Shown here: positions 1 to 64,000 of the stretch, in pieces
Layout of the letters: every line of letters begins with the position of its first letter
How positions within the stretch are numbered: position 1 is the first letter of the stretch
Assembly (NCBI GenBank): GCA_041687695.1
Contig: JAWLBL010000001.1
Coordinates: 195,361 to 259,360 of the forward strand
Length of the DNA stretch: 64,000 nt
Direction: 5' to 3'
Source: Myxococcota bacterium
GTDB lineage: Bacteria > Myxococcota_A > UBA9042 > PHBI01 > JAWLBL01
The notes under the pieces: model-generated
The model's input: only the letters and a program-made list of their open reading frames with translations
The model's database searches: none
What the model was told of the DNA's origin: nothing
Position numbers and translations under genes: made by a program

Positions 1-2704
1 CCACTGCTCGCGCCGCGTCGATCAGGCCCTGCGCGCCGTCCCGGGCGTCGTCGACGCCGCCGTCGACCACGCGACGGACCGCGCCGTCGTCACCCACACC
101 GCGGGGACCACCGTCGACGCGCTGGTCCAGGCCGTCGAGGCCGCCGGTTACGAGGCCGCGCCCGAGGCCGACACCGACGGCGAGCCCGCCGCAGCCGGGG
201 AGGTCGCGCCGGCGCCCGCGCCCTCCCACGAGCCCGACGAGGCGCCCTCCCCCACCCCGGCCGTCACGGCCCTGGCCACGGCACGCCTGGACGTCTCGGG
301 CATGCACTGCGCCAGCTGCGTCGCCAGCATCGAAGGCGCGCTGAAGGCCTACGACGGGGTCCACGACGCCGCGGTCGACCTGCTCGGCGAGCGCGCCGAG
401 GTCCGCTACGACCCGACCGTCGTCTCGCCCCACGATCTGGCGGCCCAGGTGAACCGCCTCGGTTACCAGGCCCGGGTCGCGACCCAACGCCCGCTGCATC
501 GCCGCGCGGCCGACGAGGACCAGCGCATGCACGGCCGCGAGCGGCTGCTGCGTTGGAAGATCGCGTTCGCCCTGACGGTCGGCGCGGCCGCGATGGTCCT
601 GTCCATGCCGCTGATGCACGCCCCGGCGGGCGCGGCCGTGCACGACCCGCTGATGGTCGTCACGATGCCGCTCGACGCCTGGCTGCGCGGCGCCCTGCCC
701 GGGCTCTACGCCCTGGACCACGGCGCGCTGCGCTGGCTGCTGCTGGCCCTCACCTTCCCGGTCCTGGTCTGGTCCGGCGCCGACTTCCTGGTCCGCGCCG
801 TCCAGGGCGCCCGCCGCGGCTCGGTCGACATGAACACGCTCATCGCGCTCGGCACCGGCGCGGCGTTCGGGTTCAGCGCCTTCGTCACCGTGGCCCCCGG
901 GCTGCTCGAGCGCCACGGACTGCCGCCCCACGTCTGGTTCGAGGCCGTGCCCTGGGTCATCGGCCTGGTCCTGCTGGGCAACCTGTTCGAGCAGCGCGCC
1001 CGCCGCGAGACCGGCGAGGCGGTGCGCGCCCTGGCCGAGCTGATGCCGCCCACCGCCCGCGTCGTGCGCGACGGGGCCGAGGTCGAGGTCCCCATCGAGG
1101 AGGTCCTGCCCGGCGACCGCGTCCGCGTCCGCCCCGGCGAGCGCGTCCCGGTCGACGGCCGCGTCGAGGTCGGGCGGGCCAGCGTGGACGAGGCCATGCT
1201 GACCGGAGAGGCCCTGCCCGTCCCCAAGGGCCCCGGGGACCTGGTCCTGACCGGCACCTTCGACCACGACGGCGCCCTGACCGTGCGCGCCCTGGCCGTC
1301 GCGGGCGAGACGACCCTGGACCGCATCGTCGCCCTGGTCGAGCAGGCCCAGGCCACCAAGCCGGCCATCCAGCGCGTGGCCGATCGGGTCGCCGGCGTCT
1401 TCGTCCCGGTCGTCCTCGTCGTGGCCGCGCTCGCCGCGCTGGCCTGGGCCCTGCTAGGCCCGGCGCCGGGCGCCCTGCACGCGCTCGAGGCCGCGATGAC
1501 CGTCCTCATCATCGCCTGCCCGTGCGCCATGGGCCTGGCCGTCCCCACCGCCGTGGCCGTCGCGGTCGGCCGCGCCGCGGGGCTCGGGCTGGTCGTGCGC
1601 AGCGGCGACGCCCTCGAGCGGGCGCGGCGGGTGACCACCGTCGTGCTGGACAAGACCGGCACGCTGACCCGGGGCCAGCCCGTCGTGGCGTCGTTCCAGC
1701 GGCTGCCCGGCGCCCCGGACGAGGCCGAGCTGGCCGCCCTCGCCGGCGCCGCCGAGGCCCAGAGCGAGCACCCGCTGGCCCGCGCCATCGTGGACTGGGC
1801 GCGCGCGCGCGTGGCCTCGGAGATGGCGCTGCCCGAGGCGACGGAGGTCGTCGCCAGCCCAGGGCGCGGTCTTCGCGCGCTGGTCCGCGGCCGCGCCGTG
1901 GCCATCGGGACGCTGGCCTGGGTCGCCGGAGAGGGCGAGGTCGGCCCGGAGCTGCTCCAGCTGGCCGACGACCTCGGCGCCCGAGGGCAGACGCCGGTCG
2001 CCGTCGCGGTCGACGGAGCCGCGGTCGCCTTGTTCGGGCTCGAGGACGCGCTCGAGCCGACCAGCGCCGGCGCGGTCGCCCGTCTGCGCGCGTTGGGCCT
2101 CGAGGTGGTCCTGCTGACCGGCGACCGGCGTCCGGCGGCCCAGGCCATCGCCGCCCGCGCGGGGATCACGCGCGTGGTCGCCGAGGCCCTGCCCGAGGAC
2201 AAGGCCGCCGAGATCCAGGCGCTGCGCGACCGGGGCGAGGTCGTGGCCATGGTCGGCGACGGCATCAACGACGCGCCGGCCCTGGCGGCCGCCGACGTGG
2301 GCCTGGCGATGGGCTCGGGGACGCAGGTGGCCGTCGCCAGCGCCGACGTCACCGTGATGACGCGCGATCTCGGCGCCGTCGCGGACTTCGTCGCCCTGTC
2401 CCGGCAGACCCACCGCGTGGTCCGGCAGAACCTGGGCTGGGCCTTCGGCTACAACGCGCTGGGCATCCCCATCGCGGCGGGCGCGCTGTATCCGACGCTG
2501 GGCATGGCGCTGTCGCCAGTCTTCGCCAGCGCGGCCATGGCCTTCAGCTCGGTGAGCGTGGTCGGCAACTCGCTACGGCTTCGCGGGGCGCGCCTCGGCC
2601 GGGTGCGCCGCGGGCTCGCCGTCGCCGCCGCCCCCGGCCCCGGCCTGATCGGCCAGGGCCACGCGCCCGACGGTGGGGCGCAGGCGCTCGAGGACCGCGC
2701 GTAG
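1..2704 (+). CDS. copA: Heavy-metal (Cu+) translocating P1B-type ATPase, 5'-truncated at the window edge
   Basis: Motifs GMHCASC (HMA), TGE, CPC, DKTGT, SEHPL, GDGIND, YN and MAFSS. The frame stays open upstream of 302 back to position 2 (HCSRRVDQALRAVPGV...AVEAAGYEA), which gives a further HMA domain. Confidence 0.93.
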   Translation, partial: HCSRRVDQALRAVPGVVDAAVDHATDRAVVTHTAGTTVDALVQAVEAAGYEAAPEADTDGEPAAAGEVAPAPAPSHEPDEAPSPTPAVTALATARLDVSGMHCASCVASIEGALKAYDGVHDAAVDLLGERAEVRYDPTVVSPHDLAAQVNRLGYQARVATQRPLHRRAADEDQRMHGRERLLRWKIAFALTVGAAAMVLSMPLMHAPAGAAVHDPLMVVTMPLDAWLRGALPGLYALDHGALRWLLLALTFPVLVWSGADFLVRAVQGARRGSVDMNTLIALGTGAAFGFSAFVTVAPGLLERHGLPPHVWFEAVPWVIGLVLLGNLFEQRARRETGEAVRALAELMPPTARVVRDGAEVEVPIEEVLPGDRVRVRPGERVPVDGRVEVGRASVDEAMLTGEALPVPKGPGDLVLTGTFDHDGALTVRALAVAGETTLDRIVALVEQAQATKPAIQRVADRVAGVFVPVVLVVAALAALAWALLGPAPGALHALEAAMTVLIIACPCAMGLAVPTAVAVAVGRAAGLGLVVRSGDALERARRVTTVVLDKTGTLTRGQPVVASFQRLPGAPDEAELAALAGAAEAQSEHPLARAIVDWARARVASEMALPEATEVVASPGRGLRALVRGRAVAIGTLAWVAGEGEVGPELLQLADDLGARGQTPVAVAVDGAAVALFGLEDALEPTSAGAVARLRALGLEVVLLTGDRRPAAQAIAARAGITRVVAEALPEDKAAEIQALRDRGEVVAMVGDGINDAPALAAADVGLAMGSGTQVAVASADVTVMTRDLGAVADFVALSRQTHRVVRQNLGWAFGYNALGIPIAAGALYPTLGMALSPVFASAAMAFSSVSVVGNSLRLRGARLGRVRRGLAVAAAPGPGLIGQGHAPDGGAQALEDRA

Positions 2705-4474
2705 GGTCGCCTCGAGCTCGCGCAGCCGCCCGGCGGCTTCGGGCTGGGTGACCGAGCGCTGCAGGGCGTGCAGCGGGCTCTCGGGGTCGGCCGACACAAG
2801 GCGCGCCAGCGTCAAGGCCGCCTGGACGACGCCGGCCTCGTGGGGCTCGGTCGCGGTCGGCACCGACAGCGGCGAGGGCGAGCTGGCCGAGGCGCGGCCC
2901 GTGGTGGCCGCGGTCCGGACCGAGGCGACGCGATCGCGGCCGCTCTGCTTGGCGGCGTACAGGGCCTGGTCGGCGCGACGGACCAGCTCCTCGGCGTCGA
3001 GGGCGTCGGCCGGGCAGCAGGCGACGCCCACGCTGACGGTCACCGACAACGCCGCCAGGCCCGCGCCGCAGTTGGTCGGCGCGTGCACCGGCGCGCCGCG
3101 CACCAGCGCACGGATCTTGTCGGCGGCCTGCAGGGCCTCGTCCGGACCGGTGCTGGGCAGGATGATCACGAACTCTTCGCCGCCGTAGCGCGCCACGAGA
3201 TCGCTGGCTCGGGTCGCCTGGCCCAGGCGGCGCGCGATCTCGCGAAGGACGGCGTCCCCGGTCGGGTGGCCGAAGGTGTCGTTGACCTCCTTGAAGTGGT
3301 CGAGGTCCAGCATGAGGAGCGCGAACGAGCCGCCGTAGCGCTCGGCCCGCTTGAGCTCGCTGCGCAGGTGCTCCTGGCAGTAGCCGCGGTTGTACAGCCC
3401 CGTCAGCGGGTCGATGATGGCGGCCAGGAAGGCCTGATCGCGCGCCACCTGCATGGTCCGCAGGCGCTCCTGGCGGCGCAGGACCCCCGAGACGCGGGCC
3501 TCGAGCTCCGTCGGCGGGACGTCGGCGGGCAGGTAGTCCTCGACGCCCGCCTCGAAGGCGCGGATGCGGTGGGCCGCGCTGGGGGCGTCGTCCATCACGA
3601 CGACGCCGGCGGGCATGGCCTCGGCGGCGAGGGCCTCGAAGGCGCCGTAGGACACGATCAGCGCGCGGCGGCCCTGCCGTCCGCCGGCGTCGAGGGCCTG
3701 GGCCTCGGCGAGGTGGGCGACGGCGCGGCGGAGATCGCGCTCGGTGACCACGCGCGTGCGCTCGAAGCCGTCGAGGGTCGCGGCCACGCGCGCGCGGACC
3801 GACGGGTTGTCGTGGGCGACGACCACCACGTCGCGCGGCTCGCCGTCGTCGGCGCCCCGGGGGGCCTCGTCGTCGGCGAACATCCGCGAGATGGCCTCGC
3901 GCTGGGCCGACAGACGGCCGCGCAGCTCGCCGAGCGCGATGAGCGACCGGACGCGCGCGACCAGCTCGCCGTCGCTGACGGACTTGGTCAGGAAGTCGTC
4001 GGCGCCGGCCTCGAGGCCCTCGACCGTGTCGTCGGTCGAGTCGAGGCTGGTGAGGAGCAGGATCGGCGTCTGCCGGGTGCGGGGCCGCGCGCGCAGGGCC
4101 CGGGTGAGCGCGAGGCCGTCGAGGTCGGGCATGCGCACGTCGACGATGACGAGATCGATGGCCTCGGGGTCGGCCTCGGCGCGCTCGAGCGCGGCACGCC
4201 CCGAGTCGCAGGTCAGCACCTCGAGGCCGGCGCGGGAGAGCTTGTCGCGCAGCACCTCGAGGACCAGCGGGCTGTCGTCGACGAGCAGCACCCGGCCATC
4301 GCCCTCGACGGCGGGCCGAGGCGGGTGCACGGCCATCAGCTCGCGGGTCGTGCGGAACAGCCACGACAGCTCGGAGCCGCCGCCGCCGCGCCGCCCGTGA
4401 GGCCCGGAGGACGCCGGGCCGGGTCGGGCCGCCGCGGTGGAGGTCCTGGGATCGTCGTCGCCGGATGCCGCCAT
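2573..4474 (-). CDS. PleD-like response-regulator diguanylate cyclase (REC-REC-like-GGDEF)
   Basis: VLLVDDS...DVRMPDLDG...AGADDFLTK receiver domain, then DPLTGLYN, DLDHFKEVNDTFGH and RYGGEEF. The start is uncertain (ATG 4474 or 4336). Confidence 0.88.
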   Translation of the reverse strand: MAASGDDDPRTSTAAARPGPASSGPHGRRGGGGSELSWLFRTTRELMAVHPPRPAVEGDGRVLLVDDSPLVLEVLRDKLSRAGLEVLTCDSGRAALERAEADPEAIDLVIVDVRMPDLDGLALTRALRARPRTRQTPILLLTSLDSTDDTVEGLEAGADDFLTKSVSDGELVARVRSLIALGELRGRLSAQREAISRMFADDEAPRGADDGEPRDVVVVAHDNPSVRARVAATLDGFERTRVVTERDLRRAVAHLAEAQALDAGGRQGRRALIVSYGAFEALAAEAMPAGVVVMDDAPSAAHRIRAFEAGVEDYLPADVPPTELEARVSGVLRRQERLRTMQVARDQAFLAAIIDPLTGLYNRGYCQEHLRSELKRAERYGGSFALLMLDLDHFKEVNDTFGHPTGDAVLREIARRLGQATRASDLVARYGGEEFVIILPSTGPDEALQAADKIRALVRGAPVHAPTNCGAGLAALSVTVSVGVACCPADALDAEELVRRADQALYAAKQSGRDRVASVRTAATTGRASASSPSPLSVPTATEPHEAGVVQAALTLARLVSADPESPLHALQRSVTQPEAAGRLRELEATLRAVLERLRPTVGRVALADQAGAGGGGDGEPAAHPAEARPAKP

Positions 4475-4608
4475 GCCCACGGAACGCCCTCGAGGCCCGG
4501 AGAAATCCCGGCTGCCCGCGCCGATCTCCATCGCCGGCGGACGCCCAGCCTGGGTCCCGACGTCGTCCGCGCCTGGGGGCGAGGCGCCGGGTCTGCGCAG
4601 CCCGCGGC

Positions 4609-4989
4609 TCATCCCGGCCGATCGTAGTAGAAGCGTTCGTGGACGACGAAGCCGTCGAGCCAGCGGCGCACGGCGACCTGCTCCATCACCAGGCGCGTTC
4701 CGGTCCGGAGGTCGAACGCGTAGCGCCACTCGGACAGGGTCACGTCGTCGCCTACGGCGGTGGACAGCAGCGTCACCTCGTCGATGCGCGCGACCTCGTT
4801 CAGGAAGCCCTCCTGGCGCTGCCGATTGCTCGCCTTGCCTTCGGTCGCCGGGGCCCCGGGCTCTTGCATGATCACGTGCTCGGCGTAGTGGCGCTCGAAC
4901 GCGTCGAGCAGCCGGCCCTCGAGGATGAGGGCGTTCAGCGCACGCTCGCGCGCGACCAGCGCGTCGCGCGCCGGCGGGGATCGATCCAT
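4609..4989 (-). CDS. NTF2/SnoaL-like small protein
   Basis: GGAGG precedes ATG 4989. The pattern AFERHYAEHV..QE...EQVAVRRW.DG.VVHERFYYD is typical of SnoaL-like proteins. Confidence 0.8.
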   Translation of the reverse strand: MDRSPPARDALVARERALNALILEGRLLDAFERHYAEHVIMQEPGAPATEGKASNRQRQEGFLNEVARIDEVTLLSTAVGDDVTLSEWRYAFDLRTGTRLVMEQVAVRRWLDGFVVHERFYYDRPG

Positions 4990-5032
4990 GCAGCCTCCGT
5001 GGGGATGGGCCACGCGTACCGCAAAAGCGCAA

Positions 5033-6187
5033 TCACCGCCAGAGGGGGTCCCGCGAGATCGGGTAATCGTGCAGGTCCTGCGGCACGAGCGGCCACTGGC
5101 CGGGGGCGTCCGGATCGAAGACCGGGTAGCGCCCGGCGTCGATGGCCTCGCGCGTGGTCAGCACGGGGCCGGCGTCGAGGGTGCGGATCCAGTAGAGGTC
5201 GGGCGGCAGGATGTCCTGGCGGGGCACGTCCAGCGGCTCGCCGTACGCGGTCGCGAGCAGCATGGCCGGGAAGTTCGCGCCGGCGGCCGTGTAGAAGTAG
5301 TGGGTCGTGCCGAAGCGGCCTGCGTTCAGCTCGGTGATGCGGGGGCGACCGTCGGCGTCGCCCTTGAGATCGACGAAGCAGACGCCGGTGAAGGCGCGGT
5401 CGAGGGCGAGGGCGGCGGCCTCGCCGATCCGGTTGAGCTCGGGGTCGTGGACGGTGTGGCTGATGGCCGGGGCGCCGGTGATCCCGGACGGGCTGACGTG
5501 CGGGATGACGTAGGCGAGGCGGCGGCGGCCCTGGCTGGTGACGAGGCGCCCGGCGTCGAACAGGCCCATCCAGGTCAGGTTGTCGCCGGGCAGGAACTCG
5601 GAGGCGATCATGCCGCCCCAGCCATTCCAGTAGTCGACCCAATGGATGGCCTGGTCGACGGTGCGGCACGGCAGGCTGGCGACGCCGATGCCCTTGCCCG
5701 GGATGCCGGCGCCGCGGACCCAGACGGGCGCGTCCGGCTCGCGCTGCAGCCGCGGGAAGACGGCGCGCAGGGTCGCGGGGGCGTCGATGAGGTGCGTCTC
5801 GGGCACCGGGAGGCCGGCGTCGCGCCAGATCTCGTGGCTGGCCCACTTGCTGTCGGCCAGGGCGAGCGTGGCCGGATCGGGCAGGAAGACGCGGGCTTGC
5901 AGGCGATCGCGCGCCTCGCTCAGGGCGGCTATCTCGATGGACCCGTTGGGCATCACGAAGTCGATGGCGTGCGTGTCGACGAGGCGGTTCAAGGCGTCGA
6001 GGAAGGCCTCGCGGTCGCGGGTCCGCGGGACCAGGGCCCGTACGTGGCCGAGCGCGAGGAACGCGTAGTAGGGTGACGCCTCCACGCACGCAACGAACGG
6101 ACAGGGTGTCATCGCCAGCAGCGACCGTGTCAGGTTGACCGCGCCGGGTCCGCCCGCGCTGGTCACCAGGATGCGTCGTCGCGTCAT
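5033..6187 (-). CDS. ATP-grasp protein (carbamoyl-phosphate synthase large-subunit-like family)
   Basis: N-terminal ILVTSAGGPG, then SEFLPG and VDLKGD..G.PRITELNAGRFG. A GGAGGGGG SD lies upstream. Confidence 0.8.
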   Translation of the reverse strand: MTRRRILVTSAGGPGAVNLTRSLLAMTPCPFVACVEASPYYAFLALGHVRALVPRTRDREAFLDALNRLVDTHAIDFVMPNGSIEIAALSEARDRLQARVFLPDPATLALADSKWASHEIWRDAGLPVPETHLIDAPATLRAVFPRLQREPDAPVWVRGAGIPGKGIGVASLPCRTVDQAIHWVDYWNGWGGMIASEFLPGDNLTWMGLFDAGRLVTSQGRRRLAYVIPHVSPSGITGAPAISHTVHDPELNRIGEAAALALDRAFTGVCFVDLKGDADGRPRITELNAGRFGTTHYFYTAAGANFPAMLLATAYGEPLDVPRQDILPPDLYWIRTLDAGPVLTTREAIDAGRYPVFDPDAPGQWPLVPQDLHDYPISRDPLWR

Positions 6188-6278
6188 CGCTCCCCCCTCC
6201 CTCGGGACGGCCGAAACCCTCCGGGGCCGGCCCTCGGAGCGGCCATCTTAGGGGCTCCGGGGCAGCGGGGGAATCAAG

Positions 6279-6310
6279 TTGACAGCCTTCCGAACCGACG
6301 AGTAGAAGCG
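6279..6310 (+). promoter_or_regulatory. Putative sigma70-type promoter of the 6317 operon
   Basis: TTGACA at 6279-6284, followed 18 nt later by TAGAAG, just ahead of ATG 6317 in a divergent intergenic region. Confidence 0.4.
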
Positions 6311-6316
6311 CCACCA

Positions 6317-7672
6317 ATGTCGGACCACACGCCGCGCACTGACATCCAGAGCCCGAAGCACCTCGCCGCCGCGGGCGGCCCGGGTGCGCGGATGAACGTC
6401 CTGTCCTACGAGCTGGGCCGACTCCGGCAGACCCTGCCGCTGCTCGTCAGCCGCTGCATGGCCTACAGCGCCATGTCGCGCTTCGACGACGAGCTCATCG
6501 CCGCGGTCAAGGAGTTCTACGGGCTCGAGCTCGACGTCGCGACCGCCGAGGCCGAGATCCTGGAGGAGGAGGACGAGCGGGTCCGCTTCTTCCCGTGGTT
6601 CCTGTGGGACTGGCGATCGGGCGCCGGCGGCGGCAAGGACGTCGCCATGCGCACCATCGGCGAGCGCTACATGGACGAGCCGGGGCACGGACTGCACGAG
6701 CTGAAGCTGCTGCAGGCCCTGTGCGCCTCGTACGTGGGCTTCTACGAGGCGCTCGAGGACGCGTCCGCCGTGGGCGTCCGCCTGCGTGATCTGGCGAGCG
6801 GCGAGATCCTCCGCGTGTCGGACGAGGGCCTGGCCGGCGACGTGTTCTCGGGCCACATCGTTCAGGCGCGCCTGCTCCGCATCCCGGCCAGCGACGGGCC
6901 GTGCGTCCTGGTCGACGCCATCTACGCGACCCTGCCCCCCGAGGCCCGCCCGGCCATCCAGGTCGAGCTCGAGAGCCTGGGCGCGACCGACGGCGATCCG
7001 GCGGCCTGCCTGAAGACCTATGTCGCCGAGATGCTTCACTTCGCCGACCACCTGCTCGAGACGTTGGCGCGCCCGCCCGAGGCCGACAACGGCGACGGCG
7101 ATCCGATGATCCTGTCGCGCAGCCGGCTGGCCGGGGCCGACGCGGCGACGGTCACGCGCGCGTTGGCCGCTGGCGTCGAGGGCTTCTCGATGGTCGAGCC
7201 CGGTCTGTGGCAATACGCGCCGCTCGGCGCCCCGCGCGGCTTCGTCGACGCCCGCTCGCAGCGGCGCGTGGTCCTGGCGGCCAACAGCCCGACGCGGCTC
7301 GAGGCCCTCGAGGCGGCGATCTCGGGCGCCACCGAGGTCACCCGTCCCGCCCTGCGCAGCCTCGAGGAGTTCACCTCGGCCGTGCAGCGCTGGGCCGAGC
7401 ACGGCGGCGGCGACACCTGGCTGCGCCTCGATCCCGACGTGCCGCGCGCCGTCGCCGAGTGGTTCACCGCCTGGGTCCGACAGTGGCTCGACATGCCCTC
7501 GCCGATGCTGGGCGACCGCACCCCTCGCGAGGCCGTCGGGCACACCGACGGGCGCCGCCGCGTCGAGGCCCTGCTCAGCCGCTTCGAGCGCCTGCAGCTC
7601 GGCACGCTCGCCGCCGCCGCCGACGAGGCCGTGGTCACCCTCGAGCACGTCCGCCTCGAGCTGGGGCTCTGA
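6317..7672 (+). CDS. Hypothetical protein with C-terminal MbcA/ParS/Xre (DUF2384)-like motif
   Basis: Normal GC3-biased codon usage. The C-terminal WLDMPSPMLGDRTPREAV resembles the DUF2384-like tail. Confidence 0.6.
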   Translation: MSDHTPRTDIQSPKHLAAAGGPGARMNVLSYELGRLRQTLPLLVSRCMAYSAMSRFDDELIAAVKEFYGLELDVATAEAEILEEEDERVRFFPWFLWDWRSGAGGGKDVAMRTIGERYMDEPGHGLHELKLLQALCASYVGFYEALEDASAVGVRLRDLASGEILRVSDEGLAGDVFSGHIVQARLLRIPASDGPCVLVDAIYATLPPEARPAIQVELESLGATDGDPAACLKTYVAEMLHFADHLLETLARPPEADNGDGDPMILSRSRLAGADAATVTRALAAGVEGFSMVEPGLWQYAPLGAPRGFVDARSQRRVVLAANSPTRLEALEAAISGATEVTRPALRSLEEFTSAVQRWAEHGGGDTWLRLDPDVPRAVAEWFTAWVRQWLDMPSPMLGDRTPREAVGHTDGRRRVEALLSRFERLQLGTLAAAADEAVVTLEHVRLELGL

Positions 7673-7675
7673 CGG

Positions 7676-8089
7676 ATGCCCATGTCGCTCGAAGCGGGAC
7701 AGCAGGCTTCGCTCGCCAAGACCGTCACCGAGGCCGACGTGGTCCTCTTCGCCGGGCTGTCGCTCGACACCAACCCGGTGCACGTCGACGAGGGCTACGC
7801 CCGCACCACCCGGTTCGGCGGCCGCATCGTCCACGGGATGTGGACGGCCGGCCTCATCTCGGCCGTCATTGGCACGCGCCTGCCCGGGCCCGGGTCGATC
7901 TACCTCAGCCAGACGCTGAAGTTCCGCGCCCCGGTGCGCATCGGCGACACCATCACCGCGCGGGTCACGGTCAAGGCGGTCCGGCCGGACAAGCCCATCG
8001 TCACCCTCGAGACCGTCGCCGACAACCAACACGGAGAGCGCGTCGTCGAGGGCGAGGCCCTCATCCTGCTGGAGCCGCCGAACGCCTGA
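7676..8089 (+). CDS. MaoC/PhaJ-family (R)-enoyl-CoA hydratase
   Basis: FAGLSLDTNPVHVD...RIVHG...LPGPGSIYLSQTLKFRAPVRIGD hot-dog fold motif. Confidence 0.9.
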   Translation: MPMSLEAGQQASLAKTVTEADVVLFAGLSLDTNPVHVDEGYARTTRFGGRIVHGMWTAGLISAVIGTRLPGPGSIYLSQTLKFRAPVRIGDTITARVTVKAVRPDKPIVTLETVADNQHGERVVEGEALILLEPPNA

Positions 8090-8093
8090 CCCA

Positions 8094-9170
8094 ATGGACT
8101 GGCTGGATCACGTCACCTACGGCAACTCGCTGCGCACCTGGCTCCTGGCCCTGGTCGTGGCCGCCGCGACGTACGCCGGCCTCAAGGCGCTCGAGTGGCT
8201 GGTCCTCAAGCGCGTCGCGCAGTTCACCAAGGGCACGAAGAACCGGCTTGACGATCTGGCCCTCGGGGTCCTCGGGCACACGCGCCCGTGGTTCCTGGCC
8301 GTCATGGCCTTGTTCGCGGGCTCGCAGCTGCTCCTGCTGCCCGGCAAGGCGAGCAGCCTCGTCAGCCTCGTCGCGGTCCTGACGCTGGTGGCGCAGGCCA
8401 TCCTGTGGGGCAACGCCGCCATCGGCCTGTTCGTCGAGGACTACGCCGCGCGCCGCCTCGAGCACGACGCCGCCAGCGCCACCACCGTGAAGTTCCTGGG
8501 CTTTCTGGCGCGGCTGGTCCTCGTCGTCATCCTGCTCCTGGTGGCCCTCGACACGCTGGGCGTCGACATCACGGCGCTCGTCGCCGGCCTCGGCATCGGC
8601 GGCATCGCCATCGCGCTCGCCGCCCAGACCATCCTGGGCGATCTCTTCGCCTCGCTCTCCATCGTGCTCGACAAGCCGTTCGTCATCGGCGACTTCATCA
8701 TCGTCGACACGCTGATGGGCACCGTCGAGCACATCGGCCTCAAGACGACCCGCGTGCGCAGCCTGTCGGGCGAGCAGCTCGTCTTCGCGAACGCCGATCT
8801 CCTCAAGAGCCGCGTCCGCAACTACAAGCGGATGTTCGAGCGGCGCATCGTGTTCGGCTTCGGCGTCACCTACGACACGCCGCCCGAGACCCTGCGCCGC
8901 ATCCCCGAGCTGTGCCGCCAGCTGGTCGAGGCCTTGCCCGACACGCGCTTCGACCGTGCCCACTTCGCCAAGTTCGGCCCGTCGTCGCTGGACTTCGAGG
9001 TCGTCTACTACCTGCTCGTCCCCGACTACGGCGTCTACATGGACCGCCAGCAGGCCATCAACCTGGGCCTGGTCGAAGGCCTCGCCGAGCTGCAGGTCGA
9101 GTTCGCCTTCCCGACCCAGACCCTGTACGTCAAGCCCGAGCCCAGCGAGCCGCCCGCGCAGGGACGCTGA
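8094..9170 (+). CDS. MscS-family mechanosensitive ion channel
   Basis: AGLGIGGIAIALAAQ...DKPFVIGDFI...GTVEHIGLKTT...FAFPTQ. Confidence 0.93.
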   Translation: MDWLDHVTYGNSLRTWLLALVVAAATYAGLKALEWLVLKRVAQFTKGTKNRLDDLALGVLGHTRPWFLAVMALFAGSQLLLLPGKASSLVSLVAVLTLVAQAILWGNAAIGLFVEDYAARRLEHDAASATTVKFLGFLARLVLVVILLLVALDTLGVDITALVAGLGIGGIAIALAAQTILGDLFASLSIVLDKPFVIGDFIIVDTLMGTVEHIGLKTTRVRSLSGEQLVFANADLLKSRVRNYKRMFERRIVFGFGVTYDTPPETLRRIPELCRQLVEALPDTRFDRAHFAKFGPSSLDFEVVYYLLVPDYGVYMDRQQAINLGLVEGLAELQVEFAFPTQTLYVKPEPSEPPAQGR

Positions 9171-9180
9171 CCGGCCCGCC

Positions 9181-9432
9181 TCAGCCCGGCTCGGCCGCCA
9201 GGTCCTCGCCCAGCTCGAAGTACTTGCAGAAGGCCAGCGCGCCGCTGGGTTCGATGGCGCGGTGCTCGCCCACCAGGAAGTGGTTCGGGTAGCCCATCGA
9301 GCAGCTCCAGCTGGCCCGGTGCAGGTGGGCGCAGCCGTCGCAGCGGAACACCAGGCCGTAACGCGCCGCCTCCTCGCGGAAGCGCTCGTTGGCGCCCGCG
9401 ATGTCGCGCAGATCGTCGTCGGTCGCCCTCAT
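9181..9432 (-). CDS. Small Cys-rich hypothetical protein (83 aa)
   Basis: The ATG overlaps the upstream stop (ATGA at 9429-9432). Sequence FRCDGCAH...CSMGYP...FCKYFEL. It forms the 3' part of track ORF 9181..10062. Confidence 0.7.
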   Translation of the reverse strand: MRATDDDLRDIAGANERFREEAARYGLVFRCDGCAHLHRASWSCSMGYPNHFLVGEHRAIEPSGALAFCKYFELGEDLAAEPG

Positions 9433-10154
9433 GGCCGCTGCTCCTCGAGCCGGGTCTTCTGCGCCATCCACGCGTCCCGCTGCGCCGGCGTCGAGATGCG
9501 CCGCCCCGCCCGCGCGTGGGCCGCCAGGCGGCGCTGCGGGTCGGGCGTCAGCTCGGCCTCGACCCACGCCGCGAGGAACCCCTCGTCGCCCAGGGCCGGC
9601 AGCAGCTCGCGCGCCTCGTCCACGCGCCCGGCGTCCAGCAGCAGCAGGGCCGCGAAGGGCGTCAGCCCCCCGACCTCGCCCGCCGCCAGCGGCCGCCGCG
9701 CCCAGCGCAGCGCCACCTCCGGACGCCCGCCGCGGCACGCCGTCCACGCCAGCGCCGCCTGCACCGGCCGCGCCGGCTCGAGCTGCTCGTCGCCGACCCG
9801 CAGCGCCGGCGTCCGCCCCAGCACGTGCCGGGTCAGAAACCGCTGCGCCGACTTCGCGTCCACCGCGCGGCCGCCCGCCGGGTGGAACACGCGCCGCGCC
9901 TCGCCCAGCAGCCGGTCCAGCGCCCGCGCCAGCGCGTCGTGGGCCCGCCCGAGCCGCTTCGGGTCGCTGCCCGCCCGGTCCATCGCGACGAACGCGCTCC
10001 GATAGGGCGCCAGCTGGCGGACCGGGTCCTTGGGGCCCGGCAGGTGCTCGAGCAGCGCGCACGGCTCGCCCCCCGCCGGGGGCGCGGCGAGGGCGGGCCC
10101 GACCGCGAGGGTCGCGAGCAGTGAGGCCAAGACGAGACGGCGGGCGGGTGTCAC
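9429..10154 (-). CDS. Exported hypothetical protein
   Basis: GTG 10154 gives the signal peptide RRLVLASLLATLAVGPALA. TAGCTT lies 7 nt upstream. Confidence 0.6.
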   Translation of the reverse strand: MTPARRLVLASLLATLAVGPALAAPPAGGEPCALLEHLPGPKDPVRQLAPYRSAFVAMDRAGSDPKRLGRAHDALARALDRLLGEARRVFHPAGGRAVDAKSAQRFLTRHVLGRTPALRVGDEQLEPARPVQAALAWTACRGGRPEVALRWARRPLAAGEVGGLTPFAALLLLDAGRVDEARELLPALGDEGFLAAWVEAELTPDPQRRLAAHARAGRRISTPAQRDAWMAQKTRLEEQRP

Positions 10155-10221
10155 GAGGCGAAAGCTAGCCCGCACGGTGCCGGCTTGCCAAGCCTCGGCG
10201 CGGGCCCGATACTCGGCGGCC

Positions 10222-11022
10222 ATGGGTCGAACCGCCGCGCTCCTCATCCTGCCGGTGGCCGTCGCTTGGGTCACGCTGGGCGGGCTCGCGTCCCCCCTAC
10301 GCGCCGAACCGAACGCCTCCGAGCCGGACGCCTCCGAGCCGGACGCCCCCTCCCCCGCCGAGGCACCGAGCGGCTTCGGCCCCGAGGACTACGTCCGGGT
10401 CGTCCTCGAGGCCCCGGGCCCGACGCCCTTCCACGAGATCCGCTACGAGGTCGTGCGCCGCGGCCCCGCCGCCGCCGCCATGCACCGCCGCGAGCTGCCC
10501 GGCCACGGCGAGTCGCTGCACGGCATGGCCCTGCTGACCCGCGACGAGGAGGCCGCCCTGCGCGCCCTCATCGATCGCGCGGGGGCCCTGACCCTGCCCG
10601 ACGCCCCGGCCCTGCCCGCGCAACCCGGCGCCGAGGGCCTGCAGTGGCGCGTCGAGCTTTCGCTGGACGGCCGGACGCACCGCTTCCGCGTCCGCGACCC
10701 CATCAACCAGCCCGACCGCCGCTACTGGGCGCTGGTCGGCGGCGTCCGCGACGTCGTCCGCCGCCACGCGGGCGAGCAGCCCTTCCGCAACGTCTTCTTC
10801 GACCCCGGCCACCTGGGCTGGGTCAACCTGGTCTCGGTCCCCGCGGCGCGCGTCTGGGTCGACGGCTTCGACACGCGCCTCGAGACGCCGCTGTACGGCT
10901 ACGAGCTGCGCGCGGGCGCCCACGAGGTGCGCCTGGTCAGCCTCGACGGCGCCTGGGACCGCACCTACACCATCCGCGTCGAGCCGGGCGGCACGACGCA
11001 CCTCGCGGTGGACCTGCGATGA
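10222..11022 (+). CDS. Exported protein with C-terminal PEGA domain
   Basis: Signal peptide, and C-terminal LVSVPAARVWVDG...TPL...LRAGAHEVRL PEGA pattern. Confidence 0.75.
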   Translation: MGRTAALLILPVAVAWVTLGGLASPLRAEPNASEPDASEPDAPSPAEAPSGFGPEDYVRVVLEAPGPTPFHEIRYEVVRRGPAAAAMHRRELPGHGESLHGMALLTRDEEAALRALIDRAGALTLPDAPALPAQPGAEGLQWRVELSLDGRTHRFRVRDPINQPDRRYWALVGGVRDVVRRHAGEQPFRNVFFDPGHLGWVNLVSVPAARVWVDGFDTRLETPLYGYELRAGAHEVRLVSLDGAWDRTYTIRVEPGGTTHLAVDLR

Positions 11023-11079
11023 CGTGGCGCCTGCCGGACCCGCCGCCGCCCCCGCGCGCCGAGGTGGACCTTGCGTGAC

Positions 11080-13122
11080 ATGGGCCGGTCCTGGCCTCGC
11101 TGGCTGGGGCTCCTCTCCCTGGCGACCCTGGTCTGGTGGGGCGTGTCGGCCCTCGATCCCGACGCGCAGCGCGTCGAGCGGGTCGCCGCCGCGTCCCTGG
11201 CGCGCGCCAGCCTGGGCGCCCTCTCCGAGCACGCCGGCGGCCACGGCCCCTTGGAGGTCGGCGCGCTCGACCTGCGCTGGAGCCCCGCGTGCGAGACGGG
11301 CGGCGCCGACGTCCTCGCCCGCGCCGTCCGCGAGGTGCCGGGCGCGCCGGGACGCCTCGTCGTCGACTGCGGCCGCGACCACGGCCACATCCGGATGGCC
11401 CTGACCCTCGAGGGCCTCGGCGACGGCGCGCCCTGGCTCCACGCGGCCGACACCCCCGTGCCCACTGGCGTCTCGCTCCTGCCGGCCATCCTGGTCGTCC
11501 TGGTCGCGCTCTTCTTCCGCAACGTCCTGACGGCCCTCTTCGCCGCCATCGTCCTCGGCGCCCTGCTCGCCGAGGACCTCGCCATCGGCCCCGCCCTGGA
11601 GCGCGCCGCCACCAGCTACCTGTGGGACAGCGCCACCGATCCCTTCAGCCTCTACATCTTCGGCTTCACCCTCGCCCTGGTCGGCGCCGTCCACGTCTCT
11701 ATCGCCATGGGCGGCATGCAGGGCGTCGTCGACCGCCTGCGGCGCATGGCCCGCGGCGTCCGCTCGACCCAGCTCGCCACCGCCCTGATGGGCCTCGCCG
11801 TCTTCTTCGACGACTACGCCAACGCGGTCGTCGTCGGCTCGTCCGCCCGCCCGCTCACCGACGGCCAGCGCATCAGCCGCGAGAAGCTGGCCTGGATCGT
11901 CGACTCGACGGCCGCCCCGGTCGCCGGCCTGGCCGTCATCTCGACCTGGATCGGCGTCGAGATCCAGCTGTTCGAGCAGCAGCTGCCCTACCTCGGCGGC
12001 CAGGCGACCAGCGGCTACGACCTGTTCCTGCAGGTCCTGCCCTACCGCTTCTACTGCCTGTTCGCGCTGGCCCTGGTCTTCATCGTCGTCCTGACCGGCC
12101 GCGACTTCGGCCCCATGCTCGAGGCCGAGCGCCGCGCCCGCGGCGGCCGCGTCGCGCCGGTCGAGGCCCGCGGCCTGACCGGCCGCCGCCTGTCCGAGAC
12201 GCTCGCCAAGCCCGGCGCGCGCCCCCGCGCCGTCAACGCCCTGGCGCCCATCCTGCTGGTCCTGGTGGGCACCTTCGCCGCCTTCATCACCATCGGCGCC
12301 GGCCGCCTCGAGGCCGACGGCCGCGTCCTGTCGCTGCTCAGCCCCGCCGACCTCGGCGACGCCTTCATCGCGGTGGGCGACGACAACGTGGCGGTCCTGT
12401 TCTGGGCCGCCGTGGCCGGCAGCGTCCTCGCCCTCGCCCTCGCCCTCGTCCAGCGCCTGCTCACCGTGCGCGAGGCGCTGGTCGCCTGGCTCCACGGCGC
12501 GCGCACCATGCTGGTCGCCGTGGCCATCCTCATCCTGGCCTCGGGCATCCGCAAGGTCACCGAGGACCTCGGCGCCGCCAGCTTCATGGTCGCCCTGATG
12601 GGCGACGTCGAGGCCTGGACGCTCCCGGTCGTCACCTTCCTGGTCGCCGCCGCGGTCGCCTTCAGCACCGGCACCAGCTGGGGCACCATGGGCATCCTGC
12701 TGCCCGTCGCCATCCCGCTCGCCGCCGCCGTCACCGCCGAGCAGGGCGGCGCACCCATCGTCCTGCTGCTCGTCGCCGCCTCCGTCCTCGACGGCGCCAT
12801 CTTCGGCGACCACTGCTCGGTCATCAGCGACACCACCGTCATGAGCTCGACCGCCTGCCACTGCGATCACGTCGCCCACGTCCGCACCCAGATCCCCTAC
12901 GCCCTGCTGGCCATGGTCGCCGCGGCGGGCGCCGGCTACCTGCTCGCCCCGCAGCTGGGCGGCGGCCTGGCCGTCCTGGGCTGCCACGCCGCGGGGCTGG
13001 CCGCGATGTTGCTCTTCGTGCGGGTCCGTGGCCGCATCGCGCGCGCCGAGGCCTCGCCCGCCGCGACGCCGGCCGCCGGGGGCGTGCCCGCCTCGAAGGC
13101 CGCCGCCGCGCGCGAGCCCTGA
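11080..13122 (+). CDS. Na+/H+ antiporter NhaC family protein
   Basis: FFDDYAN, ISREKLAWIVDSTAAPV, FSTGTSWGTMGIL and GAIFGDHCS.ISDTT motifs. There is an extra N-terminal soluble segment. Confidence 0.9.
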   Translation: MGRSWPRWLGLLSLATLVWWGVSALDPDAQRVERVAAASLARASLGALSEHAGGHGPLEVGALDLRWSPACETGGADVLARAVREVPGAPGRLVVDCGRDHGHIRMALTLEGLGDGAPWLHAADTPVPTGVSLLPAILVVLVALFFRNVLTALFAAIVLGALLAEDLAIGPALERAATSYLWDSATDPFSLYIFGFTLALVGAVHVSIAMGGMQGVVDRLRRMARGVRSTQLATALMGLAVFFDDYANAVVVGSSARPLTDGQRISREKLAWIVDSTAAPVAGLAVISTWIGVEIQLFEQQLPYLGGQATSGYDLFLQVLPYRFYCLFALALVFIVVLTGRDFGPMLEAERRARGGRVAPVEARGLTGRRLSETLAKPGARPRAVNALAPILLVLVGTFAAFITIGAGRLEADGRVLSLLSPADLGDAFIAVGDDNVAVLFWAAVAGSVLALALALVQRLLTVREALVAWLHGARTMLVAVAILILASGIRKVTEDLGAASFMVALMGDVEAWTLPVVTFLVAAAVAFSTGTSWGTMGILLPVAIPLAAAVTAEQGGAPIVLLLVAASVLDGAIFGDHCSVISDTTVMSSTACHCDHVAHVRTQIPYALLAMVAAAGAGYLLAPQLGGGLAVLGCHAAGLAAMLLFVRVRGRIARAEASPAATPAAGGVPASKAAAAREP

Positions 13123-13139
13123 GCCGCGCGAGGAGCCCC

Positions 13140-13958
13140 ATGACCCGACTGCAGATCCTGCGCCGAGGCGTCGACCGCCCCCCGGCCGTCGCCGGCCGCT
13201 TCTACCCGGACGACCCGCTGGCCCTCGAGGCGCTGGTCGACGCCCTGGTCGCGCAGGCCCGCGCCCACGTCCCCGGCGGCGAGGACGTCCGGATCGTCCT
13301 GTGCCCCCACGCGGGCTACGCCTACTCGGGGCCGACCGCCGGGGCCGCCTTCGCCGCCGTGCCCGCCGACGTCTCGCGCGTCGTCCTGGTCGGCCCGGCC
13401 CACCGGGTCGCCTTCGACGGGGTCAGCGCCGGCGACTTCGCCCACTACGTGACGCCGCTCGGCGCGCTGGCGGTCGATCGCGAGGCCATCGCCGACCTCG
13501 AGTCGCGCAGCCTCGTCACCTGCGTCCCCGAGGCCCACGCGGCCGAGCACTGCCTCGAGGTCATCGTGCCGTTCCTGCAGGTCGTCTGCGGCGACCTCGA
13601 GATCCTGCCGCTGCTGGTCGGCCGCGCCGGCCCCGAGGCCGTCGACGCGGTGCTCGAGGCGGCGCTGGCCCCGGGCGACCTGCTCGTCGTCAGCTCGGAT
13701 CTGTCCCACGGCCTCGGCTACGACGAGGCCTGCGCCCGCGACCGCCGGACCCTCGAGGCCGTCGCCTGCGGCGAGTGGCGCCACCTGAGCGGACACGACG
13801 CCTGCGGCCACAAGGGGCTCGGCGCGGCCATGCGGCTCGCGGCGCGCCGCGGCTGGCGCCCCGATCTGCTGGACTACCGCAACTCGGGGGACACCGCCGG
13901 GAGCCGTGCCGCGGGGGACTACATCGTCGGCTACGGCGCCGCCTGCTGGACCGCGTGA
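13140..13958 (+). CDS. amrB: AmmeMemoRadiSam system protein B (MEMO family)
   Basis: AGGAG SD. Motifs PAVAGRFYP, PHAGYAYSG, EHCLEV, SSDLSH and Y.NSGDT...VGY. Confidence 0.9.
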   Translation: MTRLQILRRGVDRPPAVAGRFYPDDPLALEALVDALVAQARAHVPGGEDVRIVLCPHAGYAYSGPTAGAAFAAVPADVSRVVLVGPAHRVAFDGVSAGDFAHYVTPLGALAVDREAIADLESRSLVTCVPEAHAAEHCLEVIVPFLQVVCGDLEILPLLVGRAGPEAVDAVLEAALAPGDLLVVSSDLSHGLGYDEACARDRRTLEAVACGEWRHLSGHDACGHKGLGAAMRLAARRGWRPDLLDYRNSGDTAGSRAAGDYIVGYGAACWTA

Positions 13959-14057
13959 CCTCCGAGGCCGCCCCAGGGCTGGCTTCGGGCTGGAAACACG
14001 GGATCCCATCCCCTATAAAGCCCCGGTTACGGTCGTCACCGGGACGTCACCTGGTCT

Positions 14058-16541
14058 ATGGAACGAAATCTAGCCGCCTCCGCCGCCCCCTCCCTGGTCA
14101 CGCCCGCCTCCCGGACGCGCTGGCCGGGCCCGCCGCGCCCGGTCACCCTGCTCCACGTCGCCGCGCTGCTCGTGCCGCTGAGCCTCATCGTGCTCGGGTG
14201 CAAGCTCCACAAGGGGCTGACCCTGTCGAGCGACCTGGGCTTCGGTGACGTCGTCGGCCTGCTGGCGCAGGACGTCGGCTTCCTGGGCCTGTACGGCCTG
14301 GGCTGGACGGTCGCGCTGGCCGCCGGCGCCGGAAGGCGTTGGCTGCGCTGGGCCACCGGGTCCGCCTTCCACGTCGTGACCTTCACCCTGATGGTCGTCG
14401 CGGTCATCGAGCACGGCTTCTTCGTCGCGACCGGCACCAGCCTCGACTGGTACATGGTCGAGTACGGCTACCAGAACTTCGGCGCCTTGAAGGACGTCAT
14501 CGCCAGCGAGGTCAAGGCCCCCGTCTGGATCGGGTTCGGCACGCTGGTCCTGCTGGTCACGGCGCCGCTGGCGCTGGCCCGCCTCCCGTTCGTGCGCCGC
14601 CTGGCCGCGCGCGAGGTGAGCGCCGGTGACTGGACGCGGCCCTGGGCCGTCCCGCTGCACGCCAGCGTGGTGCTGACCATCGCCCTGGGGCTCGGGCTCA
14701 CCGGCGGGAGCGTCGCCGACGACCTGGTCTCGCTGCGCCAGAACGTCTACGTCGACCTCGGGGGCGAGGCCATCGCCGCCGCCCTGACGCCGCCGGCCGA
14801 GGAGATCGCCCGCGCGGCCGAGCCGTGGAGCCCGCTGCGGGTCACGGCCACCCAGGCGACGCGCCGCCACAACGTGGTGCTGGTCGTGCTCGAGTCGTCG
14901 CGCGCCTCGGCCTTCAGCCCCTACGGCGCGCCGGCCGATCTCACGCCCAACTTCACGAAGCTGGCCGATCGCGGGCGCCTGGTGAAGAACGGCTACACGG
15001 TCATCCCGCACACCAGCAAGGCGCTGGTGGCCATCCAATGCGGCATGTACCCCAAGATCGCGACGCCCATCGACGAGGCCGCCCCCGGCGCGCTGCCGTC
15101 TGAGTGCCTCGCCGGGATCCTGCGCGAGGAGGGCTACGCCACGGCCTTCTTCCAGCCGGCCGAGGAGAACTTCGAGCGCCGCCGCGAGCTGGTCGCCAAC
15201 TTCGGCTTCGAGCACTTCGTCGGGCGCGAGGGCCTGGCCGAGGCCGGCTACAAGGAGAGCAACTACTTCGGCTACGAGGACGACGCGATGATCGGCCCCG
15301 CGATGGCGTGGGTCGACGAGGTGTCGAAGAAGGGGCCGTTCCTGCTCAGCGTGCTGACGCTGACGGCGCACCACAACTACCAGATCCCGCCCGGCTTCAA
15401 GCGCCGCAAGCTGGCGGACAACCCCACGCTCGACCGGTACCTGAACACCATCGCCTACACCGACCGCTTCCTGGGCAAGCTGGTGGACGAGCTGGACCGC
15501 CGCGGGCGCCTCGAGGACACGCTGTTCCTGGTCGTGGGCGACCACGGCGAGGCCTTCGGCGAGCACAAGCGCAACCAGCACGACAACGTGCTGTACGAAG
15601 AGGGCGTCCACGTCCCGATGCTGGTCGCCGGGCCCGGGGTCGAGCCGGGGTCGCCCATCGAGGGGCTGCGGCAGAGCATCGACATCGTGCCGACGGTGCT
15701 GGATCTGCTGGGCTACGACGTGCGCGGAGGCCTCATCGCCGGCAAGAGCCTGATGGAGCCCGAGGGCCACGACCGCATCTACACGTCGTGCTGGTACAAG
15801 GACAACTGCATGGCGGTCCGCGTGGGCCCTCGCAAGATCCTGTATCACTACCAAAAGCGGGGCCTCGAGGTCTTCAACGTGGTCGACGACCCGGGCGAGA
15901 CGGTGAACCTGGCCGGCGAGGGCAACTCGCTCACCCGGCTCGAGATCGACGCCGCGATCGAGGACATGAAGGGCTGGAAGGAGCGCGTCAACGCCATCTA
16001 CGCCGCGGGCAGCCGCAGCCAGAAGGAGAAGTTCGTCTCGAGGACGGCGCCGACCCCGCGCTTCCCGCTCGACGTGCAGCTGGGCGAGCACGTCAAGCTC
16101 ATCGGCTACGACCTCGAGTCGACCGAGCTGGTCGTCGGCGTGCCGACCGTCGTGACCTACTACTTCCAGGTCCTTGGCAACCCCGGCCCGGGCTGGCGCC
16201 TGTTCACGCACCTCGAGGGCCCCAAGTTCATCAACGTCGACCACACGGCCGTCGAGGGCACCTACCCGGCCTCCGAGTGGCAGGCCGGCGAGTACATCGA
16301 GGACCGGCACACCTTTCGCATCAACCCGGGCCGGCCCGCCGGGCGCTACAAGCTGAAGATCGGCCTGTACGACGAGGGCGGCAAGGGCCTCGAGGCGCGC
16401 GCGCTGCCGGTCGACCTCCGCAAGCAGGGGGGCGAGCCGGGGGTCGAGATCGACGACAAGCGGCGGGTCACCATCGCCACGTTCGAGGCCACCGATCCCA
16501 AGAACGCGATTGTAGAGGATGGCCACACCGACGGACATTGA
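14058..16541 (+). CDS. Membrane-anchored sulfatase/LTA-synthase-family protein with C-terminal Ig-like domain
   Basis: About 5 N-terminal TM helices. Motifs NVVLVVLES, PHTSKA, LTAHHNY, VVGDHGEAFGEH and LYEEGVHVP. Confidence 0.85.
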   Translation: MERNLAASAAPSLVTPASRTRWPGPPRPVTLLHVAALLVPLSLIVLGCKLHKGLTLSSDLGFGDVVGLLAQDVGFLGLYGLGWTVALAAGAGRRWLRWATGSAFHVVTFTLMVVAVIEHGFFVATGTSLDWYMVEYGYQNFGALKDVIASEVKAPVWIGFGTLVLLVTAPLALARLPFVRRLAAREVSAGDWTRPWAVPLHASVVLTIALGLGLTGGSVADDLVSLRQNVYVDLGGEAIAAALTPPAEEIARAAEPWSPLRVTATQATRRHNVVLVVLESSRASAFSPYGAPADLTPNFTKLADRGRLVKNGYTVIPHTSKALVAIQCGMYPKIATPIDEAAPGALPSECLAGILREEGYATAFFQPAEENFERRRELVANFGFEHFVGREGLAEAGYKESNYFGYEDDAMIGPAMAWVDEVSKKGPFLLSVLTLTAHHNYQIPPGFKRRKLADNPTLDRYLNTIAYTDRFLGKLVDELDRRGRLEDTLFLVVGDHGEAFGEHKRNQHDNVLYEEGVHVPMLVAGPGVEPGSPIEGLRQSIDIVPTVLDLLGYDVRGGLIAGKSLMEPEGHDRIYTSCWYKDNCMAVRVGPRKILYHYQKRGLEVFNVVDDPGETVNLAGEGNSLTRLEIDAAIEDMKGWKERVNAIYAAGSRSQKEKFVSRTAPTPRFPLDVQLGEHVKLIGYDLESTELVVGVPTVVTYYFQVLGNPGPGWRLFTHLEGPKFINVDHTAVEGTYPASEWQAGEYIEDRHTFRINPGRPAGRYKLKIGLYDEGGKGLEARALPVDLRKQGGEPGVEIDDKRRVTIATFEATDPKNAIVEDGHTDGH

Positions 16542-16716
16542 GGTGTAGTCGTTCTCTACACTCGCCGCGCGGCCGAGGGCGGCCGGTTGGAAGGCCGAGG
16601 GCGGCCGTTCGGGCGCGTCTTGCGGTGAGGCGCCTCCCTGCCCATGATGGCGTGCGACTTGCAGGTGATGTACGTCACACCTCGTCACACCTGCACCACG
16701 CTCCTGGAGGGGACCC

Positions 16717-18456
16717 ATGAGGACGATGACCCGGCTGGCCCGTCGGCACGCGCCGCTCTCCGCCGCGGCCCTGGCGCTCGCCGCCGCCGCCGCCACGCTC
16801 GCGACGCCCACCACGGCCACCGCCTGCGGCGGCTTCTTCTGCAACCAGCAGCCCATCGACCAGGCGGGCGAGCAGATCGTCTTCACGGTCGCCGGCGACC
16901 AGATCCAGGCGACCATCCAGATCTCGTACAGCGGCGAGGCCAAGGACTTCGCCTGGGTCATCCCGGTGGCGTCCAAGCCGACCCTCAGCGTCGGCTCGCA
17001 GGCCCTCTTCACGCGCCTCGACCAGTTCACGCGCCCGCAGTTCTACCTGCAGTGGGACAACTCGGACGGCCAGTGCGGCGGGTGGTGGATGTGGGAGGCC
17101 GACGCCGCGGCCGGCGGCCCGCCCGCGCCCTCGAACGACGACGGCGTGCAGGTCGTCGCCCAGGAGGAGGTCGGCCCCTACCAGACGGTCACGCTCGACT
17201 CCGACGACGCCGACGCGCTGGTCAAGTGGCTCAACGACAACGACTTCGACCAGCCCGCCGAGTCGCTGCCGCTCATCGAGCACTACGTCGCGCAGGACAT
17301 GCTGTTCGTCGCGCTCAAGCTCAAGCAGGACGCGGGCGTCGGCGACATCCAGCCCATCGTGCTCGAGTTCCAGGAGCAGAGCCCCTGCGTGCCGCTGGTC
17401 CTGACGCAGATCGCGGCCCTGCCGGACATGCCGGTGCGCCTGTGGATCTTCGGCGAGTCGCGCGCGGTCCCGAGCAACTGGTTCCACGTCGTCATCAACC
17501 ACAAGAAGATCGACTGGCTCAACGGCGGCGCGAACTACTCCGATCTGGTGACCCAGGCGGTCGACGAGGCCGCCGGCCACGGCTTCGTGACCGAGTACGC
17601 GGGCACCTCCGAGGTGCTGAAGGAGCAGCTGTACAAGGAGGGCCAGTACGACATCGCCAAGCTGGCCGCCATCAGCGATCCGGGCGACTTCATGGAGGAG
17701 ATCATGGCCCAGCAGTTCCCGGCCGACTCGGTGCTGCGGGGCCTGCTGCGCAAGTACATCCCCATGCCGCAGAGCCTGGTCGACGAGGGCGTGAGCGAGA
17801 ACCAGTTCTACAACAGCCTGTCGAACTACGAGTACGCGCTGCCCGAGGACTACGCGCTGGACGGCGCGGCCTTCGCGGCCGAGCTGGACGACAAGGTCGT
17901 CACGCCGCTGAAGAACGCGCAGACGGCCATCGATCGCCACCGCTACATGACGCGGCTGTACACGACCGTGTCGCCCGAGGAGATGAACCGCGACCCGCTG
18001 TTCCACATGAACCCGGATCTCCCGGACGTGTCGAACGTGCACACCGCCAGCGGCAAGGCCGAGTGCGGCGACGACGGCCAGGTCGCCAAGATCGTCATCA
18101 CCCTCGAGAGCGGCGAGACGGTCGAGATCCCGGGGCCGTTCGACAACTGGTGGAGCGTGCCCGTGGCCGACTACGCGCCCAACGAGCCGGCCGCGGCGCG
18201 CATCGAGCTGGTCGGCGCGACCGGCGAGCCGACGCTGGTCGATCCGACCAAGGCGCGGCAGGTGGACGGGCGGCTGGACAAGTCGACCCCGATCCAGGTC
18301 ATCAGCGAGCTCGAGCCGTTCACGCCGCCGGCGACGCCGGGTCCGAGCGGCACGGCCAAGTCCACGGGCGGCTGCGCGGGCGGCGCGGCCGGTGGGCTGG
18401 GCCTGGCGCTGGCCGGGCTGGCGCTGGCCGGGCTGCGCCGGCGCCGCGACGCCTAG
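16717..18456 (+). CDS. DUF2330 domain protein with MYXO-CTERM-like C-terminal sorting signal
   Basis: Signal peptide then ACGGFFC...IDQAGEQIVF...FAWVIPV. C-terminal GGCAGG-hydrophobic helix-RRRR. Confidence 0.85.
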   Translation: MRTMTRLARRHAPLSAAALALAAAAATLATPTTATACGGFFCNQQPIDQAGEQIVFTVAGDQIQATIQISYSGEAKDFAWVIPVASKPTLSVGSQALFTRLDQFTRPQFYLQWDNSDGQCGGWWMWEADAAAGGPPAPSNDDGVQVVAQEEVGPYQTVTLDSDDADALVKWLNDNDFDQPAESLPLIEHYVAQDMLFVALKLKQDAGVGDIQPIVLEFQEQSPCVPLVLTQIAALPDMPVRLWIFGESRAVPSNWFHVVINHKKIDWLNGGANYSDLVTQAVDEAAGHGFVTEYAGTSEVLKEQLYKEGQYDIAKLAAISDPGDFMEEIMAQQFPADSVLRGLLRKYIPMPQSLVDEGVSENQFYNSLSNYEYALPEDYALDGAAFAAELDDKVVTPLKNAQTAIDRHRYMTRLYTTVSPEEMNRDPLFHMNPDLPDVSNVHTASGKAECGDDGQVAKIVITLESGETVEIPGPFDNWWSVPVADYAPNEPAAARIELVGATGEPTLVDPTKARQVDGRLDKSTPIQVISELEPFTPPATPGPSGTAKSTGGCAGGAAGGLGLALAGLALAGLRRRRDA

Positions 18457-18474
18457 TCCGTTCCACGGTCCCCA

Positions 18475-18518
18475 TGACGAGCCCCCGCCCCGCCTCGCGC
18501 GGCGCGGGGGCTTCGTCG
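18475..18518. terminator. Hairpin between convergent genes (possible bidirectional terminator)
   Basis: GACGAGCCCCCGC...GCGGGGGCTTCGTC inverted repeat between the stops at 18456 and 18520. Confidence 0.6.
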
Positions 18519-18519
18519 T

Positions 18520-19356
<837 letters not shown>

Positions 19357-19409
19357 GGGCGACTCCGGGTGCGCGGGGCAGGACGCGCGAGCCGGCGCGC
19401 CGATTCCCC

Positions 19410-20396
19410 TCAGGCCCCGCGCGCGACCAGGCGCCAGCTGCGGTGGATGGGCCCGCGGAAGTCCGGCGGGACCGTCTTGTGGGTCATCTCGGTGGCGTTG
19501 GCGCCCAGGCCGTCCAGGTCGGGCACGAAGCGTCGGAAGTTGGTCGAGAACCAGACGACGCCGCCCGGCGCGACCAGGCGCAGGATGCGCTCGAGCATGG
19601 GGCGGTGGTCGCGCTGGATGTCGAACACGTCGGCCATCTTCTTGGAGTTCGAGAAGGTCGGCGGGTCGACCACCACCAGGTCGTACTGCTCACGGCGGCG
19701 CGCCGGGTCGTCCAGCCAGGCCAGCACGTCGGCGCGCTCGAGGCGGTGATCGCGGCCCTGGAAGCCGTTCAGCGCCAGGTTGTCACGGGCCCACGCCAGA
19801 TAGGTGTTCGACATGTCGACGGTGGTGGTCGAGCGCGCGCCGCCGGCCGCAGCGTACACCGAGAAGGCCCCCGTGTAGGCGAAGAGGTTCAGCATGCGCT
19901 TGCCCGCCGCCTCGCGCTCGACCAGGCCGCGGGTGACGCGGTGGTCCAGGAACAGGCCCGTGTCCAGGTAGTCCGTCAGGTTGACCAGGAAGCGGTGGCC
20001 GCCCTCCGAGACGACGAAGCGCTCGCCCTCGTCGCCGACGCGCTCGTACTGGCTCAGGCCCTTCTGGCGCTGCCGCGTCTTGACGAAGGCGTCGTCGGGC
20101 GACACGCCGAGCTGCGCGGCCGAGGCCGAGACCATCGCCTCGATCCAGGCGTCGTCGGCCTCGTCGACGCCCCGCCGCGCGAACTCCGAGACGTGCAGCC
20201 GCCCCTCGTACCAGTCGATGGCCAGCGGGACCTCGGGGATGTCCCGGTCGTAGACCCGATAGCAGCCGACGCCCTCGCGCGCCGCCCACTTGCGTAGGCG
20301 CCGGACGTTCTTGGTCAGCCGGTGCCGCAGCATCTCGGCCTGCGCCGCGGTCCGCTCGGCCACGGCCGCGCCATCCTGAGACGAATCCTCAACCAT
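19410..20396 (-). CDS. Stand-alone RlmK-like class I SAM rRNA methyltransferase (C-terminal half of RlmKL)
   Basis: CYRVYDRDIPE, VNLTDYLDTGLFLDHR, LNLFAYTG, VDMSNTYL.WA and DPPTFSNSKKM motifs. Confidence 0.88.
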   Translation of the reverse strand: MVEDSSQDGAAVAERTAAQAEMLRHRLTKNVRRLRKWAAREGVGCYRVYDRDIPEVPLAIDWYEGRLHVSEFARRGVDEADDAWIEAMVSASAAQLGVSPDDAFVKTRQRQKGLSQYERVGDEGERFVVSEGGHRFLVNLTDYLDTGLFLDHRVTRGLVEREAAGKRMLNLFAYTGAFSVYAAAGGARSTTTVDMSNTYLAWARDNLALNGFQGRDHRLERADVLAWLDDPARRREQYDLVVVDPPTFSNSKKMADVFDIQRDHRPMLERILRLVAPGGVVWFSTNFRRFVPDLDGLGANATEMTHKTVPPDFRGPIHRSWRLVARGA

Positions 20397-20485
20397 ACCG
20401 CTAACTTGCACTACCCGGAAGCGGCCCCCTAGGCTTCGACGCTCCCACCGAGCCGCCCGGCTCGCAGCGCCTGGAGGCCCGCCCC

Positions 20486-21424
20486 GTGCGAACCCCGACC
20501 CGTCCCGCCGCCTTCCTCCTCACGCTGGCCCTTTGTGTCACCTTCGCGACCGCCGCGCCAGCCCAGACCGCCCCCGCCGCTCCCGCCTCCCCCGGCGGCC
20601 CCGGGGCCGGCTCCGTCCTGCGCCAGGAGCGCCCCGACGCCCTCGACTGGAAGTTCCCGCGCTTCCGCGCCAGCCAGTACGGCGCCACGGCCGGCCTGCT
20701 GACCGGCATGCTGGCCATCGACGTGCTGGGCCTGAAGTCCTCGGACGTCCGCTGGTCGGGCGGCGTCCTGCTGGACGACTTCGTCCGCGACGAGCTGCGC
20801 GCCGGCAGCCAGGCCGGCCGCGACCGCGCCGACCAGGCCAGCGACGTGCTGCTGTGGTCGCTGATGGCCGCCCCGATGCTGGACGCCGGCCTGACCGCGG
20901 GCGTCGCGCACGGCAACGGCGACGTCGCCTGGCAGATGGCGATGATCAACGCGCAGTCCTTCGCCGTGACCGGCCTGACCCAGAAGGTCACCAAGCGCGT
21001 CTTCGGCCGCGCGCGCCCGTACACCGAGGAGTGCGCCAAGGACCCGGACGCCAAGCACTGCGGCTCGAGCAGCTCGAACCAGGGCTTCATCAGCGGGCAC
21101 TCGGCCATGGCCTTCACCGCCGCGGGCCTGATGTGCGCGCACCACGAGAACCTGCCCCTGTACGGGGGCGGCTTCGCCGACCGCGCGGCCTGCGGCGTCG
21201 CCCTGGGCGCCGCGACCGCCACCGGGCTGCTGCGCATCTCGGCCGACAAGCACTACGCGACCGACGTCCTCGCGGGCGCCGCGGTGGGGCTGGCGTCCGG
21301 GTACCTGCTGCCCAAGTGGCTCCACTATGGGTTCGGCGACGACGACGACGAGGGCGTGCCGGACACCTACGTCGCCCCGGCCGCCGGCGAGTTCACCGGG
21401 TTCACGATGGGCGGCCGCTTCTGA
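20486..21424 (+). CDS. PAP2-family phosphatase
   Basis: K....RARP, SGH and R...DKHY.TD motifs, with a signal peptide. Confidence 0.85.
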   Translation: MRTPTRPAAFLLTLALCVTFATAAPAQTAPAAPASPGGPGAGSVLRQERPDALDWKFPRFRASQYGATAGLLTGMLAIDVLGLKSSDVRWSGGVLLDDFVRDELRAGSQAGRDRADQASDVLLWSLMAAPMLDAGLTAGVAHGNGDVAWQMAMINAQSFAVTGLTQKVTKRVFGRARPYTEECAKDPDAKHCGSSSSNQGFISGHSAMAFTAAGLMCAHHENLPLYGGGFADRAACGVALGAATATGLLRISADKHYATDVLAGAAVGLASGYLLPKWLHYGFGDDDDEGVPDTYVAPAAGEFTGFTMGGRF

Positions 21425-21442
21425 GGCCGGCGAGCGGCGCGC

Positions 21443-22414
21443 CTACCACAGCACCCGGATGCCCAACGTGTCGCCGCGCACGGCGGGCATGATGATGGTG
21501 GGCGGGCCCGCCGTCGGGTCGTCGGGCTCGGCGTCGGTGTAGTAGAACAGCTTGGGGATGCCCCAGCCGAGGCCCAGGCCCAGGGCCATGCTCAGGAGCT
21601 GGTCGCTGGCCCAGTGCCGGTCGGCCACCATGCGCAAGAGCCCCGTCGTGGTGCCCAGCGCCAGGGCGCCGCCGCAGGCGAGCGCGTCGCCCCAGCCGCC
21701 GCCGTACAGCGGCAGCTCGCTGTGGTGGGCGCAGATGAGCCCGGCGCCCGCCATCGCCATGGCGGTGTGGCCGCTGTAGAAGCTGTTGTACATGGCGTCG
21801 GTGCCGCAGAGGTTGTCGTAGTCGGGGTCCTCGCGGCAGGCCTGCGCCATCGGCCGCTCGCGCGCGGACAGCCGGTGCGCCAGCTGGCTCAGCAGCCCGA
21901 CGGCCGCCAGCGTCTCGAGATCGATCATGCCCAGCTGCCAGGCGACGTCCGGCTCGCCCCGGATGAGCCAGGTGACCACGATGGCGTCGACGACGATGGG
22001 GTAGAACTGGCCGATGTGCCAGCCGAAGTCGCTGACGCGGTTGGCGAGCCGCCGGTTGCGCTCGGTCTCGCCCACGAAGAGGTCGCGGACGGGGTCGTCG
22101 AACAGGATGGGGCCGCTCCAGCTGGGCTCGTCGACCTTGGGCCAGAACCAGCTGATGGCCAGGTTGCCGGCGACCAGGCCGCCGGTGATGGCGTAGTCCA
22201 GGGTGTCGAAGCGGCGCCACTCGGGCTTCCAGACGAGCTTGGTCGATCTAGGCGCTTGGGGGGCAGGCTCGGCGCGTGGCTCGGGGGCCTCGGCGGCCGG
22301 AGCGGCGAGATCGGGCGTCTGGCCGCGGACGCCCGGGGCGACGCCCCCGACGCACACGAGGGCGAAGCACGTCGCGGCCATCAGGCCACGCCGCGGGAGC
22401 GAGATCGGGAGCAT
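21443..22414 (-). CDS. PAP2-family phosphatase (paralog)
   Basis: RERP, SFYSGH and RMVADRHWASD motifs, with a signal peptide. Confidence 0.85.
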   Translation of the reverse strand: MLPISLPRRGLMAATCFALVCVGGVAPGVRGQTPDLAAPAAEAPEPRAEPAPQAPRSTKLVWKPEWRRFDTLDYAITGGLVAGNLAISWFWPKVDEPSWSGPILFDDPVRDLFVGETERNRRLANRVSDFGWHIGQFYPIVVDAIVVTWLIRGEPDVAWQLGMIDLETLAAVGLLSQLAHRLSARERPMAQACREDPDYDNLCGTDAMYNSFYSGHTAMAMAGAGLICAHHSELPLYGGGWGDALACGGALALGTTTGLLRMVADRHWASDQLLSMALGLGLGWGIPKLFYYTDAEPDDPTAGPPTIIMPAVRGDTLGIRVLW

Positions 22415-22502
22415 GGGGTAAGCCTGCCTTGGTCAGGGGCCGGGGCGGGGTCGCCCGGGCGAGCCCGGCGAGCGCCGCGCCCCTGACCGGTCGGACGAGG
22501 AC

Positions 22503-23129
22503 CTACCGCAGAGCGGGGTTCAGCGTGTAGGTCCCGTAGAGGGTGGCGGTGGCGATCACGTGGCCGCTGATGGCGGCGAGGGCCTGGCGCCCGTCGAACT
22601 GGTCGGGCAGATCGAGGCGCTCGACGTCGAGGGCGTACAGGGTGAAGTGGTACAGGTGGACGCGTTCGTCGTTCCAAGGCGGGCACGGCCCGTCGTAGCC
22701 GTGGTAGTTGCCGTCCATGTCGGCGTCGCCCTTGAACCAGTTGGTGTAGTCGTTCAGGCCCTGCCGGGCGTTGCCCTGGACGTACACGTCCTGCTTGCCG
22801 CGGGTCGTCACGCCGCGCGCGTAGGCGCCCTCCTCGATGCCGGTGAAGGTCGGCGGGAGATCGACCAGCACCCAGTGGAAGAACTCGGTGCGCGGCATGA
22901 TCTTGGGGATCTTGGTGCCCTCGACGTTCACCTGCGAGCCGTCGGTGGGGACCTCCGAGTCGTGACAGACCAGCGCCAGCGACCGCGCGCCCGTGGGCAC
23001 GTCCGACCAGTCCAGGGCCGGGTTGAGGTTCTCTCCGAACGTCACGTGCGTCTGGGGATCGGGGACGCAGAACGCGAACCGGTCGGGGAGGCGCGACCCG
23101 GCCTGAAAGCTCGGGGAGGTCAGCTTCAT
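22503..23129 (-). CDS. YbhB/YbcL-family Raf kinase inhibitor-like (PEBP) protein
   Basis: AAGGAG SD. Motifs MKLTSPSF, NP.LDWS, FFHWVLVD and GYDGPCPPWND...HLYHFTLYAL. Confidence 0.92.
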   Translation of the reverse strand: MKLTSPSFQAGSRLPDRFAFCVPDPQTHVTFGENLNPALDWSDVPTGARSLALVCHDSEVPTDGSQVNVEGTKIPKIMPRTEFFHWVLVDLPPTFTGIEEGAYARGVTTRGKQDVYVQGNARQGLNDYTNWFKGDADMDGNYHGYDGPCPPWNDERVHLYHFTLYALDVERLDLPDQFDGRQALAAISGHVIATATLYGTYTLNPALR

Positions 23130-23549
23130 CTCGGCTCCTTGCAGGGGGAGGGACGGCGACGACGGCGAGGGGCGCCGGCGGGCGGGCGAGCCGCCGGATG
23201 GGGGCGGCCCGGACGAGCGGGTGGCGGAGTGTTTCCCCAAGGGTAACTGCGGCCGAGGGCGGGGTGTCAAGGAGGCGGCCGTCGTCCGCGGACCGGACCG
23301 GTCAGCGGTGGCGGTAGACCCTTCCCGAGTCCGCTGGCCGATTCCGTGGCCCGGTTCCGTGGCTTCGTCGGCGCACCGAGCCCGGTGCCCTGCGAACGGC
23401 CCCCCGGCTCATACACCACTTGACAGGACACTACTCCGCCGTGAGTGGTGAAGCCGGGACCGGGCCCCCACGCACATAGTCCAAGCACCACCTTGGCTAC
23501 TGGGTACCTCTGGGCCTCGCCAGAAGTGGCGAAGCCCCGAGGATCACAC

Positions 23550-23912
23550 CTACCGCTTTGGGTGCATCAGCCGCCACGTCATCGCCTGCACGCGGTCGAG
23601 CAGCGCCAGCGCTTCATCCCCGCGCGCCTTCGGCACCGCGCCCGTCGCGACGAGCAGCCGCATCGCGGCGGACGCCTCGCGACACGAGCCGTAGGCGATC
23701 CTGTAGTGCTGAACCCGGTCACGCCCCGCCCGGCCAGCGCCCTCGGCCAGGTTCAACGGCGTACTTGCGACCGCCCGCACCGCCTGCTCGGCGACGCACC
23801 GCAGTTGCGGACTCACGCCCCGCGTCGATGCCACGACCGCCACCGCCGCCTCGACCGCCAGCGATTCAGCCTGGAGTGAGCTGCCGTTCCGAACCACACC
23901 TTCGTCCTGCAT
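23550..23912 (-). CDS. Four-helix-bundle protein (TIGR02436 / 23S-IVS-like / Avd-like), copy 1
   Basis: QAVRAVASTPLNLAEGAGR and AYGSCRE motifs. The GAAAGGA SD favours ATG 23912 over 23921. Confidence 0.85.
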   Translation of the reverse strand: MQDEGVVRNGSSLQAESLAVEAAVAVVASTRGVSPQLRCVAEQAVRAVASTPLNLAEGAGRAGRDRVQHYRIAYGSCREASAAMRLLVATGAVPKARGDEALALLDRVQAMTWRLMHPKR

Positions 23913-24075
23913 GGGAGCCATCCTTTCGTGTCAGTGGATGCGCCCCCACCCCGCAGGGGTCCCCGGCGGCGTCAAGGGTCGCCGAAGGCGACCGGCGCGC
24001 AGCGCCGGCTTGCCCTTTACGTCGCCGGGGACCACTGCGACCCTCCCGCATCCTCTGACGCGATGGATGGCTCCC
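23913..24075 (+). promoter_or_regulatory. 163-nt branched hairpin, candidate Frpo-like ssDNA promoter (copy 1)
   Basis: Nested inverted repeats GGGAGCCATCC/GGATGGCTCCC, TCGTGTCAGTGGATGCG/CGCATCCTCTGACGCGA and 23953-23972/24019-24038, capped by GAA and GCA triloop hairpins. TTTACG-N17-GACCCT lies on the 3' arm. Confidence 0.6.
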
Positions 24076-24184
24076 TCAGCGACGAGGCCTGTGCCCAGCC
24101 ACCTCAGCGCCCGCCCCACCGCGCAGCGAGCTGCGCGGGCCCTCGAGCACGAGCAAGCTCGTGCAGTCCGGACGCCGCGTCTCG

Positions 24185-24448
24185 ATGACGGCGATGGCCA
24201 CGGCCAAGGCCACGGCCACGGTCTACGGCCACGGTCCACGGCGACGGCCTCGGCCACGGTCTACGGCCTCGGCCTCGGCCTCGGTCTACGGCCTCGGCGA
24301 CGGCCACGGTCTTACGGCCTCGGCGACGGCCACGGCGACGGCCACGGTCCACGGCGACGGCCACGGCCACGGTCTACGGCCTCGGCGACGGCCACGGACT
24401 ACGGCCACGGTCTACGGCCACGGCCTCGGCCACGGCCACGGCCGCGGC
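24185..24448. repeat. Degenerate 6/7-bp tandem repeat (CCACGG/CTACGG/CGACGG/CCTCGG)
   Basis: Directly visible, about 40 units of mixed 6- and 7-nt length. Confidence 0.95.
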
Positions 24449-24610
24449 CCTGATAGCGAATCTGTGCAGCCGAGCCCCTGGACCATGAGGAAGCCTGGAC
24501 CGCCAGCATCCACGCTGCGAGGCGCTTGGTCCCCAACCCCGTTTACCAATCGGGTCTACCGCCGTCCGCGTGGCGAGCGGCGGCCGGACGCTGGACGCGA
24601 GCGGGGCCGC

Positions 24611-24639
24611 TTGACGCGCCGGGAGACGGGGTCGACGGT
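24611..24639 (+). promoter_or_regulatory. Putative promoter of the NTT-HEAT operon
   Basis: TTGACG-N17-GACGGT upstream of ATG 24666. Confidence 0.4.
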
Positions 24640-24665
24640 TCACTCCAACCCCGCCCCCTCGGAAA

Positions 24666-27407
24666 ATGCCCAATCTCCTCGCAGACATACGTCCCGACGA
24701 GCGGCGCGGCGCCCTGCTGGCCTTCGTCACCCTCTTCGGCGTCCTCGCCGGCCACACGCTGCTCGAGACCGGCCGCGACGCGCTGTTCCTCGCCAAGGTC
24801 CCGGCCGACCGGCTGCCCTTCGTGTACCTGGCCATCGCCCTGCTGGCGCTGGCGGTCACGCGCGGGCGGCGGCCCCTGGTCGGCGGTGGCCACGGCCTGG
24901 CCACCTGGCTGGTCGCCTCGGCCTCGGTCACCCTGGGCTTCTGGGCCCTGAGCGCCCTCGAGGCCACCTGGGTGCTCTACGCCCTGTACGTCTGGGCCGG
25001 CCTGTTCGGGACCGTGGCCACGCTGCAGTTCTGGCTGCTCCTGGGCCAGACCTACACCGTCCCCCAGGCCAAGCGCCTGTACGGCTTCATCGGCGCAGGC
25101 AGCGTCCTGGGCGCCGTCTCGGGCGCCTCGCTCGCCAGCCTGGTCACCTCGGCCCTGCCCACCCGCCACGTCCTGCTGGGCGCCGCCGTCGTCTTCCTGA
25201 CCGCCGCCCTCGGCGCCGCCCGCCTGTCGCTGCGCACCACCACCCCGCGCCGCGCCGGGCGCCGCGTCGCGCGCCCGACCCACCCTGGCCGCTCCCCGCG
25301 CGAGGTCCTCGAGTACCCCTACGCGCGCCGCCTGGTCGCCCTGGTCGTCGTTGCGACGCTCACGGTCACCTTCCTCGACTACCTGTTCAAGGCCGAGGTC
25401 TCGCGCACCGTCTCCCCCGAGGGCCTCGGCTCCTTCTTCGCCAACTTCTACGTCGCCCTGAACGGCCTCGCCCTCGTCGTCCAGCTGGTCCTGACCAGCC
25501 GCCTCATCCACCTGCTCGGCGCCCACCGCGCCCTGGTCATCCTGCCCGGCCTGCTGATGCTCGGCGCCGGCGGCCTGCTCGCCGGCGGCGCGCTCGTCGC
25601 GGTCCTGCTCGCCAAGGGCGCCGACGGCAGCCTCCGCCACTCGCTGCACCGCACCAGCCTCGAGGTGCTGTTCATCCCCCTGCCCGAGCGCCTGCGCTTT
25701 CACACCAAGCGCCTCGTCGACGCCGCCGGCCACCGCGGCGCACAGGCCACCGCCTCCCTGCTGCTGCTGGGCCTGCTCGCCGCCGACGCGCCCCTGCCGG
25801 TCTTCGCCGCCGCCATCCTGCTCTTCGCCGCCGGCTGGCTCACCCTCGCCCTGCGCCTGCGCGCCCCCTACCTCGAGCTCTTCCGCGCCCGCCTCCGCGA
25901 GGGCTCCGTCGCCCAGCTCGGCGACGCCCTGCCCCGCCTCGACGGCGACTCGCTCGAGGCCGTCTTCGCCGCCCTCGGCAGCGAGGACCCCGCCCAGGTC
26001 CGCGCCGCCATCGATCTCCTGGCCGATCAGGGCAAGGTCCGCCTCATCCCGGCGGTCCTGCTCCACCACGACTGCCCCGACGTCGTCCTGCGCCTCCTCG
26101 AGCTGTTCGCCGAGGCCGGCCGCCGCGACTTCGTCCCCATCGCCGATCGCCTCGCTCGGACCGCGCCCCCCGACCTGCGCGCCGCCGCCCTGCGCGCCCG
26201 CACCGCCGTCGCCCCCGATCAGCTGCTGCTCCAGCGCTGCCGCGCCGACGAGAGCGCGCTCGTCCAGGCCACGGCCCTGGTGGGCCTCGTCGCCGGCGGC
26301 TGGATGGCCGGGCCCACCGCCCGCGCCGCCCTGGGCGAGGTCGTCCGCCACGGCACCGCCGAGGCCCGCGCCGCGCTCGCCCGCGCCATCGGCTTCCAGC
26401 CGCACGAGATCTTCCACGACGCGCTGCTCGCGCTGGCCAGCGACCCCGCCCTGGCGGTCCGCCGCGAGGTCGCCCGCGCCATGGCCGCCGGCCCCGTCGA
26501 GCGCTTCCTGCCGGCGCTGCTGCCCCTGCTGGCCCACCGCGACACCCGCGCCCCCGCCCGCGACGCGCTGGTCGCCCTGGGCGCGCCCGCCGTCGCCTTC
26601 CTCGGCCACGCCCTGTCCGACCCCGCCCTGCCCCTGCGCGTCCGCCGCCACGTCCCGCGGACCCTGAGCCGCTTCGACACCCGGGCGGCCGCCGATCTCC
26701 TGCTGGCGCGCCTGACGGACGAGCCCAGCGGCATGGTGCGCTACAAGATCCTGCGCGGCCTCGGCCGCATGCGCGCGGTGTCGCCCGAGCTCCCGCTCGA
26801 CCGACGCGTGCTGGCGGCCGCGATGGACCGGACGCTGGAGCTGGCGCTGCAGTTGGCGACCTGGCACCTGGTGCTGACCCGCGGCGGCCAGGACGACCCC
26901 TCGCGCCGCACGCCCGCCCACGAGCTCATCGAGGGCCTGCTGGTCGACAAGAGCCGCCACGCCCTGGAGCGCTTCTTCCGCCTGCTGGGCCTGACGCTGC
27001 CCGGCGAGGACTTCGAGCGCATCCACCGCGGCCTGTTCCACGCCGACCGCGTGGTGCGCGCCTCCAGCCGCGAGCTGCTGGCCCACATCCTCGAGCCGCC
27101 GCTGCGCGACCGGGTGCTGGCCCTGGTCGACGAGGGCGGCGACGAGGCGCTCCTGTCCCGCGCCGGCGCCCTCGAGCGGGCCGAGACGCTGGGGTACGAG
27201 GCGCTGCTCGGCGAGATGCTGGACCACCCCAGCGAGACCCTGCGCTGCCTGGCCGCCTACCACGTGGGCGAGCTGGGCCTCGGGCGCCTCGGGCCGCGCC
27301 TCGAGCAGATGAGGCCGACCCTGGGGGCCGCCAGCGCCCGGGTCGTCGAGCGCGCGCTCAAGCTGCTGGCCCACCCGAACGGCGCCTGGAGGATGCATGA
27401 GGCCTGA
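24666..27407 (+). CDS. Npt1/Npt2 (NTT/TLC) nucleotide-translocase-like transporter with C-terminal HEAT repeats
   Basis: IRPDER, ETGRDALFL, QFW......QAKRLYGFIGAG, DYLFK and LRHSLHRTSLEVLF.P motifs, followed by helical HEAT-like repeats. Confidence 0.85.
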   Translation: MPNLLADIRPDERRGALLAFVTLFGVLAGHTLLETGRDALFLAKVPADRLPFVYLAIALLALAVTRGRRPLVGGGHGLATWLVASASVTLGFWALSALEATWVLYALYVWAGLFGTVATLQFWLLLGQTYTVPQAKRLYGFIGAGSVLGAVSGASLASLVTSALPTRHVLLGAAVVFLTAALGAARLSLRTTTPRRAGRRVARPTHPGRSPREVLEYPYARRLVALVVVATLTVTFLDYLFKAEVSRTVSPEGLGSFFANFYVALNGLALVVQLVLTSRLIHLLGAHRALVILPGLLMLGAGGLLAGGALVAVLLAKGADGSLRHSLHRTSLEVLFIPLPERLRFHTKRLVDAAGHRGAQATASLLLLGLLAADAPLPVFAAAILLFAAGWLTLALRLRAPYLELFRARLREGSVAQLGDALPRLDGDSLEAVFAALGSEDPAQVRAAIDLLADQGKVRLIPAVLLHHDCPDVVLRLLELFAEAGRRDFVPIADRLARTAPPDLRAAALRARTAVAPDQLLLQRCRADESALVQATALVGLVAGGWMAGPTARAALGEVVRHGTAEARAALARAIGFQPHEIFHDALLALASDPALAVRREVARAMAAGPVERFLPALLPLLAHRDTRAPARDALVALGAPAVAFLGHALSDPALPLRVRRHVPRTLSRFDTRAAADLLLARLTDEPSGMVRYKILRGLGRMRAVSPELPLDRRVLAAAMDRTLELALQLATWHLVLTRGGQDDPSRRTPAHELIEGLLVDKSRHALERFFRLLGLTLPGEDFERIHRGLFHADRVVRASSRELLAHILEPPLRDRVLALVDEGGDEALLSRAGALERAETLGYEALLGEMLDHPSETLRCLAAYHVGELGLGRLGPRLEQMRPTLGAASARVVERALKLLAHPNGAWRMHEA

Positions 27408-28305
27408 GACGGACCCCGGCCTGCCCGCCGCGCACGCGGTCCCCCTGATGGAGCGCATGCTCCACCTGCGCGCCCAGCCGCTGTTCGCGGGGCTGTCCTC
27501 GGCGCGGCTGGCGATGGTCGCCGCCGCCACGCGCGAGCGCGCCTACACCCGCGGCGAGCTGGTGCTGGGCGAGGGCGAGCTGCACGACGCCATGATCTTC
27601 GTCGTCAGCGGCGCCGTGCGCCTGAGCCGCCACGGCCGGTTCGTCGACACGGCGGGCCCGGGCGCCGTCGTCGGCGACCTGGGCGTCGTGGTCGGGCCCA
27701 GCGCCGGGCTCGAGGCGCGCGCCGAGACGGCCGCCCTGACCCTGGAGCTGACGCGCGACGGGCTGCTCGAGCTGCTCGAGGAGGACTTCAACCTGCTGCT
27801 CGAGGTCATCCGGCGCACGAGCGGGCAGCTCATCGAGCGGCTGGCCGCGATGGAGGTCGCGCCCATCCTGCCGCCGGCGCCGCGCGCGCCCCTGGCCTTC
27901 CCGGACCGCGAGCTGGATCTGGTCGAGCGCCTGTTCCTCTTGCGCCGCATGCCCGGCTTCACGACCGCGGGCCTCGACGCCCTGAGCGAGCTGGCGCGCG
28001 AGCTCAAGGAGCTGCGCCTGCCGGCCCGCGAGCGCCTGTGGGGCATCGGCGAGCCGGCGGGGCACCTGCTGTTCCTGGCGGGCGGCGACGTCACGTGCCG
28101 CGCGCCCCGGGGTTGGACCACCCTGCGCAGGGGGCTGTCGCTGGTCGGCGCCCTCGAGGCCATCGCCGGCGCGCCCCGCTGGTTCGAGGCGACCACCGCC
28201 ACCGAGGTGGTCGCCCTGCGGGCCGACGTCGACACGCTGCTGGACGTGTTCGAGGACGACGGCGAGACGGCCCTGGGTTTCCTGACCCACCTGGCCAGCG
28301 CCTGA
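27397..28305 (+). CDS. Tandem cyclic-nucleotide-binding domain protein
   Basis: Two ER..LR..P.F..L repeats with EGE/IGE and VG.L motifs. Overlaps the upstream gene (translational coupling). Confidence 0.85.
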   Translation: MRPETDPGLPAAHAVPLMERMLHLRAQPLFAGLSSARLAMVAAATRERAYTRGELVLGEGELHDAMIFVVSGAVRLSRHGRFVDTAGPGAVVGDLGVVVGPSAGLEARAETAALTLELTRDGLLELLEEDFNLLLEVIRRTSGQLIERLAAMEVAPILPPAPRAPLAFPDRELDLVERLFLLRRMPGFTTAGLDALSELARELKELRLPARERLWGIGEPAGHLLFLAGGDVTCRAPRGWTTLRRGLSLVGALEAIAGAPRWFEATTATEVVALRADVDTLLDVFEDDGETALGFLTHLASA

Positions 28306-28342
28306 GCGCCGGACCTCGGGAACGGGCCGATGGTGCCTCGGC

Positions 28343-28650
28343 GACGGGTCGGACCTGTCCCGGCAACAGGTCGGAGCTGTCCCGGCAACAGGTCGGAGCT
28401 GTCCCGGCGACAGGTCGGACCTGTCCCGGCAACGGGTCGGACCTGTCCCGGCAACAGGTCGGACCTGTCCCGGCAACAGGTCGGAGCTGTCCCGGCGACA
28501 GGTCGGACCTGTCCCGGCAACAGGTCGGAGCTGTCCCGGCAACAGGTCGGAGCTGTCCCGGCGACAGGTCGTAGCTGTCCCGGCGACAGGTCGGACCTGT
28601 CCCGGCAACAGGTCGGAGCTGTCCCGGCGACAGGTCGTAGCTGCCTCGGG
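28343..28650. repeat. Intergenic 22-bp tandem repeat (13 full + 1 degenerate units), each containing a palindrome
   Basis: Unit RACAGGTCGGASCTGTCCCGGC, starting at 28343, 28365, ... 28629. Core GACAGGTC-G-GACCTGTC. No spacers. Confidence 0.95.
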
Positions 28651-28700
28651 ACCAGCTCCGACCAGTCTCGAGAGCCAGGTCGGCGCGGTCTCGCGACGGC

Positions 28701-30482
28701 TCAGCGCGACGGCGGGGCGTCGTCCTCGGGGCGCTCGAGGCCGACGACGTGGTAGGTGGTGGCGTCGGTCTGGTAGGCGTGGACGCGCAGCGGGTTGCCT
28801 CGCTCCTTGCCGCTCTGGCCGGCGAAGACGTCGATGACGTGGTAGGCGGGACGCTGCTCGCTGGCGCCGGCGACCTGCGGCAGCAGCAGGCAGACCTCCT
28901 CGCCCAGGCGCCGCGCCACCGGCAGCCGGCCCTGCGGGGCCAGGCCGCGGCCGGCCCACGCGTGGGCCTGGTAGACGCGCTGGGTCGGGTCGACGACGCG
29001 GCCGAAGACGGCGAGATCGCGCAGGCACAGCATCGGCGCGCCCTCGGGGGACGGGCCCAGCGTGGGGCGCGCCAGCGGCGAGACGACCGACAGCCAGCGC
29101 CGCAGCAGCTTGTCGCGCCGGCCGATGAGGATGCGCTTCAGCTCGTCGGGCAGCACGCCCTCGGGCAGGCGCGCCTGCGCGACCAGGGCCTCGACGTGGG
29201 CGTCGGTGAACTCGGCCAGGATGCGCGCCGCCCAGGCGCCGTCGCGCTCGCTGATGCGCGAGAAGGCCGGGTTCGGGTACTCGTTCTTCCAGTCCTCGGG
29301 GTCGAAGGTCTCGACGTCGAAGTAGCCCCAGATCTCGCCGGACGGGCCGAACTCGGCCTGGTCCCAGGGCCGCACCGCGAAGCCCAGGGTCACGACGTCG
29401 GTCAGGATGTCCAGCGGGTCGAAGATGTAGCTGTGCCCGTGGCGCCGCGACAGGCGGTCCCAGGCCCACAGGCTGCCGAAGCTGTCGCCGAAGTCGACGA
29501 AGTTGTGCCGCACGTGCCCGGCGACGGCCGCGTCTTCGGGGGCGTCCTCTGGCAGCGGCTCCTCGATGAACATCGACAGCGTGTTCTGCTCGCGCGAGTC
29601 GAAGTGGTTGACCCAGGCGGCGAACAGGTAGGCGCCGCGCAGCTCGCGGCGGTTCTCGTGGGGGACCACGTCGTTGGGGTCGTCCTTGCGGACGCCCTGG
29701 TAGGTCCACGGCCCCAGGGGCTTGCCCGGCAGAAAGAGGCTGGCCATCGCGCGGTAGCGGCCGTCGGGCATGCGGGTCGCCTTGGACAGCACCTCCTCCA
29801 GGTCCTTGGCGTCGAAGGGGACCTTGCGGCCGGTCGGCAGCTCCTTGTCGGCGTCCTCGGCGATGCGCAGGATGCCCCGGTCGAAGTAGACGACGTTGTT
29901 GCAGGGCGCCCAGTAGCCGGCGGCGTGATAGATGCGCGAGACCACCGCGTCGCCCGAGGTCGCGCGGAACTCCTGCACGTTGCCGTCGAATTTCACGAGA
30001 TAGCGCCGCCCGTCGGCCATCTTCGCCTGAAAGCCCGGGTTCTCGCCGTCGGGCTTGCCGCCGACGATGGTCCAGGGGCCCTCGGTCTCGGGCGGCGGGC
30101 CCTCGCAGGGCCCCTCGGCGACCTCCTCGGGGCTCATCGGCGCGCGGCTCATGCGGTTGACGAACCAGCTGGAGTCGGGGACCTCGTCCCAGGCGTTCAC
30201 GTTGACCGACTCCGCGCCGTAGTCGACCGACAGCAGGCGCGTGGTCGGCCGGGCCAGGCTCTGGTCCAGGAAGTCCCACACGAAGGGCGAGTAGTACTCC
30301 TCGGGCGGCGGCGTGAACGGGGTCTGGTCGGGGTCCTGCCACATCGGCTCCTTCAGCGGAAAGGGCCGCAGCTCGGAGCCGCCGCAGCCGGCGGACGAGG
30401 CGAGGACGAGCAGGGCGAACAGGCCCCGAGCGAGGGCGCGGCCGGCCCGCGGGGCGAGGTGGTGCGCGCGATCAGAACGCAA
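28701..30482 (-). CDS. Lipoprotein with atypical kinase-like (HipA/PI3K/CotH-like) motifs
   Basis: Lipobox LASSAGC. Motifs GGKPDGENPGF, YLVKFD, WVNHFDSREQN and FVDFG. The TTG start overlaps the upstream gene end. Confidence 0.7.
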   Translation of the reverse strand: MRSDRAHHLAPRAGRALARGLFALLVLASSAGCGGSELRPFPLKEPMWQDPDQTPFTPPPEEYYSPFVWDFLDQSLARPTTRLLSVDYGAESVNVNAWDEVPDSSWFVNRMSRAPMSPEEVAEGPCEGPPPETEGPWTIVGGKPDGENPGFQAKMADGRRYLVKFDGNVQEFRATSGDAVVSRIYHAAGYWAPCNNVVYFDRGILRIAEDADKELPTGRKVPFDAKDLEEVLSKATRMPDGRYRAMASLFLPGKPLGPWTYQGVRKDDPNDVVPHENRRELRGAYLFAAWVNHFDSREQNTLSMFIEEPLPEDAPEDAAVAGHVRHNFVDFGDSFGSLWAWDRLSRRHGHSYIFDPLDILTDVVTLGFAVRPWDQAEFGPSGEIWGYFDVETFDPEDWKNEYPNPAFSRISERDGAWAARILAEFTDAHVEALVAQARLPEGVLPDELKRILIGRRDKLLRRWLSVVSPLARPTLGPSPEGAPMLCLRDLAVFGRVVDPTQRVYQAHAWAGRGLAPQGRLPVARRLGEEVCLLLPQVAGASEQRPAYHVIDVFAGQSGKERGNPLRVHAYQTDATTYHVVGLERPEDDAPPSR

Positions 30483-31839
30483 AGCTGCTCCCCAGGGTCA
30501 GGCGGAAGTTCTCGATGGCGCCGCCGTCCTCGAAGGGCTCGGTGCCCCAGGCGAACAGGACGGCGAAGCTGGGCGACTGCATGTCGGGCGTCTCGAAGCC
30601 GAAGCCGAAGGAGGCGCGCAGCAGCCCCAGTTCGAAGTCCTCGAGGTGGGCGCCGAAGACGTTGCCGACGGCGCCGTGCAGCGAGGCGTCGAGCCAGGTC
30701 CAGATGGGCCACTGGTACTTGAGCATGGCGACCGCCGCGCTGCGGCCGACCAGGCGGCGGCTGGGGAAGCCGAACAGGCGCTCGTTGCCGCCCAGGGTGA
30801 TGAGCTCGGTGAAGGGCACGGGCGTGTCCCCCAGCGGATCGGCGAAGTCGGCCGACAGGGCGAGGCTCAGGACCCGCTCGCGGTAGACGTCGAGCATCCC
30901 TACGACGGCGGCGCCGTAGCGGGCCCAGGGCTCGACCGGGGCGGCCGACAGGTCGAAGGACACGCTGCCGTAGGCCTCGGCGCGCACGCCGCTGCCGGCC
31001 GCGGGCCGGGCCTGCCGCGAGTCGAGGACCACCGAGAACCTGGGCGACAGGGCCGTGTAGCCTTCGTCGAAGCCGTAGGGGATGGGGAAGGCGCCCGTCT
31101 CCGACTGCGCGCGCAACGACGGCTCCTCGCAGCAGGTCGTGCTCTGGAAGGACAGGCGCGCCAGCTCGACCGAGCCGCGGACGAAGCTGCGGCCGGCCAG
31201 GACCTCGCGGACGCCCAGCTCGCCCGACAGGCGGTGCTCGCCGAAGCGCGACAGGTCCTCTTCGCGGCTGCGCGGGCCGAGGCCGGCGAAGATGCGGTCG
31301 GGGCGGTACCACCAGCGGGCGGTCGCGTCGAAGCTGGTGCCGTTGCCGGGCCAGTAGGTGTCGGTGAGGGCGAGGTCGTAGGAGTCGATGAAGCCGGCCA
31401 GGGTCGCGCGGGCGGTCAGGTTGTTGCCCGGGACCAGGAAGTCGTCGGCCCAGACGTAGGCGCCGTAGCGGCTCAGCGGCGAGCCGCCGCCGAAGTCGAG
31501 GGCGACGATGGGCACGAAGCCGGTCCGGAAGTCGTCGTCGGCGCCGGAGGTGAAGGCCTCGAGCAGCTTGGGGACGAAGCGCTTCTCCTCGACGGTGGTG
31601 AAGGCCCAGGCGGTGGGGCGCCGCAGGCCGTACTCGGCGACGGCCCACAGGGGGAAGAGCGCGGCGCGTGGGACCCATAGGGCCACGTCCGAGGTGGAGG
31701 TGGGCGCGGGGCCGCGGCCGTCGTAGTCGGGCACGGCGCGCTTGGGTGGGGCGGCGCTGCCGGTGCTGGCGCAGCCCGCGGCGGCCAGCGCGACGAGGAG
31801 CGACAGGGCGAGGTGGAGGGCGAGGGGCTTGATACGCAC
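30472..31839 (-). CDS. Omp85/BamA-TamA-family outer-membrane barrel lipoprotein lacking POTRA domains
   Basis: Lipobox AAAGC. LGGNERLFGFPSRRL resembles the (V/L)RG(Y/F) lid loop. Alternating beta strands and terminal Phe. Confidence 0.75.
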   Translation of the reverse strand: MRIKPLALHLALSLLVALAAAGCASTGSAAPPKRAVPDYDGRGPAPTSTSDVALWVPRAALFPLWAVAEYGLRRPTAWAFTTVEEKRFVPKLLEAFTSGADDDFRTGFVPIVALDFGGGSPLSRYGAYVWADDFLVPGNNLTARATLAGFIDSYDLALTDTYWPGNGTSFDATARWWYRPDRIFAGLGPRSREEDLSRFGEHRLSGELGVREVLAGRSFVRGSVELARLSFQSTTCCEEPSLRAQSETGAFPIPYGFDEGYTALSPRFSVVLDSRQARPAAGSGVRAEAYGSVSFDLSAAPVEPWARYGAAVVGMLDVYRERVLSLALSADFADPLGDTPVPFTELITLGGNERLFGFPSRRLVGRSAAVAMLKYQWPIWTWLDASLHGAVGNVFGAHLEDFELGLLRASFGFGFETPDMQSPSFAVLFAWGTEPFEDGGAIENFRLTLGSSFAF

Positions 31840-31849
31840 TATGGCAGCG

Positions 31850-33316
31850 TCAGGCTTCCGGTAGGGACGGCTCGAGGCGACCCGGCACCGGCGGCCGGGG
31901 CGACGTCCGCTCGGGGCGGGCGGGGGGGCGGTCGCCGGAGGCGGGCTCGGTGAGCGCGGCGCGGCGCCGGTACTCGCGGCCGATGGCCCAGACGACGCCC
32001 AGCCAGACCAGCGTGAGGGCGAAGTTGAAGGCGATGAAGCCGCGGGTCGTGAAGGCCAGGAGCGAGCCGAGGGCGACCACGCCGGCGCTCAGGACGTCAC
32101 CGATGCGGACGAAGAAGGTGTCGATGACGACCTTGGCCTTGTACTTCTTGTCGCGGGTGGTCACGAGGAACAGCGCGTGGCGCACGGTATTGTACAGTGA
32201 GTAGTCCGTGCCGTTCTCGAGGACCTTGGCGACCATGATGACGGTCAGCGCCGGCGCGGCGAAGAGGACCGCGTAATTGCCGAGCACGATGAGGGGCAGC
32301 AGGAACAAGGCGATGCGCACGCCCAGGTACTTGAGGATGCGCGAGACGAGGAAGAGCTGGATGACGAGGACGGTGAGGTTGACCCAGCCGAAGAACTCGG
32401 CCTTGAACTCACCGATGTAGCCCTCGACCGTGACGCCGGCGCCCAGGGCGGCCTCGCGCTCGGCGACGTCGACCAGGACGCGGTCCAGGATGTACTCGCC
32501 GGTGGTGTTGACCCAGTTGAGGATGAGGAGGAGGGCGGCGACGAGGGCCAGGTAGCGGTCGCGCCAGACCAGGGCGAAGCCGCCGGCGGACCGGGCGGGC
32601 GCGGCGGCGGCGCTGGGGCCGGGCGCGGCGGAGGGTGGCGCGTCCTCGGCGGGCGCCTCGGGGCGCGGGGTGCGGTCGACGGCGGGGCTGCGGCGGTGCA
32701 CGAGCCAGGTCAGGCCGAGGCAGGCGACCAGGACGCCGGCCGACAGGGGCATGAGCAGGAAGGGGCCGAGCGGCTCGATGAGCAGGCGGGCGATCCAGGC
32801 GCCCGCGACCGCGCCCAGGGCGCTGCCGGCGCCGACGATGGCGAACAGCCGCTTGCCCTGCTCCTCGGTGTAGACGTCGTTGGCGAAGGACCAGAACTGC
32901 GCGACGACGAAGACGTTGAAGATGCCGACCCACAGGAAGAAGGCGATGCCCAGTGGCACTTCGAAGGCGGCCAGCGCGTAGAACACGAGCAGATTCGAGG
33001 CGAAGAACAGGGTCGTCCAGGTGATGAGGCGCATGCGGTCGACGCGCGCGAACAGCCGGTCGTAGGCCTTGACGAAGAAGATGAGCAGCAGGGCCTGTCC
33101 GGCCGCGGAGTAGCTCTTGATCTCGGCGCCGCCGCCGCCGGCGAGGATGAGCGGCTCGCGCACGACCTTGAGGACGTAGTAGGCGGCGAGGAGGAGGAAG
33201 ACGTTGGCCGCGAGGACGAGCGCGGAGAAGACCTCGTGCGGCCTGACGTCGGCGAAGAGCCCTAGGAGCTTGGCGACGCGCTCGCGCGCGGCTCCACGGG
33301 GCGCCAATGGGGTCAT
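31850..33316 (-). CDS. Npt1/Npt2 (NTT/TLC) nucleotide translocase
   Basis: GGGAGG SD. Motifs AYYVLKVVREPL, FFLWVGIFN...QFWSFAND.Y..EQGKRLF, ENGTDYSL and KYKAKVVIDTFFVR.GD. Confidence 0.9.
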   Translation of the reverse strand: MTPLAPRGAARERVAKLLGLFADVRPHEVFSALVLAANVFLLLAAYYVLKVVREPLILAGGGGAEIKSYSAAGQALLLIFFVKAYDRLFARVDRMRLITWTTLFFASNLLVFYALAAFEVPLGIAFFLWVGIFNVFVVAQFWSFANDVYTEEQGKRLFAIVGAGSALGAVAGAWIARLLIEPLGPFLLMPLSAGVLVACLGLTWLVHRRSPAVDRTPRPEAPAEDAPPSAAPGPSAAAAPARSAGGFALVWRDRYLALVAALLLILNWVNTTGEYILDRVLVDVAEREAALGAGVTVEGYIGEFKAEFFGWVNLTVLVIQLFLVSRILKYLGVRIALFLLPLIVLGNYAVLFAAPALTVIMVAKVLENGTDYSLYNTVRHALFLVTTRDKKYKAKVVIDTFFVRIGDVLSAGVVALGSLLAFTTRGFIAFNFALTLVWLGVVWAIGREYRRRAALTEPASGDRPPARPERTSPRPPVPGRLEPSLPEA

Positions 33317-33558
33317 ACGACCTCCCGCGACGGTGCTTCGTCGTGGCGGTGGCTCGCCGGGGCGCCCGCGGCCTCGCGGCTGAGCCGGGGCGCGGACGAG
33401 GCGACCGCCGTATACGGGGTGCTGGGGGGTCCACCGAGGAGCATGCACGCTCCCCCGTGGCGGGTCACGGTTCGAGGCGACAACGGGTCATGGAGATGTC
33501 ACACGGCGGCGCGTCGAGGCGATGGCCATGGACGTAGGCCGGCGGTAAGCTGCTCCGT

Positions 33559-34584
33559 ATGGTCGACGCGCATCGGGCCTTCGAACGGCTGCTGCAGCTG
33601 ACGCGGACGCTCACCGAGGAGCTGCCGCTCGAGGCGGCGCTGCAGGAGGTGACCGACGCGGCGCTGGCGCTGGTGCCGGGCGACCACGCGTCGCTGCGGC
33701 TGCTGGACGACTCGCGGTCGCTGCTGGTGTCGGGTGCCCGGTCGGGCGAGGGGATGGACCAGCGCCCGATGGCCTTCCGGCCGGGTGAGGGGCTCATCGG
33801 CTGGGTGGTCGAGCGCGGGCAGTCGGCGCGCGTGGGCGACGCGGCGGGCGACCCGCGGTTCGTGCGCGACGGCGAGCAGGGGTTCTCGATCGCCTCGCTG
33901 CTGGCCGTGCCGATGTGGTCGGGGGGGCGCGTCATCGGGGTGCTGTCGGTCAGCTCGGCCCGAGGCGAGGCGTTCGCGCCCGAGCACGAGCTGACGGCGC
34001 AGGTGCTGGCGAACTGCGCGGTGCCGCCCATCGAGCGGGCGCGCCTTCTGCGGCTGTCGCAGACCGACCACCACACGATGGCCTTCAACCAGGGCTATCT
34101 GATGCCGCGCCTGAGCGAGGAGATGGCCCTCGCGCGGCAGTGGACGCGGCCGCTGGCCTACCTGCTGATGGATCTCGACCACTTCAAGCAGGTCAACGAC
34201 ACGTGGGGGCACGCGGTGGGCGATCGCGTGCTGCGCGAGTTCGCCGACCGGATGCGGGCGCTGGTGCGGCGCCAGGACGTGTTCGTGCGGCGTGGCGGTG
34301 AGGAGTTCTCGCTCATCATGCCGGGCACCGGGCTGCGCGAGGCGGCGGCGGTGGCCGAGCGCATCCGGGCGACGCTGGCGGCGCACCCGGTGGCGCTGCC
34401 GGACGGGTCGACGCGGGTGCAGACCGCGTGCATCGGCGTGGCCGTGTGGGACGGGGCCGAGTCGCCGGACGCGCTGGACCAGCGCGCCGACGCGGCGATG
34501 TACCGGGCCAAGGGGGGCGGGCGCAACCGCGTGGAGGTCGACGGGCGGGCGCGGGCCGGGGGCAAGGCGCCGGGCCAGGTCTGA
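33559..34584 (+). CDS. GAF-GGDEF diguanylate cyclase
   Basis: GEGLIGWV...DPRF...SLLAVP GAF domain, then DLDHFKQVNDTWGH and RRGGEEF. Confidence 0.92.
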   Translation: MVDAHRAFERLLQLTRTLTEELPLEAALQEVTDAALALVPGDHASLRLLDDSRSLLVSGARSGEGMDQRPMAFRPGEGLIGWVVERGQSARVGDAAGDPRFVRDGEQGFSIASLLAVPMWSGGRVIGVLSVSSARGEAFAPEHELTAQVLANCAVPPIERARLLRLSQTDHHTMAFNQGYLMPRLSEEMALARQWTRPLAYLLMDLDHFKQVNDTWGHAVGDRVLREFADRMRALVRRQDVFVRRGGEEFSLIMPGTGLREAAAVAERIRATLAAHPVALPDGSTRVQTACIGVAVWDGAESPDALDQRADAAMYRAKGGGRNRVEVDGRARAGGKAPGQV

Positions 34585-34589
34585 CGGCG

Positions 34590-35546
34590 TCAACGGGCGG
34601 GCTCGGGGTCACCGGGTCGCGACAACGGGCCGCGGCGGACGCGGACGGCGTGGCGTGACGGCTCGAGGCCGCCGCCGTGGCGGCGCGCCCAGACCTGGGT
34701 CAGCTCGGCGCCGAAGAAGAAGACCTGCGACGAGTAGTACAGCCAGAGCATGAGCACGAAGAAGGAGCCGGCGGCGCCGTAGACGGAGCCGACGGAGACG
34801 TGCGCGAGCCACAGGCCGATGAGGAGCTTGCCGAGGGCGAAGAGCACGGCGCTGACGAAGGCGCCGCGCCAGACGTCGCGCCAGGCGATGCGGACGTCGG
34901 GCAGGACCTTGAAGACCACCGCGAAGAGCACGGTGGCGAGGCCGATGGAGACCAGGAAGCTGGCGGCGCGGAAGAGGACCTCGGAGGCGGGCAGCGCCTG
35001 CCCGAAGCGCAGCTCGGCCGCGCGGAGGGCCGCCTCGCTGAGGATGAGCGCGACGAGCAGCAGGCCGATGAGGACGATGAGCACGAAGGAGACCAGGCGC
35101 TTGGCGACGATGCCCACGACGGCGCCGCGCAGGTGGCGCGCCGGGCGCGGGGTGACGTTCCAGATCTGGTTCAAGGCCGCCTGCAGCTGCACGAACAGGC
35201 GCGAGGCGGCGTAGAGGATGGCGGCGCCGCTGATCACGGTCGCGACGAGGCCCTCGCCGCGGTCGCTGACCCCCTCGAGCAGGGCGCTGACGACGGCGGC
35301 CGCCGCGGGGCCGAGCTCGGTCTCGAGGGCGAAGACGACCTGCGCGCGGGCGGTGTCCTCGCCGTAGACGAGGCCGGCGATGGCGACGGCGAGCAGCAGG
35401 ACCGGGGCGATCGACAGCAAGGCGTAGAACGCCAGGGCGGCGGCCATGAGGGCGCCGCGGTCCTGCGAGTAGCCGGTCAGGATCTCGCGGAACATCGAGC
35501 CGCGGCCGTCGGGCCGGGCGTCGTCGGGGCGAGCGTCGGAGTCCAT
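34590..35546 (-). CDS. YihY/virulence factor BrkB family membrane protein
   Basis: AAALAFYALLSIAP, LQAALNQIW and YGAAGSFFVLMLWLYYS motifs. Confidence 0.92.
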   Translation of the reverse strand: MDSDARPDDARPDGRGSMFREILTGYSQDRGALMAAALAFYALLSIAPVLLLAVAIAGLVYGEDTARAQVVFALETELGPAAAAVVSALLEGVSDRGEGLVATVISGAAILYAASRLFVQLQAALNQIWNVTPRPARHLRGAVVGIVAKRLVSFVLIVLIGLLLVALILSEAALRAAELRFGQALPASEVLFRAASFLVSIGLATVLFAVVFKVLPDVRIAWRDVWRGAFVSAVLFALGKLLIGLWLAHVSVGSVYGAAGSFFVLMLWLYYSSQVFFFGAELTQVWARRHGGGLEPSRHAVRVRRGPLSRPGDPEPAR

Positions 35547-35674
35547 GCACCACCTGGGGCACCGACGCAGGGGCCGACCGGGCCGGGGCGCCTGAGTCGA
35601 GAGGGCGCGGCGCGGGGCGCGTGCGTCGGATGGGATGGGGGCAGGATGACCCGAGGACGACGCGAGCGCGAGCT

Positions 35675-37447
35675 TCAGGGCGGCGAGAGCTCGGCGACGG
35701 CGGCCGTCAGCTCGTCGCGCAGGCACGCGTTGCAGTCGGCGCGGCCGTCGCGGCCGCAGCCGGAGCGGACGCCGTCGACGACGCGCAGGACGTCGAGGGC
35801 GCGGGGCTCGCGCAGGGCGCGCAGGGCGCGCAGCAGGACGAGGCGGTCCTCGCAGGTCGCCGCGGCGCGGAGCTCGACGGAGAGGCGGTTCCAGGGCTCG
35901 AGGTGCTCGAGGCGGCCGGTCTCGGCGAGCAGGGCGCGGGCGCGCTGGCGCACGACGGCGCGCGGGTCGAGGCGGGCCAGCTCGGCGAGGCGCTCGGCGG
36001 CGGTCGGGGCGAGGTGGGCGACGACGAGGGCGCGGGCGGCGTCGAAGATCTCGCCGCGGGGCGACTGCAGGTGGTGGAGGACGGCGCCGAGGAGGGCGCC
36101 GTCGGCGGCGTAGTCGGGCTCGAGGCGCAGGGCGTGGGCGTAGGCGTCGAGCTCGTCGCGCCAGGTGCCGGCGGCGGCGTGGGCGAGGCCCAGGTGGTAG
36201 TGGGCGTGCGGGTTGGAGGGGGTGGCGTCGCGGAGGGCGCCCAACATGAGGACGGCGGGCTGCGGGTGGCCGGCGGCGAGGCTGGCGAGGGCCGGCTGGA
36301 CGTCGGGGCGGGCGGCGAAGGCGTCGCGGGCGGCGAAGAGGCGGGCGCGGCGGGCGGCGAGGGCGCCGGAGTCGCGGTGGAGGGCGAAGCTGGGCGGCGG
36401 CGCGGCGACGTCGGAGGCGGCGGGTGGGGCGGCCGGCGGGGGGGCGTCGGTCGGGGCGAGCACGAGGCCGGCGGCGCCCAGGGCGCACACGGCGGCGGCG
36501 GCGGCGATGAATCGGAGGCGGTGGCGGGCGACGGCGGGCCGGGGGGAGGACGGCGGGGGGCCGGCCCAGGCGGCCAGGAGGGCCTCGCGGGCGGCCTCGG
36601 CCGAGGGGAAGCGATCGTCGCGGCGCTTGGCGAGCAGCCGGGCGACGAGGGGCTCGAAGGCCTCGGGCAGGGAGAGGTCCGGGGCGGCCTCGCGCAGGGT
36701 CGGCGGCGGGCGGGTCAGGTGCAGGCCCAGGAGATCGTAGGCGTCGGGGGCCTCGAAGGGCAGGCGACCCGTGAGCAGCTCGAAGGCCATGACGCCCAGC
36801 GAGTAGAGATCGGCGCGTGCGTCGACCTTGCCGCCGGTGGCCTGCTCGGGGGCCATGTATTCGGGGGTGCCGTAGATGACGCCGACGCGGGTCAGCCGGG
36901 GCGCGGCGGCCTCGGCGTCGACCATGGCGACGCCGAAGTCGAGGATCTTGACGTGATCGGCGAAGCCGTCGCGCTCCGTCAGCATCACGTTCTCGGGCTT
37001 GAGATCGCGGTGGACGACCCCGAGGGCGTGGGCGGCGGCGAGGCCGGCGAGGACCTGCTCGAGGATGGGCGCGGCGCGGTCGACCGGAAGGCGGCGCTCG
37101 CGGCGCAGGACGTGCTCGAGCGTCTCGCCCTCGAGCAGCTCCATGACCAGGAAGGAGGCGCCCGCGTCGGTGCGGCCGTAGTCGACGGCGGCGCAGACGT
37201 TGGGGTGATCGATGCGACCGGCGGCTTGCGCCTCGCGCTGCAGACGCGCCACCATCTCGTCGTGTGCCGCCGAAGCGATGGTCGCGTGCAGCAGCTTGAG
37301 CGCGAACTGCTTGTGCATGAGCAGGTGCTCGACGCGCACGACGGTGCCCATGGCGCCCGACCCCAGCGGCCCGAGCACCCGATAGCGGCCCGCCACGACC
37401 GTCCCGGCCGGCAGGGGCGTGTCAGCCGTGAGCTCCCCGTGCGACAA
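35675..37447 (-). CDS. Ser/Thr protein kinase with TM helix and C-terminal TPR/HEAT-like region
   Basis: LGSGAMG, FALK, HRDLKPEN, DFG and GTPEYMAPE motifs. TTG start with a GGAGG SD. Confidence 0.92.
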   Translation of the reverse strand: MSHGELTADTPLPAGTVVAGRYRVLGPLGSGAMGTVVRVEHLLMHKQFALKLLHATIASAAHDEMVARLQREAQAAGRIDHPNVCAAVDYGRTDAGASFLVMELLEGETLEHVLRRERRLPVDRAAPILEQVLAGLAAAHALGVVHRDLKPENVMLTERDGFADHVKILDFGVAMVDAEAAAPRLTRVGVIYGTPEYMAPEQATGGKVDARADLYSLGVMAFELLTGRLPFEAPDAYDLLGLHLTRPPPTLREAAPDLSLPEAFEPLVARLLAKRRDDRFPSAEAAREALLAAWAGPPPSSPRPAVARHRLRFIAAAAAVCALGAAGLVLAPTDAPPPAAPPAASDVAAPPPSFALHRDSGALAARRARLFAARDAFAARPDVQPALASLAAGHPQPAVLMLGALRDATPSNPHAHYHLGLAHAAAGTWRDELDAYAHALRLEPDYAADGALLGAVLHHLQSPRGEIFDAARALVVAHLAPTAAERLAELARLDPRAVVRQRARALLAETGRLEHLEPWNRLSVELRAAATCEDRLVLLRALRALREPRALDVLRVVDGVRSGCGRDGRADCNACLRDELTAAVAELSPP

Positions 37448-37679
37448 CCCGCGCCCCCTCCATGCGTGGCCCCGAACGCTTCGCCTCGTCGCGGCGGAGG
37501 GGCTCGGGGGGCGGCGACGCTAGCACCGCGCCGCACGGACGGTCAAAGCCTCGGACGCGAGCCGATGCAATCCACGAGCGCCCGTCGATTGGCCCCCCGC
37601 GCGTCGAAGGCGCGTCCCGGTCTTGTAACCGGTCTCCGGCGTCGCCAAACTCTGCCGGTTTCGATGGAGGTCTGCCAGC

Positions 37680-38468
37680 GTGTCCTCGAGCTCCCCGGCG
37701 CGTATCGATCGGCGCGAATACAAATACCTCATCGACGAGGACACCGCCGCGCGCGTCCGCGAGGCCATCGCCCCCTTCTGCGTGCTCGACGGCTTCGCCG
37801 AGGCGCGCGCCGACCGGCGCTACATCATCGACAGCCTGTACTTCGACACCCCCGACCTGCGCCTGTTCCGCGCCAACGAGCACGAGGTCGCCGATCGCTT
37901 CAAGGCCCGCGCCCGCACCTACCCCGAGAGCGCCACGGCCCCGGTCTTCTTCGAGATCAAGCGCCGCATCGGCGACGTCATCGCCAAGACGCGCGGCCGC
38001 GTGTCGCGCGACCACTGGGCCGAGGCGCTCGAGCGCGCGCGCGTGCCCCAGGACGACCGCTGCCCACCCCGCGACCGCCCCGCCGTCGAGCGCTTCTTCG
38101 CGCTCGCCTGGCGCTACCACCTGCGCCCGGTCGTGCTCGTCCGCTACGAGCGCGAGCCCTGGATGAGCGTCATCGACAGCTACGCCCGGGTGACCTTCGA
38201 CTATCACGTCCGCAGCCAGGCCATCGATCGCCTGACCTTCGACCACGCGCCGAACGCCTGGCGCGCCTCCGACCACCCCGAGGCGAGCCGGGCGGACCGC
38301 TCGCTCATCATCCTCGAGCTGAAGTTCACGACCCACGTCCCGATGTGGCTGGTCCACATCGTCGAGCGTTTCGACCTGTGGCGTCAGTCGTTCTCCAAGT
38401 ACGGCACCTCGGTCCAGGCGTGGCACCTCCCCGCGTCGCTGAGGACCTCGCCCAGGCTCGCCACGTAG
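37680..38468 (+). CDS. VTC-domain (polyphosphate polymerase, CYTH/TTM fold) protein
   Basis: RREYKY, SLYFDTPD, R.K.R.RTY, FFEIKRR, Y.RE, RVTFD, ILELKF and FSKY motifs. Confidence 0.92.
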   Translation: MSSSSPARIDRREYKYLIDEDTAARVREAIAPFCVLDGFAEARADRRYIIDSLYFDTPDLRLFRANEHEVADRFKARARTYPESATAPVFFEIKRRIGDVIAKTRGRVSRDHWAEALERARVPQDDRCPPRDRPAVERFFALAWRYHLRPVVLVRYEREPWMSVIDSYARVTFDYHVRSQAIDRLTFDHAPNAWRASDHPEASRADRSLIILELKFTTHVPMWLVHIVERFDLWRQSFSKYGTSVQAWHLPASLRTSPRLAT

Positions 38469-38540
38469 CCCAAGGCGCGTGCCCCCCTCCCGCTCCCCCA
38501 CCGCTGCCCCGGGCCCAGGTCGCCCGACGGAGCCTCCCCC

Positions 38541-39230
38541 TTGAGCGCCCTCGACTCCTTCTTGAACGCCTCCGGCGGCGATCCCGTCACCTTGCAGACC
38601 GCCCTGCTCTCGCTGCTGCTCGCCTTCGCGCTGACGCAGGCGATCGGGGCCGTCTACACCTGGACCTTCAAGGGCATGAGCTACTCGCGCTCCTTCGTGC
38701 AGGCCGTCGCGATGGGCAGCATCGTCGCCTGCATGCTCATGCTCGCCATCAACAACAGCGTCGCCGCGGGCCTCGGCATCGCCGGCAGCCTGGCCATCAT
38801 CCGCTTCCGGACCTCCATGCGCGACCCGCGCGACATGGTCTTCGTCTTCGCCTCGATGGGCGCGGGCATCGCGGCCGGCCTCAAGGCCTATCCGGCCGCC
38901 GTCCTGGGCACGGCCCTGTTCTGCCTGGCCGCGGTGCTGCTCAGCGTCAGCGAGTTCGGCAGCCAGCGCATCTACGACGGGCTGCTGCGCTTCGTGCTGC
39001 CGACCAGCTCCGAGGCCGAGCAGGAGCTCGCGCGCATCCTCAAGCGCCACACGCGCCACTTCGCCCTCGTCACCCTGCGCGAGGTGTCGCAGGGTGACGC
39101 GCTCGAGCACGCCTATCAGATCCAGATCCCCGACCAGAGCCGGCGCGTGAAGCTGGTGCGCGAGCTCGAAGCGGTCGCGGGCATCCAGGACGTGACCCTG
39201 CTGATGCAGGAGCCGACGGTCGAGCTATGA
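38541..39230 (+). CDS. DUF4956 membrane protein
   Basis: SYSRSF, GLGIAGSLAIIRFRT..RDPRD.VFVF motifs. TM domain plus a C-terminal ACT-like domain. Confidence 0.9.
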   Translation: MSALDSFLNASGGDPVTLQTALLSLLLAFALTQAIGAVYTWTFKGMSYSRSFVQAVAMGSIVACMLMLAINNSVAAGLGIAGSLAIIRFRTSMRDPRDMVFVFASMGAGIAAGLKAYPAAVLGTALFCLAAVLLSVSEFGSQRIYDGLLRFVLPTSSEAEQELARILKRHTRHFALVTLREVSQGDALEHAYQIQIPDQSRRVKLVRELEAVAGIQDVTLLMQEPTVEL

Positions 39231-41293
39231 GCAGCCTGACGACGACGCTGCGGTCCGCGCTGGTGCGCTTCGGTCCGCTGGCCATCTGGATCGCCACCGT
39301 CGCCGGCGTCGCCTACCTGTGGGGCGACGTGGTGAGCGGCGGGCCGGTGGTCGGCCACGCCGAGGCCGTCGAGTACCGCCTGGCGTCCGAGACGGTGGCC
39401 CGCGTCGGCACCCTGGCGGTCGAGGTCGGGCAGTCGGTCGCGGCGGGGCAGATCGTGGCGACGCTGGACGCGAGCACGCTCGAGGGCGAGATCCGCGTCT
39501 ACGAGGCCGACCGCGAGCGGGTCCGCGCGGCCATCGCGGCCGCGGCCGCCGAGGCGCGGCACTCGCTGGCCGCCGACACGCACGACCTCGAGCTCGAGGC
39601 CGCCAAGGTCGAGCGCGACCTGGCCCAGGTCCGGGCCGAGCACGGCGCGCGGGCCGCCGAGCTGCAGGCCCTGACGCAGCAGCGCCGGGCGCTCGCCAAG
39701 CTGATCGAGGACCGGCTGGCGTCGTCGGCCGAGCTGTCGGAGCTGGACGTGCGCCAGGCGACGCTGCGCAAGGAGGTCGCCGGGGCGCACACTCGGATCT
39801 CCGTGCTCGAGGCGCAGCTCGCCGGCATGCGCTCGCGGCCCTCGGGGCTGGTGGGCGAGACGGTGGACGTCGTGACCGCCCCGCTCCAGCACGAGCTGTC
39901 GATGATCGAGCGGCGCCTCGAGCAGCTGCGAGGGCAGCGCGACGCGCTGGTGCTGCGGGCGCCGACCTCGGGCATCGTCTCGACCATCTGGGCGCGGCCG
40001 GGCGAGGTGGTCGGGGCCGGCCTGCCGGTGGTGACGCTGGTGGGCGACCGGGCCGAGCGCGTCGTCGCCTGCGCGACCGAGGAGCAGGCCTGGGCCGTCG
40101 AGGTCGGGCAGGCCGTGACGCTGCACGGCCGGGGTGGCGGGGGCGGGACGCCGCTCCGGGGACACGTCGTCGCGCTGGGCCCCGTCGTGAACCAGATGCC
40201 GCTGCGCTGCCGCCGCAGCGCCAACGAGCTGACCTGGGGCCGCGACGTGGTCGTCCTGGTCGACGACGCGGCGCCCATCGTGCCCGGGCAGGCCTTCTCG
40301 CTGCGCTTCGAGCGCGATCCGCGCCCCTCGGGGACGGCGGTGGCGGCGCGCCCGGCGGCCACGCCCGAGGGCGGGCGGCTGCTGGTCATCCCGGACGAGC
40401 TGCGGCGCCTGTCGCGCTTCGAGCCGTCGGGGCTGGTCTGGGTGCCCGCCCTCGCGCGCTACGTGGTCGCCAGCGACGACACGGGCTTCGACGGGCACGC
40501 GCAGGAAGGCGCGCCGTGGCTGTTCACGATGGACGCGGCCGGGCGGGTCGACCCGGCGCCGCTGGCGGTGGCGGGCGCCAAGGAGGTCAGCGACCTCGAG
40601 GGCATCACCGTCACGCCCTCGGGGCGTCTGTTCGCGCTGGCGTCGCAGAGCCTGAGCAAGAAGGGCAAGCGCCCGGCCAAGCGCCAGGCCTTCTGGCGCA
40701 TCGGAGTCGAGGGGCGGAGCCTGCGCCTGGACGGCGAGCTGCGCTTGGCCGAGCTGCTCGGCGCGCTGTCCACCGAGCGGCTGCGGGCCCTGGGCGTGGC
40801 CGATCTCGACGCCCTGGACATCGAGGGCCTGGCCTCGGACGCCGCGGGGCGCCTGTACCTGGGGCTGAAGGCGCCGGTCGGCCCCGACGGCGAGGCGCTC
40901 ATCTGGCGGCTGGACCACCCGGACGCCCTGTTCGCCAGCGGGCGGCTCGAGGACGCCGGCCTGTCGCTGTGGGCGCGCGTGCGGCTGCCGGTCGAGGCCG
41001 ACGGCCGCGAGGTCCCGGGCGGCGTGTCCGAGCTGCTCTGGCTGCCCGACGGGACGCTGGTCGTCGCCTCGACGGCGTCCGCGGGCGATCCCAAGACGCA
41101 GACCGGCCGCGTGTGGGCCGTCCCCGAGGCCGACCCCGATCGCGGCCCGCTGACGCCGCGCGAAGTGCGCGCCTTCGCCGGCCACAAGCCCGAGGGCCTG
41201 TCGCTCGCGCCGCATCCGGGCCGGATGGCGGTCGTCTTCGACAACGGCGACGCCCCGCCGGCCATGGTGGAGCTGCCGTGGCCGGGCCGTTGA
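39227..41293 (+). CDS. HlyD-type periplasmic adaptor fused to a DUF3616-like beta-propeller
   Basis: N-terminal TM, barrel-sandwich motifs (VEVGQSVAAGQ; LRAPTSG.V...PGEVV) and coiled coil. C-terminal EPSGL, SDLEGI, LDIEGLA and KPEGL repeats. Confidence 0.8.
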   Translation: MSSLTTTLRSALVRFGPLAIWIATVAGVAYLWGDVVSGGPVVGHAEAVEYRLASETVARVGTLAVEVGQSVAAGQIVATLDASTLEGEIRVYEADRERVRAAIAAAAAEARHSLAADTHDLELEAAKVERDLAQVRAEHGARAAELQALTQQRRALAKLIEDRLASSAELSELDVRQATLRKEVAGAHTRISVLEAQLAGMRSRPSGLVGETVDVVTAPLQHELSMIERRLEQLRGQRDALVLRAPTSGIVSTIWARPGEVVGAGLPVVTLVGDRAERVVACATEEQAWAVEVGQAVTLHGRGGGGGTPLRGHVVALGPVVNQMPLRCRRSANELTWGRDVVVLVDDAAPIVPGQAFSLRFERDPRPSGTAVAARPAATPEGGRLLVIPDELRRLSRFEPSGLVWVPALARYVVASDDTGFDGHAQEGAPWLFTMDAAGRVDPAPLAVAGAKEVSDLEGITVTPSGRLFALASQSLSKKGKRPAKRQAFWRIGVEGRSLRLDGELRLAELLGALSTERLRALGVADLDALDIEGLASDAAGRLYLGLKAPVGPDGEALIWRLDHPDALFASGRLEDAGLSLWARVRLPVEADGREVPGGVSELLWLPDGTLVVASTASAGDPKTQTGRVWAVPEADPDRGPLTPREVRAFAGHKPEGLSLAPHPGRMAVVFDNGDAPPAMVELPWPGR

Positions 41294-42624
41294 GGCGAGC
41301 GGCGGCGGGCCTGCTGGTCCTCGCGACCGGCGCTTGCGGCGGGTGCGCGTCGGTGACGCCCACGCCGACCTCGAGGGCGCTGGCCGTCTGGAACGAGCAC
41401 GCCCAGGCGGCGCACGCGTCCCAGCCAGCGGTCCAGGGGGCGCGATTGACGCTGACGGTCGACCAGGCCGTCGCGCGGGCGGTGGCTCACAGCGGCGAGG
41501 CCGCCGTGCTGAGGGCGCAGGCCCGGGCGCGGCGCGCGCGGGGGGACGCCGAGGCCGCGCCGCCCAACCCCGAGCTGCGGGTCACCAACGTGCGCCTCGA
41601 CCGCCTGCACGCGGGCTCGCCGACCCTGGACGCGGCGCTGCGCTTCCGGTTCGAGCCGCCGGGGACCCTGGCGGCTGCGCGCGACGCCGAGCACCTCGAG
41701 GGGGCGGCGCTCGAGGCCGAGGCCGCCACGGCCGAGCTCGAGGCGGCGGCCGAGGTGCGGCGCCTGTTCAGCCTGGCGACGCTGCTGGGCGAGGCGGCCG
41801 CGGTGAGCGAGGCCGAGGCGCAGCTGTACGAGCGCCTGCTGGCGCAGCTCGAGGCCGCCGCGGCGCGGGGCCGCGCGGTCCGCACCGATCTCGCCGGGGC
41901 CGCCCTGGGGCGCGCCGACGCCATCGCCGAGCGGCACGCCGTCGCGACCAGGCGCGCCGAGGTGCTGGCCGAGCTGAGGCGGCACCTCGCCGTCCCGCCC
42001 GGGACGGAGCTGGAGCTGGTCGCGCCCGAGCCCGCGGCCGCGCCGGTCCCGGAGCTGGCGCGGGCGGACGACCAGGCGGTGGCCGAGGCGGCGCTGACGG
42101 CTCGCCCCGAGCTGGCGGCCGCGGCGGCCCGCGTGGCGCGGGGCGAGGCGCTGGTCGGGGGCACCCGCTGGCTGGCGTGGCCGCGGCTGGGCTTCGCGCA
42201 GCTGGGCTGGGAGCGCACGCGCGACGACGATCCGTTCGCGTTCGCGGTCGGGGTGGCGCTGGACCTGCCGCTCTTCGACGCGGGCGGCGCGGCCGAGGCC
42301 GAGGCGCGCGCGCAGCTGGCGGCGTGGCGGGCCGAGGAGGAGGCGCTGGCCCTGCAGGTCGGGCAGGAGGCGATCGCCGCGGCGCGGCGCGTCCGGGCGG
42401 CGCAGGCGCGGCTGGCGTTCATCGACGAGACGCTGACGCCGGCCGCCGAGCAGGCGCAGGCCGCGTCCGAGGCGGCCGAGGCGGTGGGCGCCGAGGACCC
42501 GAGCGACCGGGCGCGGGCCGAGCGGCAGGTGCTGCGCGCGCGGCGAGCCCGAATCGAGGCGCTGCTGGCGCTGTCCGAGGCGGTGGCCGCGTTCGAGCGG
42601 GCAGTCGGGGGCGCCGGGCGATAG
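41290..42624 (+). CDS. TolC-family outer-membrane efflux lipoprotein
   Basis: The TTG overlaps the upstream stop. Lipobox LATGAC, then LTVDQAVARA, PNPEL, RPELAAA, LDLPLFD and terminal FERAVG. Confidence 0.82.
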   Translation: MRRAAAGLLVLATGACGGCASVTPTPTSRALAVWNEHAQAAHASQPAVQGARLTLTVDQAVARAVAHSGEAAVLRAQARARRARGDAEAAPPNPELRVTNVRLDRLHAGSPTLDAALRFRFEPPGTLAAARDAEHLEGAALEAEAATAELEAAAEVRRLFSLATLLGEAAAVSEAEAQLYERLLAQLEAAAARGRAVRTDLAGAALGRADAIAERHAVATRRAEVLAELRRHLAVPPGTELELVAPEPAAAPVPELARADDQAVAEAALTARPELAAAAARVARGEALVGGTRWLAWPRLGFAQLGWERTRDDDPFAFAVGVALDLPLFDAGGAAEAEARAQLAAWRAEEEALALQVGQEAIAAARRVRAAQARLAFIDETLTPAAEQAQAASEAAEAVGAEDPSDRARAERQVLRARRARIEALLALSEAVAAFERAVGGAGR

Positions 42625-42810
42625 CCGCCGCCGACACGGCTGGGGTGGTCCGGACGGCGCGCGTGAGTAGGGTGCCCGCTCCGGAGGGCCGGAGCGCGTC
42701 GAATCGCGGCGTGGCGCGCGGCTTGCCTTCCGTTCTGGGGCTCTGTTATGTGCCCTCGAGTCCGTCCCCCGCGCCCGCTTCGTCCGTGCGCGCCGCCGAG
42801 GAGCCTCGCG

Positions 42811-43410
42811 ATGTCCGAACTCACCAGCCAGCAGAAGCGCAAGCAGCTCCTCGCGATGCTCGGGTCGGGCATGGTGATGATCCACCTCGACCCGCGCGTC
42901 CCCGGGGTCGTCGTGCCGCCGCAGTTCGCCGGCGACGACGTGCTGCGCCTGAACCTGGACTACCGCTTCAACCTGCCGGCCCTCGACATCGGCAAGGACG
43001 GCGTCTACGCCGTGCTGTCGTTCAACCGGGTCAACTTCGGCTGCACCCTGCCCTGGGCGGCCGTCTTCGCCATGACCGCCCCGCAGGACGGCCACGAGGG
43101 CGTGGTCTGGCCCGAGTCCGTGCCGCCCGAGATGCAGCCCTACTTCGCGCAGGCCGGCGTGTCCGGCGGGGCCGTGCCGGTCAGCCTGCGCGCGGTCAGC
43201 CGCCGCGACGACGACCCGGCGCCCGCGCCCAGCCCGGCGCCCGCGCCCAGCCCGGCACCCGCCGCCGAGGCCGCCTCCGCCCCTGGCCCCCGCCGCTTCG
43301 CCGTGCACGACGGCGGCGGCGAGGGCGCGTCGTCCGCGGGCGCCGGCGGCGGCGACGGCGACGGGGCCGCCCCCAAGCCGCGCCGCCCCATCCTGACGGT
43401 CGTCAAGTAG
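42811..43410 (+). CDS. sspB: ClpXP specificity-enhancing factor SspB (myxobacterial type)
   Basis: MIHLDPRVPGVVVP, LSFN..F.C.LPWAAVF and C-terminal RRPILTVVK (ClpX-binding LxVVK). Confidence 0.85.
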   Translation: MSELTSQQKRKQLLAMLGSGMVMIHLDPRVPGVVVPPQFAGDDVLRLNLDYRFNLPALDIGKDGVYAVLSFNRVNFGCTLPWAAVFAMTAPQDGHEGVVWPESVPPEMQPYFAQAGVSGGAVPVSLRAVSRRDDDPAPAPSPAPAPSPAPAAEAASAPGPRRFAVHDGGGEGASSAGAGGGDGDGAAPKPRRPILTVVK

Positions 43411-43418
43411 GCCGGGGC

Positions 43419-45253
<1,835 letters not shown>

Positions 45254-45257
<4 letters not shown>

Positions 45258-46192
45258 CGGCCGCCCCGCTGCTGGTCCTGGTCGGCCCCACCGCGGCCGG
45301 CAAGAGCGCCGTCGCCCTGGCCGTCGCCGAGGCCGTCGGCGGCGAGATCGTCAGCGCCGACTCGGTCCAGGTCTACCGCGGCGTCGACCTCGGCTCGGCC
45401 AAGCCCACCGCCGCCGAGCAGGCCCGCGTCCGCCACCACTGCATCGATCTCGCCGATCCGACCGAGCAGCTCGACGCCGCCACCTGGGCCGCCGCCGCCG
45501 ACGCCGCCATCGCCGACGCGCGCGCCCGCGGCCGCGTCCCCATCGTCTGCGGCGGCACCGGCCTGTACGTCCGCGCCCTGCTCCACGGCCTGACCGACCT
45601 CCCAGATCCGCCGCCCGACGTCCGCGACGCCGTCCGCGCCGACCTCGCCGCCCGCGGCCCGGCCGCCCTGCACGCCGAGCTGGCCGCCGTCGACCCCCAG
45701 GCCGCCGCCCGCGTCCCGCCGACCGACCCCCAGCGCATCACCCGCGCCCTCGAGGTCTACCGCGCGACCGGCCGCCCGCTGAGCGCCTGGCAGGCCGACC
45801 ACGGCTTCCGCCCGCGCCGCTACGACGCGCACGTCGTCGGCCTGTGGCCCGACCGCGACGTCCTGCGCGCCCGCATCTACGCCCGCGCCCGCGCCATGCT
45901 GGCCTCCGGCTGGCCCGACGAGGTCCGCGCCTTGCTCGCCCGCGGCGTCCCCCCCGACGCCCCTCCCCTGCGCGCCCTCGGCTACCGAGAGGTCGTCGCC
46001 CACGTCCTGGGCCACCTGCCCGCCGCCGACCTGCCCGACGCGGTCGCCCGCGGCCACTGGCAGTACGCCCGCCGCCAGCTCACCTGGTTCCGCGGCATCA
46101 CCACGCGCGAGGACGCCCTGGTCCACCACGAGCCGGGCGCCCCGGACCTCGTCGCCCGCCTCAGTCGAACAGCGTCTGAGCCTGCGCCTTGA
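45254..46192 (+). CDS. miaA: tRNA dimethylallyltransferase
   Basis: GPTAAGKS, DSVQVYRG, GGTGLY, QRITRALEV and YARRQLTWFR motifs. Follows mutL. Confidence 0.96.
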
Positions 46193-47060
46193 GCGCCGCG
46201 CAGTCGGTCCCCGCCCCGACCGGCACCCACACGAAGGCGCTCTTGTCCGGGTCCGGGTGCTTGTCGGCCGACATCGAGAAGCTGGCCAGCGCGGCCGGCT
46301 CGGCGCCCAGCGTCGTCTGCTCGCTGCTCCCGAGCAGCAGCCCCTCCATGCGCCCCGCGGCCGTGACGACGCCGCTCATCCCGCCGCGGTTGCGCTGCGT
46401 CACCCAGACCTCGCCCGAGATGAGCCCGGTCAGCTTCACCGTCAGCCCGGGCTTGCCGTCCTCGTCGGCGTCGACCACCCGCGGGTCTCCGGCCTCGCTC
46501 GGCAGCGCGTCGACCTCGGGGTCCGAAAGCGCCGCGCCCATCACGATCAGATCCGGCTCGAACACGACGTCCCAGGGCCCCACCTCGGGCCCCGAGACCG
46601 TCACCCCGACCTCGGTGACCGGCAGCGCCTCGATGAAGGCCGGCCCGAACACCGGCTTGACCCCGGCCTGCTCGGCCTGCGACACCGCGCAGGTCCGGTT
46701 CGACACGCGCACCGCGTCCCCGTCCCGCCACACCTCGTGCAGCACCAGGCTCTCGGTCACCGCCTCGCTGCTGCCGCCGATGGGCAGCTCGACCAGGCTC
46801 GTGAACCGCTGCCGGCTGGCGTACGGCCCGCTCGGAAGGGGCCCATCGCCCCCGACGGCGTCCATCGCCGCGCCGTCCTCGCCCGGCCCGTCGTCGCCGC
46901 CGCCCGCCGCGTCCCCGCCGGCGTCGACCGCGTCACCGCCGCCGCCCACCTCGAAGCCCGCCTCGCCGCCCGCACCCTCGGCGCTCTCGCACGCCGGCGC
47001 CAACGCCGCCGCCGCCAGCCACAGCGCCCACTGACCCGCTCGCCGCATCGACATCGTCAT
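46161..47060 (-). CDS. Hypothetical lipoprotein
   Basis: GAGGAG SD and lipobox LAPAC. Acidic Gly-rich linker and a DADEDGKPG Ca-binding-like loop. The start overlaps the stop of the FadL-like gene. Confidence 0.75.
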   Translation of the reverse strand: MTMSMRRAGQWALWLAAAALAPACESAEGAGGEAGFEVGGGGDAVDAGGDAAGGGDDGPGEDGAAMDAVGGDGPLPSGPYASRQRFTSLVELPIGGSSEAVTESLVLHEVWRDGDAVRVSNRTCAVSQAEQAGVKPVFGPAFIEALPVTEVGVTVSGPEVGPWDVVFEPDLIVMGAALSDPEVDALPSEAGDPRVVDADEDGKPGLTVKLTGLISGEVWVTQRNRGGMSGVVTAAGRMEGLLLGSSEQTTLGAEPAALASFSMSADKHPDPDKSAFVWVPVGAGTDCAALKAQAQTLFD

Positions 47061-48490
47061 CTCCTCAGCAGGATCGACAGCGTAAAGGCGCCCACCCACC
47101 CCTCCGAGCGATAGCCCGGAAAGCCTGGGTTGTTCGTCTGCAGCCCCAGCGTCTCGGGGGCCAGCTCGCCCGTCTCGGGATCCACCGCGTCCGGCACCTC
47201 GTCGAACACCGGATCGCGCGCGTCGGCCCGCTTGACGTGGCGACGCGAGACCAGATGCGTCAGCCGCGCCGCCAGATCGACCGACAGCTCGCCGATGATC
47301 GTGTCCGTCCGCCAGCCGGCGCCCAGCGACGCGGTCAGCCGCGTGTTGTCGACCAGGTTCGTTCGCCCCGACTGCTCGGGCACCGGCGTCGGCTCCCACC
47401 CGGCGCCGGCCCGCAGCGTCCACGCCCCGCCCGGCCGCCACCAGCCGCCCGCGCGCAGGCTGACCGTGTCCGACAGCCCGCCCGCGACCTCCTCGTCGTG
47501 CGGCGTGCGCCACGCCGACCAGCCGCGCCACAGGCCCGTCGCGCCCACCGCCCACGTCTCGTCCGGCGCCGTCCAGGCGGCCCCCACCTCGATCCGCGGC
47601 GGCACGTGCCCCATCACGAAGGTGTCGCGCGTCGACACCGCCTCGCCGCCCTCGTCCAGCTCGACCGGCGTCCGCACGACGCTCACCGTGTCGATGCGCG
47701 TCTCGCGCGCGCCCTGCCACGACGCCGCGACCCTCAGGCCGGCCCACGGCCCCAGCGCGACCCCGACCGACGGCACCAGCGTCCCCTCGACCGCCGTCTC
47801 GATGTTGGTCGCCGCCGACTGCCCGTCCAGCACGTCGCTCAGGTACACCCGCGCGGTCGTCACGACGGTCTGCTCGAGCCAGATCCCGGCCCCGACCGCC
47901 AGCCAGTCCGTGGCCTGCAGCGCCGCCACCCCCTGCACGCTCAGCCGCCGATCGGCCCCGCCCAGGTTCATCCACGCCAGCCGGTTCGAGAACGCCTGCT
48001 CGCGCTCGTCGGCGAAGTAGCTGCGCTGCGCCTGGATGGCCCCCAGCGGCGCCGCCATCATCAACCCCAGCCCCAGCCGCCCCTCCCACGGTCGCACCGT
48101 CGTCCCGACCAGCAGGCCGTGCGACGGCTCCAGCCCGGTCGTGTCCCGCCGCGGGGCGATCTTCGAGGTCGGCAGCGGCCGCGGCCGCCCCTCGGGCCAC
48201 CCGCCCACCGGCTCGACGAAGCCCACCGAGTCGGGCACGTCCACGCCGGCGGGCCGCGGGTCCAGCGCGATGCGCGCGTTCGCCCACGTCAGCTCGACCG
48301 TGACCTCGCTCGAGGCCGGGTGCGTGACCACCAGCGCCGGATTGCCCAGGCTGGCCATCGGCCCGCCGTCGAGCAGCCCCACGCCGCCCGCGCCGACGGT
48401 CCGCGCGCCGCCGCCCGCCCGATCCAGCTCGTCGCCTCGCGCAGCCTCGCCCACGACCGCGAGCCCCACGGCGAGCACCAGGCGTCCCAT
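47057..48490 (-). CDS. OmpP1/FadL-like outer-membrane barrel protein
   Basis: GARTVGAGG...NPA hatch-like motif, LRAG..WEPTPVPEQSGRTNLVDN and a terminal beta strand. Confidence 0.7.
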   Translation of the reverse strand: MGRLVLAVGLAVVGEAARGDELDRAGGGARTVGAGGVGLLDGGPMASLGNPALVVTHPASSEVTVELTWANARIALDPRPAGVDVPDSVGFVEPVGGWPEGRPRPLPTSKIAPRRDTTGLEPSHGLLVGTTVRPWEGRLGLGLMMAAPLGAIQAQRSYFADEREQAFSNRLAWMNLGGADRRLSVQGVAALQATDWLAVGAGIWLEQTVVTTARVYLSDVLDGQSAATNIETAVEGTLVPSVGVALGPWAGLRVAASWQGARETRIDTVSVVRTPVELDEGGEAVSTRDTFVMGHVPPRIEVGAAWTAPDETWAVGATGLWRGWSAWRTPHDEEVAGGLSDTVSLRAGGWWRPGGAWTLRAGAGWEPTPVPEQSGRTNLVDNTRLTASLGAGWRTDTIIGELSVDLAARLTHLVSRRHVKRADARDPVFDEVPDAVDPETGELAPETLGLQTNNPGFPGYRSEGWVGAFTLSILLRR

Positions 48491-48515
48491 CGTACGAAGT
48501 GTTCCCACGCTTCGA

Positions 48516-48556
48516 GATGTCGCAACCAAGACAACCTTTGTCAATGGTTTGTCTAA
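48516..48556 (-). promoter_or_regulatory. Putative promoter/operator of the FadL-like operon
   Basis: AT-rich island. TTGACA on the minus strand (48539-48544) is bracketed by the inverted AGACAA (48529-48534) / TTGTCT (48549-48554). Confidence 0.45.
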
Positions 48557-48685
48557 TAACGCCCCGCTCGCCCTCGACGCCACGGGAGCCGCCGCCCGCG
48601 CACGGAATTGCGCGCGTCCAGTCCTGGTCCTATCCTGCCCCGCACGCCGACTCGCCGGCCCCCCTGGCCCCCGCTGGAACCGCGC

Positions 48686-49756
48686 ATGACCCAAAGCTCG
48701 ACGTCCTCGCTGCCCCAGACGCGCCCGGCCCAGCAGGCCCGGATCCTGTGGCAGGTGCGCTGCGACACGCCGGTCGGCCGGCGCCTGCTCCCCATCGCCA
48801 GCGGCGTCATCGTGCCGACCGGGCGCGGCTCGCGCACGGCGATCCGGCGGATCGGCCTGTCGACCGGCGACACCCTGTGGGAGGCCACGCTCGACGCCCC
48901 GGCCGCCGCCAGCATCGCCCGCACCGGGCGCACCCTGGCCGTGCCGCTCACCGCGGGCCGACTCGCCAGCCTGGACATCCTGGACGGCGCCCCGACCCCC
49001 TTCAGCTGGCAGCGCGTCATGGGCGAGCTGGCCGACCCGGTCTACGCGCACGACGGGCGCGTCTACCTGCGCCTGATGCCCGGCACCGGCGCGCGCCTGG
49101 TCGCCTTCGAGGTCGGCCGTGACGCCCCGCTGTGGACGGTCACCGATCCGACGCGCGGCGCCTCGGGCACGCGCCTGGCCGTCACGCGCGATCGCTTGAT
49201 CGTGGCGGGCGCGGCGACGCGAGAGACCGTCAGCGTCACCGCCTTCGATCTCGCCGACGGGCAGCTGCGCTGGCAGCAGGACAAGCTCGACGGGCAGCTG
49301 CTGGATCTGTGGGCCCTCGCTGGCGTCATCGACGTCTTGACCAGCGAAGAGGGCCTGTTCGGCCTCGACGCCGAGACGGGCGCCATCCGCAGCCACCGCC
49401 ACGCCGACCTGCCCTCGCCACGCGCCTGGCTGGCGGGCGACTCGCTGCTCGCGCTGACCAAGCAGAAGTCCGAGCAGACCCTGTTCTGCATGAACGCGAT
49501 GGGCGAGCAGGTCACCGGCCGCCTGCGCGAGCCCCAGGACCGCCTCGAGCGCGTCATCGGCGCCCACCCCGGCGAGGTCCTGGTCAGCCGCCCAGGCGGC
49601 GCGCCGGCCCTGTACCGCCTGCCGGGTCTCGAGCCCATCGCGCTGCCCGAGGCCGACGCCATCGGCCCGACCCACTCGGTGACCTGGGCGCGCGACGTCG
49701 CCTACCTGGTCAGCGAGGACCGGCACACCATCACCGCGCTCGAGCTGCAGGCCTAG
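48686..49756 (+). CDS. PQQ-like beta-propeller repeat protein
   Basis: Repeats STGDTLWE, AFDLADGQLRWQ and GLDAETG. Confidence 0.75.
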   Translation: MTQSSTSSLPQTRPAQQARILWQVRCDTPVGRRLLPIASGVIVPTGRGSRTAIRRIGLSTGDTLWEATLDAPAAASIARTGRTLAVPLTAGRLASLDILDGAPTPFSWQRVMGELADPVYAHDGRVYLRLMPGTGARLVAFEVGRDAPLWTVTDPTRGASGTRLAVTRDRLIVAGAATRETVSVTAFDLADGQLRWQQDKLDGQLLDLWALAGVIDVLTSEEGLFGLDAETGAIRSHRHADLPSPRAWLAGDSLLALTKQKSEQTLFCMNAMGEQVTGRLREPQDRLERVIGAHPGEVLVSRPGGAPALYRLPGLEPIALPEADAIGPTHSVTWARDVAYLVSEDRHTITALELQA

Positions 49757-49784
49757 CCCGCGCCGCCCTCAGCGCCGGCCGCCC

Positions 49785-52700
49785 TCAGCGCCGGCCGCCC
49801 TCGCGCACCCGCTGAAGGCACAGCACCCCGTAGCGAGAGCCCGGATCCCGCCAGGCGCAGTCGCGGAACCAGGCCCGCGCCGCCGCCGCGTCGCCCGCGG
49901 CCGCCGCCGCCTCGCCGGCGTGGAACAGCAGCTCGACGTACATCCCGGGGTCGTCGTAGCGCCGCCCGTCTCGCCCCGTCAGCCGCAACCCGCGCTCGAC
50001 GGCGGCCAGCGCCTCGGCGTGGCGCCCCTGCCGGAAGGCCACCCACCCCGCCGTGTCCTCGAAGCTGCCCATCAGCTTCGGCGACCGACGCCGCGCCGTC
50101 GCGATGAGGCCCGCCGCCCGGTCGAGCTGCTGCCCGACCACCGCCAGGTTGTAGGCCAGGTCGTTCGCCGGCCAGGGCGCCCACGGCCGCCGCGCCATGG
50201 CCGCCTCGTACGCCGCGATCCCAGCCTCGGCGTCGCCGCGCGCCATCGCGAGCGCCCACCAGGCCGAGGTCAGCCAGCCGTGCGACGGGTGCATCGACCC
50301 GGTCGTGGCGACCACGTGCGCCTCGACCACCTCGGCCAGGCTCGCGCGCACCTCGGGCGCCACCGCGTCACCCACGTCCATCAGCGCGTGCACGCCGACG
50401 CTGGCCCGCTGCTGCGCATGGGTCAGGCGCGCCGAGGCCCCTTCCGTCGCCAGCGTGCCGGCCAGCAGCCCGCGGGGTGGCGCCGGCTCGGCCAGGATCG
50501 CGGCGAAGCGCTCGACGTCGCCCGCCAGCGCCGCCGCCCGCGCCGCCCGCGCCGCCGCCGGCTGTAGGAGGGACTCGATCGGCTGCGCTCGAGAGGCCGC
50601 GTAGTGGGCGCGAGCCCGCGCGACGTCGCCCGCCCGCCAGGCCGCCTGCGCCGCCAGGTGCAGCGCGTCGGGCGGCCGCTCGGCCCCGTCCAGCAGCGGC
50701 GTCACCAGCTGCGACGTCAGCCCCGGCGGCCCCATCCAGGTCTCGACCAGCGCGGCCGCCTCGAGCCGCGCCGTCACCGGGTCCGGCGCTTGCTCGACCC
50801 ACGTCTGTGCCGCCGCCTTCGCGGCCTCGTCGTCCCCGGCCCGCAGCGCCTGCCGCAGCAAGACGCGCTGCCGCCGCGCCGCCAGCGGTCCACGCGCCCC
50901 GCTGGTCCGGGCCAGCCACGGCGTAGCCAGCTCGGGGTACACCCGCTCGTCCAGCCGCTCGGCCAGCTCGATCTCCAGCGCCAGCCCGCCGCCGCCCCAC
51001 TCGGCGATCCCGGCCGCCAGCCGCTCGGCCCGCGCGACGTCCCCCGCCTGCAGCGCCAGCTCCAGGGCGCCGAAGGCCGCGTCCACGTCGCCGCGGTCCA
51101 GCGCGAGCACCTCGTCCGCCAGACTCAGCGCCAACCGCGGGCGGAACATGCCGCCCAGCAGGCCCATCAGCTCGCGCACCAACTGCGCCCGCGGCCGCCC
51201 CGGGTCTGCGAACCGCGCCAGGAGCGCGGCGAGCGGCTCCGGCAGCGTCTCGGCCCCTCGCGGCGCGCCCAACGCCACCGCCTGCACCAACGTCTCCATC
51301 AGGGTGGCGTTCGACGGCTCCAGCGCCAGCCCCCGCTCGGCGGCCTCCGCCGCCCGCTCGAAGGCTCCCACGGCCAGGTGGATGCGGGCCGCGTTCAGCG
51401 CCCCGTCCACCTGATCCGGCTGTGACGAAGCCCGCCGCACCAGCCCCTCGGTCAGCTCGCGCAGCGCCCCCATGGTCCCCCGCCGCGCCCGCGCGGCCGC
51501 GAGCCCGATCAGCGCCGGCTCGACCGCCTCGCGCTCGTTCCCGCGGGCCAGCGCCTCGTCGACGTGCCGCGCGGCCAGCTCCGGCAGCCCCTCGTCGTAC
51601 AGGGCCGTCGCCGCGATGACGTGCGCCCCGGGCCCGAACGCCGTCACCAGCTCGTCCGCCGCCCGCTCGGCCGCCTCGACGTCCCCGCGCCGCGCCTCCA
51701 GCAGGACCCGCACGCCCGCCAGCCCCCGCACCTCGTCGCTCGGCCGGCGCGGCGTCTTCCAGCGCGCGGCCAACCGCGACACCTCGAGCGCCTCGTCGAC
51801 GCGGTCGCGGTCGGCCAGCGCCACGATCAGCGCCCCCAGCTGCGCCGGCCGCAGGTGCGACAGCCGCTCGCCCTGCTCGCCCACCAGCGCCATGGCCTCG
51901 GCCACCTGCCCCTGCAGCACCAGCAGCCTCGCCTCGGCCCCCAGGTAGGCCGGGATGGGCCCAACGCGCCGGCGCACGTCGTGCAGCACGTCGAGCAGCA
52001 GCGGCGCCCGGCCGGCGTCGACCATCCTCCCCAGCACGCGGTCGATGGCCTCATCTGCGCTGGTCGAGGCTCCGGGCCCACGGCCGCCCACCCGCGAGGC
52101 GTGATCGTCCGCCCGCTGCGCCAGGTAGCGCGCCAGCTCGCGGCGTCCCTCGGCTTCGCGCCCCACCTCCAGCAGCAGCAGGGCCATCTGCAGCCGTCGC
52201 TCGAGGTCCGGCTTGACCTCGAGCGCGCGCTCGACCCACGGCAGCGCCCGCTCGGGCCGCCCCGCGTCCAGCCACACCGACGCGACCTGGACGAAGGCCG
52301 CCCCCGCGTCGCGCGCCGCCAGCAGATAGCGCCGCACGTGCTCGTCGAGCGCCTCGAGCCGGCCGGCCGGGACCAGCAGCGCCGCCGCCCCGCGCAGCAC
52401 GGCGTCCACGGCGTCCGGGCCGACGTGCTCGTAGGCGCGCTCGTAGTGGTGCAGGGCGTCGGCCACGTAGCCGGCCTCGGCCCAGGCCTGCGCCACCTCG
52501 AGGTGGCTGCGCTCGTGGGTCGCCAGCAGGCGCCCGAACGCCAGCCGCGCCTCGTCGAGGTCGCCCCGCCCGGCGTGCAACGCCCCGATGGCCAGCCAGT
52601 GGTCGACGCGGCCGCCGGCGTTGGCCGCGCGCGTCAGCAGATCCAGCGCCATCTCGGGCTGCCGCGCCACCCGCAGGTGCTTGGCCGTCCGCTCGGCGAC

Positions 52701-55700
52701 CTCGGACGGGCTCGGCGAGCGGACCAGCGCGGCCACGAAGTCCTCTCGCGCCCCCTCGCGGTCCCCGCGCATGAGGCGGACCCGTCCCCGCGCCTCGTAC
52801 AGCTCGGGGCCCGGCGCGAACCCGCCCGCGATCCGCGCGACCCAGGGCGCCCCGTCGATCAGCTCCGCCAGCAGCTGCTCGGCCTCGGCCGGCAAGCCGT
52901 GCGACAAGAGCAGCTGCGCCGTCGCCAGCCCCTCGTCCCGCTGCAGGCCGCGCAGCGCGAGGGTCGCCCGCAGGTACCGCAGCGCCTCGGCCGGCGCGCG
53001 CCGCAGCAGCGCGTTCTCGGCCGCCGTGCTGGCGAGCAGGCTGCTGTCGCCCATGCGCCCCGACGTCCGCGTCGGCGGCTCGCCCGCGTCGACCCACTCG
53101 GGCAGCCGCGCCCGGATGAGGTCGCGCGCCTCGGTCAGCATCCCCGCCAGGTGCAGCTGCCGCGCCGCCGTGTCGGTCGCCCGGTCCTTGCTCTGCGCCC
53201 GCGACACGAACACCCGCGCCGCTCGCATCAGCCCCTCGCGATCCCCGGTCTTGCGCCGGATCGCCGACAGGGCGTTGAAGTACTTCGAGTTGTAGGCCGG
53301 CCGGTCCAGCGCGATCGCCGACTCCCAGGCCTTGGCCGCGTCCGCCCATGCGCCCTGGTCGTGGTACAGCGCCGCCACCGCGTCGAGGTCGCGGATGCGC
53401 ACGCTGCCGTTGCGCCCGCCGTGTCCCAGCCAGGCGTCCAGCACCTCCCGCGCGCGCGGCAGGTCCCGCGCCTGCAGGTGCGCGCGCCCGAGCAGCAGCA
53501 GGATGGGCCGGTCCTGGGGATGCTGCTCGCGGATGAGCTCGAAGGCCTCGATGGCCAGCTCGGGCCGATGCGCAGCGAGCATCTGCTCGCCGAACGAGCG
53601 CAGGTCGCGCAGGTTGCGCCCGCCGCCCAGGCCGACCTGCGCGATGAACAGCCGGAAGTGGCGGTTGGCCCGCACGCCGTCGCCGCGGCGCGCGAACAGC
53701 TCGCCCAGCGTGCGGTGCGTCGCCGGCTGCGTCACGCGGTCCGGGTCGACCATCGCGAAGAAGGCCAGCGCCTCGTCCTCGTAGCCGCGGCTCAGGAACG
53801 CCTCTCCGAAGCGCTCGGCCGCGCTGGCGCCGTTGATGCGGACCACGCGCTCGAAGGCCTCGCGCGCCTTGGCGCGGTGGCCCAGCTGCAAGTACAGCCG
53901 CCCCAGCTCCTCGGCGATCGCCGCGTCCTCGGGGCGCGCCTCGAGCGAGGCCTCCAGCACCTCGGCGCGCAGATCGGTCAGCCCGGCGATGCCGGCGGTG
54001 CGCGCCGCCAGCAGCTCGAGCGCGGCCGGCCGCTCGGCCTCGGGGGTCAGCTCCAGCCAGGCGCGCATGTGGTCGCCCGCGGCCGGGAAGTTCGAGATGG
54101 GCCGGCGCATCGACAGCTCGAACAGCTCGCGGTGCGCCTGCCGCCGGATGGCCGGGTCGGACGCGCTCGCCGCCTGCCCCAGGTGCATCAGGGCGAGCCG
54201 TCCCTCGGGATCCTTGCCCTCTCGCGTCAGCTCGGCGTAGCGCCGGCCCACGTGCAGCGCCGCCAGCGCCGGCTCGGGCGACCGGTCCAGGAGCTGCTGC
54301 AGCGCCGACGCCTCGCGCCGCGCGTCCCCGGCCGCCCGGTGCAGATCGGCCATCAGCAGCGCCGGCTCGGGCCGCGTCGGCGCCAGCGCCACCGCCCGCT
54401 CGGCCAGCTTGCGCGCGCGGCCCAGCTCGGAGAAGCGCCACCAGGTCCGCCCCGCCAGCACCAGCGCCTCGGGCGCGTCGCCGGCCCCCTGCTCGAAGCG
54501 CGCCATCGCCGCGTCGCGCCCGCCCGCGTCACCCGCCCGGTGCCGCGCCATCGCCAGATCCACCAGCACCTGCGGCGGCGCCCCGGGCGCCTCGGCCAGC
54601 CGCCCCAGGACCTCGACCGCCCGCGACGCCATCGGGTCCTTCAGCAGCCGGTGCGTCAGCTCGGCCACCGCCTCGGGGTCGTCCGCCACCAGCGGCACGT
54701 GGCGCAGCGCCAGCTCGCCGAGCGGCTGGTACTTCCCCTGCTGCTCCAGATAGTCCGCGTAGTCCCGCGCCACCGCCCGATCGCCCGGCGCCGCGGCCAC
54801 CGCCGCCTCGAACGCCTCGATCGCCTCGGCCTGCCGCCCGCTGCGCCGCAGCAGCTCGGCCCCCTCACGCAACGTCCCCGCGCGCGCGCTGGCCCCGCCG
54901 GCCCGCTCGGCCAGGTCCGCCGCCGCGAACACCGCCTTCACGGCCACCTCGGGCGCGTCCACCCGCAGCGCCAGCCGCGCCACCCGCAGCGCCTCGGCCG
55001 CGCTCGCCGCCCTCGCCGGCTCGGCCTTCCCCAGCGCCCACCGCGCCTCGTCGTGCAGCGGCCGCGCCGCGAACAGCTCGCCCACCCGCGTCCACCGGCT
55101 CGTCGCCTCGCGCCCGCTCGCCCACCGCTCGAAGGCGCGCTTGGCCTCGTCCAGCCCGCCCCCCGCCTCGCCCGCCTCGCCGCCCAGGACCCGCGTGCAG
55201 GCCTCGACGAAGGCCATCGCGTCCGGGTCGGCCCCCGCCGCGCGCGCCCTGGCCAGCGCCCGGCCCGCCTCGGCGCCCTGCCCCTGCTGCACCCACGCCT
55301 CGGCCGCCGCCAGGTACAGCCCGGCCCGCACGGCCCGCAGCGCCGCCGCCCGCTCGGGCAGCCGCGCCTCCAGCGTCCCCAGCAGCTCGACCACGCCCGC
55401 CGCGCGCCCCGCCTCGGCCCGCGTCCGCGCCAGCGCCACCAGCGCGTCGCCCCACTCCTTGCCCACCGGCCCCGCCAGCCCCGGCTCGACCTCGACCGCC
55501 CGCTCGTACAGCGCCGCCGCCCGCCCGGCGTCGCCGGTCGCCGCCGCCACCCGCGCCGAGACCACCAGCGCCCCGGCGTGCGCCCCGTCCATGGCCAGCG
55601 CCCGCCGCGCGAAGGCCCCGGCCGCGACCGGCTGCCCCTGCCGCAGCTTGACCGCCGACAGCCGCGCGTAGGTCGACGCCGACCCGCCCCGCGCCTGCAG

Positions 55701-55859
55701 ATCGCGCTCGAGCCGCGCCTCCTCGCCCGCCAGATCCCCGTCCGGGACCTGCACGACGGCCCACCCCGGCGACGCCCCGCCGCAGCCCAGCGGGGCCACA
55801 CCCAGGGTCGCCGTCGCGAGGGACAGCGCCAGCCCGATCCAACGTCCCCGAAGCCTCAT
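49785..55859 (-). CDS. Very large TPR-repeat lipoprotein (~2024 aa)
   Basis: Signal peptide with lipobox APLGC and continuous TPR-like helices. C-terminal NDLAY.LA...DTAGWVAFRQG. Confidence 0.85.
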   Translation of the reverse strand: MRLRGRWIGLALSLATATLGVAPLGCGGASPGWAVVQVPDGDLAGEEARLERDLQARGGSASTYARLSAVKLRQGQPVAAGAFARRALAMDGAHAGALVVSARVAAATGDAGRAAALYERAVEVEPGLAGPVGKEWGDALVALARTRAEAGRAAGVVELLGTLEARLPERAAALRAVRAGLYLAAAEAWVQQGQGAEAGRALARARAAGADPDAMAFVEACTRVLGGEAGEAGGGLDEAKRAFERWASGREATSRWTRVGELFAARPLHDEARWALGKAEPARAASAAEALRVARLALRVDAPEVAVKAVFAAADLAERAGGASARAGTLREGAELLRRSGRQAEAIEAFEAAVAAAPGDRAVARDYADYLEQQGKYQPLGELALRHVPLVADDPEAVAELTHRLLKDPMASRAVEVLGRLAEAPGAPPQVLVDLAMARHRAGDAGGRDAAMARFEQGAGDAPEALVLAGRTWWRFSELGRARKLAERAVALAPTRPEPALLMADLHRAAGDARREASALQQLLDRSPEPALAALHVGRRYAELTREGKDPEGRLALMHLGQAASASDPAIRRQAHRELFELSMRRPISNFPAAGDHMRAWLELTPEAERPAALELLAARTAGIAGLTDLRAEVLEASLEARPEDAAIAEELGRLYLQLGHRAKAREAFERVVRINGASAAERFGEAFLSRGYEDEALAFFAMVDPDRVTQPATHRTLGELFARRGDGVRANRHFRLFIAQVGLGGGRNLRDLRSFGEQMLAAHRPELAIEAFELIREQHPQDRPILLLLGRAHLQARDLPRAREVLDAWLGHGGRNGSVRIRDLDAVAALYHDQGAWADAAKAWESAIALDRPAYNSKYFNALSAIRRKTGDREGLMRAARVFVSRAQSKDRATDTAARQLHLAGMLTEARDLIRARLPEWVDAGEPPTRTSGRMGDSSLLASTAAENALLRRAPAEALRYLRATLALRGLQRDEGLATAQLLLSHGLPAEAEQLLAELIDGAPWVARIAGGFAPGPELYEARGRVRLMRGDREGAREDFVAALVRSPSPSEVAERTAKHLRVARQPEMALDLLTRAANAGGRVDHWLAIGALHAGRGDLDEARLAFGRLLATHERSHLEVAQAWAEAGYVADALHHYERAYEHVGPDAVDAVLRGAAALLVPAGRLEALDEHVRRYLLAARDAGAAFVQVASVWLDAGRPERALPWVERALEVKPDLERRLQMALLLLEVGREAEGRRELARYLAQRADDHASRVGGRGPGASTSADEAIDRVLGRMVDAGRAPLLLDVLHDVRRRVGPIPAYLGAEARLLVLQGQVAEAMALVGEQGERLSHLRPAQLGALIVALADRDRVDEALEVSRLAARWKTPRRPSDEVRGLAGVRVLLEARRGDVEAAERAADELVTAFGPGAHVIAATALYDEGLPELAARHVDEALARGNEREAVEPALIGLAAARARRGTMGALRELTEGLVRRASSQPDQVDGALNAARIHLAVGAFERAAEAAERGLALEPSNATLMETLVQAVALGAPRGAETLPEPLAALLARFADPGRPRAQLVRELMGLLGGMFRPRLALSLADEVLALDRGDVDAAFGALELALQAGDVARAERLAAGIAEWGGGGLALEIELAERLDERVYPELATPWLARTSGARGPLAARRQRVLLRQALRAGDDEAAKAAAQTWVEQAPDPVTARLEAAALVETWMGPPGLTSQLVTPLLDGAERPPDALHLAAQAAWRAGDVARARAHYAASRAQPIESLLQPAAARAARAAALAGDVERFAAILAEPAPPRGLLAGTLATEGASARLTHAQQRASVGVHALMDVGDAVAPEVRASLAEVVEAHVVATTGSMHPSHGWLTSAWWALAMARGDAEAGIAAYEAAMARRPWAPWPANDLAYNLAVVGQQLDRAAGLIATARRRSPKLMGSFEDTAGWVAFRQGRHAEALAAVERGLRLTGRDGRRYDDPGMYVELLFHAGEAAAAAGDAAAARAWFRDCAWRDPGSRYGVLCLQRVREGGRR

Positions 55860-56058
55860 CGCGCGGACCTTATCACAGCCCCCGCGCCCGCGAGAGCCGG
55901 CGGCCGGCCGCGCCAGGCCCGATCGGTCTGGCTTCAGGGTCGTCGGCGCGTTCCGACGTGTCCCAGGGTGCTCGACGGCCCCGATCCCGGCTCGGGCAGG
56001 TGTCGAGCGTGGGACGGCCGTCGCTCTCGACGGCACCAAGGCCGAGGCCCCGAAGCTC

Positions 56059-56421
56059 TCACCGCTTCGGATGCATCAGCCGCCACGTCATCGCCTGCAC
56101 GCGATCCAGCAGCGCCAGCGCTTCGTCCCCGCGCGCCTTCGGCACCGCGCCCATCGCGACGAGCAGACGCATCGCGGCCGACGCCTCGCGGCACGAACCG
56201 TAGGCGACCCGGTAGTGCTGAACCCGGTCACGCCCCGCCCGGCCAGCGCCCTCGGCCAAGTTCAGAGGAGCACTCGCGACCGCCCGCACCGCCTGCTCCG
56301 CGACGCACCGCAGTTGCGGACTCACGCCGCACGTCAAGGTCACGACTGCCGCCGCCGCCTCGACCGCCAGCGATTCAGCCTGGAGGGAGCTGCCGTTCCG
56401 AACCACACCTTCGTTCTGCAT
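56059..56421 (-). CDS. Four-helix-bundle protein (TIGR02436/Avd-like), copy 2
   Basis: Differs from copy 1 at 8 of 120 aa, with the same motifs and SD. Confidence 0.85.
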   Translation of the reverse strand: MQNEGVVRNGSSLQAESLAVEAAAAVVTLTCGVSPQLRCVAEQAVRAVASAPLNLAEGAGRAGRDRVQHYRVAYGSCREASAAMRLLVAMGAVPKARGDEALALLDRVQAMTWRLMHPKR

Positions 56422-56585
56422 GGGAGCCATCCTTTCGTGTCAGTGGATGCGGCCCACCCCGCAGTCGACGCCGGTGGCGTCAAGGGTCGCCGAAGGCGAC
56501 CGGCGCGCAGCGCCGGCTTGCCCTTTACGCCACCGGGGTCGACTGCGACCCTCCGCGCATCCTTCTGACGCGATGGATGGCTCCC
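56422..56585 (+). promoter_or_regulatory. Branched hairpin, candidate Frpo-like ssDNA promoter (copy 2)
   Basis: Same fold. The stem 56461-56480/56527-56546 carries compensatory substitutions relative to copy 1. TTTACG (56524)-N17-GACCCT (56547) is conserved. Confidence 0.6.
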
Positions 56586-56693
56586 TCAGCGACGCGGCCT
56601 GTGCCCAGCCCACATCAGCGCCCGACCCATCGCGCAGCGAGCTGCGCGATCCGCAAGCACGAGCAAGCTCGTGCAGTCCAGACGGAGCCTCGC

Positions 56694-56946
56694 GATGACG
56701 GCGATGGCCAAGGCCAAGGCCACGGCCACCGCCTACCGCGACGGCCACGGCCACGGTAAGCGGCCACGGTTCACGGCCCCGGCGACGGCCACGGCCACGG
56801 TCCACGGCCACGGCCCACGGCCACGGACTACGGCCACGGCCACGGCCCACGGCCACGGTCCACGGCCACGGCCCACCGCGCACGGCCCACCGCCCCACCG
56901 CCCACGGCCACGGCCCACGGTCCACGGCCACGGCCCACGGTCCACG
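56694..56946. repeat. Degenerate (CCACGG)n 6/7-bp tandem repeat
   Basis: Directly visible. The unit order differs from copy 1 after the first ~30 nt. Confidence 0.95.
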
Positions 56947-56994
56947 ACTCCCGGTCCCCTTGCGGCCCCGCCCCGGCCTCCTATACTCGCGCCC

Positions 56995-58913
<1,919 letters not shown>

Positions 58914-58920
<7 letters not shown>

Positions 58921-59804
58921 CCCCGCTCCTCGGTCGGCAGGGCGCTGGGATGCGGTGGGGGCGCCTGGGCCTTGGCCGCGCCGCTCAGCCGGGCGCCGGC
59001 CACGCCGATGCAGGCGATCCCCGCCACGGCCAGCAGCGACAGGCGCTCGTCCCAGCCGACCAGCCCGATGACGTAGGACAGCGCCACGGTGACGTACTGG
59101 TAGGGGCCGACGACCGAGGCGCGCTCGACCCGGTAGGCCTGGGTCAACGCCAGCTGCCCGGCGGCGGCGGTCAGGCCGATGGCGGTCAGCAGCCCGAAGG
59201 CCGCCCAGGTCAGCGCCTCCAGGCGCGTCAGGGCGGCCGGCGCGGTCAGCAGCACGCTGAAGAGCGAGAACCACAGGACGATGCGGGTCGGCGGGTCCGT
59301 CTCGCGCAGGCGCCGCACCGCCAGATAGGCCAGCGCCGACAGCAGCCCGGCCCCGAGGGCCAGCAGGCTCCCCAGGTCCAGCGGCGCGACCCCGGGCTGC
59401 ACGATGAGCAGCACCCCCGCGAAGGCCAGCGCGACCATCGGCATGGCCCCGGCGGCGCGCTCCTCGCCCAGCACCGGGCCCGACAGCAGCACCAGGAAGA
59501 TGGGCGAGGTGTACAGCAGCGCCGTCGCCGTCCCCAGCGGCACCAGGTCGATGGCGCTGAAGTAGGCCATGATGGCCACCAGCCCCACCACGCTGCGCGC
59601 GAACAGCAGCCACGGGTGGCCGGGGCGCAGCGAGGTGCCGTTGCGGCGCGCCAGCAGCCAGGCGACCAGCGCGCTGTAGGCGCCGCGCCAGAAGACGATC
59701 TCGAACAGCCCGACGTGCCCGTGCGCGGCCTTGGTCAGCGCGCCCATGCCCGCGAAGGCCGTCGAGGCGAACAGTATCCAGAAGACCCCGGCGAGGCGCG
59801 GCAT
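58914..59804 (-). CDS. DMT/EamA-family transporter
   Basis: About 10 TM helices. Motifs EIVFWR, PLGTAT.LLYTSP.F, LGE and ASVVGPYQY. Confidence 0.9.
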
Positions 59805-59863
59805 GGCGCGCACCATGCGCCCCCGGGCCCGCTCGGGTCAACGATCCTGCGACCGCGCCGCCC

Positions 59864-60985
59864 TCAGAAGGTCTCGCTCGGCGCCCCGGCGTCGTCGATG
59901 GCCAGCCCGACGCCCTGCCCCTTGGTCGAGCGGTCCTCGGCGAAGTACAGCAGGTAGCGCCCGCCGCTCAGGACGTTGCTGGGCGCCCGCTCGTCGACGC
60001 TGTCGTCCAGCACCGGGTTGAAGCGGTAGCGCTCGAAGACCAGCCCATCGAAGCTGGCGGCGAAGCCCAGGTCGGCCTTGCCCTTGGCGCTGGCGCGGCC
60101 CGCGTAGAACAGCCGCCACACCCGCCGCCCGGTCGCCGTCGTCGCCAGGCGCGCCTCGGGCGTCTCCACGCTGAAGGCGTCCCAGCAGGTCTCGGGCTCG
60201 CCCTGCGGGTCCAGGCAGTCGACCCCGCCCTCGAGCACCGCCCCGTCGCGCGTGAAGGTCACGCCGTCCGGCGACGACGCCCGCCGCAGGTGCGCCGGCC
60301 CCCCCGCCTCGCGCCGCGCCTCGTAGAACAGCACCAGCCCCTCGGGCCCGACCACCAGGCTCGGCGACCCGACGCCGCCCGCCTCGTCCTCGCCCTCGGC
60401 CGTCAGCACCGGCCCCGCGCCGGGCGTGAACGCCACCCCGTCCTCGCTGGTCGCCAGACCGATCCCGGCCCCGTCCCCCACCGCGAACGCCATCAGCCAT
60501 CGCTCGCCGTCGCGCACCACCGCCGGCGCCCCGATCGCCCCGCCGAACCACTCGGGCCCGCCCTCGGCCGCCAGCACCGTCTCCAGCGGCCCGAAGCGCA
60601 CCCCGTCCTCGGCCTCGGCCCGCGCGATCACCGTCGCGCCGCCCTTCACCGTCCGCACCCCGGCGAACAGCACCACCCGCCCCCCGTCGACCACCGCCGA
60701 CGGCTCGGCGATGCGCTGGCCCTTGGGGTCCTCGGGCTGCAGCACGAACGGCGACCCCGGCGCGGGCGCCACGTCGGCCCCGACGTCGCTCGCCCCCGCG
60801 TCGGCCCCGCCGACCGTGACCTTCTCGTAGGGCACGATGCCCCGGTTGGGCAGCTCGTTCGCGCCGCCGCCGTCACCGCCCAGCGTCCCGCAGCCCGCGC
60901 CCGCCGCCGCCAGCCAGCCGATCGCCAGCCTCCCCATCGCCGCCCCTCGCAGTGCTACCCAGGCGCCTCGCATCCGGCCCCTCAA
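59864..60985 (-). CDS. Lipoprotein with five-bladed beta-propeller (glycoside hydrolase-like) repeats
   Basis: Lipobox GAGC. Repeats EPSAV, APAVV, SPSLV and ATSEDG/SSPDG/ASFDG. The start is uncertain (60985 or 60937). Confidence 0.7.
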   Translation of the reverse strand: MRGRMRGAWVALRGAAMGRLAIGWLAAAGAGCGTLGGDGGGANELPNRGIVPYEKVTVGGADAGASDVGADVAPAPGSPFVLQPEDPKGQRIAEPSAVVDGGRVVLFAGVRTVKGGATVIARAEAEDGVRFGPLETVLAAEGGPEWFGGAIGAPAVVRDGERWLMAFAVGDGAGIGLATSEDGVAFTPGAGPVLTAEGEDEAGGVGSPSLVVGPEGLVLFYEARREAGGPAHLRRASSPDGVTFTRDGAVLEGGVDCLDPQGEPETCWDAFSVETPEARLATTATGRRVWRLFYAGRASAKGKADLGFAASFDGLVFERYRFNPVLDDSVDERAPSNVLSGGRYLLYFAEDRSTKGQGVGLAIDDAGAPSETF

Positions 60986-62316
60986 AAGCGCAGGCGCGTC
61001 GTCGCCGACGCCCCGACCATGCGCCCGCCCGCCCGGTAGTCACCCACCGGGTCGGCCGGGTCGTCCTTGTAATAGGCCCGCTCGACCAGCCAGTGGTGCT
61101 GCACGGCGAGATCGATCTCCAGCGGCTTGGGCAGCACCGGCGCCATCGGCACGCGCAGGGTCGCGCCCAGGGCCGCCCCGTGCTTGTCGCCGTCGACGTA
61201 GTTGGTCGCCCCGGGCTGATCGGGCGCCGGCGACGGCTCGAACGAGTAGCCGCCGCGCAGCTTCAGGCCGAAGCCGGGCGTGTCGATGGCGCTCCACTCG
61301 CCGGCGGCGCGCAGCACCACGATGTCGTTGAAGCCCGGCGCTTCGGGCGGGTCGATGGGCGGCACCTGGAACGGCAGCTCGCCCAGATCCAGGTCGATGG
61401 CCACCGTGGCGGTCGGCGCGGGGAAGCGGCTCCACTGCTGCCAGGTCACGTCCACGGCGGCGGTCCAGGCGTCGCGCTGGTGGGCGATGCCCAGGGCGAC
61501 CTGCCGCGGAGAGAACAGGTTGGTGTTGCCCGACTGCAAGAGGAACCGACCGTCCTCGAGCAGGACCACCGGGTTGTCCGGGTCGAAGTCGGCCATGATG
61601 TCGCCGTGGACGTCGACGTCGATGTCCAGGCGCAGGTTGAACTCTTCGCGCCAGGCCAGGCCGATGCGCCAGTGGCGCCCAGGCGTGAACAGCGCCCCGA
61701 AGGTCGGGTAGCGGACCGCCTGGAGATCGACGTCGACCGCGGACAGCAGGGTCGTGCGCTCGGCGTCGGTGATGCTGACCTCGCCGGCGATGTCCAGCTT
61801 GCCCCGGGTGTTGGCCAGGAAGGTCAGGCCGGCGCCCAGGTACAGGTCCTTCATCACCTCGACGGCCAGGCTGGTCGAGATGACGATGCGCTGTGGGCGG
61901 TTGTCGTACAGCACGAAGCGCGGCTGCTGCTGGGGCAGCGAGCGGATGCGGCTGACCAGGCGATCCGGCAGGTGCAGGCCCACCGAGGCGGCGACCCGGC
62001 GGCCGAACAGGGTCCCCGGCACGACCAGGCCGCCCTGGAAGCCGCGGCTCTGGTCGACGTCCAGGTCGGCGCCGTTGAGGGTCAGGCGGGGCGCCGTGAA
62101 CGTGTAGCCGAGGTCCAGGCTGAGGCCGTCGATGGCCGCCAGCGCCGCCGGGTTGTAGTAGTTGGCCGAGAAGTCGTCGGCCAGGGCGGTGCCGGCCCCC
62201 GCCAGGCCCATGGCGCGGGCGCCGAAGCCGAAGGCGTCCAGCGGGTTGGCGGCGGCGGGCGGCGGGGCCAGGGCGAGGCCGGCCGAGAGCGCGGCCATGG
62301 CGTACCGGAGCCTCAC
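60982..62316 (-). CDS. OmpP1/FadL-family outer-membrane transporter
   Basis: GFGARAMGLAGA..A.ADDFSANYYNPA motif and terminal F. The GTG overlaps the upstream stop. Confidence 0.88.
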   Translation of the reverse strand: MRLRYAMAALSAGLALAPPPAAANPLDAFGFGARAMGLAGAGTALADDFSANYYNPAALAAIDGLSLDLGYTFTAPRLTLNGADLDVDQSRGFQGGLVVPGTLFGRRVAASVGLHLPDRLVSRIRSLPQQQPRFVLYDNRPQRIVISTSLAVEVMKDLYLGAGLTFLANTRGKLDIAGEVSITDAERTTLLSAVDVDLQAVRYPTFGALFTPGRHWRIGLAWREEFNLRLDIDVDVHGDIMADFDPDNPVVLLEDGRFLLQSGNTNLFSPRQVALGIAHQRDAWTAAVDVTWQQWSRFPAPTATVAIDLDLGELPFQVPPIDPPEAPGFNDIVVLRAAGEWSAIDTPGFGLKLRGGYSFEPSPAPDQPGATNYVDGDKHGAALGATLRVPMAPVLPKPLEIDLAVQHHWLVERAYYKDDPADPVGDYRAGGRMVGASATTRLRF

Positions 62317-63590
62317 AGCCGCACCCCCAGCTCGACGGCGAAGAAGAGGACGCTGCCGTCGTGGGTGACCGACGGGTAGCCGGGGTTGGCCTCGGGGTCG
62401 GTGACCAGGGCGTCGTCCTTGACGCTGGTCCGCTCGGACAGGGCGTGCCACTGCAGGGCCAGGTCCAGGCGCAGGTCCTTCCAGGCGACGCCCAGGCCGG
62501 CGGCGGTGACCAGCCGGTCGTTGTCCAGCTGGTTGTGCAGGCCGGTCTGCTCGGGCGCCGGGGTCGGCTCGAAGGCCAGGCCGGCGCGGGGCTGCAGGGT
62601 GACCGGGCCCACCTGCCAGGTGCCCTCGCCGCCCAGGCGGGCGACCCAAGTGTCCTCGAAGCCTGGCTCGGGTTGCGGCGGGTAGCCCTCGGGGACGGCG
62701 GTGTAGACGATGGGGTTGTCGAAGGCGCTCCAGCGCTTCCAGGTCACGCCGCCGCCCAGCAGCAGCCAGGGCGCCGGGCGCGCCGAGACCTCGAGCGCCG
62801 CCTGGGCCGGGTCGTATTGGGCGGTCCCGCGGATGTCCAGGCGCGGCACGGGCAGCGGGAAGTCGTCGCCGAGATCGGCCTCCATCGGGTAGACGAAGTC
62901 GGCCCGCGACTCGTCGCGCCAGGTCAGCGACAACCCCAGGGCCTCGCTGGGCCGCACCTCGACCCCGGCGACCAGCGAGTAGCTGGCGACCAGCTGCGAG
63001 CGCACCTGCGAGCCCAGGCGCCCCGCGTCGTTGGGGGCGACCGAGATGAAGCCGTCCAGCTCGCTCAGGGCCAAAAAGCCCAGCCCGACCGACAGCCAGT
63101 CGGTCAGCCGCGCGCCCAGGGCGCCCTGCAGGCTGACGCTCTGCGCCCGGCTCTCGAGCAGGGTGAAGCTGGGGTCGCCGGGCCGCGCGATGTCGGCGAT
63201 GAGCACCGAGTTCTGCGGCAGGACGAACCCCAGCCCCAGGGTCAGCCGCCGCTCCAGGAAGCCGCCGAAGGGCAGCGGCACCCCGAACCCGACCACCGCG
63301 GCCGGCGCCGTCCGCGCGGCGCGTGGCTCACCGTTCAAGGTGAGGTCGAAGGACGCGTGCTGAAACCCCAGCGCGAAGGTCCGCTGGTCATCGAACCCCA
63401 GCCCGGCCGGGTTGTAGTAGACCGCCGCGTGCCCCCGCGCCGACGCCCCGACCGCGCCGGCCATCGCCGCCCCGCGGGCGCCGTAGCCGAACAGGTCGAC
63501 CGGGCTCGCCAGCGCTGGCGCGGGTGCGAGCACCCCCAGCCCCAGCGAGAGCGCGGTCGCGGTCGCGCCATGTGTCCCGATGCGAACCAT
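62313..63590 (-). CDS. OmpP1/FadL-family outer-membrane transporter
   Basis: GYGARGAAMAGA...AVYYNPAGL motif and a signal peptide from ATG 63590. Confidence 0.88.
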   Translation of the reverse strand: MVRIGTHGATATALSLGLGVLAPAPALASPVDLFGYGARGAAMAGAVGASARGHAAVYYNPAGLGFDDQRTFALGFQHASFDLTLNGEPRAARTAPAAVVGFGVPLPFGGFLERRLTLGLGFVLPQNSVLIADIARPGDPSFTLLESRAQSVSLQGALGARLTDWLSVGLGFLALSELDGFISVAPNDAGRLGSQVRSQLVASYSLVAGVEVRPSEALGLSLTWRDESRADFVYPMEADLGDDFPLPVPRLDIRGTAQYDPAQAALEVSARPAPWLLLGGGVTWKRWSAFDNPIVYTAVPEGYPPQPEPGFEDTWVARLGGEGTWQVGPVTLQPRAGLAFEPTPAPEQTGLHNQLDNDRLVTAAGLGVAWKDLRLDLALQWHALSERTSVKDDALVTDPEANPGYPSVTHDGSVLFFAVELGVRL

Positions 63591-63647
63591 CGGCAGTGTG
63601 CTAGCACACTTCGCAGCCGCGTCACAGGGGACCCAAGGAGGCGGCGT

Positions 63648-64000
63648 CCTGGGATCGCCGGCTTCCAGAGGCTGTCGTATGGACGCCGCCGAAGGCGGCC
63701 TTGGAGTGCTCCAGCTTGCTGGAGCCCTGATGCGGCGCAGCTTGCTGCGCCGGGACGGCGGCCATGCCCCGGCGGCAAGCCGCCGGCGTTGGGGCGCGAG
63801 CAAGCTCGCGCACTCCGAGTTGGCTCGTCGCGACACCCTCTTCCAGCCGGCCGGGAAGCTGAGGTGCGCCGCCTGGGATCGCCGGCTTCCAGAGGCTGTC
63901 CTATGGACGCCGCCGAAGGCGGCCTTGGAGTGCTCCAGCTTGCTGGAGCCCTGATGCGGCGCAGCTTGCTGCGCCGGGACGGCGGCCATGCCCCGGCGGC
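63648..64000. repeat. 224-bp tandem repeat of nested REP-like palindromes (REPIN/BIME-like), truncated at the window end
   Basis: Units start at 63648 and 63872. Each has GGAGTG-hairpin(GCTTGC) ... hairpin(GCAAGC)-CACTCC in inverted orientation, plus inner hairpins. Confidence 0.9.

Follow-up and report, generated by a model that had tools for sequence, protein, structure and literature searches.

Our analysis showed that the four-helix-bundle gene ending at position 23550 of the window (the whole stretch of 64,000 nucleotides that was analysed) belongs to a dispersed repeat, copy A of which spans 23289-24558 (1,270 bp). This repeat is probably a non-autonomous transposon of the MIC/MITE type that is bounded by terminal inverted repeats (TIRs), carries as its cargo a four-helix-bundle cassette of the kind known from rRNA intervening sequences (IVS) and was mobilised by a transposase supplied in trans. 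Genome-wide BLAST of its own genome assembly (99% complete, 63 contigs) identified four copies with an intact gene (A and B in the window, together with C and D), one copy with a frameshifted gene (E) and one with a gene remnant (F), as well as two gene-less TIR-bearing derivatives (G14 and H5) and seven relics composed of array and REP sequence. A sequence-only reading made previously had named a restriction to the two window copies among the conditions that would together speak against mobility, and no such restriction exists. BLAST combined with module mapping placed sharp repeat boundaries at eight loci whose flanks are unrelated to each other. All eight elements are intergenic, between protein ORFs, and the divergent arrangement of neighbouring genes that had been described for the window copies holds for both of them and also at C and H5, but it is not general, as the flanking genes are in tandem at D and F and convergent at G14. 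D is inserted into the final codons of a histidine-kinase ORF, where the far-side repeat carries the reading frame on to a stop codon. No transposase gene was found inside the element, and its sole ORF of coding-like composition is the PF05635 gene. Alignment of the copies showed that they are mosaics in which modules have been gained and lost; G14 and H5 retain the canonical 3' terminus, and the rest of each is assembled from modules known from the full-length element. Repeats are very common across the genome: 504 tandem arrays measure 90 bp or more, and there are 61 array segments of the CCGTGG type as well as 110 REPs.

The two window copies lie in the same orientation 32,509 bp apart, with gene stops at 23550 and 56059, exactly as first reported. 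The bounds of 23550..24448 originally given to the cassette proved too narrow, since repeat coverage and conserved termini showed copy A to be larger on both sides. A run of similarity from the stop codon through ~270 nt of non-coding DNA into a CCACGG array does exist, but it begins ~10-18 nt beyond the stop and spans the gene; since the minus strand encodes the gene, the non-coding stretch and the array that had been placed after it lie upstream (5'). The REP-like motif, taken at first as an end, is internal. In gene orientation, copy A is made up of a TIR, a 90-nt module, a (CCGTGG)n hexamer array, a REP singlet, a rod-like leader hairpin of 175 nt, the PF05635/TIGR02436 gene with its 3' UTR, a short hexamer arm in inverted orientation and a second TIR. 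The features of both window copies are as follows.

23279..23288, unstranded: left target-site duplication (TSD) of copy A, CGGACGACGG in gene orientation, with a 9/10 match to the right copy
23289..23308, minus strand: TIR at the gene 3' end of copy A, 13/20 against the other terminus, with terminal bases kept in A, D, E, F, G14 and H5
23309..23383, minus strand: short 3' arm of copy A, a degenerate NNNCGG array running opposite to the long 5' array; BLAST located this module in D, F and G14 too
23384..23437, unstranded: fragment of a foreign repeat terminus, only in copy A, with 89-97% identity to 98-nt ends common to contigs C37, C60, C49 and C9
23438..23549, minus strand: 3' UTR module of copy A, common to C, D, E and H5 (copy alignment, module BLAST)
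23550..23921, minus strand: four-helix-bundle gene of copy A, a 123-aa ORF with PF05635 and TIGR02436 profile matches
23907..24079, minus strand: rod-like leader hairpin of copy A, in which the Shine-Dalgarno sequence and the first ATG are predicted to pair with an anti-sequence lying upstream (RNAalifold)
23953..24035, unstranded: 83-nt compound palindrome forming the rod tip, separable, precisely missing in E and F
24117..24174, unstranded: REP singlet of copy A, two small GC hairpins, internal (nhmmer family)
24188..24449, minus strand: long 5' arm of copy A, a hexamer/nonamer array of (CCGTGG)n type whose length varies between copies (TRF)
24450..24538, minus strand: 5' subterminal module of copy A, common to D, E, F and H5
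24539..24558, minus strand: TIR at the gene 5' end of copy A, starting TAGACC
24559..24568, unstranded: right TSD of copy A, CGGACGGCGG in gene orientation
55914..56058, minus strand: downstream region of copy B, a module common to D and G14, with the canonical 3' terminus missing
56059..56430, minus strand: four-helix-bundle gene of copy B, PF05635 at 44.3 bits, with 8 amino acid differences from copy A
56416..56589, minus strand: leader rod hairpin of copy B, its stem carrying compensatory changes relative to copy A
56628..56683, unstranded: REP singlet of copy B (nhmmer family)
56698..56957, minus strand: 5' hexamer array of copy B, ending without subterminal module or TIR

Copy B lacks the canonical 3' terminus and is thus truncated, and neither a TIR (6/20) nor a TSD (5/10) was found at its ends. 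The fragment at 23384..23437 of copy A has its source in an unrelated multi-copy repeat. Rfam returned 0 families at gathering score for the window and only noise for 23850-24500 at E up to 10, and a scan of 23250-24650 gave 0 promoter-like and 0 terminator-like sites. ARAGORN found no tRNA at the junctions of H5 and of a further locus (L073), where the flanks are tRNA-like.

The TIRs are imperfect, reading TAGACCTGATTGG... at the 5' end and ...CCGATCAGGTCYG at the 3' end, and their terminal bases are conserved at the 5' end in A, D, E and F and at the 3' end in these four copies plus G14 and H5. The paired termini agree at 16/20 positions in F and at 13/20 in both A and D, with a control probability of 0.0023 for 13/20 or better. 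Taken by itself, the TIR of copy A is weak. Direct repeats of 10 bp flank five of the eight elements (10/10 in D, 9/10 in A and 8/10 in each of C, E and F, with the 3' end of C picked after the fact). One geometry was used throughout, set by the perfect repeat of D and then applied to the other elements, and 200,000 random pairs served as the control, giving P = 0.0025 for at least 8/10 and P = 2.8e-4 for at least 9/10. No TSD was found in B, G14 or H5 in the D-derived geometry. A 15-bp direct repeat at G14 was considered as a TSD and rejected, as the target region itself has a tandem repeat of that motif. The duplicated 10-mers vary between sites and therefore derive from the target, and the 0-2 mismatches per duplication are compatible with neutral decay at a dS of ~0.2. 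The TIRs and the 10-bp direct repeats are each a mark of insertion through a staggered cut of the DDE type.

The 123-aa ORFs of copies A and B differ at eight residues (93% identity), in agreement with the 8/120 differences noted previously, the shorter length being counted from the second ATG at 23912, which is the likely start of the copy A gene. Both proteins exceed the PF05635 cut-off of 33.8 bits (45.8 for A and 44.3 for B), and copy A scores 48.7 bits with TIGR02436 against a cut-off of 24. An AF2 model of the copy A protein (pLDDT 91) has four helices, and Foldseek with this model retrieved 2gsc (TM 0.76-0.83) and 2rld (0.78-0.84), indicating an up-down four-helix bundle like that of solved family members, as well as Avd (4dwl, TM 0.82; 8ub7, 0.75) at 8% sequence identity. 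The original assignment to TIGR02436/PF05635 with an Avd-like fold was thus borne out by profiles, structural model and fold search. This family came to notice in the early 1990s through the intervening sequences of 23S rRNA and, at a distance, through the Avd protein of diversity-generating retroelements (DGRs); 2gsc, 2rld and Avd each form a homo-pentameric ring of five chains. We know of no function for this very large family. Outside the cassette copies, the genome has no PF05635 gene. Values of dN/dS between intact genes ranged from 0.10 to 0.17 (0.14 for B against A) at a dS of ~0.2, and these substitution ratios indicate that the intact cassette genes are under purifying selection.

The leader of ~175 nt is predicted to form a rod that buries the ribosome-binding site. 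RNAalifold of the leaders of copies A-D gave 67 pairs at -118 kcal/mol, four of which are changed on both sides, and a 311-nt fold of copy A that contains the leader has a z of -7.6. All four compensatory changes (4/4) fall within the stem of the 83-nt palindrome, and the 33-nt core of this palindrome occurs 12 times in a relative (G006). Mean identity among copies was 92.8% in the leader in comparison to 85.9% at third codon positions. In the 5' arm of copy A the CCGNNNCCG motif is present 28 times and its inverse 0 times, and 6-9 CGGNNN(N)CGG motifs were counted within the final 110 nt of A, D and F. When 7-mers of the 3' arm were compared with the 5' arm in these three copies, 9-12 matched as reverse complements and 1-5 directly; complementary arms enclose the ORF in A, D and F, with CCGNNN units on the 5' side and inverted NNNCGG units on the 3' side, and the 3' arm has been lost in B, C and E. 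The REP of the cassette belongs to a family with 110 genome copies (nhmmer), many of them in inverted doublets and arrays, and 14 of the 61 CCGTGG-type array segments abut a REP copy in fixed orientation.

A similar architecture was observed in other genomes. G008, a genome from another family within this order, carries a young set of no fewer than 13 near-identical copies, each with an array, a rod ending at the Shine-Dalgarno sequence, the gene and an inverted array. Up to 450 nt from the relatives' genes, 5.9% of the sequence is made up of short-period arrays, versus 0.6% farther off, with 14 of 39 relatives' genomes reaching at least 5% array cover near the gene, and an upstream fold with z of -3 or below was found at 21 of 44 relatives' loci versus 3 of 43 controls. 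Folded leaders and short-period arrays hence recur beside other genes of the family, as the sequence-only reading had anticipated for its non-coding modules. Clean TIRs or TSDs were not seen on inspection of the relatives' cassettes in G008, Go_SlDig_368 and UWPOB_DELTA1, which may mean that the TIR shell is peculiar to the lineage studied here. Of the 17 other genomes of the order, 10 contain a match to the NTT-like neighbour of copy A (nine at 41-49% identity and G017 at 32%), and the YbhB neighbour was absent at all 11 relatives' loci examined around NTT-like matches, so that these genomes offer no comparable orthologous site for copy A. A metagenome scan made in search of such a site returned only relatives at 43% identity or less.

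A transposase with matching ends was not found in this assembly, from which IS interiors are missing at 12 groups of contig ends, and its absence is for that reason weak evidence. The 10-bp length of the duplications would lead one to expect an enzyme of the IS4 type, in an IS whose termini start with YRGACCTGAT. The DDE profiles PF01609, PF13359, PF01610 and PF03050 gave 0 matches in the genome, and rve and Transposase_mut gave one match each, both with an internal stop codon. Twelve repeat termini at contig ends did not match the TIR (best 9-11/20). Counts of a 19-mer IUPAC TIR pattern in 107 genomes of the class were at background only, and a fuzzy 13-mer TIR search gave 252 mostly coding matches and was too noisy. 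The sole exact foreign match to the TIR pattern (G082) was rejected, being inside a Cys-rich coding repeat. The search for RAYT/Y1 enzymes or reverse transcriptases that had been recommended was productive for the former, with 11 Y1_Tnp matches (10 above cut-off; five short and RAYT-type-like, six long and IS200-like), none of which adjoins a cassette or this REP family, and gave 0 RVT_1 matches in the assembly.

That the gene is the sole ORF and is under purifying selection in every intact copy, that the inverted arrays at both ends resemble subterminal binding-site arrays, that distant genomes hold the gene, the arrays and the folded leader as a joint unit (many multi-copy or at contig ends) and that no cognate IS was found would all favour an IVS-type cassette specifying its own movement. 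The protein would then bind the arrays or the rod and recruit a host or other nuclease, with the TIR and TSD intrinsic to the cassette and the ORF as its mobility factor, a role that Ralph and McClelland proposed for IVS, as cited in the Coxiella IVS paper (PMC4990558). We consider this unlikely, as no nuclease or transposase chemistry is known for a helical bundle of 120 aa, elements without the gene exist (G14 and H5), the ends of the cassettes in G008, Go_SlDig_368 and UWPOB_DELTA1 have no TIR/TSD in common, and a transposase missing from an assembly without IS interiors carries little weight.

The mobile unit mobilised in trans that the sequence-only reading proposed stands in so far as the cassette is a small transposase-less repeat at unrelated sites; the single-stranded intermediate that had been proposed for it is not supported. 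Movement in trans by a RAYT or other Y1 HUH enzyme reading REP-like hairpins is very improbable, given the internal position of the REP and the TSDs at the ends. To our knowledge, Y1 transposition (IS200/IS605, REPIN elements) gives neither target duplications nor TIR ends, and the ends of the cassette are TIRs with 10-bp target duplications. The 11 Y1_Tnp matches with their five short RAYT-type-like members, the REPIN-like doublets of the 110-copy family and the very stable palindromes within the cassette would suit such an enzyme, but half of the REP is deleted in the intact copy D, no Y1 gene is near the cassette or flanked by this REP, and other REP copies are dispersed without a four-helix-bundle gene. 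Finally, it is barely credible that segmental duplication or array/REP recombination produced these copies with flanking repeats due to chance or microhomology, even in so repeat-rich a genome and with mosaic copies and TSD-less elements (B, G14 and H5), since independent loci lose homology at identical terminal bases, the flanks are mutually unrelated, and A, D, E and F fit one TSD geometry with a joint chance of ~1e-9 after D sets it.

For a TIR transposon moved in trans, which remains our preferred reading, an ancestral unit of ~1.2-1.3 kb with imperfect TIRs would have inserted at no fewer than eight unrelated sites, where a DDE-type transposase acting in trans may have cut the target with a stagger and left the 10-bp duplications. 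Its cargo would have comprised the long 5' hexamer array, the short inverted 3' array, an RBS-sequestering rod and one PF05635/TIGR02436 gene, with the REP singlet as a putative hitch-hiker within the cassette. The RNA rod may act in translational repression or RNase III processing, and the protein may bind nucleic acid by analogy with Avd and its IVS relatives. Judged from the dS of ~0.2 between copies, the transposition burst is old, and the copies look immobile now and are decaying by internal deletion, with four genes and their leaders held by selection. Copy number, termini, flanking duplications, selection on gene and leader, family membership and fold are the directly observed parts of this history. 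A broader and unlikely proposal is that IVS-type four-helix-bundle cassettes form one widespread class of DNA transposon, in which the cassette's own protein would bind the subterminal arrays and so label the ends, either for a transposase or for a nuclease of the host. The rod would gate its synthesis, and the TIR and 10-bp duplication of the present copies would be footprints of this mechanism in a high-GC lineage with hexamer arms.

The spread of PF05635 genes was only guessed at before, and our literature search found no paper describing them on TIR/TSD elements; the Coxiella IVS paper (PMC4990558) cites as hypotheses "remnants of transposition" and an ORF required for mobility. This locus provides concrete footprints of transposition outside rRNA, with gene and folded leader both under selection while the shell decays, and with the same array-rod-gene build in a different family of the same order. 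It thereby informs how the gene family spreads, and not yet the role of the protein.

In comparison to known systems, the cassette protein shares its four-helix-bundle fold with DGR Avd (AF2 model, Foldseek), but the assembly has no reverse transcriptase and no template/variable repeat pair, and the protein is therefore not part of a DGR. The internal 58-nt motif from a 110-copy family with inverted doublets, and the RAYT-like genes of the genome, resemble REP/REPIN and RAYT systems, whereas the cassette has TIRs, TSDs and a coding gene and holds its REP as a nested passenger. MICs (e.g. MIC231 with IS231 ends) and cargo MITEs are alike in the lack of a transposase, in TIRs, TSDs, dispersed copies and a passenger gene, and in their internally deleted derivatives. 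IS231 makes duplications of 10-12 bp. The cassette differs from MICs and MITEs in that this assembly, which lacks IS interiors, yielded no cognate IS sharing its ends, and in its cargo, a PF05635 gene with array arms and a hairpin leader that in its own right occurs in multiple copies across many phyla. The 23S rRNA IVSs of Coxiella burnetii and Leptospira are alike in the S23p/PF05635 family, in an ORF within complementary arms with short tandem repeats before it, and in a long double-stranded RNA stem (predicted here) suited to RNase III; the Coxiella IVS is described as having a terminal stem of 28 bp and, ahead of its ORF, heptameric repeats that vary (PMC4990558). Unlike these IVSs, the cassette lies outside rRNA genes (not in helix 25 or 45) and between protein genes, its arms are hexamer arrays of very unequal length, and it has outer TIRs, 10-bp target duplications and a nested REP.

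The cassette is a real, old, non-autonomous transposon with terminal inverted repeats (TIRs), whose cargo is a four-helix-bundle cassette of the 23S rRNA intervening sequence (IVS) type. The sequence-only reading had described two copies in the same orientation within the window, and these were recovered with gene stops at 23550 and 56059, 32,509 bp apart and both on the minus strand, an orientation that puts everything from the folded region through the REP-like motif to the array on the 5' side of the gene. The two proteins (123-aa ORFs) differ at 8 positions (93% identity), and in the alignment similarity sets in a few bases past the stop codon, spans the gene and about 270 nt of non-coding sequence and carries on into the CCACGG-type array, as had been reported. 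Loci were defined across the 7.97 Mb assembly (63 contigs; window at C1:195361-259360) by BLAST with the cassette and its separate modules, a repeat-coverage profile and a PF05635 search. More than two copies were found: eight elements in all, four with an intact gene.

Cassette copies and derivatives in the source genome (C1, C8 and so on are contigs), with the match between flanking 10-mers
A: window 23289-24558, minus strand, intact gene; 9/10
B: window about 55914-56957, minus strand, intact gene; 5/10
C: C11:154761-155847, intact gene; 8/10, to be discounted as the 3' end was selected post hoc
D: C8:256206-257425, intact gene; 10/10
E: C10:98377-99315, frameshift, 66-aa ORF; 8/10
F: C8:86936-87740, gene remnant of about 100 nt; 8/10
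G14: C14:67941-68341, without gene; 2/10
H5: C5:268047-268499, without gene; 3/10

The PF05635 search of the genome identified no genes of this family beyond the cassette copies. G14 and H5 retained the canonical 3' terminus and otherwise consisted of modules of the full-length element, and the array with REP occurred in the same relative orientation at seven more loci without recognisable ends. Gene-less units of (CCGTGG)n, REP and a short inverted (CCACGG)n, lacking recognisable TIRs, were observed at C7:256600-257800 and C6:166500-167800, and the C6 unit also keeps 33 nt from the leader arm, inverted; both are probably decayed cassette relics.

Homology between copies ended at the same bases: A, D, E and F share the 5' end T-AGACC, and these four together with G14 and H5 have GGTCY-G or GATCT-G as their 3' terminus. 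The TIRs matched at 16/20 positions in F and 13/20 in both A and D (control P(>=13/20) = 0.0023). The geometry of the 10-bp target duplication was set by D, and A, E and F were then scored with no freedom; in a control of 200,000 random pairs drawn from this genome the corresponding probabilities were 0.0025 for at least 8/10, 2.8e-4 for at least 9/10 and 2.5e-5 for 10/10. The flanking 10-mers varied between sites, and the 0-2 mismatches per duplicated 10-mer are compatible with neutral decay over the period since the burst. Copy D sits in the final codons of a histidine-kinase ORF, and through its far-side 10-mer that reading frame can be followed on to a stop three codons further along. This ORF now extends 14 codons into D (locus L109:207-250, equal to C8:256206-256249), and its original ending (..LPLVGL, stop) is readable on the far side. 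A 15-bp flanking repeat at G14 is ambiguous, since its motif is also tandemly repeated in the target. No synteny was left at the 11 loci of relatives that were examined for comparable orthologous sites, and a metagenome scan for such sites returned distant relatives only.

Read in gene orientation, copy A opens with a TIR, followed by a subterminal module of 90 nt and about 260 nt of (CCGTGG)n-type array; a REP singlet and a spacer then lead to the rod-like hairpin (about 175 nt) and the gene, behind which come a 3' UTR module, a 54-nt foreign fragment, a short NNNCGG arm and the other TIR. The arms are mutually inverted: in A, D and F the 5' arms carried the CCGNNNCCG motif 26-35 times and its inverse 0-1 times, the last 110 nt held the inverse 6-9 times, and 7-mers of the 3' end matched the 5' arm 9-12 times in reverse complement versus 1-5 times directly. 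The 3' arm was lost in B, C and E. The 54-nt fragment (window 23384-23437), from the terminus of an unrelated repeat, was present in copy A only.

Searches for a partner transposase in the source genome gave no matches for PF01609, PF13359, PF01610 or PF03050, and one match each for rve (with a TAG stop) and Transposase_mut (with a TGA stop). Contig ends fell into at least 12 groups of 2-6, the members of each group having the same terminal sequence over about 98 nt (for example C37:1-98, C60:1-99, C49:1-98 and the end of C9), with termini including CTAGGAGCCTGTAG..., CTAGATGACC... and GTAACCGTCCGATATC.... These shared ends mark the borders of multi-copy insertion sequences that were left unassembled and whose interiors and transposases are absent from the assembly, and the lack of a partner transposase is therefore weak evidence. 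The cassette TIR matched none of the 12 contig-end termini (best 9-11/20), and a search for the TIR pattern across 107 genomes of the class gave no more than background. The elements resemble orphans whose transposase is extinct or unsampled. The foreign fragment in copy A corresponds to the terminus of one of these contig-end repeats; a degenerate version of that terminus is separated by 76 nt from the IS256-family (Transposase_mut) fragment C4:31147-31422.

The earlier proposal of mobilisation in trans is supported, and its single-stranded intermediate is not. The REP-like motif taken for an end is internal to the element and is half deleted in the intact copy D; its 58 nt belong to a 110-copy family, frequently arranged in arrays and in inverted doublets 25-37 nt apart. 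Of 11 Y1_Tnp matches in the genome (10 over the cut-off; six long IS200-like and five short RAYT-like proteins), none adjoins a cassette or is flanked by this REP, and no reverse transcriptase was found in the source genome. Dense REP arrays and REPIN-like doublets were noted at C58:1873-3000 and C20:144466-145437, with none of the 11 Y1_Tnp loci adjacent. The tandem-repeat content of the genome is unusually high, with 504 merged tandem arrays of at least 90 bp (TRF, whole genome) of mostly 21-48 nt period (for example window 28339-28643, period 22), many of which appear to be intergenic minisatellite families.

Among A-D, dS was 0.20-0.25 and dN/dS 0.10-0.17, and all six pairs were about equidistant; these divergences indicate an old burst, since which each copy has been under purifying selection. 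Mean identity was 92.8% for the leader rod, versus 85.9% for third codon positions and about 56% for the 3' UTR, and the leader is thus constrained. RNAalifold on A-D predicted a single long rod (67 pairs, -118 kcal/mol) in which GGGAGCCAUCC pairs with GGAUGGCUCCC, the latter spanning both the AAGGA Shine-Dalgarno (SD) sequence and the first AUG. With its distance of 8 nt from the SD, the downstream second AUG is the likely start, giving a protein of 120 aa; it falls in a 3-nt bulge of the predicted rod. Variation in the rod was confined to the stem of a central 83-nt palindrome, where four pairs had changed on both sides with pairing kept. This unit (window 23953-24035) is exactly missing from E and F and its 33-nt core occurs in 12 copies in the relative G006, which marks it as a separable palindromic module. 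These 12 sites of the double-hairpin core (window 23976-24008) lie on G006:C1 (for example 7875718-7875750), in a closed genome of 9.3 Mb, and suggest that in this lineage the core forms a palindromic repeat family of its own. A 311-nt fold scored z = -7.6, and no Rfam family matched. Formed in RNA, the rod would block translation, and it is a plausible RNase III substrate; this inference draws on IVS stems, whose cleavage by RNase III in Coxiella is described in PMC4990558.

A scan of the genome collection located 80 related loci in 39 genomes of Myxococcota, Acidobacteriota, Planctomycetota, Bdellovibrionota and others, many of them multi-copy or at contig ends. Within a 450-nt zone around the gene, short-period arrays made up 5.9% of the sequence, versus 0.6% farther out (G008, a relative of the same order and another family, excluded), array cover reached at least 5% in 14 of 39 genomes, and the upstream 160 nt folded at z <= -3 in 21/44 loci versus 3/43 control windows. 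G008 itself carries at least 13 near-identical gene copies and a second subfamily, each copy with a 5' CGGNNN array, a compound rod bearing a GGAGG SD in its 3' strand 7 nt before the ATG, and, 3' of the gene, a small hairpin and an inverted-orientation CCGNNN array. Their ends did not resolve into TIR and target duplication, and neither feature was cleanly visible by eye in the Go_SlDig_368 and UWPOB_DELTA1 copies. G008 cassettes (L034, L035, L037) have one array downstream and two upstream, the upstream pair oppositely oriented, and one G008 locus has two genes in tandem, with a 3' module ending in the sequence that begins the leader; this layout is suggestive of units in tandem or circular permutation.

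The cargo protein matched PF05635 (A 45.8 bits, B 44.3 bits; cut-off 33.8) and, for copy A, TIGR02436 (48.7 bits; cut-off 24). No description of transposon-borne PF05635/TIGR02436/S23p IVS cassettes was found in the literature searched, and the finding bears on an old open question. A role as the Avd protein of a diversity-generating retroelement is ruled out, as the search of the genome found no reverse transcriptase. A profile search of PDB sequences identified the family member 2gsc (E = 0.003), and the four-helix AF2 model (pLDDT 91) had 2gsc and 2rld, another family member, among its top structural matches (TM about 0.8). The structural kinship to Avd cited in the sequence-only reading was borne out, as the top matches also include Avd 4dwl with a TM of 0.82 at 8% identity.

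What the first reader, a model, noticed from the sequence alone, without database searches (positions are those of the whole stretch)
23913..24075. Covarying branched hairpin with the geometry of an Frpo-type single-stranded-DNA promoter
Seen: in the 20-bp inner stem (23953-23972/24019-24038 vs 56461-56480/56527-56546) three pairs change on both arms between copies (G-C to C-G, T-A to A-T, C-G to T-A), which indicates selection on pairing. The tips are C-GAA-G and C-GCA-G triloops on the + strand, which is the template strand of the gene. On the folded + strand the 3' arm reads TTTACG (opposite CGTCAA)-N17-GACCCT. A TGn precedes the -10-like hexamer, and the hexamer lies in an unpaired bubble facing the gene. 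In normal dsDNA the sense strand has TTGACG but GGGGTG at the -10 position. The SD (GAAAGGA) lies within the basal stem region. Established: GNA triloops are extra-stable in DNA, and Frpo promoters of plasmid leading regions work only when ssDNA folds. Inference: the gene is expressed only when its DNA is single-stranded (transposition, transfer or replication stress).
Basis: partly seen in the sequence, partly recalled or inferred. Interest (0 to 1): 0.85.

Follow-up and report, generated by a model that had tools for sequence, protein, structure and literature searches.

The report
Promoter-shaped DNA hairpin in mobile cassette
A long branched hairpin in front of a small four-helix-bundle gene is conserved in two bacterial phyla, belongs to a small mobile cassette, and looks as if it folds on the gene's template DNA strand into a ready-opened promoter, though no experiment has tested this.

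Summary
Window 23913-24075 is a ~165-nt hairpin (z -9 to -12) abutting the ATG of a minus-strand PF05635/TIGR02436 gene ("IVP").

The genome holds 4 full copies and 2 decayed ones. Relatives in Myxococcota and Acidobacteriota MAGs share one layout: short tandem-repeat array, long covarying stem, invariant GTCAAGG/CCTTGAC helix, tip of mini-hairpins, bubble, basal stem holding SD/ATG.

Three asymmetries point to the template (antisense) strand as the folding strand:
- Wobble-type mismatches: 100 antisense against 19 sense.
- C(GNA)G triloops: 15 against 1 of 33.
- Promoter-like reading: TTGAC-N17-(T)A..., paired through -12, with A at -11 opening a 7-18-nt bubble. The sense arm is G-rich there.

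I rank it first at about 0.4; it is unproven.

Against it:
- The -10 is weak. T at -7 occurs in 4 of 33 clusters, and a consensus scan of the window finds 0 promoters.
- No RNA data exist.
- Copies show no replication-strand bias (13 against 10).
- The cassette is chromosomal and not on a plasmid. In one MAG it is a MITE-like element with inverted ends and 8-bp target duplications.

Rivals: an outward dsDNA promoter, an RNA leader, and an ssDNA mobility or priming site.

The parts
23550..23912 (-). IVP gene (120 aa + stop): 23S rRNA intervening-sequence protein / four-helix-bundle family
   Evidence: PF05635 E 7e-12. TIGR02436 E 6.7e-13. Profile hit to PDB 2gsc XCC0516, E 1.8e-14. 4 intact copies in the genome.
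23913..24075 (+). Long branched hairpin; the + strand (template strand of the gene) is the strand that appears to be selected for folding
   Evidence: Folds. Covariation. Strand asymmetries.
23921..23927 (-). Shine-Dalgarno GAAAGGA of the IVP gene, inside the basal stem
23971..23977 (+). GTCAAGG half of the invariant helix. On the sense strand it reads CCTTGAC, which contains the TTGAC -35-like box
   Evidence: Motif pair found (at most 1 mismatch each) in 107 of 149 gene hits with at least 150 nt of upstream sequence; CC, A and C nearly invariant in 33 clusters.
23978..24008 (+). Tip: two mini-hairpins with C(GAA)G and C(GCA)G triloops on the + strand
   Evidence: C(GNA)G on the antisense strand in 15 of 33 mini-hairpins against 1 of 33 on the sense strand (28 clusters).
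24016..24021 (+). -35-like TTTACG on the 3' arm of the folded + strand (TTGAC in most relatives)
24039..24044 (+). -10-like GACCCT. G24039 (-12) is paired; A24040 (-11) is the first base of the 7-nt bubble 24040-24046; TG at 24036-37
   Evidence: A at this position in 24 of 33 clusters on the antisense arm against 2 of 33 on the sense arm (one of those 2 is a reversed duplicate). Bubble starts at -12/-11 in 19 of 25 clusters.
23943..23951 (+). C-rich opposite side of the bubble (CCCCCACCC); G-rich on the sense strand
24106..24180 (.). REP-like pair of small GC hairpins between the big hairpin and the repeat array
   Evidence: About 58 of 71 matches in the genome are to this part alone.
24188..24449 (.). 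Tandem 6/7-nt repeat array (ACGGCC/GGCCAC type)
   Evidence: TRF period 6, 42 copies. 37 such arrays of at least 90 nt in the genome, 6 beside IVP cassettes. Arrays of other units lie upstream of the hairpin in relatives.
23470..24560 (-). Approximate extent of the whole repeated cassette (~1.1 kb): left end, array, REP-like hairpins, big hairpin, IVP gene, terminator-like hairpin, right end
   Evidence: Copy-to-copy blastn and printed ends. Boundaries are approximate, and no target duplication was seen in this genome.
56062..56594 (-). Second copy in the window: gene 56062-56421, hairpin 56422-56594; its array lies at 56698-56946

Best explanation
The hairpin is a DNA-level element of a small mobile cassette that carries the IVP gene. 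When the template (+) strand is single-stranded, it folds back on itself.

In the folded form, as read from the sequence:
- The mini-hairpins at the tip could start the folding (inferred).
- GTCAAGG pairs with CCTTGAC (CCCTTTAC in this window) to give a duplex -35 box.
- A covarying 17-bp stem sets the spacing.
- The duplex ends at -12.
- From -11, an A on the non-template arm, the two arms are deliberately non-complementary. This gives a 7-18-nt pre-opened bubble.
- The arms then pair again for about 20-25 bp, forming a downstream duplex that contains the SD and start codon.

Inferred mechanism: host sigma-70-type RNA polymerase would bind this mimic of an open promoter. It would copy the 5' arm and run on into the IVP gene. 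The predicted start is near 23938-23941 on the minus strand.

In ordinary duplex DNA the IVP side has a -35 but only a G-rich non-promoter sequence at -10, so the gene would be silent there. In duplex DNA the good boxes point away from the gene.

Shown here: the structure, its conservation, its strand asymmetry, and the promoter-like geometry.

Inferred, not shown: polymerase binding, single-strand dependence, and the source of the single-stranded DNA.
For: 1. Conserved layout. 19 of 107 genomes of the class carry the gene. 199 related stretches were found in one-genome-per-species contigs, titled Myxococcota/Deltaproteobacteria, Acidobacteriota, Holophagae and Thermoanaerobaculia. The same layout appears in the folds.

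2. Pairing is selected. 75.6% against 38.5% re-partnered. 18 of 23 pairs are compensatory.

3. The antisense strand is the folding strand. Isolated transition mismatches give a wobble on the antisense strand 100 times and on the sense strand 19 times, with 73 transversions, in 69 unique hairpins. In the -35 to -12 region, counted once per cluster, position and type, the figures are 36 against 10. The antisense strand folds better in 49 of 71 hairpins with RNA parameters and 47 of 71 with DNA parameters. C(GNA)G triloops: 15 of 33 antisense against 1 of 33 sense.

4. Promoter geometry on the antisense arm over 33 clusters. TT 33 of 33, G 27, A 32 and C 30 of TTGAC. After 17 nt: T in 16 of 33 at -12 and A in 24 of 33 at -11. 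On the sense arm A at -11 occurs in 2 of 33 and G dominates. The bubble starts at -12/-11 in 19 of 25 clusters, with median length 11-13 nt on both arms.

5. Tip length varies from 22 to 65 nt. The two half-sites therefore keep a fixed relation only in the folded form.

6. No conserved target for the outward reading. The stretch to the left has indels of 14 and 25 nt between copies, and neighbouring genes have mixed orientation.

7. In this genome the 2 of 6 copies that lost the inner hairpin are also the two without an intact gene.

8. A more distant IVP subfamily (L051, 33% identity) shows the same TTGCGG-N18-GATCCT (antisense) against G-rich (sense) pattern, by my reading.

9. ssDNA promoters of this logic exist: Frpo1 and Frpo2 of plasmid F (passages of PMC9849209 and PMC11541004).
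Against: - The -10 is weak. T at -7 occurs in only 4 of 33 clusters. The usual hexamers are TACNCG, GACCCT and CATCCG. TGn is not conserved.
- The consensus scan finds 0 sigma-70 promoters on either strand of window 23300-24700.
- There is no transcript evidence of any kind.
- The same boxes form a normal outward promoter in duplex DNA.
- Copies show no uniform orientation relative to GC skew in the one MAG where this could be tested: 13 leading against 10 lagging of 23. Replication is therefore not an obvious source of single strands.
- There is no plasmid or leading-region context.
- The cassette has inverted ends and 8-bp target duplications in MAG G107, which suggests a duplex-DNA transposition route.
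- CC before TTGAC is invariant. A -35 box alone does not explain this.
- Counts come from related copies and are not independent. 42 of 149 gene hits lacked the motif pair at my threshold: some have variants, and some (L074, L089, L101) have only a short SD-sequestering hairpin.
Confidence: 0.4

Rival explanations
1. Ordinary duplex-DNA promoter region. The TTGAC-N17-TAnnnn on the antisense strand is a normal promoter that fires outward, away from IVP, through the repeat array and out of the cassette. It would resemble the outward promoters of insertion sequences. The mirror-image arm and the palindrome would exist for another reason, such as concerted evolution of an inverted duplication, or a cruciform or protein-binding site.
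For: The boxes are read directly from duplex sequence. In Acidobacteriota the mirrored arm keeps an SD and often an ATG. The cassette is a mobile element, and mobile elements often carry outward promoters (recalled).
Against: - It does not explain why the 17-nt spacers of the two arms are identical and covary.
- It does not explain why mismatches favour one strand, or why the triloops are GNA on one strand only.
- It leaves IVP with no -10.
- No conserved ORF lies on the outward side: indels of 14 and 25 nt, and 6/7-nt unit mixing in the window's array.
- Neighbouring gene orientation is mixed.
- The -10 is as weak for this reading as for the main one.
Confidence: 0.18
2. RNA leader. The whole hairpin is transcribed in the sense direction from a promoter further upstream. 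It sequesters the SD and start codon, and is opened or cut (for example by RNase III, as for the stems of 23S rRNA intervening sequences that carry IVP genes) to allow translation.
For: The sense RNA fold is very stable (-127 kcal/mol, z -8.9), and the SD/ATG lie in the basal stem in all lineages. IVS stems around IVP ORFs are RNase III substrates (passages of PMC4990558). Short SD-sequestering hairpins occur in some relatives (L074, L089, L101).
Against: - Wobble mismatches favour the other strand by 100 to 19, and 36 to 10. On the sense RNA these positions are A.C mismatches.
- The loops read UUC/UGC on the sense RNA, which are not stabilising motifs (recalled).
- There is no Rfam match.
- The sequence-invariant TTGAC with fixed 17-nt spacing to the bubble has no role in this model.
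- No upstream sense promoter was seen (for the window only).
Confidence: 0.1
3. A single-stranded-DNA site that serves the element itself and not gene expression. Candidates are a priming site (ssi/sso-like, where RNA polymerase makes a primer on a folded strand) or a strand-specific recognition hairpin for an HUH (Y1) transposase or another nuclease.
For: The strand-specific folding signals are the same as for the main model. The genome has 11 Y1_Tnp matches, 10 of them over the curated cut-off, and more than 50 REP-like hairpins. On the sense strand the conserved TA reads (G/A)TAG next to the stem in many Acidobacteriota copies, which resembles the REP GTAG (recalled). Frpo also primes DNA synthesis, according to the title of Masai and Arai 1997, cited in PMC11541004; I did not read that paper.
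Against: - The GTAG reading puts the signal on the strand that is not favoured for folding.
- The cassette ends in MAG G107 are classic inverted repeats with 8-bp duplications. These are not the hairpin ends without duplications expected of IS200/IS605 elements (the expectation is recalled).
- The hairpin always sits immediately at the IVP start, with the SD in the downstream duplex, which suggests a link to expression.
Confidence: 0.14
4. Protein-binding palindrome. The invariant GTCAAGG/CCTTGAC helix is an operator or structure-specific site, for example for the IVP pentamer itself, giving autoregulation on a cruciform or hairpin.
For: CC before TTGAC is invariant (33 of 33), which is more than a -35 box requires. 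IVP relatives are toroidal pentamers, and Avd-type members bind nucleic acids (the PDB hit is; the binding property is recalled).
Against: The variable distance between half-sites (22-65 nt) argues against a dimeric duplex operator. The model does not explain the fixed 17-nt spacing to a bubble that opens with A. It is not exclusive of the main model.
Confidence: 0.08

Closest known systems
Frpo / ssi single-stranded DNA promoters of conjugative plasmid leading regions (F Frpo1, Frpo2; ColIb-P9)
   Same: A long imperfect hairpin on the template strand, immediately upstream of the gene it would drive. Promoter boxes are re-formed by intrastrand pairing. The polarity means the non-template 3' arm reads from tip to base and the polymerase runs on into the gene. 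The duplex form is inactive for that gene. The F Frpo2 region folded here as a control also gives a ~300-nt hairpin (z -6.4). Properties of Frpo were taken from passages of PMC9849209 and PMC11541004.
   Different: - No sequence similarity to any plasmid record and no IVP homologue on plasmids.
- Chromosomal and multi-copy, inside a MITE-like cassette.
- The -10 is non-canonical, whereas Frpo is described as re-forming canonical boxes.
- Shorter: about 165 nt against about 300.
- A sharply defined bubble from -11.
- Activity is untested.
- I could not place the boxes of Frpo2 in my control fold, so the fine geometry was not compared.
Single-strand origins that recruit RNA polymerase (ssoA of rolling-circle plasmids; minus-strand origin of filamentous phages)
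   Same: Folded ssDNA that mimics a promoter for host RNA polymerase (recalled, not read here).
   Different: Those make short primers and are not followed by an SD and ORF. No rolling-circle Rep gene or phage context is present here.
23S rRNA intervening sequences carrying an IVP/S23p ORF (Leptospira, Coxiella, Xanthomonas relatives)
   Same: The same protein family. A long inverted-repeat stem is associated with the ORF. Short tandem repeats of variable number lie just upstream of the ORF: heptamers GACAGAT in Coxiella (passages of PMC4990558). Long suspected to be a selfish or mobile element (same paper).
   Different: There the stem encloses the ORF, lies inside rRNA and acts as an RNase III substrate in RNA. 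Here the hairpin lies wholly upstream, the loci are intergenic, and the strand signals point to the template DNA strand.
MITEs / mobile insertion cassettes (non-autonomous elements with inverted ends and a passenger gene)
   Same: In MAG G107 the ~870-bp unit has 22-bp ends (identical at 17 of 22). It has exact 8-bp target duplications at nAACGTTn-like sites in 4 of 6 copies examined and a 7-of-8 match in one more. There are 27 protein matches in that genome and no transposase inside the unit.
   Different: The passenger is an IVP gene with an elaborate internal hairpin and repeat arrays. In the window's own genome only subterminal inverted similarity (16 of 20) was seen, and no duplication.
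REP elements and RAYT / IS200-IS605 hairpin ends
   Same: GC-rich hairpins acting strand-specifically on ssDNA. Y1 transposase genes are present.
   Different: These hairpins are much larger and branched, carry promoter-like boxes, and the cassette ends are of a different kind.

Membership tests
Frpo/ssi-type ssDNA promoter | Stable long stem-loop formed by the single (template) strand just upstream of the driven gene | tested here: met
   conserved and covarying; antisense strand favoured.
Frpo/ssi-type ssDNA promoter | Pairing re-forms canonical -35 and -10 boxes at promoter spacing (as described in PMC9849209 passages) | tested here: inconclusive
   -35 TTGAC is near-invariant, the 17-nt spacing is conserved, and -12T/-11A are frequent (16 of 33 and 24 of 33). 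But T at -7 occurs in only 4 of 33 clusters. The window copy scores 6 of 12 against consensus, and the consensus scan finds 0 promoters.
Frpo/ssi-type ssDNA promoter | Transcription by host RNA polymerase only from the single-stranded form | not testable with these tools
   No RNA holder listed; needs in vitro transcription or strand-specific delivery.
Frpo/ssi-type ssDNA promoter | Location on the transferred strand in the leading region of a conjugative element | tested here: not met
   Chromosomal intergenic sites among housekeeping-type genes. No plasmid homologues.
Frpo/ssi-type ssDNA promoter | Sequence homology to known Frpo/ssi | tested here: not met
   blastn (word 11) of the hairpin against 72,556 plasmid records, F included: no match.
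PF05635 / TIGR02436 (23S rRNA IVP, four-helix-bundle protein) | Profile match over the curated cut-off | tested here: met
   45.9 bits against cut-off 33.8; TIGR02436 48.8 bits against 24; PDB 2gsc E 1.8e-14.
Structured RNA family (Rfam) | Match to a curated covariance model | tested here: not met
   0 matches at gathering score in the whole window.
RNase III-processed IVS-type stem / RNA leader | Structure selected on the transcribed (sense) RNA: G.U tolerated, A.C avoided | tested here: not met
   Sense-strand wobbles 19 against antisense 100; 10 against 36 per cluster and position.
MITE / mobile insertion cassette | Terminal inverted repeats and target-site duplication around a multi-copy unit without a transposase | tested here: met
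   For MAG G107: ends identical at 17 of 22; 8-bp duplications exact in 4 of 6 copies, 7 of 8 in 1, and 1 copy lacks the right end. For the window's genome the result is inconclusive.
REP/RAYT or IS200/IS605-type ssDNA hairpin | Small hairpins at the element ends, no target duplication, conserved tetranucleotide on the processed strand | tested here: inconclusive
   Y1_Tnp genes are present. A GTAG-like motif is seen only on the sense strand, by my reading. The element ends are of TIR/TSD type in G107.

The most novel reading that the evidence does not exclude
IVP cassettes are a widespread class of small mobile elements in Myxococcota and Acidobacteriota. Their only gene would be transcribed solely from folded single-stranded template DNA, through a built-in pre-melted sigma-70 promoter (duplex -35, 17-bp spacer, fork junction at -12/-11, bubble, downstream duplex).

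This would be the first ssDNA-gated promoter family outside plasmid leading regions and phage or plasmid origins. It would imply that the enigmatic 23S-rRNA-IVP / Avd-like four-helix-bundle proteins act when their own DNA is single-stranded, for example during uptake, transfer, repair, or a still unknown ssDNA stage of the element.
Probability: 0.35. Interest if true: 0.9.

Novelty: new variant of a known kind. Interest (0 to 1): 0.75.

Why it matters
- Single-stranded-DNA promoters are known from a few plasmid and phage systems and have recently become central to how plasmids beat host defences on entry. A second, unrelated, chromosomal and cross-phylum family would show that the principle is general. 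It would also offer a clean natural design (fork junction plus pre-opened bubble) for studying initiation.
- It would give the first functional handle on the PF05635/TIGR02436 family. This family is very common, is multi-copy in many genomes, is found inside rRNA intervening sequences, is related to the Avd protein of diversity-generating retroelements, and has no known role outside those retroelements.
- Whatever the mechanism, the work defines a previously undescribed cassette architecture (array, hairpin, IVP gene, with inverted ends and target duplications in one MAG). This architecture breaks assemblies and can be annotated.
- My four literature searches returned no paper whose listing or read passages describe this hairpin or this cassette.

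Tried and rejected
- Rfam: 0 matches in the window.
- Expression data: no RNA holder listed. Only two DNA runs hold 6% of the sampled words.
- Replication-strand test in the window's own genome: GC skew was too noisy on the contigs.
- Replication-strand test in MAG G107: the skew is clean, but copies split 13 on the leading strand against 10 on the lagging strand, of 23 placed. Copies within a contig are nevertheless co-oriented (22 of 23), which I cannot explain.
- cDNA/retroelement idea (antisense ssDNA made by a reverse transcriptase): no PF00078 match in the 99%-complete genome.
- Operon or neighbour idea: the downstream gene is co-directional in 6 of 6 copies in this genome, but in the other genomes my crude gene calls give 18 co-directional, 34 convergent and 36 with no call, of 88. 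Rejected as a general rule.
- Coding role for the repeat arrays or the outward ORF: rejected. Units of 6 and 7 nt are mixed, there are 14- and 25-nt indels between copies, and array orientation and unit differ between copies.
- Plasmid link: none.
- Defence-system models: none.
- F plasmid control: AP001918 is not held. NC_002483 was fetched and the Frpo2 region folded, but I could not locate its boxes with confidence, so no fine comparison was made.
- One alignment was too divergent for the locus scan; a narrower one was used instead.
- 42 of 149 gene hits had no motif pair at my threshold and were left out of the strand counts.
- The 33 clusters include one reversed duplicate (L127) and a few doubtful motif placements (L169, L077, L132 second hit).
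Full report
**1. What is in the window**

The + strand 23913-24075 is one long imperfect hairpin of about 75 pairs. From base to tip it has:
- a basal stem;
- a 7 x 9-nt internal bubble;
- a 20-bp inner stem;
- a short helix GTCAAGGG/CCCTTTAC;
- a tip of two mini-hairpins.

It folds far better than shuffled sequence on either strand and with either parameter set (z -8.9 to -12.1). It abuts the ATG (23910-23912) of a minus-strand gene, 23553-23912. That gene is a PF05635 / TIGR02436 four-helix-bundle protein, called IVP here. Its closest solved relative by profile is XCC0516, PDB 2gsc. The SD lies in the basal stem.

**2. Copies in this genome**

The genome is 8.0 Mb in 63 contigs.
- Four full hairpin-plus-gene copies exist.
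- Two further copies have lost the inner hairpin cleanly. One of them has a frameshifted gene and the other has no gene.

The repeated unit is about 1.1 kb, roughly window 23470-24560. In gene orientation it runs: left end; a 6/7-nt tandem array; a REP-like pair of small hairpins; the big hairpin; IVP; a terminator-like hairpin; right end.

Arrays of the same hexamer type occur 37 times in the genome, and only six lie beside IVP cassettes. The REP-like module alone accounts for about 58 of the 71 matches.

**3. Relatives**

IVP homologues occur in 4 of 18 genomes of the order and 19 of 107 of the class, often in many copies and at contig ends. A scan of one-genome-per-species contigs found 199 related stretches. 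The 80 kept are titled Myxococcota/Deltaproteobacteria, Acidobacteriota, Holophagae and Thermoanaerobaculia, plus a few with other labels.

Folding the upstream regions shows the same plan everywhere:
- a tandem array, whose unit differs by genome;
- a long stem;
- GTCAAGG;
- one to three mini-hairpins;
- CCTTGAC;
- a stem;
- a bubble;
- a basal stem containing the SD and start.

Of 149 gene hits with at least 150 nt of upstream sequence, 107 have the GTCAAGG...CCTTGAC pair with at most one mismatch each. These give 71 unique hairpins and 33 clusters at 80% identity. The other 42 include close variants (for example CAAGG/CCTTGC) and some genuinely different, shorter hairpins.

**4. The pairing is selected**

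In the 18 columns after the box, the two arms are complementary at 75.6% of positions within a hairpin. When arms are re-partnered between clusters the figure is 38.5 +/- 2.1% (maximum 46.2% in 1000 shuffles). Each column uses three or four different Watson-Crick pairs. RNAalifold on 24 diverse sequences predicts this stem, and 18 of its 23 pairs show changes on both sides.

**5. Which strand folds**

Three signals that do not depend on any promoter idea agree.

(a) Transition mismatches. An isolated transition mismatch in a stem is a G.T/G.U wobble on one strand and an A.C mismatch on the other. In 69 unique hairpins there are 100 wobbles on the antisense strand, 19 on the sense strand, and 73 transversions. 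Counted once per cluster, position and type in the -35 to -12 region, the figures are 36 against 10. Base composition of the arms is balanced, and transcription-linked deamination would predict the opposite bias (inference).

(b) Fold stability. The antisense strand folds better in 49 of 71 hairpins with RNA parameters and in 47 of 71 with DNA parameters.

(c) Triloops. The only asymmetric part of a mini-palindrome is its loop. C(GNA)G occurs in 15 of 33 mini-hairpins on the antisense strand and in 1 of 33 on the sense strand. Sequences of the GCGAAGC type are recalled to be exceptionally stable as DNA; I did not read this here.

These signals argue against a sense-RNA leader. They favour a single-stranded template-strand structure, most simply DNA. 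An antisense RNA would need a promoter outside the cassette.

**6. Promoter-like geometry**

Read 5' to 3' from tip to base, the antisense 3' arm gives CC-TTGAC-N, then a 17-nt paired spacer. Next comes T (16 of 33) that is still paired, then A (24 of 33) as the first unpaired base, then a C-rich unpaired stretch. The sense arm has G or T at the A position (A in 2 of 33, one of which is a reversed duplicate) and is G-rich after it.

The bubble begins at -12/-11 in 19 of 25 clusters. It is 7-18 nt long on both arms, with median 11-13. This is about the span of an open complex (recalled). After the bubble the arms pair again for 20-25 bp.

In Acidobacteriota that downstream duplex is ATGAACGACCCGGAGGTGACCATG on the gene side, so a start at the usual distance falls on or next to the first ATG. 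In the window the predicted start is near 23938-23941, about 27 nt before the ATG and upstream of the SD.

The polarity is right. The non-template arm runs from tip to base, and the template arm continues into the gene's template strand. This is the logic of Frpo, which is described as a stem-loop that re-forms -35 and -10 boxes, is active only while the DNA is single-stranded, and is required for early leading-gene expression in vivo (passages of PMC9849209, PMC11541004, PMC6294495).

**7. Weak points**

- The -10 is far from TATAAT. T at -7 occurs in 4 of 33 clusters.
- TGn is not conserved.
- A consensus scan finds no promoter on either strand in the window.
- In duplex DNA the same boxes make a promoter that fires away from IVP. 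I cannot exclude that this is their job. However, nothing conserved lies that way, neighbours are mixed, and this reading leaves unexplained the mirror arm, the covarying spacers and the strand asymmetries.
- CC before TTGAC is invariant, which hints at an additional or different reader of that helix.

**8. Where would single strands come from?**

This is unknown.
- There is no plasmid link.
- No reverse transcriptase was found.
- In the Holophagae MAG G107 (27 matches) GC skew is clean, yet copies are 13 on the leading and 10 on the lagging strand. Lagging-strand exposure is therefore not favoured.
- Copies within a contig are almost always co-oriented (22 of 23). This is unexplained.

**9. 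The cassette is mobile**

In G107 the ~870-bp unit ends in GGTTCATCCGG...CGTGAG and its inverted counterpart (17 of 22 identical). It is flanked by exact 8-bp duplications of an nAACGTTn-like target in 4 of 6 copies examined, with a 7-of-8 match in a fifth. A variable 7-nt array lies near its right end. It is therefore a MITE-like insertion cassette with a passenger gene.

In the window's genome only subterminal inverted similarity was seen. Short tandem repeats of variable number directly upstream of an IVP ORF, and an inverted-repeat stem, are also described for the Coxiella rRNA intervening sequence (passages of PMC4990558). Arrays and stems therefore seem to travel with this gene family.

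**10. Verdict**

The hairpin is real, conserved and selected. The evidence favours function on the template DNA strand. The Frpo-like ssDNA promoter is the best single explanation, at about 0.4. By context and sequence this is not a member of the Frpo family, and at most it works like one. The rivals are listed with their tests.

Papers: I saw only search listings and passages found by term in the five papers named above. Masai and Arai 1997 and the other classical work are recalled or cited second-hand.

Noticed in passing
window 24106-24180 (and 56600-56680): A REP-like pair of small GC-rich hairpins (GCACGAGCTTGCTCGTGC and GCGCAGCTCGCTGCGC). About 58 of the 71 genome matches are to this module alone, often next to hexamer arrays. 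The genome also has 11 Y1 (HUH) transposase matches.
   Followed up: partly
window 24188-24449 and 56698-56946; genome-wide: There are 37 arrays of at least 90 nt of GGCCAC/ACGGCC-type hexamers, mixed with 7-mers, in the genome. Every relative genome has its own unit (GGACTC, CGGAAC, GCAGCG, 13-mers and others) beside its IVP cassettes. Their origin and role are unknown.
   Followed up: partly
window 28251-28734: A 22-nt tandem repeat (CGGCAACAGGTCGGAGCTGTCC), about 14-15 copies at 92% match, lies between two long ORFs. Each unit is partly self-complementary with its neighbours (66-nt super-period).
   Followed up: no
window 58139-58290: A 15-nt tandem repeat (GGCCAACGACCCGCC, about 6 copies), probably coding a proline-rich pentapeptide repeat.
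   Followed up: no
window 63648-64000: Two 129-nt direct repeats, 224 nt apart and 99% identical, at the edge of the window.
   Followed up: no
L137, L141, L142, L157, L162 (MAG G107): An IVP cassette bounded by 22-bp inverted ends with 8-bp target duplications at nAACGTTn. The flanks are themselves AACGTT-rich short repeats, as if the element targets a repeated motif. A variable CATTTCT heptamer array lies near the right end.
   Followed up: partly
G107 contigs C9, C6, C2, C1, C4: IVP copies on one contig almost always share orientation (22 of 23), even across a GC-skew switch on C9. Orientation does not track replication direction.
   Followed up: partly
G000 C10:98696-99143 and C8:87130-87219: Two decayed copies have lost exactly the inner palindrome (between ...TCGCAG and GGGGTGGGG...). 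This looks like palindrome excision.
   Followed up: partly
window 23943-23951 / 24040-24046: On the sense strand both sides of the bubble are G-runs (GGGAGGG and GGGGTGGGGG), and they are C-runs on the template strand. A G-quadruplex or i-motif across the bubble is conceivable but untested.
   Followed up: no
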